Shown: positions 1 to 64,000, counted from the stretch's first letter. The stretch: DNA of 64,000 nucleotides from an uncultured delta proteobacterium (GCA_963752595.1 CAVVYZ010000020.1:128001-192000); one strand, 5' to 3'. The notes: generated by a model from the sequence alone, not told the origin. Numbers and translations: made by a program.

Positions 1-444
1 GCTTACATTTATATTTCTAAGGTCCTCGTTTGTAGGGCCTAATGTATTGGCAAAAAAGAGGTATGCTCCAACCTTTAATCCAAATATTGCACCAAAGAAT
101 CCTGAAGCAATGATCAATAAAACTATGTTCACTATTTTCAATATGGAATTCTTACCTGTGTTAACGTCAGTCTTATTTTTCAGACGGATGAGCTTCGTAT
201 CAATCACAAAATCAATAACAACAGAGAAAGCTATTACCCCAAATATTGCCAACCAGTTGCTTTTCAACAACACTATAATTAAACCAGCTGATAAGCCAAT
301 TAGTAACGATGTAGCACCTAATAGGAAGGTATAATTTATTACTGATATATTACTACAAGACTTACACGAGTGTTCCCCATAGACACTTTTAAAGTATACC
401 TTCCAGTAAGGAATTGAATCTTCATTGCAGTTTGGACATCTCAT
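1..444 (-). CDS. Cassette 5 (3' end truncated by the window): zinc-ribbon membrane protein
   Basis: Read by hand; not in the ORF track. ATG at 444 follows a GGAAGGA RBS. Reads MRCPNCNEDSIPYWKVYFKSVYGEHSCKSC followed by hydrophobic helices, and stays open to position 1. Confidence 0.8.
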   Translation of the reverse strand, partial: MRCPNCNEDSIPYWKVYFKSVYGEHSCKSCSNISVINYTFLLGATSLLIGLSAGLIIVLLKSNWLAIFGVIAFSVVIDFVIDTKLIRLKNKTDVNTGKNSILKIVNIVLLIIASGFFGAIFGLKVGAYLFFANTLGPTNEDLRNINVS

Positions 445-466
445 AAATTTTCCTTCCTATCTTTGA

Positions 467-523
467 GCATAACGTGCCGATCACTGGCGGCTGAAAGCCG
501 TCCGGTGGATTGGCGGGTTATGC
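467..523 (-). other. attC site (cassette 4)
   Basis: GCATAAC(467-473)...GTTATGC(517-523), 57 bp, imperfect hairpin with unpaired G and T. Confidence 0.9.
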
Positions 524-559
524 TGTGTTATAGCGTATTGAAATTGAATAATAAAAAAG

Positions 560-1147
560 TTAATCTCGATATAAAAAGAGTGCTACACGCCTGCATCTTA
601 CCTGTATTCCATTGATCTCGCTCCGTATTCTCACTCCCAGAGTTATTTCTTCATCAGGGAATTGGCTGAAAATATTGATTGTATCAACCCAAACAACTGT
701 TGTGCTATTTGTTTGAACAGTACTTTGTGAGATAGGAACATCATTAGTAAGATCATAAAGTTCAACAAAACAATTATTGGCTCCGTTAGCAGATTCAATT
801 GCCGCTGAAAAAACTATTCTATTAACGCCAATATAATTCTCAATATTGAATTTAGTTAGTAAACATGCATTTGGAGACATGACCCATGATGTATTAGTAG
901 CAACCAGGAAATCTTGAAAGTCGTATTCAAATCTAATCTGCTTATCGTATACCCCAACACCAGGGAGTCCTTGAGGTCCTTGTGCACCTGTTGACCCCTG
1001 TTCTCCCTGCTGGCCTTGGGATCCTTGTTCTCCTTGTGGGCCTTGATCTCCATCAGAACCACCAACGCAACCATTTAGCATAAGTAATAAGAAAATTATA
1101 AAAAACATTATAGATGTAGACTTATAAGACATAAAAGAATTGCACAT
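560..1147 (-). CDS. Cassette 4: putative lipoprotein with collagen-like G-X-Y repeat
   Basis: Hydrophobic signal ending LMLNG-C, then 12 G-X-Y triplets (GSD GDQ GPQ GEQ ... GLP GVG), then a beta-rich C-terminal domain. Confidence 0.8.
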   Translation of the reverse strand: MCNSFMSYKSTSIMFFIIFLLLMLNGCVGGSDGDQGPQGEQGSQGQQGEQGSTGAQGPQGLPGVGVYDKQIRFEYDFQDFLVATNTSWVMSPNACLLTKFNIENYIGVNRIVFSAAIESANGANNCFVELYDLTNDVPISQSTVQTNSTTVVWVDTINIFSQFPDEEITLGVRIRSEINGIQVRCRRVALFLYRD

Positions 1148-1178
1148 AGTATTTTGAGCTCCTCTCTTTATTATTAAG

Positions 1179-1238
1179 GCATAACGATGGCATCAGCGGC
1201 GCGGCTCCGCCGCGTCCGCCTGCATGCGATGGTTATGC
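1179..1238 (-). other. attC site (cassette 3)
   Basis: GCATAAC(1179-1185)...GTTATGC(1232-1238), 60 bp GC-rich hairpin. Confidence 0.93.
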
Positions 1239-1253
1239 GATCCTCGATTCATA

Positions 1254-1970
1254 TTAATAAGGACAACTTTCAATAATAAGATGAACCCATTTATAGTATG
1301 GTTCATCATCAGTTATTCTAATTTTGTAGGAGTTTTTCAACCAACGCTGAAGAAAATCTTCTGCTGACATTGGTGCATCCGGAGATGATTTGAACATATC
1401 AGGATCTATACTCTCCATTTGCTTCTTTGTTGGACGTAAATAGATTACTCCCTCATAAGGGGGGTATAAAATATTTTGTATATCTGGGAGGTCATTCTTA
1501 GTTTTTTCACATGAAAACCATTCAAGCTCAGATGGAAACATATTCAGGAATGGATCAGTGGCAGAAATAAATAGGTCAACAACATCAACAAAATCCTCAG
1601 CTTCAGCTCTTTCTGGAACAATATATTCGTGCTCGACAAGATTCCTCATGCTATTCATTCTGCGCAATATTTGGGGAGTTGTTAGACTACACTTCTTGCA
1701 GAACTCAAGCTTTTCAGGAAAATGTTGTCTTTCTTTTTTGGGTAATGATTTGATTCCGAAAGCATTTACAAGAAGCTCAACTTGATAGTGCAAGGCACGT
1801 TTAGCATTTGTTAAAGCATTTATATTCGAACGAGCATCATTGCTTGCTTCCAAATCAGTCTGTGAAAATTGAAGGTATCCACGGGGATCGATTTCCTGGG
1901 ATGATTCTATACATTCAAATCCACTTACGTGCGGTTTATTAAATTTATAATGTTCGGGTAGAATTATCAT
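1254..1970 (-). CDS. Cassette 3: HEPN-like domain protein
   Basis: Helical N-terminal region with an Rx4H motif (RNLVEH). The ORF fills the space between two attC sites. Confidence 0.7.
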   Translation of the reverse strand: MIILPEHYKFNKPHVSGFECIESSQEIDPRGYLQFSQTDLEASNDARSNINALTNAKRALHYQVELLVNAFGIKSLPKKERQHFPEKLEFCKKCSLTTPQILRRMNSMRNLVEHEYIVPERAEAEDFVDVVDLFISATDPFLNMFPSELEWFSCEKTKNDLPDIQNILYPPYEGVIYLRPTKKQMESIDPDMFKSSPDAPMSAEDFLQRWLKNSYKIRITDDEPYYKWVHLIIESCPY

Positions 1971-1982
1971 CAGAACTTATCC

Positions 1983-2046
1983 GCATAACGGCCAGCATCA
2001 GCGGCGCGGGCGGCAGCCCGCGTCCGTCTGCATGCTGTGGTTAGAC
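1983..2046 (-). other. attC site (cassette 2)
   Basis: GCATAAC(1983-1989)...GTTAGAC(2040-2046). The cassette 2 stop codon lies inside the inverse core (GTC-TAA-C). Confidence 0.93.
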
Positions 2047-2796
2047 AGTTCTATTTTCACTAAGCAATCCAAGAAAATCGTATGAGAAGGTTTGTATATT
2101 TTTAAGAATTTGATCTGCATATTTGTCTATAGCCATCGAGCCAATTACTGGAGGGTTTATCTTCACGCATGTTAAACTATTCCCTTGCTCCATGAAGTGA
2201 AGCTGAAACATTAGTTGATTCATCCCGATCTCAGGATGAATGAGTTGATCTCGTGCAAAAATTGCTTGGTCAAGCCACAATGCCTTGTGTTCCATAATCA
2301 ATGCTTTGATTCTAGCGGCAGTTTCATTTCTCTTTTTCGAGGCATTATTTGTAAGAGCGTTGAGGACTTTACCACCATAAATATTCTGTGAACGATGGAA
2401 TCCATCAATAGATGCAGCAACGACTTTTTCACTTGAGAGTAGTTGAACGAGAAGATCCAAGAGGGATTTAACTCCAGAAAAGAATGCTTCAATACGAAGG
2501 TGCATGTCGGGAAGTTGGCCATATATATCTAATTCTTGAAGATCAAACTTCCGCGTTTGCCATTGCTGATAAATTGTCTCAATGTGTTTTTGGCAAAGGT
2601 GTTCTGCATCACCGCAAATGTTCTTTATCTGCCCAGCACAATGATTCAATACCGAAAACTCGGTCCAGCATGATTGAACGATACCTTTACTTACACCTGA
2701 CCATAGATTGGGATTGAAAATTTTAGCACCAGCAACAGCCGACTTATCTGCACAGATAACCGGTATGCGGTTGTTTTGTTTTTTATTTTTCGTCAT
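2041..2796 (-). CDS. Cassette 2: HEPN-like protein (Cthe_2314-like pattern)
   Basis: IEAFFSGVKSLLDLL helix plus an Rx4H motif (RDQLIH). Confidence 0.7.
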   Translation of the reverse strand: MTKNKKQNNRIPVICADKSAVAGAKIFNPNLWSGVSKGIVQSCWTEFSVLNHCAGQIKNICGDAEHLCQKHIETIYQQWQTRKFDLQELDIYGQLPDMHLRIEAFFSGVKSLLDLLVQLLSSEKVVAASIDGFHRSQNIYGGKVLNALTNNASKKRNETAARIKALIMEHKALWLDQAIFARDQLIHPEIGMNQLMFQLHFMEQGNSLTCVKINPPVIGSMAIDKYADQILKNIQTFSYDFLGLLSENRTV

Positions 2797-2816
2797 ATTT
2801 TATAATTATTTAGGAT

Positions 2817-2881
2817 GTCTAACGCCCAGCATCACCGGCGCGGGCGGCACGCCCGCGTCCGTGTGCATGCTGTTGTTAGCT
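2817..2881 (-). other. attC site (cassette 1)
   Basis: GTCTAAC(2817-2823)...GTTAGCT(2875-2881), 65 bp hairpin nearly identical to 1983-2046. Confidence 0.93.
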
Positions 2882-2889
2882 TCTTTTGA

Positions 2890-3255
2890 TTATTGTTTTA
2901 TGTCCTCATTAACAATTTGGGGAGCCATCACTAATCTTTGATCTTTTTTCTTCTCCTTGATGAGAAATATCAAACCAACTGGAAAATAAACTCCCATGGA
3001 CCACATTCCTGGTGCGTTAAAGGGCACTGAAATAAGAACTGCTGGTATTTTAATACCTATGCCCAGTGACAATGCACCAGTTGCCCAGATTATGTGTAAC
3101 CCCACAGGGAATCCTAAGAAAGATGAAATGATATACAACCATTTCTTGTTTAGATCTTTTTTCTTAAAGAAGTATATGGCACACCAGAGTTGAACAACAG
3201 TACAAAGGACAAATAACGAAGCAATAACTATGTGATAGATTGATATTTCATTCAT
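2890..3255 (-). CDS. Cassette 1: small multi-pass membrane protein
   Basis: AGGAGT RBS lies 9 nt upstream of the ATG at 3255. About 4 hydrophobic segments. Confidence 0.75.
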   Translation of the reverse strand: MNEISIYHIVIASLFVLCTVVQLWCAIYFFKKKDLNKKWLYIISSFLGFPVGLHIIWATGALSLGIGIKIPAVLISVPFNAPGMWSMGVYFPVGLIFLIKEKKKDQRLVMAPQIVNEDIKQ

Positions 3256-3275
3256 GAACAACATACTCCTCTTGA

Positions 3276-3340
3276 AGCTAACCATTTACTATACTGCAAA
3301 ATTGAAGCAAAAGTCGCTATATAGCGACTTTTACGGCTCC
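3276..3340 (-). other. attI site (core GTTAGCT at 3282-3276; upstream limit approximate)
   Basis: GTTAGCT is the exact complement of the cassette 1 inverse core AGCTAAC, with no attC hairpin upstream of it. Confidence 0.8.
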
Positions 3341-3394
3341 ATCGGGTAAATCTAATATGATATGGTATCTTCCTTTTCCAATGTTTGAATTTAT

Positions 3395-3403
3395 ATTATA
3401 CCA
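3395..3403 (-). promoter_or_regulatory. Candidate cassette promoter Pc (extended -10)
   Basis: TGG-TATAAT on the minus strand, pointing toward attI. Confidence 0.5.
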
Positions 3404-3405
3404 CC

Positions 3406-4817
3406 GAGCCAATTGCAAAACACACAGATTGCGATAATATTTCAATAAGCAAGATAACTGATTGAAATAATGAAGAGAAAGCTCTATTCTTTTTGTGTCG
3501 AGCAAAAAGAAAGGAGTAACGATGAGCAATCTCTTCGATATTTGGCATACCACACAAGCGAGACTTTTTCCATGGTTGGAAGAGCGACTTGATCCATTGA
3601 GTGAGAAGGAGCAGCAGTTTGTGAAGGTTGTTTCCCTGATGGACTTGCCCAGGCATATGGGTGAATACCGGTGGATAGGGTTAGGCAGGAGACGCGAAGA
3701 CAGGACAGCGATCGCGAAAGCGTTTGTAGCCAAGGCGGTATACAATTTCGAGACGACGAAAGTGCTCATAGAATACCTGATGGGCAGCAAGAACCTGAGG
3801 CGATTATGCGGATGGGAGACGAGAGGGGATATACCATCGGGATCGACCTTTTCACGGGCGTTTGCTGAATATGCTCGGGGGTGCCTGCCCCAGAAGGTTC
3901 ACGAGGCCATGGTGAAGGCGCACTGTGGTGAGAAAATTGCCGGGCATGTGAGCAGGGATGCGACGGCCATTGAGGCGAGGGAGAAGGCGGTGAAGAAAGA
4001 GGCTGAGGAAACCACTCTGTTGCCGAAAAGGAAGCGTGGCCGCCCGAAGCGAGGAGAAGAAGCTGTTCCCAAGCCTCCGAAAAGGCTGGATCTTCAGGTT
4101 GGCCGTAGCCTTGAGGAGAATCTGTCGGATCTGCCGTATCATTGTGACGTGGGGACCAAGAAGGACAGCAAGGGATACAAGATGACGTGGCGGGGCTACA
4201 AGCTGCATATTGACTGTATCGATGGGGACATACCGGTGAGTGCATTGTTGACCTCTGCATCATTGCATGATTCCCAGGCGGCCATACCGCTTGCCCAGAT
4301 GACGTCGAAGCGGGTGACGAGCCTGTATGATCTCATGGACGCCGCCTATGATGCGCCGCAGATCAAGGAGTTCAGTGAGGGACTCTCTCATGTTCCGATC
4401 ATTGATCCCAATCCAAGGCGTGGAGAGAAGATACCTCTTGATCCTGCCAGGAAGGCACGGTTTGCGCAGAGGAGCAGCGTTGAGCGGGTGAATTCGTATC
4501 TGAAAGATAACCATGGAGGGAGTCATATAAGGGTTAAAGGAGCGTCCAAGGTCATGGCGCATCTTATGTTCGGGCTCATTGTCATTACTGCGAACCAACT
4601 CTTCCAGATGCTTTGTTGAAGGATACATGCGATAAAATCAGATATATTCGCACCGCCTATTGGAGTAGGAGCTGGATAGCTGCGCTCGGAAATCGACATA
4701 AGGGTGATGTTGAGCATAGAATCACCGTGTAAATGGCGCGTTATGATCTTTATCTTAGATGTAGACAACTGTATTATGCTTCAATAATTATACGGCAGAG
4801 AGTTTTGCAATTGGCTC
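3406..4817 (+). mobile_element. Insertion sequence (DDE, IS1182/IS5-like), 1412 bp
   Basis: Perfect 16-bp terminal IRs GAGCCAATTGCAAAAC (3406-3421 and 4802-4817), flanked by a CACC direct repeat (3402-3405, 4818-4821). Confidence 0.92.
3522..4619 (+). CDS. DDE transposase
   Basis: DATAIE, GYKLH, DAAYD and RSSVERVNS motifs. An AGGAG RBS precedes the ATG at 3522. Confidence 0.92.
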   Translation: MSNLFDIWHTTQARLFPWLEERLDPLSEKEQQFVKVVSLMDLPRHMGEYRWIGLGRRREDRTAIAKAFVAKAVYNFETTKVLIEYLMGSKNLRRLCGWETRGDIPSGSTFSRAFAEYARGCLPQKVHEAMVKAHCGEKIAGHVSRDATAIEAREKAVKKEAEETTLLPKRKRGRPKRGEEAVPKPPKRLDLQVGRSLEENLSDLPYHCDVGTKKDSKGYKMTWRGYKLHIDCIDGDIPVSALLTSASLHDSQAAIPLAQMTSKRVTSLYDLMDAAYDAPQIKEFSEGLSHVPIIDPNPRRGEKIPLDPARKARFAQRSSVERVNSYLKDNHGGSHIRVKGASKVMAHLMFGLIVITANQLFQMLC

Positions 4818-4876
4818 CACCATTAATATTTTTCGGAATACTTGAATGCATTTGTTTTGTTGGGAGGTCCTATCCT

Positions 4877-5851
4877 ATGAAGCCGAAGAATACCCAGGAG
4901 CAAAAGCTCTTTGACGTTGTTTGCGATATCCTCCGCAGAAAGCATTATTCTCTCAAGACAGAGAAATCGTATATATCCTGGATGAGAAGATTCATCAGTT
5001 ATCATAAAATGCGCCATCCCAGGGATATGGGCAAACACGAAATCGAATCGTTCCTCACACATCCGGCTGTTGATCATAAGGTCGCTTCATCAACGCAGAA
5101 TCAGGCATTCAATGCCATACTGTTTCTCTACCGTGATGTGCTGGAAATCAACATCTCGGATGAACTCAATGCCGTGCGGGCAAAAAAGCAAGCCCGCATA
5201 CCCGTAGTTTTGAGCCATGAGGAAGCCTTAAAGGTGATCGACTCCATTACAGGTGTGCATCAGCTCATGGCAAAGCTTCTCTATGGCTGCGGCCTTCGAC
5301 TTACGGAATGCCTCAGATTGAGGGTCAAAGACATCGATTTTGAAATGAACTGCATCGTTATCTTTGATGGCAAAGGGAAAAAAGACCGGGTTGTCATGCT
5401 TCCCAAGAAAGTTGCATTCATCCTTAAAGAGCAGATACAGCATGTACATTCGATCCATAGATATGATCTTGCAAGGGGTTATGGCGCGGTCCATCTTCCA
5501 TTCGCCTTGGAGAAGAAATACCCGAATTCACCAAAACAGCTTGGTTGGCAGTACGTCTTCCCTTCTGATGAAGTATCCCGGGACCCGAGATCCGGAAAAA
5601 CCATGCGGCACCACGTGAGCCCCACGACCCTGCAGAGGGCGGTTAAAAAAGCAGTTGCAATAGCAGGTGTTTACAAGCATGTGGGGTGCCATACCTTCAG
5701 GCACAGTTTCGCCACCCGGCTGCTTGAGAATGGGTACGACATAAGAACCGTACAAGAGCTCCTCGGTCATAAGGACATTAAGACAACCATGATCTACACC
5801 CACGTCATGAACAAAGGGGCTATGGCCGTGAAGAGTCCGCTGGATGTGTAG
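4877..5851 (+). CDS. intI: Integron integrase
   Basis: [22 protein letters not shown]...TTMIYTHV, plus the integron-specific segment [12 protein letters not shown]...WQYVFPS. GGAGG RBS before the ATG at 4877. Confidence 0.97.
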
Positions 5852-6197
5852 GGCCGCAGGCTCATTGCAACTGAGGTTCGGCAGGGCTGATCAAGGAAGA
5901 GCTCAAGAGAAGACCGGAGAAGGAAGATGGATTCGTAAAGACGGGCAGACTCCGTCCGTGCGGGGTGAAAAGGGATAAAGCTCTGGCCTCCTCTTAGCAT
6001 CATGGCTTCAACAAAAGTTCGGCGCAATAATCAAGCTGCTCGTGCATTAAACATTTAAACTAAACAATGGCATAATTTCAACAGGAAATCCATTTGATTA
6101 TAAAGATATATAAAGGAAACCAGCCGGCTCAACCGACAGAGCGAAACACCGTATGCAACGCTTGGCAGAGGAAGGCAAAGGGTGAGAGTGACCTTTT

Positions 6198-7026
6198 TTA
6201 GCTTCTCAGCCGAGGATCTATTGCGTCGCGGATGCCTTCGCCCAGGAGGTTGTAGCCCAGCACGGTGATGAGGATGGCCATGCCCGGGTAGAACGAGAGC
6301 CACCAGGCGACGCCGAGAGTGCTCTGGCCCTGGGTGAGGATGTTGCCCCAGCTTGGGGTGGGCGGCTGGACGCCGATTCCCAGGAAGGACAGCGCCGATT
6401 CCACGAGCACGGCCGATGCGACTGCCCAGGGTGGCCGACACGAGCACCGGCGCCATGGCATTGGGCAGGATGTGCAGGAAGATGATGCGTGCGCCGCCCG
6501 CGCCCATGGCCTTTTCCGCCAGCACGAAATCACGCTCTTTGAGGCTTAGGAATTCTGCGCGCACGAGCCGCGTGATGCCCATCCACGAGGTGAGCCCGAT
6601 GACCGCCATGATATTGAAGATGGAGGGCTCCAGGAAGGCGATCACGGCCAGGATCAGGAAGAACGATGGGAAGCAGAGCATGATGTCCACGAAGCGCATG
6701 ATGATGATGTCGATCCAGCCGCCGTAGTAGCCGGAGACGGCTCCCAGGAGGATGCCGATCAGCGTGGCGATGCCCACGGCCACGAACCCTACCTTCAGCG
6801 AGATGCCTGCGCCGTAGAGCATGCGGGTGAACACGTCCCTGCCCAGGTCGTCTGTGCCGAAGAGATGTCTGGCTGTAGGTGCGGCGAGGATGTTGTCCAC
6901 GTCGATGGTGCTCGGGTCGTACGGCGCGATATAGGGCGTCAGGATGGAGAGGATAAAGAAGGCGAGCACGATAGCGAGCCCGACCACGGCGAGTTTGTCA
7001 TGTAAGAAACGCTTCCGGAATCCCAT
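6198..7026 (-). CDS. Peptide ABC transporter permease (OppC/DppC), one apparent frameshift
   Basis: HLFGTDDLGRDVF and HILPN; C-terminus ESALSFLGIG...DAIDPR is in a second frame. Confidence 0.9.
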
Positions 7027-7027
7027 G

Positions 7028-8003
7028 TCAGCTCGCCCGTATCCTCGGGTCGGCCACGCTGTAGGCAATGTCCGCGATGAGGTTGCCCAGCAGCGTCAGT
7101 ACGGCGCCGATGGTGAGGCTTCCCATGATCAGGTTGTAGTCGCGCATCATGATTGCCTCATAGAACAGCTTGCCCAGGCCCGGTATGGAGAAGATGCTCT
7201 CGAAGATGACGCTGCCGCCGATGAGCCCGGGCACGGAGAGGCCCAGGATCGTGATGACCGGAAGCAGGGCGTTGCGCATGGCGTGCTTGTAGATCACGGT
7301 CCGCTCGGGCAGGCCCTTGGCGCGGGCGGTCAGGATGTAGTCCTGCCGGATGATCTCGAGCATGCTCGAGCGCATGTAGCGGCTCATGCCCGCCAGCGAC
7401 CCGAAGGCGGAGATGACCACGGGCAGGATGAGGTGCCGCGACGAGGTCCCAGACCTGGCCGAAGGCACTCAGGTGCTCGTATCCCGAGGAATGGATGCCC
7501 GAGATGGGAAGCCACCCGAGCCGCACCCCCAGGAGATCCATGCAGATGAGCGCGAGCCAGAAGCTCGGCACGGAAAAGCCGATGAACACGAACACCGTGA
7601 TGGCCCGGTCGAGGATGCTGCCCCGGCTGACGGCCGAGATCACGCCCAGCGGGATGGCCACCAGGAAGATGAGGATCATGGAGGAGATGTTGATGGAGAT
7701 GGTGATGGGCAGCCGCTCCTTGATCTTGTCCCACACGGGCCGGGCGTCCGACGAGATGGAGTTGCCGAAATCCAGCCTTGCCAGGCTCTTCATCCAGAGG
7801 AAGTACTGGACCGTGAGCGGCTTGTCCAGGCCGTAGTGGTGCTTGAGCTGCTCGATGGCCTGGGGCGTGATGTTCGGGTTGAGCTCGGCCTGCATGCCCG
7901 TGGGCTCGCCGGGCGCCAGGTGGATGACCGCGAAGCACACGATGGTGATGCCGATGAACGTGGGGATGAGGATGGCGAGGCGTTTCAGCAGATACTTCAG
8001 CAT
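7028..8003 (-). CDS. Peptide ABC transporter permease (OppB/DppB), one apparent frameshift
   Basis: [22 protein letters not shown] and ADPRIR motifs across two frames. Confidence 0.9.
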
Positions 8004-8023
8004 CTCGTTTCCGGTCTCAACAT

Positions 8024-9674
8024 TTAAGGCACTACGTGGTACTTCTGCTGGTCCTTGGGCACGTACCACTTCTCGAGGTTGTACGTGATGCCGGCAGGGG
8101 CGGTCTTGATGCCCTGGATACGGGAGCTCACCGCGGGCAGGCTGTACGGCACGTAGAGGAACACGTACGGCTGCTCGTCGGCCAGGATCTCCTGGATGCG
8201 GAAGTAGGCTTTCTTGCGTTCTTCGTCGTTGAAGGTCTGCCTGCCGTCCACGAGGAGCTTGTCTACCTCGGCGTTTTTATATCCTACGAAATTGAGACCG
8301 CCCGGGCACCGCATTGCTCGAATGCCACACGTTGAAGATGTCCGGGTCCTGGAGGATGTTCCAGCCGAGGATCACGGCATCGAAGTTGAACTTGTCCACG
8401 TACTCCTTGAGAAACACGGTCCACTCCATGATGCGGATCTTTACCGGGATGCCCACGGCCTTGAGCCGCTCCTGGATGATCTGGGCCGTCTTTTCGCGCA
8501 GCGGGTTGCCCTGGTTCGTGATGATGGTGAACGAAAGCGGTTTGCCGTCCTTTTCCACGATGCCGTCTTTGTTGCGGTCTTCGTACCCCGCTTCCTTGAG
8601 CAGGGCACGGGCCTTTACCGGGTTGTAAGTATAGCGCCTGACCTGTGTGTCGTACCACTTGGTTCCCGGCTTGTACGGGCCGATGGCCTCATCGCCCAGG
8701 CCCATGAGTACGCCCTTGATGATCTCCTGCTTGTCGATGGCATAGGCGAATGCCTGCCTCACGCGGATGTCGTTGAAGGGCGGCTTGGTGAGATTGAAGC
8801 CCAGGAAGGTGTAGCCGTCGGCGAGGTACTTGTACTTGGTGTACTTCCGGTTGAAGTCAGGGGTGCTGGTCTGCCTGAGGTACTGCAGCGGGGTGAGTCC
8901 CATAAAGTCGATATTGCCTGCTTTCAGCTCCATGAACTCGGTGTTCTGGTCCGGGATGACGCGGTAGAGGATGCCCATGAGCGGGGACCGGCTGTCGAAG
9001 TAGCGATCAAAGGACTGGAGCACGATCCTGTTTCCGGTCTCCCAGGTCTTGAACTTGAAGGGGCCGGTGCCCACCGGTTTCCGCGAGAGCTGGGACTTGG
9101 AGATGTCCTTGCCCTTGAGCAGGTGCTCGGGCAGCATCTGCAACGCACCCCAGCTGATGAGCGCAGGGGCCAGGGGCTTGTCGTAGGTGAACTCGATCGT
9201 GTAGTCGTCGATGATCCTGGCTTCCTTGACAAGCTTGTACTTGTCCGCATAGGCGGTGGGCGTCTTGGGGTCGATGATGAGCTTGTAGGTGAACATGACG
9301 TCGTTCGCAGTGAATTTCTCGCCGTCATGCCAGAACACATTATTGCGCAGGTGGAAGCGGATAAGCTTGCCGTCGTTCTCGATATCCCAAGAACTGGCCA
9401 GGTCGGGCACGATGTTGTAGTCCTTGTCGTACTTCACGAGCCCGTTGTAGATGAAGCCCGCCACCTCGTGGGACGATGCGTCGGTTGCGAGCATGGGGAT
9501 GAGGTTCGAGGCATCGCCTATGGACGACTGCACCAGGATGTCGCCGGGAACGGGGTTTTCATCCACGGCAGCGTTTTTGGCCGGGATCTGCTCCTTGTTA
9601 TTCTCTTTCGAGCATGCTACTATGCTCAATACAACGAATACCAACGCAATAATGACATATGTGCTTTTTTTCAT
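8024..9674 (-). CDS. Peptide ABC substrate-binding lipoprotein (family 5), frameshift near 8310
   Basis: Lipobox IVAC; PDLASSW, WHDGEKFTA and PVGTGPF motifs. Confidence 0.9.
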
Positions 9675-9763
9675 AATGCGGTGAACGATAGCAGAACAGA
9701 GAGTGAAGGACAAGGTGACAGTTGCCTCCGCGTTGAAAATATCCAAGATGAGAATCTAAGCGC

Positions 9764-12700
9764 ATGAAATTCTTTGCAGACCTCCACATCCATTCCCGGT
9801 TTTCCCGGGCGACGAGCAAGAGCCTCACGATAAGCGCCCTGGCAAGGGGAGCTTTGAAGAAAGGCATCACCGTGCTCGGCACGGGCGACCTTACCCACCC
9901 GGCCTGGATCGAGGAGATCGAGGCAGAGCTTGCCGAAGCCGAGCCCGGGCTCTTCAAGCTCAGAAGCGGGGCGGAGCCCGTGCGGTTCGTGCTCACGGGC
10001 GAGATCAGCACCATCTACAAGCAGGGGGACAAGGTGCGCAAGGTCCACCACCTCATAGCAGCGCCCGATCTCGCAACTGCCCGGAAGATCTCCACGTCCC
10101 TTGCACGCGTGGGCAACATCCTTTCGGACGGCAGGCCCATCCTCGGGATCACCTCGCGCAACCTGCTGGAGATCGTGCTCGATGCAAGCGAGAAAGCCAT
10201 GCTCATCCCGGCGCATATCTGGACGCCGTGGTTCTCGGTCCTGGGCTCCAAGTCCGGGTTCGACACCATCGAAGAGTGCTACGGCGACCTCGCGAAGCAT
10301 ATCTTTGCCGCAGAGACAGGCCTGTCATCGGACCCGCCCATGAACTGGATGGTCGGCAGCCTCGACAAGTATCATCTGATCTCGAACTCCGATGCCCATT
10401 CCGCGGAAAAGCTCGGCAGGGAGGCCACGATCTTCGATTGCGGGCTCGACTACTTTGCCATGCGCCATGCCCTGGAAAGCGGCGACGGGCTGAACGGCAC
10501 TATCGAGTTCTTCCCAGAAGAGGGCAAGTATCACCAAGACGGCCACCGCGACTGCAACGTCATCCTGACCCCGGAAGAGACCAGGGAGCTTGGCGGCATC
10601 TGCCCGGTATGCGGGAAAAAGCTTACGGTGGGGGTCTTGAGCCGGGTGGAAGAGCTTGCCGATCGTCACGACGGCTCACGGCCGCAGAGCGCACGCCCCT
10701 TCCACTCGCTTATCCCGCTTGTGGAGATCCTGGGCGAGATCATGCAGACAGGCAGCACTTCCAAGAAGGTGGGCGAGGCATATGAGAGCCTGATCGCAAA
10801 GCTCGGGGGCGAGCTGCCCCTGCTCCTGGATGTCGATGCGGACGAGATCCGCGCCGTAGCGGGCGAGACCCTGGCGCTTGCGATCACCCGCATGCGGCAG
10901 GGCCGGGTCCACAAGGAAGCGGGCTACGACGGCGTATTCGGCCGCATACGGGTATTCCGCGACAACGAAGAGGACATGCTCTTCAGCGGCGACCTTTTCG
11001 GAAAGCCCCTTGGCCGGGTAAAAAAAAAGCAAAAAGCCGAACTTGAGCAGGAGAAAGAAGCACTCCTGCCTCAGATCAGACTGAACCAAGCCCAGGAGGA
11101 AGTCATTTCCTTTGACGAAGGCGTCCTCGTGGTCAGGGCAGGGCCCGGGACCGGCAAGACCAGGGCTCTTGTGGAGCGCATCGGGTCGCTTCTGGAGAAG
11201 GGCCGGACATCCATCCTCGCGATCACCTTCACCACCAGGGCCGCCGAAGAGATCAGAGAGCGGCTGGGACGGGAGGATATCGACGTATACACCTTCCATG
11301 CCCTGGCAGCCGGGATACTGCGTGAGAACGGAGCCGAATTCCGCATAGCGGATGAAGATGCTATTGCCGGGCTGGCCTCCGGATGGGGCTTCGACTTTCC
11401 AGGCTCATCGATTGACGGCATGCTCCTCAGGCTGAGCACGAACAAGCCCCTTGAGCAGAGCGAAATGCACCTGCTGGGCACGCTGCGGGATCATGGATAT
11501 CTCACTTATGAGGGCATGATCGGTGAAGCGGCACACCTCATCGAACAGGGTGGATACACCCCGGCGTGGGACCACATCATGGTCGATGAGTTCCAGGACA
11601 TCAATCCCCTTCAGTACGGATTCCTCAAGCTTTTAAGCATGCGAGCAGGAAGCCTGATGGTCATCGGAGATCCGAGCCAGGCCATTTACGGCTTCCGGGG
11701 CAGCTCCCCTGCAAGCTTCGAAGACTTTCTTGCCGGTCATGCTCCTGCACGGTCCGTAGCCCTGACGCAGACATACCGGTTCGGCAGTCACATCGCAAAG
11801 GCATCCAATGCATTCATCGGGCATGAGGCGGTGGAGAGCTTCTGCAAGGGACTCCCCGTACGGCTCGTGCACACCGGGGATAGTGCGGGGTTCATCGCGA
11901 CCGAGATCGAATCGCTTGCAGGAGGCTTGAGCCACAGGGCAGTCGGCAAGGCAAAGGCCGATTATGCGTTGAGCGACATTGCCGTCATCGTGCGGAGCAG
12001 GCAGCAGGCCGGACCGGTGATGGAAGCTTTGACCAGGGCCTCCATCCCCTTTGATACTGCGTATGCAAAGGCGCTGGCAGCAATGAACGGCGTGTCCCAG
12101 CGTGCAGCCCTTCTGGAGAGGCAGGACTGGCAGATCCTGGTCAAGGGGGTAGGGGAGCGGTCGAAGGAGAAGCTCGAACACGGGGCACTTGCCGACCCTG
12201 TGCTCTCGGGCAGGATCGACAGGGCAGGCGCCCTGCTGGCAGGGCTCGATGGGCCGGTAGCGGAGCGCATTGCGGCCCTGGAGGAATCCGGCCTGTTCAA
12301 GCTGCCCGAGCTTCCGAAAGACCATGCCTTTTACCGTTATGCACGCATGTTCGGCGAAGATGCCGACGGGTTCATCGGCTTCCTGCGGCTCAGCAACGAC
12401 CAGGGGGCGCTCACCGGGGAAAAGGTGCGCATCCTGACTGCCCATGCCGCGAAAGGCCTGGAGTTCAAGTGCGTCTTCATCGCAGGCCTGTCCGAGGGGG
12501 CCTTCCCCATGGCAGGGCAGGATCTCACCGAGGAGAGGAACCTTTTCTACGTTGCCATGACCAGGGCAGAAGAACTCCTCTACCTCGTCTGTCCGCCGGC
12601 CTCGCCTTCTTCCTTTATTGCAGAGGTGCCGCAGGAGTGCTGCTCGCTCATCGAAAAGAAGAAAAAGGCACGGTCCGGGCAGATGCTCCTGTTTGAATAA
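9764..12700 (+). CDS. EndoQ/PHP-domain nuclease fused to a UvrD/Rep-like SF1 helicase
   Basis: DLHIHSRFS, PAHIWTPW, SNSDAHS and CPVC in the N-terminal part; AGPGTGKT, DEFQD, TAHAAKGLEF and YVAMTRA in the C-terminal part. Confidence 0.9.
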   Translation: MKFFADLHIHSRFSRATSKSLTISALARGALKKGITVLGTGDLTHPAWIEEIEAELAEAEPGLFKLRSGAEPVRFVLTGEISTIYKQGDKVRKVHHLIAAPDLATARKISTSLARVGNILSDGRPILGITSRNLLEIVLDASEKAMLIPAHIWTPWFSVLGSKSGFDTIEECYGDLAKHIFAAETGLSSDPPMNWMVGSLDKYHLISNSDAHSAEKLGREATIFDCGLDYFAMRHALESGDGLNGTIEFFPEEGKYHQDGHRDCNVILTPEETRELGGICPVCGKKLTVGVLSRVEELADRHDGSRPQSARPFHSLIPLVEILGEIMQTGSTSKKVGEAYESLIAKLGGELPLLLDVDADEIRAVAGETLALAITRMRQGRVHKEAGYDGVFGRIRVFRDNEEDMLFSGDLFGKPLGRVKKKQKAELEQEKEALLPQIRLNQAQEEVISFDEGVLVVRAGPGTGKTRALVERIGSLLEKGRTSILAITFTTRAAEEIRERLGREDIDVYTFHALAAGILRENGAEFRIADEDAIAGLASGWGFDFPGSSIDGMLLRLSTNKPLEQSEMHLLGTLRDHGYLTYEGMIGEAAHLIEQGGYTPAWDHIMVDEFQDINPLQYGFLKLLSMRAGSLMVIGDPSQAIYGFRGSSPASFEDFLAGHAPARSVALTQTYRFGSHIAKASNAFIGHEAVESFCKGLPVRLVHTGDSAGFIATEIESLAGGLSHRAVGKAKADYALSDIAVIVRSRQQAGPVMEALTRASIPFDTAYAKALAAMNGVSQRAALLERQDWQILVKGVGERSKEKLEHGALADPVLSGRIDRAGALLAGLDGPVAERIAALEESGLFKLPELPKDHAFYRYARMFGEDADGFIGFLRLSNDQGALTGEKVRILTAHAAKGLEFKCVFIAGLSEGAFPMAGQDLTEERNLFYVAMTRAEELLYLVCPPASPSSFIAEVPQECCSLIEKKKKARSGQMLLFE

Positions 12701-12833
12701 TAAATAAGGATATGGGGCTTGCGCCTGCAGCCTGTTTGACATTGATCTGGATATTTTCTTGCGTCCATAGTAATGTTCATATGTTGAATCCCTTGAACAG
12801 TGCAGAGGAGGAAAACGGAGGAACAGTGGTTCG

Positions 12834-14093
12834 ATGAGTTTCGGTACCAGAGAAATCGTCTATGCGGTTATTCTTTTCATAACCATCCTGCTTTCAGCAT
12901 TCTTCGCGGCAGGCGAGATAGCATTCATGCGCGCCAACCGGTTCAGGATCCGGCACCTCGTTGAGAAAGGCGACAAGGAAGCGATGCGTGTCGAATCGAT
13001 CCTCAAGGACCCCGACCGCCTTATCAGTTCGATCCTTCTCGGGAATAACTTTGTCAATATCCTCGGCTCCGGCCTTGCCACTGCGCTCTTCATGGTGTTT
13101 TTCGGTGAAGAAGGAATCCTGTACGCGTCATTGGCCATGACCGTGATCCTGCTTATTTTCGCTGAAATTGCCCCGAAGACCATTGCGGCATACCGGGCGG
13201 ATGAGCTGTCCATGATATTTTCCACGCCGGTAAATCTTGTGATCAAGTTGCTCGGACCGGTCGCCCATGTTATGGCCCTTGTCTCCCGTGGGCTCTTATC
13301 GCTCTTCCGCTTCAAGCCGGGAGAGCTCAACAAGCTTACGGAAGAAGACGTGGAATCGGTCATCACCATGGGCCACAAGGAAGGGTTCATCCAGGAGCCC
13401 AAGGCAAAGATGCTCGTCGCCATCATGGACATGGACACGGTGCCGGTGAAGAAGATCATGATTCCGCTTACCGATATGGAGTTCGTCCCTTTGGACAGCT
13501 CGTTCGAGGATGTCGTGAAGGTCATTGCCACGAGAAACCACAGCCGGTATCCGGTCTACGAAGAAGACAGGGACAACATCGTGGGATATCTCCACATCAG
13601 GGACGTCTGGCGCTTTCTTGATGACCGGCAGCATTTCCGTGTCAGGGACTGCATGCGTGAGGCATTCTTCATCCCGGAGACAAAGCCCATCCTCAAACAG
13701 CTCATCGATTTCCAGAAGAAGCGACTGCATATAGCGTTCATCGTCGATGAATATGGGACCGTAAAGGGGGGTATCACCCTGGAGGACATCATCGAAGAGA
13801 TCACCGGGGATATCATCGACGAGCACGATACTGTCCTCGCCCATGTCATCCCGCTGGGAGACAGGAGCTACGTCGTCACCGGCAACATCGGCCTGAGAGA
13901 CCTGGGAAGGTATATCGGCCGGGAATTCCCCGAGGAATACGACACCCTCTCAGGGCTTATCTACGAGCTGTTCGACCGCATCCCGGAAGAGGGTGACAAG
14001 ATATCCTGGCAGGACATGCAGTTCAGGGTGGAGCGCATGAGGGGCAACAGCGTATTGCGCGTCCGGATCACGCTCAAAGAAGAAGAGCAATAA
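12834..14093 (+). CDS. CNNM/CorC (hemolysin-family) CBS-domain membrane protein
   Basis: SAFFAAGE, ILLGNN, HSRYPVY and VDEYG...TLEDIIEEI motifs. Confidence 0.92.
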   Translation: MSFGTREIVYAVILFITILLSAFFAAGEIAFMRANRFRIRHLVEKGDKEAMRVESILKDPDRLISSILLGNNFVNILGSGLATALFMVFFGEEGILYASLAMTVILLIFAEIAPKTIAAYRADELSMIFSTPVNLVIKLLGPVAHVMALVSRGLLSLFRFKPGELNKLTEEDVESVITMGHKEGFIQEPKAKMLVAIMDMDTVPVKKIMIPLTDMEFVPLDSSFEDVVKVIATRNHSRYPVYEEDRDNIVGYLHIRDVWRFLDDRQHFRVRDCMREAFFIPETKPILKQLIDFQKKRLHIAFIVDEYGTVKGGITLEDIIEEITGDIIDEHDTVLAHVIPLGDRSYVVTGNIGLRDLGRYIGREFPEEYDTLSGLIYELFDRIPEEGDKISWQDMQFRVERMRGNSVLRVRITLKEEEQ

Positions 14094-14342
14094 AAAATAT
14101 TCAGCAGTTGGAAGTACATCCGATAGCCGGATGGGAAAAAGTAAAAAAATGCTGGTAGTTCCCACTGGAGAAGCTGGAAAAGGTTGTTATTATCAACTTT
14201 GAGAACAATGCTTTTATTCAGCAGGAAACGATTGGTTCAGCCTGATATTCATCACATATAATTCCTTGTGAATCTTATCTTTGGATCATAGGTGGAGTGA
14301 AAAAAATACCAATCCTTTTATTTTACTGTGGAGGTATATACT

Positions 14343-15062
14343 ATGTTAAGTGCAGCGAGAATTTATTGGTTGATTTTGCTGCTTCTGTTCTTTTCGGGAG
14401 CTCCGGCCTATGCCCTGACCATAGAGAGCGCTTCGGGCATGTGGCTTAATCCCGCAACCGATGGGGTTTCCAGCTGCGTGGGGTATGCTTCGGCTCCTGT
14501 TGCATACGGCTCGGGAACGGAGAATCGGGTTCTTTGGGGCAGCTCGGCCGGTTCATATCATAGTGCTCTCGGCTTTACCGGAACAGCCGGACAATCGTTT
14601 GATGCGGGAGAAGCCTTCGAAATAGGCCGGTTGCAACATATCAATTTCCCCACGTACATTGGGAGCGGGATCAGCGGGGTCGATTTGCTGCTGACTCTGG
14701 CGTTCGCTAACCCGGTCGGGCTTGCGGGAGATTACGATTTCCGTTTTACCATATATAATACCCCGAATGCCGCAACCGGGAACCCTTTTGATGATTACAT
14801 TTACTTCCCTGCCTTTTTTGCTCGGCAAACGTACAATATCAGCGGCATCGCGTACACCCTGGAGCTTCTCGGATTCGGGCCGGATTCGTTGAATCCCGTC
14901 ACTCAGCTAAAGACGCCTGAAAACGGCTCGAGCAGTACGAAGTTGTGGGGAAGGATTACCGAGATTCCTAATGGCAGCACCGTACCGGAGCCCGCAACGA
15001 TGCTTCTGCTGGGGTCGGGGCTTTTAGGGCTCGCGATGGCAGGGAGAAGATGGGGAAAATAG
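14343..15062 (+). CDS. PEP-CTERM sorting-signal surface protein
   Basis: Signal peptide; C-terminal VPEPATMLLLGSGLLGLAMAGRRWGK. Confidence 0.9.
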   Translation: MLSAARIYWLILLLLFFSGAPAYALTIESASGMWLNPATDGVSSCVGYASAPVAYGSGTENRVLWGSSAGSYHSALGFTGTAGQSFDAGEAFEIGRLQHINFPTYIGSGISGVDLLLTLAFANPVGLAGDYDFRFTIYNTPNAATGNPFDDYIYFPAFFARQTYNISGIAYTLELLGFGPDSLNPVTQLKTPENGSSSTKLWGRITEIPNGSTVPEPATMLLLGSGLLGLAMAGRRWGK

Positions 15063-15077
15063 ATCTTGGGGAAGAAG

Positions 15078-15758
15078 CTATATCTTAACCGGGTGCTTCT
15101 TTTCCAGTGCCAGTGTTGCATCCGAAGAACGGACATAAAGAGGCAGCGCAGGCTGCAAGGTCCCCAGGGACAGATCTGAAAGCGCCATACGGCCGATCAC
15201 CGATGCCCTGGGGTACCAGAGATGGACCGGCCCTTCGATATAGTTTTTCCCGAGAATGCGGGAGAGCGTTTCACGGTAGAGGGGGATGCCGTTCCCGATA
15301 AAGAGGGTTTCGGTATCGATAATTTCACTCAATTCTTCCGGCTTGACGTTCACGGGGGAGGTAAGGGGCGCGCCAACAGGAGAGAAGAGCCGGCAGAAGA
15401 CCTCGGATTTCCTCGCATCGATAACCGGCATGACGGGAATGGACGAAGGCAGAGCGCCCTGTGCCAGTGCATCGAGGGTGTTCACCCCTGCAAGGCGGCA
15501 GTTCAAAGCAAGACAAAGGCCTTTTGCAGTGGCAATTCCGATCCTGATCCCGGTAAACGACCCCGGGCCTATCCCTACGGCAATCAGATCGATATCTTCC
15601 TTGGAATACGGGCTTAAACGGAAAAGCGTATCGATTACGGGAAGCAGGCTTCCCGCATGGCCGGTCCTTACCGGGATGGTGATCTCATAGCTGGGGCCTT
15701 TCTCGCCTATGAGCGCAACCGAACAGGCATCCGTGGAGGTGTCGAGCGCGAGGATCAC
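15078..15758 (-). CDS. tsaB: t6A biosynthesis protein TsaB
   Basis: ILALDTS, GPGSFTGIRIG and IDARKSEV motifs. Confidence 0.93.
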   Translation of the reverse strand: MILALDTSTDACSVALIGEKGPSYEITIPVRTGHAGSLLPVIDTLFRLSPYSKEDIDLIAVGIGPGSFTGIRIGIATAKGLCLALNCRLAGVNTLDALAQGALPSSIPVMPVIDARKSEVFCRLFSPVGAPLTSPVNVKPEELSEIIDTETLFIGNGIPLYRETLSRILGKNYIEGPVHLWYPRASVIGRMALSDLSLGTLQPALPLYVRSSDATLALEKKHPVKI

Positions 15759-15763
15759 GGATG

Positions 15764-16843
15764 CTATCCTCCCTGGAACAGTCTTGAAACATCGTTATAC
15801 AGGGCGAGCATCATCAGGAGGATGAGAAGGAACAGCCCGATCTGCTGGGCGATCTCCCGCGGCCTGTCCCGTAAAGGCCTGCCGAGGGCGGCCTCGATCC
15901 CGAAGAGCATGATGTGCCCGCCGTCGAGTACGGGGATGGGGAGCAGGTTGATGAGAAAGAGATTGATGCTGATGAATGCGATCATGGAAAAGAACGGCAT
16001 CACGCCCGCCCGGAAGGTTTCGCCCGAGACCTGGGCAATGAGGATGGGTCCTCCGAGGCTCTTTTTGACATCGACCGAGCCGTTGATCATCTTCCAGACC
16101 CCGATGCCGGTGAGCTTGATGACCTGCCAGCTCTGGGTGAACCCGTAACCGAAGCCCCCGATCAGACCCATCTTTTCCTCTACAATCTTATCCGTGCGGG
16201 TAATGCCGATCACGGCCCGGTTGATCTCTTCTCCGAAAATGTTGGTCCCCTTGGTCATGATCGGGCTTACATGTGCCGTGAACTGGGTGCTGTCCCGCTC
16301 GATGATGATTTCGAAACGGTCCTTCGGGGTTGCGCCCTCCATGAGGAGGGGGATCTCATCCCAGGATTTCACCGGTTTGCCCTGGATGGAGACGATGGTG
16401 TCTGCGGCCTTCAAGCCGGACTTGTCTGCAGGAGAGTCCTTGAGCACGCTTCCTATGATCGGGGGAAACGTCGGGATTCCTGTCCAGGCAATGAGCATAT
16501 AGATGAGGATCGCCAGCAGGAGGTTGAATACCGGGCCTGCGACAACGATCGCCGAACGGGCGCGCAGGCTCTTCTTTGAAAAGGACCGGCGCGGGTCCAT
16601 GGGAGAAAGCCTGCTCTCCTCATCGGATGGATCTTCGCCGAGCATTTTCACGTATCCGCCCAGGGGTACAACGGCGAGCCGGTATTCCGTCTCACCGATG
16701 CGCTTTTTTATGAGAGCCGGGCCGAAGCCCAGAGAGAATTTCAGCACCCCTACGCCGTTTAATTTTGCCAGGATAAAATGTCCGAGCTCATGGATGAATA
16801 TCAGGATTCCCAGTACGATGATAAAAGCGAAAATGGTTGTCAT
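15764..16843 (-). CDS. rseP: RIP metalloprotease RseP
   Basis: HELGH, a PDZ domain and NLLPIPVLDGG. Confidence 0.95.
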   Translation of the reverse strand: MTTIFAFIIVLGILIFIHELGHFILAKLNGVGVLKFSLGFGPALIKKRIGETEYRLAVVPLGGYVKMLGEDPSDEESRLSPMDPRRSFSKKSLRARSAIVVAGPVFNLLLAILIYMLIAWTGIPTFPPIIGSVLKDSPADKSGLKAADTIVSIQGKPVKSWDEIPLLMEGATPKDRFEIIIERDSTQFTAHVSPIMTKGTNIFGEEINRAVIGITRTDKIVEEKMGLIGGFGYGFTQSWQVIKLTGIGVWKMINGSVDVKKSLGGPILIAQVSGETFRAGVMPFFSMIAFISINLFLINLLPIPVLDGGHIMLFGIEAALGRPLRDRPREIAQQIGLFLLILLMMLALYNDVSRLFQGG

Positions 16844-17967
16844 GATAATAAATTCTCCGCGATGAATCTTGATTTTGTATCGAGTTCTATCAAATCAGCC
16901 GGTGACTCTACCTTTGAACCGGCAAGTTTGTCCATAGTTTTCGATGCGATGTCGATTATCTGATCGAATCTGATGCGGCCTTTCAGGAAACCTTCGACGG
17001 CAGTCTCATCCGCGGCGTTCATGATGCACGGCAGTACCTTGGGATCTTCCATGGCAGACCGGGCAAGCTTGAGTGCGGGGAATTTCTCCTCATCAGGTTT
17101 GAAGAACTCGAGTTTTACCATATCTTTCATTATCAACGGCTTCAGACCGAGGCTCATTCTCCGCGGCCAGGAAAGCGCATAGGCAATGGGGATGCGCATA
17201 TCGGGAATCCCCATCTGTGCCTTGATGCTCATGTCCCGGAACTCAACCATGGAATGAATGATGCTCTGGGGATGGACCACGACCTCGATCAGGGGCAAGG
17301 CCACGCCGAAGAGCCAGTGGGCCTCAATGATTTCGAGTCCTTTGTTCATCATGGTTGCCGAATCGATGGTGATTCTAGATCCCATGGACCAGGTGGGATG
17401 GTTCAAAGCCTCCCCAGGCGTGATATCGGCAAAGGTCTCTTTCGGCCTCGTGCGGAAAGGGCCTCCCGAGGCAGTGAGGATGATGCGGCTGATCTCTTTG
17501 CTGTCTTCGCCTGCAAGGCACTGGAAAACCGCCGAGTGCTCCGAATCGACCGGGATGATCCGGGCACCGGAGGCGGCAGCCTCTTCGCTCATGAACGCCC
17601 CGCCGATCACCAGGGATTCCTTGTTGGCCAGCGCCAGGACGGAACCCTGACGGATCGCTTCCAGCGAGGGAAGAAATCCGGCGGCGCCCGAGATCCCGTT
17701 CACCACGAAATCGGGCCTGGCCGCTGTGATGAGTTCCGAGGCCGCGTTCTTTCCCCACAGGACATCACTGCCTTTGAGATCTAAGGGAGGTTCGCAGCCC
17801 AGGGCGAGGAGCTTCACGCCGAATTCCGCCGCCTGATCTTTAAGCTCTTTTGCATTCGTGCCCGCAGATAATCCGACGACAGCGAATTCCCCGGGGTTCC
17901 GTGCGAGGACATCAAGGGTAGAGCGGCCGATGGAGCCTGTTGATCCGAGAACAACGACCGTCTTCAT
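16840..17967 (-). CDS. dxr: 1-deoxy-D-xylulose 5-phosphate reductoisomerase
   Basis: LGSTGSIG, LANKES, PVDSEHSA and NKGLE motifs. Confidence 0.97.
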   Translation of the reverse strand: MKTVVVLGSTGSIGRSTLDVLARNPGEFAVVGLSAGTNAKELKDQAAEFGVKLLALGCEPPLDLKGSDVLWGKNAASELITAARPDFVVNGISGAAGFLPSLEAIRQGSVLALANKESLVIGGAFMSEEAAASGARIIPVDSEHSAVFQCLAGEDSKEISRIILTASGGPFRTRPKETFADITPGEALNHPTWSMGSRITIDSATMMNKGLEIIEAHWLFGVALPLIEVVVHPQSIIHSMVEFRDMSIKAQMGIPDMRIPIAYALSWPRRMSLGLKPLIMKDMVKLEFFKPDEEKFPALKLARSAMEDPKVLPCIMNAADETAVEGFLKGRIRFDQIIDIASKTMDKLAGSKVESPADLIELDTKSRFIAENLLS

Positions 17968-18777
17968 TTACCGGATTACCTGGATGGCGAAATAGAGGAA
18001 GATACCCACCGGGATGATTCCGTCCATGCGGTCGAGCATGCCGCCATGGCCCGGGATCAGATTTCCCATGTCCTTGACCTGGAACTGTCTCTTGTATAGC
18101 GATGCGCTCAAGTCACCCGAGAGGTCCAGCAGGCTGATGGCTCCGGCCATGATCGGGACGGCCCACAGCGGGCAGGGCAGTTCGAGGGGCAGGAAACGGT
18201 TGTAGAGAATATAGAACAGGCTTCCCGCTAGGATGCTCGTTGCCATGCCTCCGAAGAGGCCTTCGACGGTTTTCTTGGGGCTTAAATTCGGCACGAGGGC
18301 ATGCCTGCCGAAATTCTTCCCGGTATAATATGCGCCGGTATCCGCCCCGAAGGTGCATATGAGCCCGAAAATCATCCAGAACCTGCCGTCGATGTCGTTC
18401 CGCAGCAGGACCCAGAAGCTCAAAAGGGCCAGGGGATAGATGAGCCCGGAAATGGCGAGATTGATGTCCATGGCCGAGGCCTTTCCCTTCTCGAAAAGGA
18501 AGAGCCCCGCTGCCATCATGATGAGGCTCAATCCGCAGATCAGGAAGAACGAGAGGGCGAGATTATTCATATATATAGTATAGAGGTATGGCAATGAGCC
18601 GACCATGCCTATCCGGCTCAAGAGTTTCGCGTTTTCCCCGAGCCCGACGCGATACAGCTCGTAGAGGCAGGTCGGAAGGACGATGAGTGCAATGATGAAT
18701 AAAGCTGATGGCGGCCCTAAAACTGCAGGTACGGCAAAGATGATGAGAAGGATAGCGGCGCCGAAGATACGCATCAT
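17968..18777 (-). CDS. cdsA: Phosphatidate cytidylyltransferase
   Basis: SPKKTVEG and KDMGNLIPGHGGMLDRMD motifs. Confidence 0.95.
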   Translation of the reverse strand: MMRIFGAAILLIIFAVPAVLGPPSALFIIALIVLPTCLYELYRVGLGENAKLLSRIGMVGSLPYLYTIYMNNLALSFFLICGLSLIMMAAGLFLFEKGKASAMDINLAISGLIYPLALLSFWVLLRNDIDGRFWMIFGLICTFGADTGAYYTGKNFGRHALVPNLSPKKTVEGLFGGMATSILAGSLFYILYNRFLPLELPCPLWAVPIMAGAISLLDLSGDLSASLYKRQFQVKDMGNLIPGHGGMLDRMDGIIPVGIFLYFAIQVIR

Positions 18778-19493
18778 GGGTTAAGCTTGCCTTCGATCTG
18801 CTCCGGCGTCATCCCGAAACGCCTCTGCCGGCTGTGGAACCAGGAAATGGCGGCACCCAGGGCTTTTTCGTCGAAATCGGGCCAGAGGATGTCGGTGAAG
18901 TAGATCTCGGTATAGGCAAGCTGCCAGAGGAGGAAATTGCTGACGCGCCACTCTCCTCCTGTCCTGATCAGCAGGTCGGGATCGGGCATGAACGAGGTAT
19001 CGAGATATCGGGAAAAGGTCTCCTCGTCGAGCTCACTGTTCAGGGGACTGCTGCGGAGGACCTGCCGGATACCGCGGATGATGTCGTCCCTGCCGCCGTA
19101 ATTCAGGGCCACAGTGAGGTGGATGCCCTTGTTGTCTTTTGTCTTGTCTTTTGTGGCCTGAATCTTCTGCTGAAGCTTTTCCGGAAATTTGGCCAGGTCT
19201 CCGATGGTATGCAGGCACACGCCGCCTTCCATGAGCCTTTCAACCTCCCGGTCGATGAATCCCTCCAGCAGCCTGAAAAGGCCTTCCACCTCATCTTTGG
19301 GTCGTCTCCAGTTCTCTGAGGAGAAGGCATAGAGGGTAAGGTATGTGACGCCCCTTTGCTTCGCAGCCTCAACAATCTTCCTGGCAGCCTGGGAACCGGC
19401 TTCATGACCTTTGAGCCGTGTAAGCCCCCGGCCCTTGGCCCATCTTCCGTTTCCGTCCATGATGATTGCGAGGTGAACGATTTTGTTTTCCAT
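18774..19493 (-). CDS. uppS: Undecaprenyl diphosphate synthase
   Basis: HLAIIMDGNGRW, FSSENW and RVSNFLLWQ motifs. Confidence 0.96.
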   Translation of the reverse strand: MENKIVHLAIIMDGNGRWAKGRGLTRLKGHEAGSQAARKIVEAAKQRGVTYLTLYAFSSENWRRPKDEVEGLFRLLEGFIDREVERLMEGGVCLHTIGDLAKFPEKLQQKIQATKDKTKDNKGIHLTVALNYGGRDDIIRGIRQVLRSSPLNSELDEETFSRYLDTSFMPDPDLLIRTGGEWRVSNFLLWQLAYTEIYFTDILWPDFDEKALGAAISWFHSRQRRFGMTPEQIEGKLNP

Positions 19494-19765
19494 ACGTCGG
19501 GCATTGTTAACACGCTGAAATTCATGGGTCAACAGATTTGGAGTGCTCCGCATGATGTCACTTGATTTCAGGAAAGAATGAGATATTATGAATCCAAAAT
19601 GAATATTTAATCATCTATAGAAAGTCTTGTATCATACCCTTTGGGTAGATAAGGGCTGCTATCCTGCTTAAAAGAAAATATCCCAGTCAAATAATACTCC
19701 TTGACTTTTAAGTGATCATTGAGATACAGACGATTTCTGCGCAAGCTATGGGTGCGCTAACTAGG

Positions 19766-19841
19766 GCTGGAGTAGCTCAATCGGTAGAGCAGCTGATTTG
19801 TAATCAGCAGGTTGCGGGTTCGAGTCCCATCTCCAGCTCCA
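19766..19841 (+). tRNA. tRNA-Thr(TGT)
   Basis: Cloverleaf, anticodon arm CTGAT-TTGTAA-TCAG, CCA end. Confidence 0.96.
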
Positions 19842-19850
19842 AGATTTGAG

Positions 19851-19935
<85 letters not shown>

Positions 19936-19999
19936 TGAAGATTTGAGGGATTGCAGGAGACGTAAGTCGTTAAGACTGCATATCCTTGTGAAAAGTGAT

Positions 20000-20076
20000 G
20001 CGGGAGTAGCTCAGTTGGCTAGAGCGTCAGCCTTCCAAGCTGAGGGTCGCGGGTTCGAATCCCGTTTCCCGCTCCA
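20000..20076 (+). tRNA. tRNA-Gly(TCC)
   Basis: TCAGC-CTTCCAA-GCTGA anticodon arm, CCA end. Confidence 0.96.
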
Positions 20077-20099
20077 TACCCGTCTCTTGTGGATATTAT

Positions 20100-20175
<76 letters not shown>

Positions 20176-20228
20176 TTTTCTATATTAGGCTTGTGCAGAG
20201 AAAAAAATACTATATAAGGGGGATGCAG

Positions 20229-21429
<1,201 letters not shown>

Positions 21430-21443
21430 GTTGGTGGAGCATC

Positions 21444-21594
21444 ATGAGAGACAGCATAACATTGGCATGTTCCGAGTGCAAGAGACGCAACTACACGTCC
21501 ACCCGGAACAAGAAGAAGAGTACGGAAAAGTTGGAGATGAAAAAGTACTGTGCATTCTGCAGGACTCATACTCGTGCATAAAGAGACAAAATAA
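21444..21594 (+). CDS. rpmG: 50S ribosomal protein L33 (zinc-binding type; 1-nt indel near the end)
   Basis: Read by hand: [17 protein letters not shown]...[11 protein letters not shown]. Confidence 0.92.
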
Positions 21595-21603
21595 AAAAAG
21601 TGC

Positions 21604-21680
21604 AGGCCAGTAGCTCTAATTGGTAGAGCGCCGGACTCCAAATCCGGATGCTGGGGGTTCGAATCCCTCCTGGCCTGCCA
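21604..21680 (+). tRNA. tRNA-Trp(CCA)
   Basis: CCGGA-CTCCAAA-TCCGG anticodon arm, CCA end; usual position before secE. Confidence 0.96.
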
Positions 21681-21695
21681 TAGTTTGGTAAAGAT

Positions 21696-21885
21696 ATGGA
21701 AAAAATAGAGGTCTTCAAAGAGAGTTCCTCAGGGAAGTCAAAGCCGAGTTGAACAAGGTCACCTGGACGGCAGGAAAGAGGTCATGAGCGGGACGATTGC
21801 AGTGCTCGTCCTGAGCGCGTTCGTCTCCATATTCCTGGCGCTCATAGACATCGGTCTGTCCCCTGTGGTCAGGCTGTTGAGTTGA
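21696..21885 (+). CDS. secE: Preprotein translocase SecE (frameshifted in this sequence)
   Basis: FLREVKAELNKVTW fragment; lies between tRNA-Trp and nusG. Confidence 0.85.
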
Positions 21886-21890
21886 TGGGT

Positions 21891-22447
21891 ATGGAAGAGA
21901 ATATGGAAGAACACTGGATCACAAGTGGTACGTAGTTCATACCCACTCGAACTACGAGCAGAAGGCGAAGAAGTCTCTGGAAGAGAGGGTCAAGGCATTC
22001 CACGTCGAAGAGTTTTTCTCCGGCATACTCGTTCCCTCCGAGCAGGTCCCGAAGGCGCCCCAGGGCAAGAAGAAGTCGGCGAACAGGAGGACTTTCCCCG
22101 GATACATACTCGTACGGATGGTTCTCACCGACCAGACCTGGCACGTGGTGATGAATACGCCCAAGATAACCGGATTCGTCGGCGGCAGGACTTCCCCGTC
22201 CACCATCCCCGATTCTGAAGTGGAAACGCTTACGGGCCCAGCTCGAAGAAGGGGTGGAAGCGTCATGTCTACAAGAGCGAGTTCAATGTCGGTGATGAGG
22301 TGCTCGTCAACGAGGGACCATTCCAGAATTTCAGCGGCGTTGTGGACGATACCAAGCCTGACAAGGGCAAGGTCACGGGTGCTCGTGAGCATCTTCGGCA
22401 GATCCACACCGGTTGAGTTGAATTTTGATCAGATAACCAAGAAATAG
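21891..22447 (+). CDS. nusG: Transcription factor NusG (frameshifted)
   Basis: KWYVVHT, FPGYILV, NTPKITGFVG and IFGRSTPVELNF fragments. Confidence 0.9.
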
Positions 22448-22463
22448 ATCCAAGGGGTAGCAG

Positions 22464-22892
22464 ATGGCAAAAAAGAATGTACTGGCAAAAATCAAGATTC
22501 ATATCCCCGCAGGCGAAGCGAAACCTTCACCTCCTGTCGGACCTGCACTGGGACAGCACGGGGTGAACATCATGGAGTTCTGCAAGGCATTCAATGCTGC
22601 GACCGACAAGCAGCGGGGCTACAAGATACCGGTGCAGATCACGGTATACTCGGACCGTTCCTTTACCTTCATCACCAAGAGTCCGCCTGCATCGACCCTG
22701 CTCATCAAGGCAGCCGGAATCGAGAAAGGCTCCCAGGTCCCCAACAAGGACAAGGTGGCCAAGCTCACTACGGATCAGATCAAGGACATCGCCAACCAGA
22801 AGATGAAAGATCTGAACACCACCGACATGGAGATGGCCGTCAGGATCATCGCCGGCACTGCTCGGAGCATGGGCATTGAGATTGTTGATTAA
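22464..22892 (+). CDS. rplK: 50S ribosomal protein L11
   Basis: [24 protein letters not shown]. Confidence 0.97.
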
Positions 22893-22905
22893 GGAGAAGT
22901 GAGCT

Positions 22906-23613
22906 ATGGCGAAGAGTGGTAAGAAATACATTGAGGTCAGTAAAAACATCGATCCGCAGAAGAAATATAAGCTGGACGAAGCATTGAAGCTCGTCGTTGG
23001 AGGGCGCATACGCCAAGTTCGACGAGAGCGTCGACGTTGCGCTTAGGCTCGGTGTCGATCCGAGGCATGCGGACCAGATGGTACGCGGATCGCTCGTTCT
23101 CCCCCACGGGACGGGCAAGACGACCCGTATCCTCGTATTTGCAAAGGGCGAGAAGGAGAAAGAGGCTATCGATGCCGGCGCCGACTTATGCCGGTGCAGA
23201 GGATATTGCCGAGAAGATCCAGGGCGGATGGCTCGATTTCGACAAGGTCATCGCCACCCCGGATACCATGGGTACGGTCGGCAAGCTGGGAAAGATCCTG
23301 GGACCCAGGGGCCTGATGCCGAACCCCAAGCTCGGCACCGTGACCTTCGACGTGAGCAAGGCCGTTGGTGAAATGAAGGCCGGCCGCGTGGATTTCCGCG
23401 TGGACAAGGTGGGAATCGTCCATTGCGCCATCGGCAAGGTTTCCTTCGGCCAGGACAAGATCATGGACAACGTCAGGGCTCTCCTTGAGACTGATCATGA
23501 AGCTCAAGCCGTCATCGAGCAAGGGAACATATCTAAAGAGCGTGACGGTTTCGAGCACCATGGGTCCAGGCGTAAAGGTGGACCCGATCGAGGTTCCGCA
23601 GCTTTTGAAGTAA
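22906..23613 (+). CDS. rplA: 50S ribosomal protein L1 (frameshifted)
   Basis: LPHGTGK and [11 protein letters not shown] motifs. Confidence 0.94.
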
Positions 23614-23623
23614 AGGAATAGCA

Positions 23624-23700
23624 TCCTGGTCAAAGACAGCGGGCGTCTTTTGCAAAAAAGGCGGACTTAAAAATATCAGCCCGCCGAGATCTGGGAGTCT
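23624..23700 (+). promoter_or_regulatory. L10 leader (ribosomal protein autoregulatory RNA)
   Basis: AAAGACAGCGGG...TTAAA...CCCGCCGAG pattern directly upstream of rplJ. Confidence 0.65.
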
Positions 23701-23753
23701 CCCCGGCACCCTTTGACAGGATAGATCATAAAAGAAAGGGGTGAGGTAATTCA

Positions 23754-24275
23754 TTGAAGAAAGAACAGAAAGCAGTCACGGTCAATCAATTACATGATGA
23801 GCTGGGGATATCCCAGGCGGTCTTCATGACCGACTACATGGGCCTGAATGTCGAGAAGATTACCCAGCTGAGGAAGAGCGTCAAGGACGCAGGCGGAAAT
23901 TACCAGGTCGTCAAGAACACCCTCCTCGAGAGGGCTGCTGAAGATACACCGGCAAAGCTGCTCGAAGAGTCCTTCGCAGGACCGACAGCCATCGCCATGG
24001 CCTTCAAAGATCCTGTCGCCGTTGCAAAGATCCTGGTGAACTTTGCCAAGGATAACGAGAAGCTGGAGATCCAGTCCGGAGTGCTCGGCAGGCAGGTTCT
24101 GAAGGCTGACGATGTCCAGGCGCTCGCAAAGATGCCGGGCAGGGAAGAACTCCTGGCCAAGATGCTTGGCTCGATCAATGCTCCGGTTTCCAACTTTGTC
24201 GGAGTGTTTGCCGCAATGCTGAGGCAGCTGTTGTATGTGCTCAGTGCAATTGAAAAACAAAAACAAGGAGAGTAA
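23754..24275 (+). CDS. rplJ: 50S ribosomal protein L10
   Basis: DYMGLNV, VVKNTL and [10 protein letters not shown] motifs. Confidence 0.95.
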
Positions 24276-24280
24276 GAGAA

Positions 24281-24671
24281 ATGGCTGAAATTACACGTGA
24301 AGATGTTATAAAATATATTGAGAATATGACGGTTCTTGAGCTGGCGGGTTTCGTAAAGGAGCTCGAGGAGAAGTTCGGCGTGAGCGCAGCGGCCCCGATG
24401 GGCATGGTAGCGGCAATGCCGGCAGGCGGTGCAGCCGCCTGCCGCAGAGGCTGAAGAGAAGACCGAATTCGACGTCGTCCTCAAGGATGCAGGCGCGCAG
24501 AAGATCCAGGTCATCAAGGTTGTCCGCGTCTCTGACGGACCTCGGCCTGAAAGAGGCAAAGGAAGCAGTCGAAGGCGCACCTAACACCATCAAGGCAGGT
24601 GTCTCCAAGGATGATGCAGAGGATGCAAAGAAGAAGCTCGAAGAGGTTGGTGCGTCGTAGAGATCAAGTAG
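24281..24671 (+). CDS. rplL: 50S ribosomal protein L7/L12 (frameshifted)
   Basis: [23 protein letters not shown] and [10 protein letters not shown]. Confidence 0.93.
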
Positions 24672-24698
24672 ATATAGGATACGAACAAAGGTAATAGT

Positions 24699-24724
24699 GG
24701 GGTTGGTGTATACCAGCCCCTTTT
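24699..24724 (+). terminator. Intrinsic terminator/attenuator between rplL and rpoB
   Basis: GGGGTTGGT-GTAT-ACCAGCCCC hairpin followed by TTTT. Confidence 0.7.
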
Positions 24725-24783
24725 GTGCTCTCATTTATACATAAATAAAAAAACGCATAACCCAAAAAGAGGAAGACCGTAAG

Positions 24784-28941
<4,158 letters not shown>

Positions 28942-28958
28942 AGTTAAGGAGAGAAAGA

Positions 28959-33287
<4,329 letters not shown>

Positions 33288-33294
33288 AAAACCC

Positions 33295-33323
33295 TTGACA
33301 GATCAACCATCCACTGTTAGAAA
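33295..33323 (+). promoter_or_regulatory. Candidate sigma-70 promoter of the str operon
   Basis: TTGACA-N17-TAGAAA with a TG extension. Confidence 0.55.
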
Positions 33324-33384
33324 ACTGCGTCACTTTGACAATCTGTATCGTCAATTATTGGACGGAAAAGAAGGGACTTGAAGG

Positions 33385-33756
33385 ATGCCTACACTGAATC
33401 AACTCGTACGAAAAGGCAGGAATGCTGTTGCGAAGAAAAAGAAAACCAGGGCGCTCCAGGAGTGCCCGCAGAAGAGGGGTGTGTGCGTAAGGGTATACAC
33501 CACGACTCCGAAGAAGCCGAACTCGGCTCTGCGCAAGGTTGCGAGGGTCAGGCTCACCAACGGCTACGAGGTGACTTCGTACATCCCGGGCGAAGGGCAC
33601 AACCTGCAGGAACACTCGGTGGTGCTCATCAGGGGCGGCCGTGTGAAAGACCTGCCCGGTGTGAGGTATCATATCATCCGTGGGGTCATGGACTCTGAGG
33701 GCGTACAGGAACGTCGCCAGGGCAGATCCAAATACGGCACCAAAAGACCAAAGTAG
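33385..33756 (+). CDS. rpsL: 30S ribosomal protein S12
   Basis: [11 protein letters not shown] and [11 protein letters not shown] motifs. Confidence 0.98.
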
Positions 33757-33769
33757 AGGGTAACAGACA

Positions 33770-34243
33770 ATGCCAAGGAAAAAGAGAGGAACTCTCAAGA
33801 GAGATGTAGCGGGTGATCCCGTTTACAGGGATAAGGTTGTTACCAAGTTTATCAACTGCCTCATGTGGGACGGCAAGAAGTCCGCGAGCGAGAAGATATT
33901 CTACGAGACGCTGGACATTCTGGCAGCCAAGACCAAAGAGGACCCTCTTCAGGTATTCACCAAGGCGTTCGATAACGTGAAGCCCTCGCTGGAAGTCAGA
34001 TCCAGGAGGATCGGCGGCGCCACATACCAGGTACCGCAAGAGGTGAGGCCCGATCGCAGGGACATGCTTGCGAGAAGGTGGCTCATCACCGCCGCACGTG
34101 CCAGAAGCGAACATGACATGAGCGAGAGGCTGGCTCTCGAACTCCTCGATGCATATAACAACAGAGGAACATCCATAAAGAAGAAAGAAGATACCCACAA
34201 GATGGCTGAGGCGAACAAGGCCTTTGCCCATTATCGTTGGTAA
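33770..34243 (+). CDS. rpsG: 30S ribosomal protein S7
   Basis: [11 protein letters not shown] and [13 protein letters not shown]. Confidence 0.98.
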
Positions 34244-34275
34244 GAACAATTTATTAGAAAATCAGGTATAAGAAA

Positions 34276-36363
34276 TTGAAGAGAACAGTACCCATAGAAA
34301 AGCTGAGAAATATCGGCATCATGGCTCATATCGATGCCGGCAAGACCACGACCACCGAGCGGATCCTGTACTACACGGGAAAGAGCTACAAGATCGGTGA
34401 GGTCCATGACGGTCAGGCCACCATGGACTGGATGGAGCAGGAAAAAGAGCGGGGGATCACCATTACCTCTGCTGCGACTACGTGCACGTGGAGGGATCAC
34501 GTCATCAACATCATCGACACCCCCGGGCATGTGGACTTCACCATCGAGGTCGAGCGGTCTTTACGGGTGCTGGACGGTGCTGTCGGTGTGTTTTGCGCGG
34601 TCGGCGGGGTTCAGCCCCAGTCTGAAACGGTGTGGAGACAGGCCGAGCGCTATCAGGTCCCCAGGATCGCATTCGTCAACAAGATGGACCGGGTCGGCGC
34701 CGACTTCTTAAAGGTCCTGAAAGATATCAAAGATAAACTCGCAGCAAACCCTGTAGCCCTGCAGTTACCTATGGGTGAGGAAGAAAAGTTTGCCGGTGTG
34801 GTAGATCTCATCGAGATGAAGGCAATCACCTTTGAAGAAAGCTCAAAGGGAGCAGAGATGCAGGTAAGTGAGATACCTTCCCAATACCGGGACCTGGCGG
34901 AAGAATACCGCGAAAGGCTCATAGAGGCGGTCAGTGATGTAGACGACTTCATCATGCAAGCTTACCTCGATGGCGGGGAGATCACGAACGAGCAGATCAG
35001 GCACGCAATCAAAAAAGGCGCTTTGACCCTGAAGCTTACCCCCGTGCTCTGCGGTACCGCATTCAAGAATAAAGGTGTTCAGCCCCTGCTGGATGCCATT
35101 GTAGATTATCTCCCGTCTCCCAGAGAAGTGGGGGCCGTGGCCGGCAAGGACGAGAAAGGCCAGGACCAGTCCCGGAATCCGGATGACGGCGAATCCCTGG
35201 CAGCTCTAGCCTTCAAGGTCATGAATGATCCGTACGTAGGTCAGCTCACCTTTATCCGGGTATACTCCGGTGTCGTGAGTGTGGGCGATACGATCTACAA
35301 CAGCTCCAACGGGAAAAAAGAGCGCATCGGCAGGCTCGTCAGGATGTTTGCCGACAAGCGCGAGGAGATCAAAGAGATCAATGCCGGCGATATCGCTGCC
35401 GTGCTCGGCCTGAAGAATACGATCACCGGCCAGAGCCTCTGCGATACGAACCGGCCGATCATCCTGGAATCCATGGATTTCCCGGAACCGGTCATCTCCA
35501 TTGCCATCGAGCCCAAAACCAAGGGCGACCAGGAAAAGCTGGGTATGGCTTTGTCCCGCATGTCCATGGAGGATCCGTCCTTCAAGGTCCATTCGGACAA
35601 GAATACCGGGGATACGCTCATTTCCGGCATGGGCGAGCTTCATCTGGAAATCATCGTCGACCGCATCAGGCGGGAATTCGGGGTAGAGGCCAATGTGGGT
35701 AAACCCCAGGTTGCCTATACCGAGACGATTACCCGGGAAGCACAGGAAGAGACCAAATATGCCAAGCAGACCGGCGGGCACGGCCAGTTCGCGCATGTGC
35801 TCATCCGTGTCGAGCCTATCGAGAGCGGCTCAGGTTTGGAGTTCGTAGATAAGGTGGTGGGCGGCGTCATTCCGCGCGAGTACATCCCCGCAGTCAGGAA
35901 AGGGGTTGAAGAGGCCATGCAGATGGGTCCCTGCGCCGGGTATCCGGTTCAGGACGTACGCGTCACCCTGTACGACGGCTCGTATCACGAGGTGGACTCC
36001 TCGGATATGGCGTTCAAGATCGCAGGGTCCATGGCACTCAAGAGCGCGCTGAAGAAAGCCGGCCCGGTTATGATGGAACCGGTTATGGATGTTGAGGTGG
36101 TAAGCCCTTCGGAATACATCGGAGATATTATCAATGATCTGTCTTCCCGGAGGGGTAAGGTGCTCGGAATGGACACGCGGTCCGACGTACGGGTAATAGC
36201 CGGCCAGGTACCGCTTGCCGAGATGTTCGGATACGCGACGTCTTTGCGTTCCCTGTCCCAGGGAAGAGCTACCTTCACTATGCAGGTTTCGCACTATGAA
36301 CCTGTACCAACCAATATTTCCGAGCACGTAAAAGAGTCGAGAGGAGGACAGTTCCATGGCTAA
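34276..36363 (+). CDS. fusA: Elongation factor G
   Basis: [17 protein letters not shown] and GMGELHL motifs. Confidence 0.98.
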
Positions 36364-37551
36364 AGAAACTTTCAAGAGGACGAAGCCGCATGTGAATGTG
36401 GGGACGATAGGCCACATAGATCATGGGAAGACGACGTTAACGGCCGCGATCACGAAGCATTTGGCAAAGAAGGGATTTGCGGAGTACGTAGCATATGATC
36501 AGATAGACAAGGCTCCGGAAGAGAAGGAGCGCGGGATAACGATCAACACGGCGCATGTAGAGTATCAGACGGAGAAGAGGCATTATGCGCACATTGATTG
36601 TCCTGGTCATGCGGATTACATCAAGAACATGATCACGGGAGCTGCGCAGATGGACGGAGCGATACTTGTGGTGGCTGCGAGTGACGGGCCGATGCCGCAG
36701 ACACGAGAGCACATATTGCTGGCGAAGCAGGTGAACGTGCCTGCGATGGTAGTGTTCATGAACAAGGTAGATCAGGTAGACGATCCCGAGTTGCTTGAGC
36801 TGGTTGAGCTGGAGTTGCGGGAGTTGCTTACGGCATATGATTTTCCTGGGGATGAGATACCGATCATCAAGGGGAGTGCGATGCTGGCGCTGGCGTCGGA
36901 AGATCCGGACAGTCCTGAAGCGAAGTGCATATTTGAGTTGATGGATGCGGTAGATTCTTATATACCGGAGCCTGATGCGTGACGATAGACAAGCCGTTTT
37001 TGATGCCTGTAGAGGACATATTCACGATCAGCGGACGCGGCACGGTAGTGACGGGTCGAGTAGAGCGTGGAGTGATCAAGACAGGGGAAGAGGTAGAGAT
37101 AATAGGGATCAGGCCTACGATCAAGACGGTATGCACAGGAGTTGAGATGTTCCGGAAGACGCTGGATGAGGGTCGGGCCGGGGACAACGTAGGGATACTG
37201 ATACGTGGGACGAAGAGGGAAGAGGTAGAGCGGGGGCAGGTAGTAGCGCATCCCGGGTCGATTTTGCCTCATACGAACTTTGTGTCCGAGGTATACGTAT
37301 TGAAGAAGGAAGAGGGAGGCAGGCACACGCCGTTTTTCACAGGGTACCGGCCGCAGTTTTATTTTCGGACGACGGACGTGACTGGAGACATTGCGCTGCC
37401 GGAGGGAGTAGAGATGGTAATGCCCGGAGATAACGTGACCATGAACGTGAAGCTGATTCAGCCGATCGCCATGGACGAGGGATTGCGGTTTGCTATCCGT
37501 GAAGGCGGCAGAACCGTTGCCTCAGGCGTTATCGTTAAAGTTATCGAGTAG
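36356..37551 (+). CDS. tuf: Elongation factor Tu, copy 2 (frameshift near 36975)
   Basis: EF-Tu motifs; position downstream of fusA. Confidence 0.96.
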
Positions 37552-37570
37552 GAAAACAGGAGCAAGGAAC

Positions 37571-37879
37571 ATGGAGACCCAGAGGATACGCATACGGTTG
37601 AAAGGCTTTGATCACAAGCTGATCGATCAGTCTGTACAGGAAATAGTTGATGCAGCACGAAGGACAGGTGCACGAGTGGCAGGCCCGATTCCGCTTCCGA
37701 CCAAAATCGAGAAATTTACGGTCCTGCGGTCTCCGCATGTTGACAAGAAATCAAGAGACCAGTTCGAGATCCGGACGTTCAAGCGGCTTCTCGACATCCT
37801 TGATCCGACCCAGCAGACGGTTGATTCGCTCATGAAATTGGATCTCTCTGCAGGTGTTGATGTAGAGATTAAGCTCTAA
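37571..37879 (+). CDS. rpsJ: 30S ribosomal protein S10
   Basis: [14 protein letters not shown] and RSPHVDK motifs. Confidence 0.97.
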
Positions 37880-37897
37880 GGAACGTGGGAGTTGACA

Positions 37898-38527
37898 ATG
37901 GTTAAAGCGATCTTAGGGAAAAAGCTCGGAATGAGCCAGGTCTATAATGATAAGGGAGAGATCGTCCCCGTTACCCTGATTCAGGCCGGCCCCTGCTATG
38001 TCATTCAGAAGAAGATCATGGACAGGGATGGATATGAAGCTATCCAGCTCGGATTCGGTCCCAAGAAGGAAAAACGGGTGAACAAACCCATCAAAGGCCA
38101 TCAGGGCAAGGCAGGCGCCGGATACTTCTATTTTATGAGGGAAGTGCCCTGCGATGATATCACTGCGCTGGACGTGGGCCAGGAAATCAAGGTGGACGGG
38201 CTGTTTGCAAAAGGCGAAATGATCGATGTCACCGGCACATCCAAAGGGAAGGGATTTGCAGGCGTTGTCAAAAGACACGGCTTCGGCGGCCTACCCGGTA
38301 CCCATGGATCATTGATCCAGAGAGAGACCGGATCTGTCGGGAGCGCTACAGACCCTGGAGAGATCATGAAGGGTAAGCGCATGGCCGGACACATGGGTGA
38401 CGAGCGGGTAACCGTCGGCAACCTTGAGGTGGTCGATATTCTCGCTGACGAAAACCTCATCCTCATCAAAGGTGCTGTGCCCGGTTCAAAAGGCCAGCTC
38501 GTCGTATTGAAGAAACAAGGGGTGTAG
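37898..38527 (+). CDS. rplC: 50S ribosomal protein L3
   Basis: GKKLGMSQ and SKGKGFAG motifs. Confidence 0.97.
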   Translation: MVKAILGKKLGMSQVYNDKGEIVPVTLIQAGPCYVIQKKIMDRDGYEAIQLGFGPKKEKRVNKPIKGHQGKAGAGYFYFMREVPCDDITALDVGQEIKVDGLFAKGEMIDVTGTSKGKGFAGVVKRHGFGGLPGTHGSLIQRETGSVGSATDPGEIMKGKRMAGHMGDERVTVGNLEVVDILADENLILIKGAVPGSKGQLVVLKKQGV

Positions 38528-38529
38528 TG

Positions 38530-39150
38530 ATGCCTACGGTTGATGTGTATAACATGGCAGGAGATAAGGTCAGAGATATCGACTTGAGCGATACGGTCTT
38601 CGCTAGTGAAGTGAAACCATATCTGCTCCACGATGTCGTCATCTGGCAGCTGGCAAACAGAAGGGCTGCTACGGCAAAGACAAAGACCAGGAGAGAAGTC
38701 TCCGGCGGCGGCGCAAAACCGTTCCGCCAGAAGGGTACGGGCAGAGCCCGCGCCGGGTCGAACCGTTCCCCCGTATGGAGGCATGGCGGCGTCAGCTTCG
38801 GGCCCAACGGCAGGAAATATGACAGCAAGCTGCCCAAAAAGGTCAGAGAGCAGGCTCTGCGCAGCGCACTGAGCATGAAGCTGCAGGAGAACGTGATGAA
38901 GGTTGTCGAGGCCGTTACGCTCGAAAATCCCAAAACCAAGCTCTATGCCGATGCCCTCGGGACCTTGGGGATGGAGAACACACTCGTCGTCATGGGAAAT
39001 ATGGACAGAGACATGTCCATGGCATCGAGAAACCATAGTGCTTCGAAGATGCTCGACGTTCGGGGCCTGAATGTCTACGACATCCTCAAGTACAAGGGCC
39101 TGATCCTGGATCTCGAGGCGGTTCAGTATATCGAAGAGAGGCTGAAATAA
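38530..39150 (+). CDS. rplD: 50S ribosomal protein L4
   Basis: [14 protein letters not shown]. Confidence 0.97.
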
Positions 39151-39440
39151 TGAAGGACTACACACAGATCATACAACGGCCTATCGTTACCGAGAAAGGC
39201 ACGATGCTGCGGCAGGAATCGAATCAGATCGTTTTCGCCGTCAGGAAGGATGCCAACAAGATCGAGATCAAGAAGGCAGTGGAAGAGCTCTTCAACGTGC
39301 ACGTCGAGGATGTTAAAACTATGAACATCAATGGCAAGTCCAAGCGCTGGGGAATGCATAACTACAGGCGTTCGGACTGGAAAAAAGCCATCGTGAAACT
39401 CAAAGCCGGCGAGTCCGTTGAGTTCTATGAAGGGGTATAG
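39150..39440 (+). CDS. rplW: 50S ribosomal protein L23
   Basis: PIVTEK and WKKAIV motifs. Confidence 0.96.
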
Positions 39441-39443
39441 AAG

Positions 39444-40264
39444 ATGAGCATACGGAGCTTCAAGCCAACATCCGCAGGAAGACGGTCAATGACCGTTTCG
39501 ACATTTGAAGAGATAACGACGGACACTCCCGAGCGTTCGCTGACGACTATCTTAAAGAAGAACAGCGGGCGCAACAATCTCGGCCGCGTTACGGTCAGGC
39601 ATCAGGGCGGCGGAAACAAGAGATTGTACCGCATCATCGATTTCAAGCGCGACAAGACCGGCGTGCCCGGCAAGGTAGTATCCATCGAGTACGATCCGAA
39701 CCGCTCGGCCAGGATATCCCTGATCCAGTACGCAGACGGCGAGAAACGCTACATCATCTGGCCCGACGGGCTGGCAGTGGGCAGCACGGTCATGGCTGCC
39801 GAAGATGCAGACATCAGGACAGGCAATGTCCTGTCGCTCAGGAACATGCCCCTCGGTACATTCGTTCACAACGTCGAATTCAGGCCCGGCAAGGGTGGGC
39901 AGCTCATCAGGTCTGCCGGCACCTATGCACAGGTCCTGGCCAAGGAAGGCGATTATGTCCAGCTCAAGATGCCGTCGGGCGAAGTGAGAAAGATCTTCGC
40001 AGATGCAAGGCGACGATCGGCCAGGTGGGAAATTCCAGCCATTCCAACATCTCAATCGGCAAGGCGGGCAGAAAGCGCTGGATGGGCATCAGGCCCACGG
40101 TGCGCGGCGTTGCCATGAACCCGGTCGATCATCCGCACGGCGGAGGTGAAGGAAGGGTCAAGGGAAATCATCCGGTCACCCCGTGGGGCATTTCGACCAA
40201 GGGACACAAGACCAGGAAGCATAAGAAGAGTTCGAGCAACTATATCGTGAAGAGGAGGAAGTAA
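39444..40264 (+). CDS. rplB: 50S ribosomal protein L2 (frameshift near 40010)
   Basis: IEYDPNRSA and [17 protein letters not shown] motifs. Confidence 0.96.
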
Positions 40265-40266
40265 CC

Positions 40267-40551
40267 GTGGCCCGTTCACTGAAAAAAGGACCTTTTGTAG
40301 ATGACCACCTTTTAAGTAAAGTACTTGGGGCCCAGGAATCCGGGAGCCGGAAGGTGATCAAGACGTGGTCCCGCAGGTCCACTATACTTCCGGAATTTGT
40401 AGGGCTCACGTTTGCAGTACATAACGGCAAAAAGTTCGTTCCTGTGTACGTGACCGAGGAAATGATCGGACACAAGCTCGGTGAGTTTTCCCCAACCCGG
40501 ACGTTCTTTGGACACGCCGGCGACAGGAAATCACAGAAGAAGGGGCACTAA
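40267..40551 (+). CDS. rpsS: 30S ribosomal protein S19
   Basis: RSLKKGPF and GHKLGEF motifs. Confidence 0.97.
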
Positions 40552-40552
40552 G

Positions 40553-40885
40553 ATGGAAGCAAAAGCTATCTTACGACATACGAGGGTTTCCCCTCAGAAG
40601 GCAAGGCTCATTGCCGATCAGGTACGCAGAAAACCGATCGCGGATGCCTTACGGATGCTCAACCTCTTAGGCACCAAGCGGGCGCGTCTCATCGCCAAGG
40701 TGTTGAACTCCGCCGTAGCGAATGCCATGCAGACCGGACTCGTGGATGTGGACAACCTCTACGTGAAATCCATACAGGTCGATGGAGGCGTCGTGCTGAA
40801 ACGGTTCATGCCCCGAGCTCAGGGCAGAGCCGCAAAAATACTAAAGAGAACAAGCCACATATCAGTTGTGCTTGATGAGCTGTAG
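40553..40885 (+). CDS. rplV: 50S ribosomal protein L22
   Basis: SPQKARL and PRAQGRA motifs. Confidence 0.96.
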   Translation: MEAKAILRHTRVSPQKARLIADQVRRKPIADALRMLNLLGTKRARLIAKVLNSAVANAMQTGLVDVDNLYVKSIQVDGGVVLKRFMPRAQGRAAKILKRTSHISVVLDEL

Positions 40886-40901
40886 GAAAGGGGTATCTTA
40901 A

Positions 40902-41552
40902 GTGGGACAGAAGATTCATCCGTATGGATTTCGGCTTGGAATAACCAAGGACTGGAAGGCCAAGTGGTACGCTGAAAAGAATTTCGGCGCTCTTCTGGTC
41001 GAAGACAGAAAGATCCGCGAATTCGTTCAGAAAAACTTAAGCCACGCCGGCATCTCGAATGTCATCATCGAGCGTGCGGCGAACAAGGTGAAGCTGGTGA
41101 TCTTCACCGGCAGGCCCGGGCTCGTTATCGGAAGGAAAGGCCAGGGCGCAGAGCAGCTGAAGAACGACCTTGCCAAGTTCGTGGATAAAGAGATCATGCT
41201 CGAGATCAAGGAAGTGCGGAGACCCGAAACCGATGCCCAGATCATAGCTGATGGAATTGCAAGCCAGCTCGAGCGCCGCGTTGCCTACAGAAGGGCCATG
41301 AAACGGTCAGTCACCCAGGCAATGAGGATGGGTGCACAGGGAATAAAAGTTGCCTGCGCAGGCCGTCTCGCCGGTGCTGAAATCGCACGACGCGAATGGT
41401 ACCGTGAGGGAAGGGTTCCTCTTCATACGCTCAGGAGCGATGTGGATTATGGATTTTCCCAGGCATACACGGTCTACGGCGTCATCGGTGTAAAAGTCTG
41501 GGTGTTCCATGGCGAGATCGTAGCGAGAAAGCAGGAAGAGGCGACATCGTAA
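40902..41552 (+). CDS. rpsC: 30S ribosomal protein S3
   Basis: [13 protein letters not shown] and GRVPLHTLR motifs. Confidence 0.97.
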
Positions 41553-41567
41553 GGGAGATAATGAGCC

Positions 41568-41990
41568 ATGTTGCAGCCAAATAAAGTAAAACACAGGAAA
41601 CAGATGCGGGGACGCATGAAAGGGAGCCCGGAAAAGGGATCGAAGGTTTCGTTCGGAACCTTCGGCCTCCAGTGCCTGGAGCCCAAGTGGATAACCTCGC
41701 GGCAGATAGAGGCAGCGCGTATCGCCATCACCAGGCACATAAAGCGCGGCGGAAAGGTCTGGATCAGGGTTTTCCCCGACAAGCCGATCACCAAGAAGGC
41801 AGCTGAAACCAGAATGGGAAAAGGCAAAGGAGCACCTGAAGAGTGGGTAGCCGTAGTCAAGCCCGGCAGAATCATGTTCGAGCTCGACGGGGTAACCCAG
41901 GAGCTCGCCCAGGAAGCCTTCCGGCTTGCAGCGCACAAGCTGCCGGTTAAGACAAGCTTCGTAGTTCGGGAGGGTCTCCATGAAGGTTAA
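41568..41990 (+). CDS. rplP: 50S ribosomal protein L16
   Basis: RQIEAAR and RMGKGKG motifs. Confidence 0.97.
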
Positions 41991-42168
41991 GGAAGTTCGC
42001 GATAAGAGTGCCGGTGAGCTGGGTGAATTGAAGATAAAACTTACCCGTGATCTCATGAATGCACGGTTCAAGAATGCCATGGGACAGTTTGAGAACCAGA
42101 GCTTGATCAAGAAGATGCGCCGGGACGTTGCAAGGATCAATACCATCCTCCGGGAGAAGGTGTCATGA
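41980..42168 (+). CDS. rpmC: 50S ribosomal protein L29
   Basis: RRDVARINT; operon position. Confidence 0.93.
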
Positions 42169-42422
42169 CGGAAAAGGCAAAAAGAAACGAGTTAACGGGG
42201 ATGATCACCAGCGACAAGATGGATAAGACGGTAGTCGTGACGGTTGAAAGGCTGGAGAAGCATCCTGTTTTCCAGAAGTATGTGCGCAGAAGGTCCAGGT
42301 TCAAGGCCCATGATGAGAAGAACGAGTGTAAAGTGGGCGACAAGGTGCTGATACGGGAGTGCAGGCCCTTAAGCAAGGATAAGTGCTGGAGAGTCGTGAG
42401 CATCCTGGAGAGACAGGAATAG
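42165..42422 (+). CDS. rpsQ: 30S ribosomal protein S17
   Basis: SDKMDKT, AHDE and RPLSK motifs. Confidence 0.96.
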
Positions 42423-42445
42423 GCTGATATGAGTGGAGGCGAGCA

Positions 42446-42814
42446 ATGATTCAGCAACAGACTAGGCTCAGGGTTGCGGATAACTCCGGAGCGAAAGAGC
42501 TCATGTGTATCAAGGTGCTGGGCGGTTCCAAGCGACGGTATGCTTCTCTGGGAGATATCATCGTCTGCAGCGTGAAGGAAGCCATACCCCGGTCAAAGGT
42601 GAAGAAAGGCGATGTCGTCAAGGCCGTTGTGGTCAGGACTAAAAGAACTCATAAGCGCGGCGACGGATCGTCCATACGGTTTGATGAGAACTCGGCGGTC
42701 ATTCTGAACAACCAGAATGAGCCTGTCGGTACCCGTATATTCGGCCCGGTTGCACGGGAACTCAGGGCAAAGAATTTCATGAAAATAGCATCCCTTGCCC
42801 CGGAAGTACTCTAG
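42446..42814 (+). CDS. rplN: 50S ribosomal protein L14
   Basis: VADNSGA and GTRIFGPV motifs. Confidence 0.97.
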
Positions 42815-42824
42815 AGGTGTGAAC

Positions 42825-43154
42825 ATGGAAAAGCGTGCAATGGATAGGATCAGGAAAGGCGATACCGTTGAGGTGCTGGCCGGGAAAAACCGCGGAAAGC
42901 AGGGTCAGGTATTGCGGGTATTGAACAAGAAGGGAAGGGTGCTCGTAGAGCGGGTCAACATGATCAAGAGGCACCAGAAGCCGACACAGACGTCCCAGGG
43001 AGGGATCGTAGAGAAAGAGGCAAGCATCAATGCCTCCAATCTTGCCCCGGTATGCGGGAAGTGCAAAAAGGGCGTAAGGATCGGCACCAAGATCCATGAT
43101 GACGGCACCAAGGTGAGAGTCTGCAAGAAATGCGGAGAAGAGCTGGATAAATGA
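42825..43154 (+). CDS. rplX: 50S ribosomal protein L24
   Basis: KOW motif [13 protein letters not shown]. Confidence 0.95.
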
Positions 43155-43161
43155 GGTATTG

Positions 43162-43704
43162 ATGATGGCAAGGCTGAAGGAATATTATCAGAAAGAAGTT
43201 GTACCCGGTCTTATTAAAGAGTTCGGATACAAGAACGTCCATGAGATCCCCAAGATCACGAAGATCATTGTCAACATGGGGCTGGGTGAAGCGGTTCAGG
43301 ATGTGAAGATCATCGATAAGGCAGCTGCCGAGCTTACCCTTATCTCCGGACAGAAGCCGGTCGTCACCAAGGCCAGAAAGTCTATCGCATCGTTCAAACT
43401 CAGAGAGGGCATGCCCATCGGGTGCACGGTTACCATGCGCGGCGCCCGGATGTATGAGTTCCTGGACAGGTTGATCAACGCAGTTCTTCCCCGCGTAAGA
43501 GACTTCCGCGGCATATCTCCGAAAGGGTTTGACGGACGCGGAAATTACACGCTCGGCTTGAATGACCAGTCTGTTTTCCCTGAGATAGAATATGATGCCA
43601 TTGACAAGTTGAGGGGAATGAATATAACGGTGGTCACCACGGCAGGCTCGGACGACGAAGGAAGAAGTCTTCTGAGTGCGTTTGGTATGCCTTTCAGGAA
43701 ATAA
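43162..43704 (+). CDS. rplE: 50S ribosomal protein L5
   Basis: [10 protein letters not shown] and FDGRGNY motifs. Confidence 0.97.
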
Positions 43705-43717
43705 TGCGGGAGATGCT

Positions 43718-43903
43718 ATGGCAAAAAAATCCATGATAATAAAGCAGCAGAGACCGAAGAGATTCAAGGTCAGAGATTATAATCGTTGTTCGCTGTGCGG
43801 CCGTCCACACGCATATTACCGGAAGTTCGGTATCTGCAGGATATGCTTGAGAAACTATGCGATGAAGGGCGAAATACCTGGCCTGAAAAAATCAAGTTGG
43901 TAA
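43718..43903 (+). CDS. rpsN: 30S ribosomal protein S14 (type Z, zinc-binding)
   Basis: CSLCGR...CRIC, ending KSSW. Confidence 0.95.
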
Positions 43904-43917
43904 AGGGAGTACTAAGG

Positions 43918-44310
43918 ATGCATACTGATCCGATATCAGATATGATCACGAGGATAAGGAACGGCGCTCAGGCGTTCAAAGAGAGTGTCGATATCCCGGC
44001 GTCCAAGATGAAGATGAATATCGCTGAAATCCTTCTGAAGGAAGGATATATCAAGGGATATAAGGTCATCGAGGACGGCAAGCAGGGATTGATCAGAGTT
44101 AACCTGAAATACTTGAATTCACGCCACGTGATTACCGGTATTCAGCGGGTATCAAAGCCTGGTCGCAGGATGTATAGAAAGGCTGATGAGATCCAGCAGG
44201 TAAGAAAAGGACTCGGTATTTCCATCGTGAGTACCAGTAGGGGAATCATGACCGACCTCAAGGCGAAGGCCAACAACGTGGGCGGTGAGGAATTAATCAG
44301 GGTCTGGTGA
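43918..44310 (+). CDS. rpsH: 30S ribosomal protein S8
   Basis: [12 protein letters not shown] and SKPGRR motifs. Confidence 0.96.
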
Positions 44311-44323
44311 GGAGTGTAAGGCG

Positions 44324-44866
44324 ATGTCTAGAATAGGAAAAATGCCCGTACAGCTGCCCAAGGGCGTCACTGTTACCATAGCCGAGGACGGCATCCAGGT
44401 GAAGGGCCCTAAAGGGGAGCTCTCGAGAAAGCTTGTGACCAATATCGAGATCAGGAAGGAAGACAGCACCCTGCAGTTTGTTCCCAAGGATGATTCGAAT
44501 CAGACAAAGGCCTACCACGGTCTGGTTCGTACCTTGGTCAATAATATGGTCGTCGGTGTAACCGATGGTTTCACCAGAAAGCTCAAGATCGTAGGCGTCG
44601 GCTACAGGGGCGAAATGAAAGGCAATACTCTGGTACTCAACGTAGGCTATTCGAAGCCCAAGGAATATAACCTGCCCAAAGGGGTCGGCGGCACTGTTTC
44701 CAAAGACGGTATCATCGAGCTTACCGGCATCGACAAGGAACAGCTGGGCGATATCTGCGCTCAGATCCGCAGGATCAGAAAGCCTGATTCCTATAAAGGC
44801 AAGGGTATCCGTTACATCGATGAAGTAGTACGGATCAAGCCGGGTAAGAGCGTCTCGAAGGGTTAG
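44324..44866 (+). CDS. rplF: 50S ribosomal protein L6
   Basis: MSRIGK and YKGKGIRY motifs. Confidence 0.97.
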   Translation: MSRIGKMPVQLPKGVTVTIAEDGIQVKGPKGELSRKLVTNIEIRKEDSTLQFVPKDDSNQTKAYHGLVRTLVNNMVVGVTDGFTRKLKIVGVGYRGEMKGNTLVLNVGYSKPKEYNLPKGVGGTVSKDGIIELTGIDKEQLGDICAQIRRIRKPDSYKGKGIRYIDEVVRIKPGKSVSKG

Positions 44867-44900
44867 GATACCATCGGATAAATAATTAAGGAGATGTACT

Positions 44901-45263
44901 GTGGGTAGGAAAAGCGCCAAAGAAGCTCGGCAATACAGGAAAGACCGGATTCGCAAAAAGGTTCAGGGCACGCCCGAGAGGCTCCGGTTGAGTGTTTATA
45001 GAGGCAACTGCAATATATACAGCCAGATTATCGATGATACGAAGGGCTTGACCCTGGTTTCCGCATCGTCTCAGAGCCCTGAAGTGAAAGGGAAAACCAA
45101 GGGTTTTACCATCGAGACTGCAAAGAAGGTAGGCGAGCTTCTGGCACAGAAGGCAAAAGAGGCCGGTATAGAGAATGTGGTTTTTGATCGCGGCGGATAC
45201 AGGTATCACGGCAAGATCAAAGCCCTTTCCGAGGGCGCCAGGTCCGGCGGACTCAAGTTTTAA
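44901..45263 (+). CDS. rplR: 50S ribosomal protein L18
   Basis: [12 protein letters not shown]. Confidence 0.96.
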
Positions 45264-45278
45264 ATAAGGAGACGAACG

Positions 45279-45788
45279 TTGGCAAGGTTTGACAGAGATA
45301 ACTTTGAAGATACTGAGCAGTTAATCGATAAGGTGGTGTATATCAACCGTGTCGCCAAGGTTGTGAAGGGCGGCAAACGGTTCCGTTTCAGTGCACTCGT
45401 AGTCGTGGGTGACGGCAACGGCCGCGTCGGCCACGGTATCGGTAAGGCAAAGGAAGTAGCCATCAGCATCAGGAAGGGCTACGAAGTGGCGAAGAAGTCC
45501 ATGGTGCCGATTTCGATTATCGAAGGCACGGTGCCCCATGCGATCGTAGGCGCCTTCGGCTCATCGAGGGTTGTCCTCAAGCCTGCTGCCCCGGGAACCG
45601 GCATCATTGCCGGAAACGCGGTGCGTGCAGTCCTCGAAGCTGCCGGATTGCGGAACGTTGTTGCCAAGACGCTCGGATCCAGAAATCATAACAATGTTAT
45701 CCGTGCTACGTTCGATGCCCTGATCAATATGGAAACTAAAGAGCACGTTGAGATGAAGAGAGGCCTTTCTCTCGATCAGGCGAGCTAA
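45279..45788 (+). CDS. rpsE: 30S ribosomal protein S5
   Basis: [12 protein letters not shown] and GTGIIAG motifs. Confidence 0.97.
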
Positions 45789-45815
45789 ACAATAGAGAGA
45801 AGCGAGGGAAGTACG

Positions 45816-45998
45816 TTGGCTGACAAAATAAAGGTAACGCTCAATAAGTCTGTGATCGGCAGCACCAAGGGTCAGAAGGCCATTGTGAAGGCTCTAGGGA
45901 TTTCACGGCGCGGAAGATCCAGGGTCCTGCCCAATAGTGATGCGACAAGGGGTGCGATTAAGAAGATTTCCCACCTGCTCACATGGGAGGAGATGTAG
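45816..45998 (+). CDS. rpmD: 50S ribosomal protein L30
   Basis: KVTLNKSVIG...KISHLL; operon position. Confidence 0.9.
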   Translation: MADKIKVTLNKSVIGSTKGQKAIVKALGISRRGRSRVLPNSDATRGAIKKISHLLTWEEM

Positions 45999-46000
45999 CT

Positions 46001-46444
46001 ATGTTTGATCTGTCGAACTTGACACCGGCCCCCGGCTCAAGAAAGAAAATCAAGCGCTTAGGCCGTGGAAATGCATCCGGTCAGGGCGGTACGGCCGGAC
46101 GCGGACACAAGGGCCAGAAGGCCAGGTCCGGCGGCGGGGTCCCCTCATGGTTTGAAGGCGGTCAGATGCCTATTTACCGCAGGCTTCCCAAGAGAGGGTT
46201 CAAGAACCCCTTCCGGAAGGAATATGCGGTCATCAATCTCAAAGACCTGGCTGATTTCGAACAGGGCAACGTGGTAGACCTCGCCTCATTGAAGTTAAAA
46301 GGCAAGGTTCGGGCTTCCGACACGGCCGTGAAGCTCCTGGCTCAGGGCGACATTACTGTCGCGCTGAATGTAAAGCTTGACAAGGCATCCCAGTCCGCAG
46401 TGGAAAAGATCCAAAAGGCCGGCGGCACTTTTGAAGCGATATAA
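46001..46444 (+). CDS. rplO: 50S ribosomal protein L15
   Basis: GRGHKGQ and FEGGQMP motifs. Confidence 0.96.
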   Translation: MFDLSNLTPAPGSRKKIKRLGRGNASGQGGTAGRGHKGQKARSGGGVPSWFEGGQMPIYRRLPKRGFKNPFRKEYAVINLKDLADFEQGNVVDLASLKLKGKVRASDTAVKLLAQGDITVALNVKLDKASQSAVEKIQKAGGTFEAI

Positions 46445-46454
46445 GGGGTGATAC

Positions 46455-47765
46455 GTGGCGTACGGTATTGAAAATGTGACAAAGGTTCCCGAGCTTCAGA
46501 AGCGCATCATATTCACGCTTCTGATGCTTCTCGTGTACAGGATTGGCATCCATATCCCCACACCGGGAATCGATTCCGCCATCATGGCTGAATGGTTCGA
46601 TCAGCAGAAAGGGACGCTGCTCGGCATGTTCGACATGTTTACCGGGGGAGGCTTACGGTCTTTATCCATTTTCGCTCTCGGCATAATGCCGTACATCAGT
46701 GCATCCATTATCGTTCAGCTGCTCGGGATGATCCATCCGACCTTCGAACAGCTCCAGAAAGAAGGTGCAGCAGGAAAGCACAAGCTTACCCAGTATACGC
46801 GGTACGGCACCGTTGTACTCTGTCTGATTCAGAGTTATTTCATGGCGTTCGGCGTTGAGCAGATGAGCGGCCCGGCCGGTGAACCCGTTGTTATGAATGC
46901 CGGATTATCCTTCAGGCTCATTGCCATGATAACCATGACGACCGGTACCTGTTTCCTCATGTGGCTGGGGGAGCAGATCACCGAGCGAGGGATCGGCAAC
47001 GGGATATCGCTGATCATCTTTGCCGGTATCGTTGCGAATCTGCCGGTTGCGCTATATAACAGTGTTCGTCTTACCAGGACGGGCGAGCTCCCTCTCTTCG
47101 CGCTGCTTTTCCTGCTGGTATTCATGCTCGCAGTCATTGCCGGCATCGTGTACATGGAGACGGCGCAGCGCAGGATCCCGATCCAGTACCCCAAGCAGAT
47201 CAAAGGCAGGCGCGTCTACGGCGGCCAGACCACCCATCTTCCCTTGAAGATCAATATCTCAGGGGTTATTCCGCCGATCTTTGCATCGTCGATCATCGTA
47301 TTTCCGGCAACCATTGCGCAGTTCTTCCCGAATGTAGCTGCCATGAAGTTTGTCGCGGGCGCGATGAACCCGGGCGGTTGGCTGTATAACCTTATTTATA
47401 TTGTCGGCATCGTTTTCTTTACCTACTTCTACACTGCGGTTGTGTTCAACCCGGTCGACGTGGCGGAAAACCTGAAGAAACACGGCGGCTATGTGCCCGG
47501 TATCCGCCCGGGAAAGACAACTTCCGAATACCTCGATAAGGTTCTCTCTCGCCTTACCTTTGTAGGCGCAATCTACCTGAGTGTGGTGTGTGTGCTTCCC
47601 ATGATCCTCATGGCCGAGGCGAATGTTCCGTTCTACTTCGGCGGAACCTCGCTCCTGATCGTTATCGGCGTTTCACTGGATACGATGTCACAGATAGAAT
47701 CCCATCTTATTTCTCGGCAGTATGACGGCTTGTTGAAGACCGGCCGCATCAAGTCGAGGCGATAG
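46455..47765 (+). CDS. secY: Preprotein translocase SecY
   Basis: GIMPYISASI, GIGNGISL and PGIRPG motifs. Confidence 0.98.
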   Translation: MAYGIENVTKVPELQKRIIFTLLMLLVYRIGIHIPTPGIDSAIMAEWFDQQKGTLLGMFDMFTGGGLRSLSIFALGIMPYISASIIVQLLGMIHPTFEQLQKEGAAGKHKLTQYTRYGTVVLCLIQSYFMAFGVEQMSGPAGEPVVMNAGLSFRLIAMITMTTGTCFLMWLGEQITERGIGNGISLIIFAGIVANLPVALYNSVRLTRTGELPLFALLFLLVFMLAVIAGIVYMETAQRRIPIQYPKQIKGRRVYGGQTTHLPLKINISGVIPPIFASSIIVFPATIAQFFPNVAAMKFVAGAMNPGGWLYNLIYIVGIVFFTYFYTAVVFNPVDVAENLKKHGGYVPGIRPGKTTSEYLDKVLSRLTFVGAIYLSVVCVLPMILMAEANVPFYFGGTSLLIVIGVSLDTMSQIESHLISRQYDGLLKTGRIKSRR

Positions 47766-47799
47766 CTAAACAACAATATACGAGGGGGAATTAAATTAT

Positions 47800-48444
47800 A
47801 TGAATATTATTCTCATAGGACCACCCGGTGCAGGAAAAGGTACACAGGCAAAGAGAATGATCGATCGTTTGGGCGTTCCCCAGATCTCGACGGGAGACAT
47901 GTTCAGGGCCGCCGTGAAGGAAGGCACTCCCATGGGGAAAAAGGCCAAGGAATATATGGATAAGGGTGCGCTGGTTCCCGACGAAGTCGTGATCGGCGTC
48001 GTAAAGGAGAGGTTTCAGAAGCCCGATGCGAAAAAAGGTTTCGTTCTGGACGGTTTCCCCAGGACACTCGAGCAGGCAAAGGCCCTCGATGGCCTGCTGA
48101 AAGACATGGGCTCCAAGCTCGACCATGTGGTCGTGATCGATGTGCCTGACGATTTCCTCGTCGAGAGGCTCACCGGCAGGCGCACATGCAAGGGCTGCGG
48201 CTACATGCACCACGTGAAGTTCGATGCGCCGAAGAAGGAAGGGATCTGTGACAAGTGCAGCGGCGAGCTCTACCTCAGAGACGACGACAAAGAGACAACC
48301 ATCAGGGATAGGCTTACCGCATACCATAGCCAGACCTCCCCGCTCATTGAGTACTACGGCAAGGCGAGCATCGTGAGGAAGGTCGACGGAACAAAGAGTA
48401 TGCAAGACGTGCAGAAATCAATTACCAGCTCGATCGGAGCTTAA
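47800..48444 (+). CDS. adk: Adenylate kinase (zinc-lid type)
   Basis: [15 protein letters not shown] and CxxC...CxxC lid. Confidence 0.97.
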
Positions 48445-48451
48445 GGAAGAT

Positions 48452-48667
48452 ATGGCGAAGGATGTTATCGAGACAGAAGGGATTGTCGTAGAACCCCTTC
48501 CCAATGCCATGTTCAAAGTAAAGCTCGAGAACGGGCATGAGATCCTTGCCCATATCTCCGGTAAGATGAGAATGCATTATATACGGATTCTGCCAGGCGA
48601 CAAGGTTCAGGTGGAGATATCACCCTATGATTTGACCAAGGGTAGGATAGTTTACAGATCAAAATAA
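48452..48667 (+). CDS. infA: Translation initiation factor IF-1
   Basis: LPNAMF and [10 protein letters not shown] motifs. Confidence 0.97.
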
Positions 48668-48681
48668 CTTGAGGGTTAGAC

Positions 48682-48795
48682 ATGAAAGTAAATGCATCAG
48701 TTAAAAAACGTTGCCGGGACTGCAAGGTCATCAAGAGGCACGGTCATATCCGTGTCATCTGCAAGAATCCGCGACATAATCAGAAGCAAGGGTAA
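48682..48795 (+). CDS. rpmJ: 50S ribosomal protein L36
   Basis: Read by hand: [37 protein letters not shown]. Confidence 0.95.
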
Positions 48796-48806
48796 GGAGG
48801 CAAAGC

Positions 48807-49175
48807 GTGGCGAGGATCGCAGGAGTAGATTTACCGAGGAATAAGCGCATTGATATCGCTCTGACCTACATTTTCGGGATCGGTCGGACTCGGGCAAGCG
48901 AGATCGTATCATCACTGGATATCGACGCTGCCAAGAGAAGCGATGACTTGAGCGAGCAGGAAATTGCCGCTATCAGGGATTACATCGACAAGAATATTAC
49001 CGTCGAAGGCGACCTGAGGCGCGAAGTGACCATGAACATAAGAAGGCTCATGGACGTTGCGAGCTACCGGGGCTTACGGCACCGGAAAGGCTTACCGAGC
49101 CGCGGCCAGCATACCCATAACAACGCAAGAACGCGTAAAGGTCCCCGTAGGTTAGTAGTGGGCAAGAAGAAATAA
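48807..49175 (+). CDS. rpsM: 30S ribosomal protein S13
   Basis: ARIAGVD and YRGLRH motifs. Confidence 0.97.
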
Positions 49176-49193
49176 CACGAGGAGAAGCTTCAC

Positions 49194-49586
49194 ATGGGAA
49201 AAGCGAGAGTTAAAACCGGCAAGAAAAAGCAGAGGAGAGACATCAACGAAGGTGTTGTTCATATCCAGGCTACATTCAACAATACCATCATAACCATCAC
49301 GGACACGCAGGGGAACACCCTCTCTTGGTCGACAGCCGGTGCACAGGGTTTCAAAGGTTCCAGGAAGTCAACTCCTTTTGCAGCGCAGATGGCAGCTTCG
49401 GAGGCTTGCAAGAAAGCCCAGGAGCAGGGCCTGAAGAGCGCATTTGCCTATATCAAGGGACCGGGAAGCGGTCGTGAATCAGCACTGAGGGCTGTCAATG
49501 CCAGCGGAATACGTATCACCGGCATCAAGGATGTTACCCCGATTCCGCATAACGGCTGCAGGCCACCAAAGAAACGTAGGGTATAA
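49194..49586 (+). CDS. rpsK: 30S ribosomal protein S11
   Basis: RKSTPFAA and PHNGCRP motifs. Confidence 0.97.
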
Positions 49587-49598
49587 GGAGGAATAGTC

Positions 49599-50225
49599 TT
49601 GGCGAGATATACAGGCCCTGTTTGTAAAATTTGTCGTAGAGAAGGAGTCAAACTCTTTCTGAAAGGACAGCGTTGCTATACCGATAAGTGCGCCGTTGTT
49701 ACGCGTGAGTATCCTCCGGGTCAGCATGGCCAGGGGAGGGTGCGCGCCAGTGAATACCGCACTCATTTGCGGGAGAAGCAGAAAGTTCGAAGGACGTATG
49801 GAGTTTCAGAGTCACAGTTCCGGAAGTACTATGATATGGCAAAGACCCAGCGTGGTGCAACGGGCGAGAACCTCCTGGTCCTCCTTGAAAGAAGACTCGA
49901 CAATATAGTTTATCGCAGCGGGTTTGCTGCATCCCGAGCCGAAGCACGCCAGCTCGTGGACCACGGGCACATCGTAGTGAACGGAAGAAAGTCCGATGTC
50001 CCGTCGTTCCTTGTGAAGGCCGGCGATGAGATCAAAGTGAAAGACAAGAGCAAGACTCTCGACTCGATCACCCAGTCTCTTGAGTTGAGGGAGCAGCGCG
50101 GCCTTGTGAACTGGCTGGAAGTGAACAAGGATGCGAAGTCCGTTACCGTGATGACACTGCCTGAGAGGAAAGATATGCCGATGGCAGTTGAGGAAACACT
50201 GATCGTTGAGTTCTATTCAAAATAA
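49599..50225 (+). CDS. rpsD: 30S ribosomal protein S4
   Basis: PGQHG and LERRLDN motifs. Confidence 0.97.
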   Translation: MARYTGPVCKICRREGVKLFLKGQRCYTDKCAVVTREYPPGQHGQGRVRASEYRTHLREKQKVRRTYGVSESQFRKYYDMAKTQRGATGENLLVLLERRLDNIVYRSGFAASRAEARQLVDHGHIVVNGRKSDVPSFLVKAGDEIKVKDKSKTLDSITQSLELREQRGLVNWLEVNKDAKSVTVMTLPERKDMPMAVEETLIVEFYSK

Positions 50226-50245
50226 ACTAAAAGCAAGGGAATAGA

Positions 50246-51283
50246 ATGATTGAGAAGAACTGGAAAGAAATCATAAAACCCGGCAAGCTGGAGATAGTAG
50301 AGGGTACGTTTACCAACTCGTATGCGCGTTTCAATGCGCAGCCTCTCGAGCGTGGATTCGGTGTCACCATCGGCAACTCGCTCAGAAGGATACTCCTCTC
50401 ATCCCTCTATGGATCTGCCATCATCGGGGTAAAATTTGACGAGTCTCTGGGTGTTCTCCACGAGTTCTCGAGCATCTCCGGCATTTACGAGGATGTAACC
50501 GATATCATTCTCAATCTCAAAAAGGTTGTCCTCAAGATGCACACCGATAAGCCCCAGATCGTATCCCTCGATAAGACAGGGCCGTGCGAGGTGACTGCAG
50601 GAGATATCGCAATGGGCGGGAACATCGACGTGATCAACCCGGATCAGCATATCGCAACTATAGAAAACGGCATGACGCTGAAGATGGAGATGAGAGTCGA
50701 CTGGGGCAGGGGATATGTACCTGCCGAGATCAACAAGGAAAAGATCGATACCCAAGGATGGATAGCGATCGACGCTATCTTTTCCCCGGTACGGAGGGTA
50801 TCCTTCAACGTGACTCCTACCATCGTGGGAAGAAGAACCGACTATGACAGGCTCTCTCTGGAGGTCTGGACAAACGGTGTGGTCGCTCCTGACGATGCAC
50901 TGGCGTTTGCTGCGAAGATCAACAAAGAGTACATGGAGACCTTCATCAACTTCCACGAGGAAGAGATCGAGCGTCAGGGCATCAGCGAGGAAGGCGAGAG
51001 AGAGCTGAACAACAACCTGTTCAGGACCGTCGAGGAGCTCGAGCTCTCCGTCAGGTCGGCCAATTGCCTCAAGAACGCCAACATGACCTACATCTATGAG
51101 CTCGTCCAGAAGAGCGAAGCAGAGCTGCTGAAGACCAAGAACTTCGGCCGCAAATCCCTGGAAGAGATCAAGGAAAAGCTCGCGAAGATGGGTCTCCACA
51201 TCGGCATGAAGATACCGAATCTGCCTTCTCCCGACGAGATCGAAGAGAGAAGAAAGAGGATGGAAGAAGAGGAAAGCAAGTAG
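50246..51283 (+). CDS. rpoA: RNA polymerase alpha subunit
   Basis: [16 protein letters not shown] and LSVRSANCL motifs. Confidence 0.98.
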
Positions 51284-51298
51284 AAGTGGGGGGCAGTA

Positions 51299-51766
51299 AT
51301 GTATCATCATATTGCAGGTAGAAAACTCGGGCGTAAAGCAGACCATAAAAATGCTTTGATGAAGAATCTGGTCACCTCTCTGATCGTTCATGAGAGGCTC
51401 GAAACGACAGTGGCCAAGGCAAAAGAGCTCAAGATGCTCGCCGACAAGATGATCACCCTGGGTAAAAAGGGAGACACGGCAGCCTTGAGGCTCGCATTGA
51501 AGAACATACAGACCAAAGAGGCCGTCGGGAAACTCTTCAAGGAACTTGCCCCTCGGTTCAACGGCCGTAACGGCGGATATACCAGGGTCTTAAAGTATAG
51601 GAACCGCAGAGGCGACGGTGCACCTACTGCAATAATCGAGTGGGTTGAGTCAGCCGCCGCTGCCCCAGTGGCTGCTGATACCGAGAAGAAAAAGACCGAG
51701 AAGAAAGCTGCCGGAAAGAAGCCCTCTGCTAAAAAGGCACCTGAAAAGAAGGCTGCAGAAGCGTAA
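51299..51766 (+). CDS. rplQ: 50S ribosomal protein L17
   Basis: RKLGR and RNGGYTR motifs; Lys/Ala-rich tail. Confidence 0.96.
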
Positions 51767-51770
51767 AAGC

Positions 51771-52583
51771 TTGATAGCGAGAGATTGCATCAGGGCCGTA
51801 ACCGTCTCACAGCTCAGCTTTTCATATCAAACGAGACATATACTGCGGGGTATCGACTTAGAGATACCCCGCGGTTCTTATTTTGGGATTGTGGGCCCCA
51901 ACGGGAGCGGCAAAACCACCCTGGCATACCTCATTTCAGGGATCCTCACTCCTTCCGGCGGATCGATCGACGTCCACGGCAACCGCGTAGGTCTTGTGCT
52001 CGCAAACCCGGCAAATCAGGTGGTGAGCCTGGTGGTGGAAGAAGACATCGCCTTCGGTCCCGAGAATCTGATGCTTCCGAGCGATGAGATCAATGCGCGG
52101 ATAGACGCAGCGCTCGGCCTTGTCCACGGTGACTACTTACGGCAGTCCCTCACCACCGCATTGTCCGGCGGGGAGCTTGCAAAGGTGGTCTTTGCCGGGC
52201 AGCTGGCCCTTGATACGGATGTGCTCGTCCTGGACGAAGGCACGATCATGCTCGACCCCGTCAATCGAAAGATCCTCATTGAAACAATCCGCGAAATGAA
52301 TAAAGACTTAGGCAAGACGATCATCCACATATCACACAGGCTCGATGATCTGGAGGCATCCGATATGGTCGCAGCACTGGACGAGGGGACCATTGCAGTC
52401 AGGGCCGACGGGGTTTTTGATCTGGTGAAGAAGATGTCTGAACATTCCATTCCGGGTATCGAACCGGGAGCTGGCATCCTCTACAGGAGTTTTCTCCTCG
52501 ACAAAGGCATTACCAACCCCGATATGGAAGAGGCCACGAAAGAGCTTGCAGCGAAGATAAAGGCCAAGCCGCAGCGACGTTAA
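51771..52583 (+). CDS. ECF-transporter ATPase (EcfA/CbiO-like)
   Basis: GPNGSGKT, VEEDIAFGPEN, LSGGE, LDEG and ISHRL motifs; TTG start directly after rplQ. Confidence 0.85.
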   Translation: MIARDCIRAVTVSQLSFSYQTRHILRGIDLEIPRGSYFGIVGPNGSGKTTLAYLISGILTPSGGSIDVHGNRVGLVLANPANQVVSLVVEEDIAFGPENLMLPSDEINARIDAALGLVHGDYLRQSLTTALSGGELAKVVFAGQLALDTDVLVLDEGTIMLDPVNRKILIETIREMNKDLGKTIIHISHRLDDLEASDMVAALDEGTIAVRADGVFDLVKKMSEHSIPGIEPGAGILYRSFLLDKGITNPDMEEATKELAAKIKAKPQRR

Positions 52584-52626
52584 AACCGGCAACCAGCCAG
52601 TCACTCCAGGTGCTTTCGAGTCGCAG

Positions 52627-53349
52627 CTAGGTGCTTTTCTCTCCGCTGCGGTTTGCATACAGTTTTTTGATGCTCTCCTTCAGGTTCTCAGCCTCGGCAG
52701 GGGCTTTCACACCCTTATTGTTCAGGATGTCGTTTGCCGAGATGCCGGGCTTACCGTAGAAGGCGGCATTTGCGTCACGGTCGATCTGGAGGGCGGAACC
52801 TTCCAGGGAAATGCCTGCAAAAAAGCCTCTGCTCCTCGAATAGGAATAGATTTCGGCTTTGAGTTCGAGATCGGTCTGCGCTTCGGCATGGCGTCCCACA
52901 GGGCCGACTGCTATGGATGCATCGCTTCCGAGGGTGAATTTCCCCTTTGAAATGGCCTCGATGCTCCGTTTTTTCTTGAAGACAAGGACGATATCGGTCG
53001 ATTGGACTCCCAGCTGCCAGCCAAGGCTTCCTCCGGCAATGGAGATGAAAACCGGATTGCTCCATGAACCGCTGTCATCAAGAACGGAAAGCACCCCTTT
53101 GCCGTATCTGCCGCCGAGCATGAAGCCTGCCTTGATAACCTGCGGGATAACCGCAATGCCGTAGGCGTCCTTGAGTACGGCTTCAGGGATCTCATAATCA
53201 GGCGTTCCCATGATTTCAGAGAGTACCTGGGCAGCCTCCCGAGCCTTGGACGATTCGTTTCCGGCAGCAGAAAGAGAAGTTGTTCCAACGAAGCTGATGA
53301 AGAAACATACGCCGATTAAGATGTACAGGTAGGATTTCATGCATTTCAT
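52627..53349 (-). CDS. Secreted lipid-binding SYLF/Ysc84-domain protein
   Basis: GGSLGWQLG, AVGPVGR and YSYSRSRGFFAG motifs; signal peptide. Confidence 0.88.
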   Translation of the reverse strand: MKCMKSYLYILIGVCFFISFVGTTSLSAAGNESSKAREAAQVLSEIMGTPDYEIPEAVLKDAYGIAVIPQVIKAGFMLGGRYGKGVLSVLDDSGSWSNPVFISIAGGSLGWQLGVQSTDIVLVFKKKRSIEAISKGKFTLGSDASIAVGPVGRHAEAQTDLELKAEIYSYSRSRGFFAGISLEGSALQIDRDANAAFYGKPGISANDILNNKGVKAPAEAENLKESIKKLYANRSGEKST

Positions 53350-53455
53350 AATAGTCCTGCGGTATTCCCCCTGTCAACCAGGACGTTGCAGCATGCTTGA
53401 ATCTATCGGAGACACCTCTACAGCTCGTTTGATGAATGGGGCTCAATACGCGTGA

Positions 53456-53650
53456 TTATCGCTGTTCGTGGGACTTTTTCCCATAAACCCGCTCGTAGGC
53501 CTTGCAGTAGGGGCAGATGCCGTCCTCGATAGTCTTGACGAACCAGAAGGCAAAGCCCCTCTGCTTTGCCCTGGCACTCCTGCAGACCGGGCATTCGACG
53601 CATTTCTGTGCCATTACCTTATCTTTTTCGCTGACGGTTCCCTGACTCAT
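53456..53650 (-). CDS. Small cysteine-rich hypothetical protein
   Basis: GGAGG RBS upstream; CVECPVC...CPYC. Confidence 0.7.
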   Translation of the reverse strand: MSQGTVSEKDKVMAQKCVECPVCRSARAKQRGFAFWFVKTIEDGICPYCKAYERVYGKKSHEQR

Positions 53651-54825
53651 ACGTGCTCCTCCCTTGCTTTAACGGTAGTTCATGTATGGATAACAATATC
53701 ATATTTTGATGATTATAGTAATGATGCTCACGGTTTTAACAAATGTGCATGATATTCAAGCGAGATCCATTCGCGATACGATCAGAAGGCATCCGACTCC
53801 TCTGTATGCGAGTGGGTCGATACAGATCATTCGCAATGAGGTTACTTATATATCTATGAACTTCCATGTCCACACCCTTCAATGCAATATTACATGCCGA
53901 GGTATCTCCTTTGTGTAGTGCCCATGGTGCCCGATTTCTCACATTAACGGATTAAGGAGCAGGATATTCAGTGGTCAGTGCCGAAAAACCAGGAGGGAAA
54001 CATGAGAGAAGTAGTGATTACAAGTGCTGTGCGAACAGCGATCGGGAGCTTCAACGGAAGCCTCTCGGGTATCGATGCGAATAAGCTCGGCGCCATCGTC
54101 ATAGAGAGCGCGATAACCCGGTCAGGGATAAAGAAGGAAGACGTTGACGAGATCATCATGGGCATGGTCCTGCCCTGCGGCCGAGGCCAGAACCCCGCCA
54201 GGCAGGCATCCGTCCATGCAGGCATGCCCTGGGGAGTGCAGTGCCTCACCGTCAATAAGGTATGCGGTTCGGGCTTGAAGTCGGTCATGCTCGGTGCCCA
54301 GGCCATCCAGACAGGCGATGCGGATATCATCGTGGCAGGCGGAATGGAAAACATGAGCCAGGCACCGTACTACCTCGATAAAGCCCGCTTCGGTTACCGT
54401 CTTGGGCCCGGGACGCTCAACGATCATATGATGCACGACGGCCTGTGGGATATCGTCAATGATTTTCACATGGGCATATCCAATGAGCTGGTTATTGACA
54501 AGTACACGGTCAGCAGGGAAGACCAGGACCTCTATTCACTCCGGAGCCAGGACAGGGCGTTACAGTCCATCAGGGAAGGGCGTTTCAAGGAAGAGATCAT
54601 ACCTGTTGAAGTCCCCAAGAAAAAAGGCGAGGCCGCACTCTTCGAGGTTGATGAGCACCCACGTGAAACTACCTTCGAAGCCCTCTCGAAGTTGCCTCCT
54701 GTGTTTAAAAAGGGAGGGAAAACCACTGCAGGCAATGCATCGGGAATAGCCGATGGTGCCTCTGCCGTAGTTGTCAATGGGAAGATAAAAGTATACCAAT
54801 TCTGAGAATGAAAAGTATACCACCC

Positions 54826-55609
54826 TTACCCGATCGTGCCATGAGAATCGACCCCGTCCTTTGAGATTTTTCCCCTTAAGCGGAAGCTGTTGCCTCTGAT
54901 GTTGATTACGACGCTATGATGAAGCAAGCGATCAAGGATCGCCGTGACGACGACCCGGTCGTGAAAGAGCTCGGTCCAATCGGTGAATGCCTTGTTGGAT
55001 GTCAGGATAGTGCTGGCCTTCTCATAGCGGTTGGCAACGAACCGGAAAAAAAGATTGCATTCCTGCCGGTCGATGGGCGTGTAGCCGACTTCGTCAACGA
55101 CCACAAGCGCCGATTTGTAATAGCTTCTCCTCTGCCGGAGCGGCCTGTCTCGTGGTCTTTCCTGAGTTTCCCGATGAGGTCCTCCATGGTAGTGAAGTAC
55201 ACGCTTAATCCCGACTGGCAGGCTTTCACCGCTAAAGCTACGGCCAGATGAGTCTTGCCCACCCCAGGAGGACCCAGGAAGATCACGTTCCCCCTCTGGC
55301 GGATGAAGGTCAGGTCGAACAGCGACATGACTTTCTGCTTGTTAAGGCCAGGCTGGAAGGTGAAGTCGAACTTGTCGATGGACTTGATGGAGGGAAGCCC
55401 CGAGATCATCAGCGTGGTTTCCACCGGCGCTGCTCTTTCTGGGCCACTTCCTCTTCGAGCAGGTCATCGAGGAAGGAGAGATAGCTTTTCCCCTGTTCCT
55501 GGGCTGTATGAATAACGCCATCGAGAATTTCCCGAATCCGTGGGAGCCTCGACCGGGTGAGGTTGGCTTCGTTCTTCTCGAATACCAGGGTATCGCTGAT
55601 ATCGTACAC
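54826..55609 (-). CDS. istB: IS21 helper ATPase (frameshifted)
   Basis: GPPGVGKTHLA, VDEVGY and AILDRLLHH motifs. Confidence 0.9.
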
Positions 55610-55657
55610 CCCGCTGCATGGGCATAGGCGGACACAGGCCTGGTCTCAACATCCATA

Positions 55658-56869
55658 TCATACCGGGGTTTCATCGGTGAGATGGTCAGCTTTGCCCGAC
55701 CCTTTGCCGGTCTGCCATGATGGTATTTCCTGGCGTTCATTGCCGGATCTTGCGAAGGGCCTCATAGAAGCTCTTGTCCTGCACCAGGTGGCCCTCCCTG
55801 TAGGTATCTCGTAGGTGACGATGTGCCGGTTGTCGGCAAACACTCTCATGGTCTTATCCTTTACCCGAAGCACGATCTCTTTGCCCACAAGAGTATGGGG
55901 AACAACAAAGCTGTTGCCTTCAAAGCGTACCGTGCAGTCTTTGTGCACCTTCCGGTATACCCGGTACGAGGTGTTGAATGGACGCGTGGGCAAGGACTTC
56001 AAGTAAGGCTGCTCACGCTCGAACCGTACCCGCACCACTTCATGGGTTGTCCCATGCACCCTCTCATCCTTGATGGCAAGCCACTCTCGCAGATCCCGGT
56101 TTGCCGTCTCAAGGCAAGTGAATCCATATCCTCTCCAGAATCCTTCCCGGATGAAGGAATACGGCCTCTCTACCTTGCCCTTTACCCAGGCGGCATAGGC
56201 AGGAGCCACCCTGAGGTTGAACCCGTAATGTATGGCAAACCCCTCAAGCGTTGCATTGAACCTGGTCTTGCCCGCAAGCTTTCCGATGTAGACGTTCCTC
56301 ATCCGGTCATAGAGGATCTCTCCGGGAACTCCTCCAAAGAAGGCAAATGCCCGGATATGGCAATCCAGAAAGGTCGGCAGGTCACAGTGCTCGATGAACT
56401 CGGCATAGAGTTTGCGCGAGTATCCCAGAATCATGCAGAACAGATAGTACTTCTTAATTGAGCCATCATCATGCTCCACTTGAAACTCGCCGAAATCTAC
56501 CTGCGCCTGGAATCCGGGCTCGCTCTCGAACCGCATATAGGCTATGCGCTGCGATTCCTCCTTGAGCTTATGGACCTTCAGCTTCACCAGGTCATAGCTA
56601 CCTGTATATCCAAGCGGTTTAAGGTGATCATAAATCCAGGTAGCCTTGTATTCGGGATCTTCATCAAGCCAGACCTTGATGTTCCCCATATAAGGGTCAA
56701 GCTTGCTCTCCCTCACAACCACTCGCCGTTCACGCTCACAGATTTCGGGGTCTTCAAGGTACTTGTGCACTGTCTTCCGGGACATCCCAAGCCGCTTGGC
56801 AATCTGCCTTTCGGATAATCCCTGCCGTTTAAGCGCCACGATGTCCATCACATCTCCCATTCTCTTCAC
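55658..56869 (-). CDS. istA: IS21 transposase (C-terminal frameshift)
   Basis: N-terminal HTH; QVDFG, YDRM and KGKVER motifs. Confidence 0.93.
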   Translation of the reverse strand: MKRMGDVMDIVALKRQGLSERQIAKRLGMSRKTVHKYLEDPEICERERRVVVRESKLDPYMGNIKVWLDEDPEYKATWIYDHLKPLGYTGSYDLVKLKVHKLKEESQRIAYMRFESEPGFQAQVDFGEFQVEHDDGSIKKYYLFCMILGYSRKLYAEFIEHCDLPTFLDCHIRAFAFFGGVPGEILYDRMRNVYIGKLAGKTRFNATLEGFAIHYGFNLRVAPAYAAWVKGKVERPYSFIREGFWRGYGFTCLETANRDLREWLAIKDERVHGTTHEVVRVRFEREQPYLKSLPTRPFNTSYRVYRKVHKDCTVRFEGNSFVVPHTLVGKEIVLRVKDKTMRVFADNRHIVTYEIPTGRATWCRTRASMRPFARSGNERQEIPSWQTGKGSGKADHLTDETPV

Positions 56870-58048
56870 CCGAGCCCCGCACGGTTCCGTTTCTGCACTC
56901 CATCAAGTGCTCCTCGGAAACCATGTCGGGGCGGCTGACTACTTCCCGGGGGACACATTCCCCCCGCCCCTTTGAAAAACTCCTTTAATCTCCTTAAAAC
57001 GAAAAACCTAAAAACCCTCTGGGGGTATACTCTTTCCATTTTGGGTCCCTTTTATCATTCCAGAGTAGTTATCATGTCCCGTGACAAGGCAAAGCAACTG
57101 GGCTGCCCGGTGCTGGCAACCGTCGGATCGCAGGCAAGTGCGGGCATCGATATGAAGTTTATCCTCGTAGCACCCACGCTTGCTATCCCCAAGGTTCTGA
57201 AAAAGGAAGGATTAAGCATCCAGGATGTCGATCTTTTCGAGATCAACGAGGCGTTTGCAGGTTCAACGGTTGCAGTCATCAGGGAATTGGGCATCGATAT
57301 GGAAAAGGTCAATGTAAATGGCGGATCGATAGCCCTCGGGCATCCCATCGGAGTAAGCGGCGCACGCGTGCTCACGACTCTTCTGTACGAGATGACCAGG
57401 CGGGCCGGCAGGATCGGATTGGCTTCGCTCTGCTTGGGAGGCGGTGAGGCAGTTGCGCTCGTTGTCAGGAGGGACGTTTAGCTCCTCGGGGTATGCTGGA
57501 AGGTTCATTCATATAAAGTAACAGGTCCACGATGAAACAACCGGATATATAAATTATTGAGACGGGTTATAATGATTGAGCCTTATCCTCAAGGTAAGCC
57601 GATAAGGACAAGGCTGTGTCATGCAAAACATATCACCCGGGAGTGTCCGCCCATTATACTGGATGAGTCGACACAATTTACAACTTTACAACCTTACGAC
57701 TAATACATGATAACTCATGAAACCGGCTTCCACCTTCCAATGGACCAATATCGTCCTTGTATATCCCTTTGATTCGCGGAGCTGGGAAAAGGATCGGCCT
57801 CCATGTTCAATGAGTTAAGTAGTGTCGATAAGTTTTATAGTGTTGCAGAACTGGATACATTGAACCATATAACTACAGGTTAAACAAATGATATCGTAAA
57901 TATCGATTGTTAAGTGCTGTAGCGAACCGAGGAGTTGGTGTATTAGAGATCGCCCTTGGTGGGGATGCCGTCGAAATAATTTACGATCAAGGGGATGGAT
58001 AATCCTGGCAATCTGATAACATACAGATATATCTAGCTGATTAAGGAA

Positions 58049-58064
58049 TGGCATGCAGGTTGCT
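58049..58064 (+). promoter_or_regulatory. Sigma-54 (-24/-12) promoter
   Basis: TGGCATGCAGGTTGCT (GG-N10-GC) about 40 nt upstream of the PEP-CTERM gene. Confidence 0.75.
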
Positions 58065-58106
58065 TATATATATCTACTTTTCTATGTACAAAAGGAGATC
58101 GGAAAA

Positions 58107-58679
58107 ATGAAAAAGACTTTATTTTTATCAATTTTTCTGCTGTTATTTGCCGGTTCGGCATGGTCCCTCGCTATTACAACGACTTCAGGTACTTATGAGG
58201 CCGGGTCTGTAGACACGTTATATTCACCTGATGCGATGGCATACTTTACCTCATCTTGGGGGGGATACGCTGGATTCGACGCCGAAGTAGCATGGGCTAG
58301 AAGCATACTCGGTGCGGACATAACGATGGAAGAAGAAGATAAAAGTGAAGTAAACGCCAGTAACTGGGGTTACGGCACCGATCCTGTTACTGGGCATAGA
58401 GTATGGGGATTCAATTTTGAGGAAGATTTTGATTATTTTATTATTAAAACTGGAATACAATGCTTAGGTGGCAATAACCACTTTGTGTACACAAATCTTG
58501 ACAGTTTGTATTGGGGAGTTCTTGACCTTTCACAAATTGGTGTAGCTGTTGAAAACATCAGGAAGGTCAGTCACATTGACGGAATTGACGGAGGAGCACC
58601 GGTCCCCGAGCCCGCAACCCTTATGCTGCTGGGCAGCGGCCTCCTTGGGCTGGCAGGATTCAGAAAAAAGATAAAATAA
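58107..58679 (+). CDS. PEP-CTERM sorting-signal surface protein
   Basis: AGGAG RBS; signal peptide; C-terminal VPEPATLMLLGSGLLGLAGFRKKIK. Confidence 0.92.
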   Translation: MKKTLFLSIFLLLFAGSAWSLAITTTSGTYEAGSVDTLYSPDAMAYFTSSWGGYAGFDAEVAWARSILGADITMEEEDKSEVNASNWGYGTDPVTGHRVWGFNFEEDFDYFIIKTGIQCLGGNNHFVYTNLDSLYWGVLDLSQIGVAVENIRKVSHIDGIDGGAPVPEPATLMLLGSGLLGLAGFRKKIK

Positions 58680-58700
58680 GTCTCTCTTAATACAGGTTAT

Positions 58701-58742
58701 AAAAAGGCTCAGGAGAAGAATCTTCCGGGCCTTTCCTTTTTA
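58701..58742. terminator. Probable bidirectional terminator
   Basis: A-run, AGGCTC...GGGCCT stem and T-run between convergent genes. Confidence 0.55.
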
Positions 58743-58771
58743 TGTGCATCAGCCCATTCGATTAACCGTCA

Positions 58772-59911
58772 CTACAGCAATGCCAGTCCGTCTGCCACGG
58801 CCATGCCTGCGCGAGTAGGGCGGATGATGCATCCCTCGATCTCGATGAGGCCTGCTTTGACCCACTCCTGAAACTGCCGATCTTTTTCCTTCATGAGATT
58901 GTGCCCGTACCTTCGCTCATATTCTTTCAGGTCGATCCCTTTCCTCATCCGCAGGCCCAGGAAGAGGGTCTCCATGGCAAGCTCTTCATTGCCGAGTTCT
59001 TCCGAGTTGCTGACAGGCCGTTTCCCTTCCTTCAGATCATGGATATAATCATGAAGCGATTCATGGTTCCACCACCGCCTCTTATTTTCGAAAGAATGGG
59101 CTGACGGGCCGAGGCCGAGGTAGGGGGTATGGTCCCAGTATTTCTGATTGTGCCGGGAGGCCTTGTTCATGCGCAGGGCAAAGTTTGAAATTTCATAGTG
59201 AAGGTATCCCGACTTCTCCAGGATCTCGGAAGTTTTCATGAAGAAATTGCGGCTGTGATCTCTTCCGTGCGTGGGCCGGGCTTATTCTGACCGTATCGCA
59301 GGCCCAGCGGCGTGCGGGGTTTAAGCTCCAGTTCATAGCAGGATAGATGGTCGGGTGCGAAGGCAAGGGCTTTCGCGAGGGAAACCTTCCATTTTTCGAG
59401 TCTCTGGCCGGGCAGGCTGTAGATGAGGTCGAGGCCGATGTTGTCGAAACCCGCCAGGCGGGAGGATCCCAGGGTGTTCATTGCCTGCAGGCCGTTGTGC
59501 CTTCTGCCCAGGAAGGCCAGTTCGGAATCGTCGAATGACTGGACTCCGATGTTGATCCGGTTGATTCCCATATCGTGCAGATCGCGCAGATCGTTCTGGC
59601 CCAAGTCTGCCGGGTTGACCTCGATGGTGATCTCGGAGGCAGGCAGGATGGTGAAGGTTTTCCGGACCTTTTCCAGGAGGGCCTCGATCTGCTTACAGGT
59701 CAGCAGCGATGGCGTACCGCCGCCGAGATAGACTGGTGTCGAACCGGGTGAACTCTTCCCGGTAAGACTCGATTTCATTGAACAGTGCATCGAGGTATTC
59801 AGTGATGAGCACGGTATCCGTGGCGGAATAAAAGTCGCAGTATCCGCACTTGGTCTTGCAGAACGGGATGTGAATGTACAGCCCGGGAACCTGTTTCTCG
59901 TTCACGATCAT
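58772..59911 (-). CDS. hemW: HemN/HemW-like radical SAM protein (frameshifted)
   Basis: [23 protein letters not shown] and HYEISNF motifs. Confidence 0.88.
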
Positions 59912-61709
59912 GAATCCGTGTCGGATTTTAACACCGCCAGGAAGGCACTCTGTGGGATGCTGACCGAGCCGACCATCTTCATGCGCTTTTTGCCTTCTTT
60001 CTGCTTTTCCAGGAGCTTACGCTTCCGGGTGATGTCGCCGCCGTAGCACTTGGCCGTCACGTCCTTGCGGAATGCAGAGACAGTCGAGCGGGAGATGATC
60101 TCGCCGCCGATGGCCCCCTGGATGGCGATCTTGAACATCTGCCGCGGGATTTCGTCCCTGAGCCGGTCGCATGCCAGAACACCCCGGGCGCGGGCGCGGT
60201 CGCGATGCACGATCTGGGACAGGGCATCGACCTTCTCGCCGTTTACGAGGATATCCAGGAGCACGAGGTTGCTTACCCGGTAGTCGATGAGATCGTAATC
60301 GAACGAGCCGTATCCCTGCGTCACGGATTTGAAGCGGTCGTAGAAATCGAAGATGACCTCGGCGAGCGGCATTTCATAGGTCAGCTCCACCCGGCCGGGG
60401 CTCGGATAATGCATGTTGGAGTTCACGCCGCGCTTTTCAATGCACAGGGTCATGACAGCGCCCAAATACCTTTCCGGCATCATCAATGGAAGCCCGGATG
60501 TACGGCTCTTCCGATTTTTCAATGGCCATGGGGCCCGGATAGTGAGCGGGGTTGTCCACATAGATCACCTCCCCGTTCTTCAGGGTAAACCGGTAGCGGA
60601 CGCTCGGCACGGAAAGGATGATGTTGAGATCATATTCCCGCTCCAGGCGCTCCTGGACGATATCCAGGTGCAGCAGACCAAGGAAGCCGCACCTGAAGCC
60701 CTGACCCAGCGCAACCGAAGAATCCTTCTCGTAGATGAAGGCGGCATCGTTGAGCTTGTATTTTTCCACAGCGTCCGCGAGCTCTTCGTAGTCATCGGAG
60801 GCGATGGGATAGATCGATGCGAATACGACAGGCTTTGCTTCCTTGAAGCCGGGCAGAGGCTTGGCGCAGGGCCTGTTGTCCAGAGTGATGGTATCGCCGA
60901 TGCTCACGCTGGACACGGTCTTGATGCCTGCAATGATGTAGCCCACCTCGCCTGCGGAAAGCTCATCCCGCTTCTCGCGGGAAAGCCGGAAGTATCCCAC
61001 TTCTTCCACGCGGTAGACCGAGTTGTTGAACATGAACCGGATACTGTCGCCGGCCTTTACGGTGCCGTCGAAGACGCGGCAGTTGACCACCGTGCCGCGG
61101 TAAGCATCGTAATGGGCATCGAAGATGAGCGCTGCCAGGGGCTGCATCCGCATCGCCCTTTGGCGGCGGTATCCGCTCGACAACCGCCTCCAGGATCTCG
61201 TCGATGCCGATCCCTTCCTTGGCAGAGCACTTCAGATGAGTATCCGGGTCAAGACCGAGCTCGGAGTCGATCTGCTCGATGACCCGTTCGATATCTGCCG
61301 ATGGCAGGTCGATCTTGTTGATCACCGGGATGATCTCCAGATTGTGCTCCATGGCAAGGTAGAGGTTGGCCAGTGTCTGGGCCTGCACGCCCTGGGCGGC
61401 ATCGATGAGCAGCAGGACGCCTTCGCAGGAGGCCAGCGAACGGGACACCTCATACGAGAAATCCACGTGGCCCGGCGTGTCGATGAGGTTCAGGCAGTAG
61501 GTTTTCCCGTCTTTGGCCGTATAGGGCAGAGAGATGGCCTGGCTCTTGATCGTAATCCCCCGCTCACGCTCGATATCCATGTTGTCAAGCATCTGGTCCT
61601 TATAGGTACGGATGTCACAGACACCGGTCCGCATGATCAGGCGGTCGGCCAGTGTGGATTTTCCATGGTCGATATGGGCAATGATGCTGAAATTACGAAT
61701 GTCCTTCAT
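59908..61709 (-). CDS. lepA: Elongation factor 4 (frameshifted)
   Basis: [31 protein letters not shown] and [14 protein letters not shown] motifs. Confidence 0.95.
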
Positions 61710-61992
61710 ATACTTTCCTCATTCGGTGTCGTATTAGATGTGCGGCTGTTTGTCAATGCCCCGTTCCTTTTACCAGGGATGCCGGATACAAACCATTCTT
61801 TATTCGATGAATCTTCTGTTTCATCCGAATGAATCAACGGCTGCTTTCAGCGGCAAAGATGCCAACGCAAGCTAAGGAGCGCTCGGCCCGGAACCGGGCT
61901 CTTTCTTGAATCGGTATCCCTCGGTAAGTATAGACATTTACTGGAGATAAATCGAAAAACAGTGAATAATAACCTCCTCAGCAGGCTCCCCG

Positions 61993-63196
61993 TCAGGCCG
62001 GCAGAGTTGTCATTTCGCGGATTTTTATCATCAGCTCCTCGGGGAATGTGGTGTCGGCAGATTCGAGGATAACCCGGGGCACGCCCCCGAAGATCTCATA
62101 GGCACGGTTGAGAACAGAATCGTCCCAGACGGCATTGAGAGGGTCTTTGACCATTGTCTCGGATGCAAATGCCTGTCCCAGTCCCCCCAGCCAGCTCACT
62201 ACCATATGGTTGCCGACCCTGGGGACGATCCTGCTGGTGTCCATGTAATCATCTTTTTCCGATTCCGGCATGCTGCGCCTGTTTTCCAGGAGCCAGGCAA
62301 GCGACACCATGTCGTGGGCGACAACCGATTCCGAGGCGATCACCAGGCCGTTATCCGGCTGGAAGACGTATCCTTTGTCCGGACCGAAGGTAGCGAGTAC
62401 CTTGTCTGCCGCCGTGACCACCAGCCTCTGTTTTGTCCGAAGGGTTTCCACGGTGTTTCCTTCGGCTGTCTTCTGGTGGAAGGTGGAAGCATCCCGGTGA
62501 TATTCCAGGCGCGTGTCGTGGCGCCAGTAGCCCACGGCAGCCTTCAGGCCCAGCGTGCTTCCGGCCAGTACATGCCGGCCGCACCGGGGCATGAGCACGA
62601 TGTGCTGAACCTCTTTGAGGATATCCGGCATCATGAGGCCTTTCTTCCAGTGGGAGCCTGCAGCAGGGTGCTTCTTCATAAAAGGCGTTCCATCCGGCTT
62701 CCTCGAAGAAATGCAGTTCGCCGCCCGAGGCTGTCACGGCCCCAGCCATGCCCGAAGCCTCCATCAGCGTGCGTGAGCTTCCTGAAAGGCTTGTGGAAGA
62801 GAACCTCACATGCTCCACCCCGGACATATCCCCCACGATCACCCGCTTAGCCCCTTTTTCTTTGAGGAGCTCGACCATGGCTGCAACAGCAACAGGACTG
62901 GTGGTGGCAGGATAGGGATTGCCCGAGTTGGCGACCGGCTTGATGAAAACCGTATCGCCCCGGGACAGCCAGGAGAAGTCGGTGGCTGCTTCCGCACAGG
63001 CACGGACCGAGAGTTTCATTGCCTGATCAGACGCCCCTTTGACCGTCCCTGCAAGGAAGACTTTTGTATCGGGGCCCGGGACAAGCGGCTTGCGTTCTTC
63101 CGGCGCTTGAGAAGATGCATGAAGGTTTCTTTTAAACGGCCAGACTGCCATTGCAGAAGCTCCTACCGCCAGTTTCAGGAATTCTCTCCGTTCCAT
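61993..63196 (-). CDS. Tat-exported DUF362-like protein (frameshift near 62670)
   Basis: MERREFLK twin-arginine signal; VFIKP...PATTSP...VIVGD and TLGLK motifs. Confidence 0.75.
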
Positions 63197-63371
63197 GGGC
63201 TCCTCCCGCTTCCTTTTTACCTGGAGTTATGAAATATGACAAAGATATTTTAGCCTATATCCCGGGCTTTAGGGGATTATAAGAATGCCGCATGGCGAAC
63301 AAGGCAGGGGATAGGGTTAAATGATCGACTCACAAAGATAAAAGGCACTTTGAATCCGGGTTGGAACATCA

Positions 63372-64000
63372 TTATTCAAACCCCATGACCTCGTACATGC
63401 ATTCTCCCGAGATTCTCTCCTGCTTTCCCTCCTGCGTAATGGTTCCATCGTAATCCGCCATTATCCTGAAGTAGGTCGGCCGGGCTACAAAGGTGCGGGC
63501 GATCCACTGTGTGGGTCCGTTCAGGTCCGACACCGTGAGGAGGTCAACATCCTCGACAAGGGCTTTATGTCTGATATGGATATCCGCCTGGATTCCGCCT
63601 TCACTGAACTGGATATTCACCTGCCTTGGATAGTGGCGTTTCAGCACGGGATGGGTGACAAAATCCGTCTGGCGGATGGTCGGGCTTCCCGAGCCTACGA
63701 GGACGGTATCTCCCCTGGCTATGTACAGCGGCCTGGACCTGATGGTCGGATCGTAATAGTCTACATCCGCATAGATAATGGTGTACTCGCCTGCAAGGAT
63801 ACGGCCCCAGATCCATTTGCGGGTGATCTCGTTGAGCGGTTTCCTGCCCCAGTTGTGGTCGGCATAACCGATACCTGTTACCTGTGAGGTTACACCGTTG
63901 ACGGTCAGCGTCCCTTGGATCCGGTTCCGGGCCTGGTGCACTGTCCAGAAAAAGTCGAGATTGTCCTCGTTCACGCCGTCCCCGCCTTGCGGTTTCCAGC
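63372..64000 (-). CDS. Partial CrtC/tocopherol-cyclase/lipocalin-like beta-barrel protein (5' end outside the window)
   Basis: G-x-L-TVNG...GIGYADHNWG...WIWGR pattern. Confidence 0.6.
   Translation of the reverse strand, partial: WKPQGGDGVNEDNLDFFWTVHQARNRIQGTLTVNGVTSQVTGIGYADHNWGRKPLNEITRKWIWGRILAGEYTIIYADVDYYDPTIRSRPLYIARGDTVLVGSGSPTIRQTDFVTHPVLKRHYPRQVNIQFSEGGIQADIHIRHKALVEDVDLLTVSDLNGPTQWIARTFVARPTYFRIMADYDGTITQEGKQERISGECMYEVMGFE

What the first reader, a model, noticed from the sequence alone, without database searches (positions are those of the whole stretch)
1..5851. Intact integron with five functionally uncharacterised cassettes and perfectly matched core sites
Seen in sequence: each complete cassette begins with a core heptamer that is the exact complement of its own inverse core (GTTAGCT/AGCTAAC, GTTAGAC/GTCTAAC, GTTATGC/GCATAAC twice). 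This is the footprint of circular-cassette integration, and it also locates attI at 3276-3282. No cassette resembles an antibiotic-resistance gene; all are AT-rich relative to the flanking core genes. Inference: a sedentary chromosomal integron in an anaerobic deltaproteobacterium carrying defence- or surface-related cargo.
Basis: partly seen in the sequence, partly recalled or inferred. Interest (0 to 1): 0.72.

Follow-up and report, generated by a model that had tools for sequence, protein, structure and literature searches.

The report
Integron with antiterminator-type signal behind integrase
This is a real chromosomal gene-capture system (integron), interrupted by an insertion sequence, and behind its integrase gene it carries a conserved DNA signal, shared by most integrases of this bacterial family and by the leaders of its polysaccharide operons, that likely recruits an RfaH-like elongation factor so that RNA polymerase would read far into the cassette array, a control that my searches did not find reported for integrons.

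Summary
The integron is real: IntI scores 457 bits on TIGR02249 (cut-off 265), catalytic residues are intact, and all four core/inverse-core pairs match. It is not intact. A 1,412-bp IS separates attI from intI, and an IS-free allele exists in another metagenome. The array runs about 13 kb further left (14 attC hits, two split by IS110-family elements). Cassette 3 is predicted to have a HEPN fold; cassette 2 probably does.

The new part lies past intI: a 26-bp element at 5944-5969, reading TTCACC-N6-GGACGGAGTCTG toward the array. It follows intI in 25 of 31 family loci (chance 1.3% per stretch), heads integrase-less attI arrays, and is missing from 0-integron orthologous sites (0 of 20 at oppC). 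It lies downstream of promoters and heads polysaccharide operons. Its 12-mer has ops-like pause flanks (7 of 12 identical) and a GNA-loop hairpin like Bacteroides opsX. The genome encodes a stand-alone RfaH-like NusG paralogue.

Best reading (0.55): a paralogue-recruitment site on a transcript running antisense through intI into the cassettes. There are no RNA data, and CsrA-type or operator readings stay open.

The parts
1..444 (-). Cassette 5 ORF (238 aa in full, the rest lies left of the window): N-terminal CxxC zinc ribbon and hydrophobic segments. Its attC is split by an IS110-family element.
   Evidence: (TIGR04104, weak)
467..523 (-). attC of cassette 4 (57 bp), ending in the core of cassette 5
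   Evidence: z -6.5
560..1147 (-). Cassette 4 ORF, 195 aa: lipobox-like LNGC (read by eye) and a Gly-X-Y collagen repeat; likely a surface lipoprotein
   Evidence: PF01391, E 9e-5, below cut-off
1179..1238 (-). attC of cassette 3 (60 bp)
   Evidence: z -6.3
1254..1970 (-). Cassette 3 ORF, 238 aa: predicted N-terminal HEPN domain with invariant R109..H114, plus a C-terminal domain without a match; likely an RNase of defence type
   Evidence: Z 13.7, rmsd 2.5, 113 aligned to 2hsb
1983..2046 (-). attC of cassette 2 (64 bp)
   Evidence: z -4.7
2041..2796 (-). Cassette 2 ORF, 251 aa: helical bundle with invariant R182..H187; probably HEPN-like
   Evidence: HEPN_Apea weak in 13 of 102; Cthe2314 lead, 12% of one cluster; HEPN Z 8.5-8.9, below generic bundles at Z 10.2
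2817..2881 (-). attC of cassette 1 (65 bp)
   Evidence: z -6.3
2890..3255 (-). Cassette 1 ORF: small membrane protein (121 aa from the start behind the ribosome-binding site, read by eye; 131 aa from the ATG at 3285); no family match
3276..3298 (-). attI: TGCAGTATAGTAA box and core GTTAGCT. The box recurs at the integrase-less arrays on C16 and C13.
3309..3332 (.). Perfect 24-bp palindrome just upstream of attI, terminator-like on the cassette strand, kept with compensatory changes in relatives
3385..3403 (.). Overlapping candidate promoters read by eye: an extended -10 (TGGTATAAT, minus strand, 3395-3403) toward the cassettes, and a -35 (TTGAAT, 3385-3390, plus strand) of a P-intI whose -10 (4824-4829) is separated from it by the IS
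   Evidence: sequence; untested
3406..4817 (+). IS of IS1182/IS5-like type: 16-bp terminal inverted repeats, CACC duplication at 3402-3405 and 4818-4821, transposase 3522-4619; 9 related copies in the genome, 2 of them over 99% identical
   Evidence: IS-free allele in run X4
4877..5851 (+). intI, 324 aa, the only complete integron integrase found in the assembly
5944..5969 (-). Conserved element TTCACC-N6-GGACGGAGTCTG-CC; the 12-mer is at 5946-5957. Proposed ops-like pause and recruitment site.
5987..6027 (-). Conserved AG-rich leader tract (5987-5994) and a candidate promoter TTGCGC-N17-CATGAT (6027-5999; read by eye, not found by the consensus scans)

Best explanation
This is a genus-conserved chromosomal integron, split from its attI by a recent IS, whose platform includes a conserved element past the 3' end of intI that likely acts as an ops-like pause and recruitment site for the family's stand-alone RfaH-like NusG paralogue, so that a transcript would run antisense through intI and deep into the cassette array. 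Step 1 (shown): IntI, attI and the attC cassettes are all present. Step 2 (shown by comparison): the element travels with the platform to several chromosomal sites and is kept when intI is lost. Step 3 (inferred): a promoter beyond it fires toward the array. Step 4 (inferred): RNA polymerase pauses at the T11-G12 step, the non-template strand folds into an AC-GGA-GT mini-hairpin, and the paralogue loads. Step 5 (inferred from RfaH biology): the modified polymerase resists Rho across about 1.2 kb of untranslated antisense intI (2.7 kb with the IS) and across AT-rich cassettes, expressing defence and surface genes and probably damping intI by convergent transcription.
For: (1) A weight matrix built only from 10 copies with no integrase nearby scores over 10 bits within 9-172 bp of the intI 3' end, in one orientation, in 25 of 31 family intI loci (IntI 46-100% identical, 6 genera). 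The opposite strand scores over 10 in 1 of 31, and chance is 1.3% per 600 bp. (2) The element travels with the platform. At oppC it is in all 10 same-genus loci fetched (one as an N5 variant seen only by pattern) and in 0 of 20 loci of other genera. At altronate dehydratase it is in 1 of 9, the one with an array. At the ABC-ATPase site it is in 3 of 12, all three with attI and cassettes. (3) It is kept 100-250 bp before integrase-less attI arrays: G000 C26 and C13, G004 twice, G009, G003. (4) TTGAC[AT] lies within 150 bp upstream on the same strand in 31 of 61 copies against 2 of 61 on the other strand. Sigma-70 matches of 9/12 or better: 19, against 7 on the other strand and 4.1 in shuffles. 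The -35 box lies 42-124 nt away, so the element is not part of the promoter. (5) It heads polysaccharide operons: 11 of 14 orthologous exopolysaccharide-operon leaders and glycosyltransferase clusters on G000 C7 and G007 C2. These are the typical targets of NusG paralogues (PMC7593976, passages). (6) The 12-mer matches ops12 GGCGGTAGCGTG at 7 of 12 positions, including G1, G2, T11 and G12; the TG at 11-12 induces the pause (PMC5995543, passages). TG or CG stands there in 62 of 65 copies. Its C-GGA-G loop has the architecture of the Bacteroides opsX hairpin YGCGNAGCR, which also uses upstream duplex DNA (PMC11685472, passages). Positions 2 and 10 pair in 57 of 65 copies, 8 of them by a compensatory change. 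(7) A NusG paralogue stands at a conserved non-target locus in all 8 genomes examined; best model RfaH 95.5 bits against NusG 51. 45 of 52 family genomes have two PF02357 matches. Rho is present.
Against: No transcript, pause or binding data exist here. E. coli ops G4 and T6, which RfaH needs or contacts (PMC5995543), are not kept; canonical ops occurs once in G000 against 5 times in the reversed control. The paralogue is below the RfaH, UpxY and LoaP cut-offs. A paralogue-type match is also present in genera with no exact element (g3, g4, g5, g8, g9, g12, g13), so co-occurrence does not single it out. Six of 31 intI loci lack the element (four in g12, two in g10; two had under 300 bp of flank), as do 3 of 14 exopolysaccharide leaders and the C16 array. 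Some copies head genes that are neither foreign nor polysaccharide (YhbY, HD-domain, CheD, V-ATPase subunit). The 12-mer folds slightly better as RNA than as DNA (-1.5 against -0.2 kcal/mol), carries ACGGA, and CsrA is encoded. The window's own distal promoter is weak and was missed by both scans, while a closer extended -10 lies beside attI. Copies come from related genomes and are not independent, and positions 3-9 are invariant by construction of the search pattern.
Confidence: 0.55

Rival explanations
1. The element acts as RNA. The distal promoter makes a leader or small antisense RNA whose GGA hairpin and AG-rich tract are bound by CsrA or another RNA-binding protein. It tunes translation or stability, or silences intI, and the cassettes are read from an ordinary Pc beside attI.
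For: ACGGA sits in a hairpin loop and a second GGA tract lies upstream (the CsrA ANGGA preference is recalled). The 4-bp stem covaries beyond what a paused bubble would expose. CsrA is present. An extended -10 lies at 3395-3403 (sequence).
Against: At complete integrons no start codon lies near the element on that strand, so there is no translation to control. The fixed TTCACC-N6 spacing and the Y11-G12 step are not explained. RNAalifold finds no structure beyond the 4-bp stem in 31 leaders. No Rfam family reached its threshold.
Confidence: 0.2
2. The element is a double-stranded operator or alternative-sigma promoter of a family-specific regulon (polysaccharide, stress, integron), with no role in elongation.
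For: It is bipartite with a fixed, variable 6-bp spacer, is family-restricted, and lies upstream of regulated operons, one of which starts with partner-switching genes.
Against: It is asymmetric and strictly oriented, lies 42-124 nt downstream of sigma-70 -35 boxes, and has a different upstream promoter-like motif at the exopolysaccharide operon. It ends in a pause-type YG and shows stem covariation.
Confidence: 0.13
3. The element is a recombination or landing site by which the intI-attI platform moves between chromosomal loci (dif/pdif-like: two arms around a 6-bp spacer).
For: Platforms with it sit at four or more different anchors within the genus, and G004 carries the second attI type at the oppC site where others carry the first.
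Against: It is absent from empty orthologous sites, so it is not a pre-existing target. No second copy marks the far end of the window's array. The spacer differs between copies in one genome. It heads ordinary polysaccharide operons.
Confidence: 0.07

Closest known systems
Sedentary chromosomal integrons with defence cassettes (V. cholerae SCI; 10.1101/2024.07.02.601686, passages seen)
   Same: IntI, attI and attC cassettes at a genus-conserved locus; toxin-antitoxin and HEPN-like cargo; no resistance genes found.
   Different: There, cassettes are expressed from a Pc near attI along a falling gradient, and distal ones are poorly expressed. Here a conserved promoter-leader-12-mer module lies beyond the intI 3' end, an IS splits attI from intI, and several integrase-less attI arrays share the genome.
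E. coli RfaH and ops (PMC5995543, 10.1101/324400, PMC7593976, PMC7819879; passages seen)
   Same: A 12-nt leader element with G1, G2, G5, A7, G8, T11 and G12; a small non-template hairpin; a handful of copies per genome before long polysaccharide or foreign operons; a stand-alone NusG paralogue.
   Different: C3, G4 and T6 are replaced; there is an extra TTCACC-N6 arm; the paralogue is below the RfaH cut-off; integron targets appear in none of these passages.
Bacteroides UpxY and opsX (PMC11685472, passages seen)
   Same: A multipartite site with an upstream-duplex part and a GNA-loop non-template hairpin (YGCGNAGCR there, GAC-GGA-GTC here), in polysaccharide leaders.
   Different: UpxY genes sit first in their own target operons with UpxZ. 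This paralogue is single and unlinked, between a polysaccharide-deacetylase-like gene and an hflX-like gene (neighbours named by eye). No pause hairpin was found upstream.
CALIN elements (PMC4889954, passages seen)
   Same: attC clusters without a neighbouring intI in a genome that has an intI elsewhere.
   Different: Four of this genome's clusters keep a recognisable attI and three keep the distal element, which points to loss of intI from whole platforms. That paper found intI pseudogenes near only 15 of 279 CALINs.
IS1111-attC group and group IIC-attC introns (PMC11187229, passages; PMC3001079, listing and abstract start only)
   Same: IS110-family transposase with subterminal inverted repeats and a long downstream non-coding region, inserted a few bases inside attC in two places; group II intron pieces in attC sites on C2 and C16.
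   Different: Nothing distinctive was found; seekRNA and intron subclass were not examined.

Membership tests
Integron (chromosomal) | Integron-type tyrosine recombinase, distinct from XerC/D | tested here: met
   TIGR02249 457 bits over cut-off 265; XerC 148 and XerD 141 under their cut-offs; R-K-H-R-H-Y intact
Integron (chromosomal) | attI at the 5' side of intI, cassettes pointing away | tested here: met
   Core at 3276-3282; the same arrangement without the IS in relatives and in run X4
Integron (chromosomal) | attC sites with R''/R' cores and bottom-strand hairpins | tested here: met
   4 of 4 window sites, z -4.7 to -6.5
Integron (chromosomal) | Acceptance by the IntegronFinder attC covariance model | not testable with these tools
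   The model is not available; my own nhmmer profile was used instead
Integron (chromosomal) | Sedentary: same locus in relatives | tested here: met
   Near-complete intI beside oppC in 7 of 10 same-genus loci, a C-terminal piece at a contig end in 1, integrase-less platforms in 2; no intI there in 20 loci of other genera
Integron (chromosomal) | attI x attC recombination by this IntI | not testable with these tools
   Needs an assay; matched cores are indirect evidence of past activity
RfaH/ops | Protein scores as RfaH | tested here: not met
   TIGR01955 95.5 bits under cut-off 144.5, although it is the best of five models
RfaH/ops | ops sequence GGCGGTAGnnTG | tested here: not met
   7 of 12 identical; C3, G4 and T6 differ
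RfaH/ops | Pause-type flanks (G at 1-2, YG at 11-12) | tested here: met
   TG or CG in 62 of 65 copies with these positions left free in the pattern; G at position 1 in 54 of 65
RfaH/ops | Oriented site in promoter-proximal leaders of long operons | tested here: met
   -35 box upstream in 31 of 61 against 2 of 61; 11 of 14 exopolysaccharide leaders
RfaH/ops | Non-template-strand hairpin | tested here: inconclusive
   Stem with covariation, but DNA versus RNA cannot be told apart
RfaH/ops | Recruitment at the site and antitermination | not testable with these tools
   Needs in vitro transcription or a reporter
RfaH/ops | Autoinhibited, fold-switching C-terminal domain | not tested
UpxY/opsX | Paralogue encoded at the head of its target operon | tested here: not met
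   Conserved non-target locus, with no element immediately upstream, in 8 of 8 genomes; UpxY 62 bits under cut-off 100
HEPN nuclease (cassette 3) | HEPN fold with RxxxxH | tested here: met
   Top rows are HEPN or HEPN-like structures, best Z 13.7; R109 and H114 invariant in 11 of 11
HEPN nuclease (cassette 2) | HEPN fold with RxxxxH | tested here: inconclusive
   R182 and H187 invariant in 102 of 102; HEPN Z 8.5-8.9 but generic helical bundles score higher; no Foldseek match
IS1111-attC group | IS110-family transposase, subterminal inverted repeats, inserted inside attC | tested here: met
   NF033542 183 bits over cut-off 140; both copies begin 2 bases after the inverse core; phylogeny not tested

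The most novel reading that the evidence does not exclude
Integrons of this deltaproteobacterial family are wired into an RfaH-type antitermination regulon. A promoter and ops-like site behind intI launch a termination-resistant polymerase antisense through the integrase gene and along the whole cassette array. This would flatten the usual position gradient, switch on distal defence cassettes together with surface polysaccharide operons, keep integrase-less arrays expressed, and define a new paralogue-site pair with a GNA-loop hairpin.
Probability: 0.4. Interest if true: 0.86.

Novelty: new variant of a known kind. Interest (0 to 1): 0.68.

Why it matters
The standard integron model holds that only cassettes near attI are expressed and the rest wait silently until shuffled. 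A platform-borne antitermination signal would give a second way to reach distal cassettes, without recombination, under the same switch as surface polysaccharides. It would explain why arrays that lost intI keep this one short sequence. It also offers a candidate recruitment site for a NusG paralogue outside the few known ones (RfaH ops, UpxY opsX, LoaP hairpin), testable in a simple reporter. As an integron alone the locus is ordinary. Its HEPN-like cassettes are modest candidates for new anti-phage genes.

Tried and rejected
PADLOC scan of 20 cassette proteins, including the four complete window cassettes: no hit for the window cassettes. Rfam on the window and six loci: only group II intron pieces passed, nothing for the element. 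Foldseek gave nothing for cassette 2. The Atlas gave only unnamed clusters and weak HEPN leads. Sequencing runs: no RNA holder listed; the contigs mostly cover the IS and give no information on expression. My first idea that the window's attI has a spurious extra base was dropped: relatives show the same longer spacing. A chromosomal-target reading of the element was rejected by the empty-site test. A small-ORF reading was rejected by eye: third codon positions are fixed and N5 variants break the frame. Outside the family the relaxed pattern is at background in a phylum sample of 301 genomes. One family match lies inside a coding region with no promoter and was treated as chance (L225); it is in the 61 copies but was left out of the 65. 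The 12-mer alone is not enriched in G000 (17 against 37 in the reversed control); with the CACC arm it is 5 against 1. The IntI tree holds family members only, with no Xer outgroup, and two rows were left out for length or stops; it shows the window's IntI as sister to its genus clade and nothing more. Literature: searches listed no paper linking integrons to RfaH, ops or antitermination, and a 2022 review of integron expression has 0 occurrences of antiterminat-, RfaH or NusG. Subscription papers and supplements were not seen. Earlier-findings look-ups gave nothing on this genome or idea; the two look-alikes were ordinary integrons in other genomes.


Full report
1. The observation. The window is G000:C20:128,001-192,000. 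The ORF at 4877-5851 is an integron integrase: TIGR02249 gives 457 bits against a cut-off of 265, XerC and XerD give 148 and 141, and all six catalytic residues are present. It is the only complete one in the assembly; a decayed remnant lies on C2. The attC sites fold into long hairpins (z -4.7 to -6.5). This matching is the expected product of cassette integration (own knowledge). It confirms the integron but is not news.

2. It is not intact and it is larger. A 1,412-bp IS with 16-bp inverted repeats and a CACC duplication sits at 3406-4817. A contig of run X4 joins 3400 to 4817 with no other differences, so the IS-free form exists. By eye, the IS separates a candidate P-intI -35 from its -10, but it also carries two sigma-70-like sites facing intI, so the effect on integrase expression is unknown. 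The array extends about 13 kb left of the window: 14 attC hits from my own profile, two split by identical IS110-family elements, one IS4-family element, and CcdA/B, YefM/YoeB and RelE/ParE-type cassettes.

3. Cargo. Cassette 3 is predicted to have a HEPN fold (Z 13.7) with an invariant RxxxxH. Cassette 2 has an invariant RxxxxH in 102 homologues but only middling HEPN matches. Cassette 4 looks like a collagen-repeat lipoprotein. Cassettes 1 and 5 are membrane proteins without a family over cut-off. PADLOC has no hit for the four complete window cassettes. The genome's other arrays carry a CBASS cyclase with a 2TM effector, two TIR proteins, a PifA-like NTPase fragment and a patatin. HEPN-like defence cassettes are known from Vibrio integrons (10.1101/2024.07.02.601686, passages).

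4. Other arrays. attC clusters lie on C2, C5, C13, C16 and C26. C16 starts with a near-copy of the window's attI and palindrome, C13 with a diverged copy, and C2 and C26 with a second attI type that G004 carries beside an intact, different intI. In the genus, intI stands beside oppC in 7 of 10 loci; two more keep attI and cassettes without intI. The integron is sedentary, with platform turnover.

5. The element. Comparing intI flanks showed a fixed-spacing sequence at 5944-5969. A matrix built only from 10 copies with no integrase nearby finds it 9-172 bp past intI, always in one orientation, in 25 of 31 family loci; chance is 1.3% per 600 bp, and 1 of 30 housekeeping nusG loci scores as high. 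It is absent from empty orthologous sites (0 of 20 at oppC, 0 of 8 at altronate dehydratase, 0 of 9 at the ABC-ATPase site) and present where a platform is, so it belongs to the platform. It is family-restricted: 11 of 24 family genomes against 0 of 16 in the sister family, and background level elsewhere in the phylum. Kin are not independent, so these tallies overstate significance.

6. What it looks like. Read toward the array it is TTCACC-N6-GGACGGAGTCTG, preceded by an AG-rich tract and often by a sigma-70 promoter: TTGAC[AT] upstream in 31 of 61 copies against 2 of 61 on the other strand. Away from integrons it heads an exopolysaccharide operon (11 of 14 orthologues), glycosyltransferase clusters and a probable DNA methyltransferase gene, but also a few ordinary genes. 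The 12-mer shares 7 of 12 positions with ops12, including the pause-inducing TG (PMC5995543, passages). That paper proposes that conserved flanks cause the pause while a variable centre is read by different proteins. The centre here can form AC-GGA-GT, with positions 2 and 10 covarying, the same GNA-loop design as Bacteroides opsX, which also uses upstream duplex DNA (PMC11685472, passages). The genome has a second NusG-family gene at a conserved, unlinked locus, closest to RfaH but under its cut-off. E. coli RfaH is likewise monocistronic and acts in trans (PMC7593976, passages). Rho is present, in three frameshifted pieces that probably reflect assembly errors.

7. Mechanism. Shown: integron parts, the IS, the element's conservation, orientation, platform linkage and operon context, and the paralogue's existence. 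Inferred: transcription from the distal promoter, pausing, hairpin formation, paralogue loading and read-through. In the IS-free form the element is 1,249 bp from the attI crossover, and 2,665 bp here; in integrase-less arrays it is 100-250 bp away. A long untranslated antisense stretch and a terminator-like palindrome just before attI are the kind of obstacles an antiterminator would address, although RfaH itself is weak against intrinsic terminators (PMC7819879, passages). I put this at 0.55 for a paralogue-recruitment site and 0.4 for it driving cassette expression through intI.

8. Against. There are no RNA data. The key RfaH-contact bases differ. The paralogue also occurs in genera without the element. 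Six intI loci, three operon leaders and the C16 array lack it. The window's own distal promoter is weak. CsrA is encoded and ACGGA sits in the loop. The rivals are an RNA-level element (0.2), an operator or alternative promoter (0.13) and a recombination site (0.07).

9. Novelty. The integron is a new member of a known kind, and its IS110-in-attC and intron-in-attC insertions are known kinds (PMC11187229, passages). The platform-borne ops-like element is the new part. Searches and the review showed no report of it or of antitermination in integrons; the library lacks most subscription papers, and no supplements were read. Verdict: new variant of a known kind, interest 0.68.

Noticed in passing
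L003:9,500-10,560 (G000:C16 ~17,500-18,560): An integrase-less array begins with a 67-bp, 97%-identical copy of the window's attI and palindrome, directly downstream of a type VI secretion gene cluster (named by eye); no distal element found.
   Followed up: partly
window 3309-3332; L010-L013, L014, L110, L157: attI regions across the family carry long palindromes just upstream of, or overlapping, the left box, with compensatory changes. Terminator, operator or folded attI is not decided.
   Followed up: partly
L007:7,722-9,603 (G000:C5): A two-gene CBASS-like system (cyclase and 2TM effector) lies between attC-like sites as one cassette, in an IS-flanked cluster.
   Followed up: partly
L004:8,036-9,274; L005:4,142-5,308; L006:2,362-4,458: TIR-domain cassettes head or sit in the C13 and C26 arrays; a frameshifted PifA-like KAP NTPase heads the C2 array.
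   Followed up: partly
L006:6,222-8,855; L003:6,070-6,690: A group II intron with a reverse transcriptase ORF is inserted in an attC on C2, next to an IS110-family element; an ORF-less intron remnant sits in an attC on C16.
   Followed up: partly
L050/L127 (G004 oppC site) and L018: G004 carries the second attI type, with only the first codons of its intI, at the oppC site where relatives carry the first type, and an intact second-type intI at the site where G000 has a remnant: platform replacement at a fixed locus.
   Followed up: partly
L238-L251, upstream of the exopolysaccharide operon: A second conserved motif (TCAAG...TTTTCCGAT...TACTGTG) is kept in all 14 leaders, including the three without the element; possibly an alternative-sigma promoter.
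   Followed up: no
window 6055-7549 and G000:C17:79,402-80,602: Frameshifts in the oligopeptide permease genes and in rho suggest indel errors in the assembly; single-base conclusions need care.
   Followed up: no
window ~21,920-22,230: The housekeeping nusG lies in this window (G000:C20:149,920-150,231).
   Followed up: no
L001:9,819-10,879: A cassette encodes an RsgA-like GTPase, in two ORFs.
   Followed up: no
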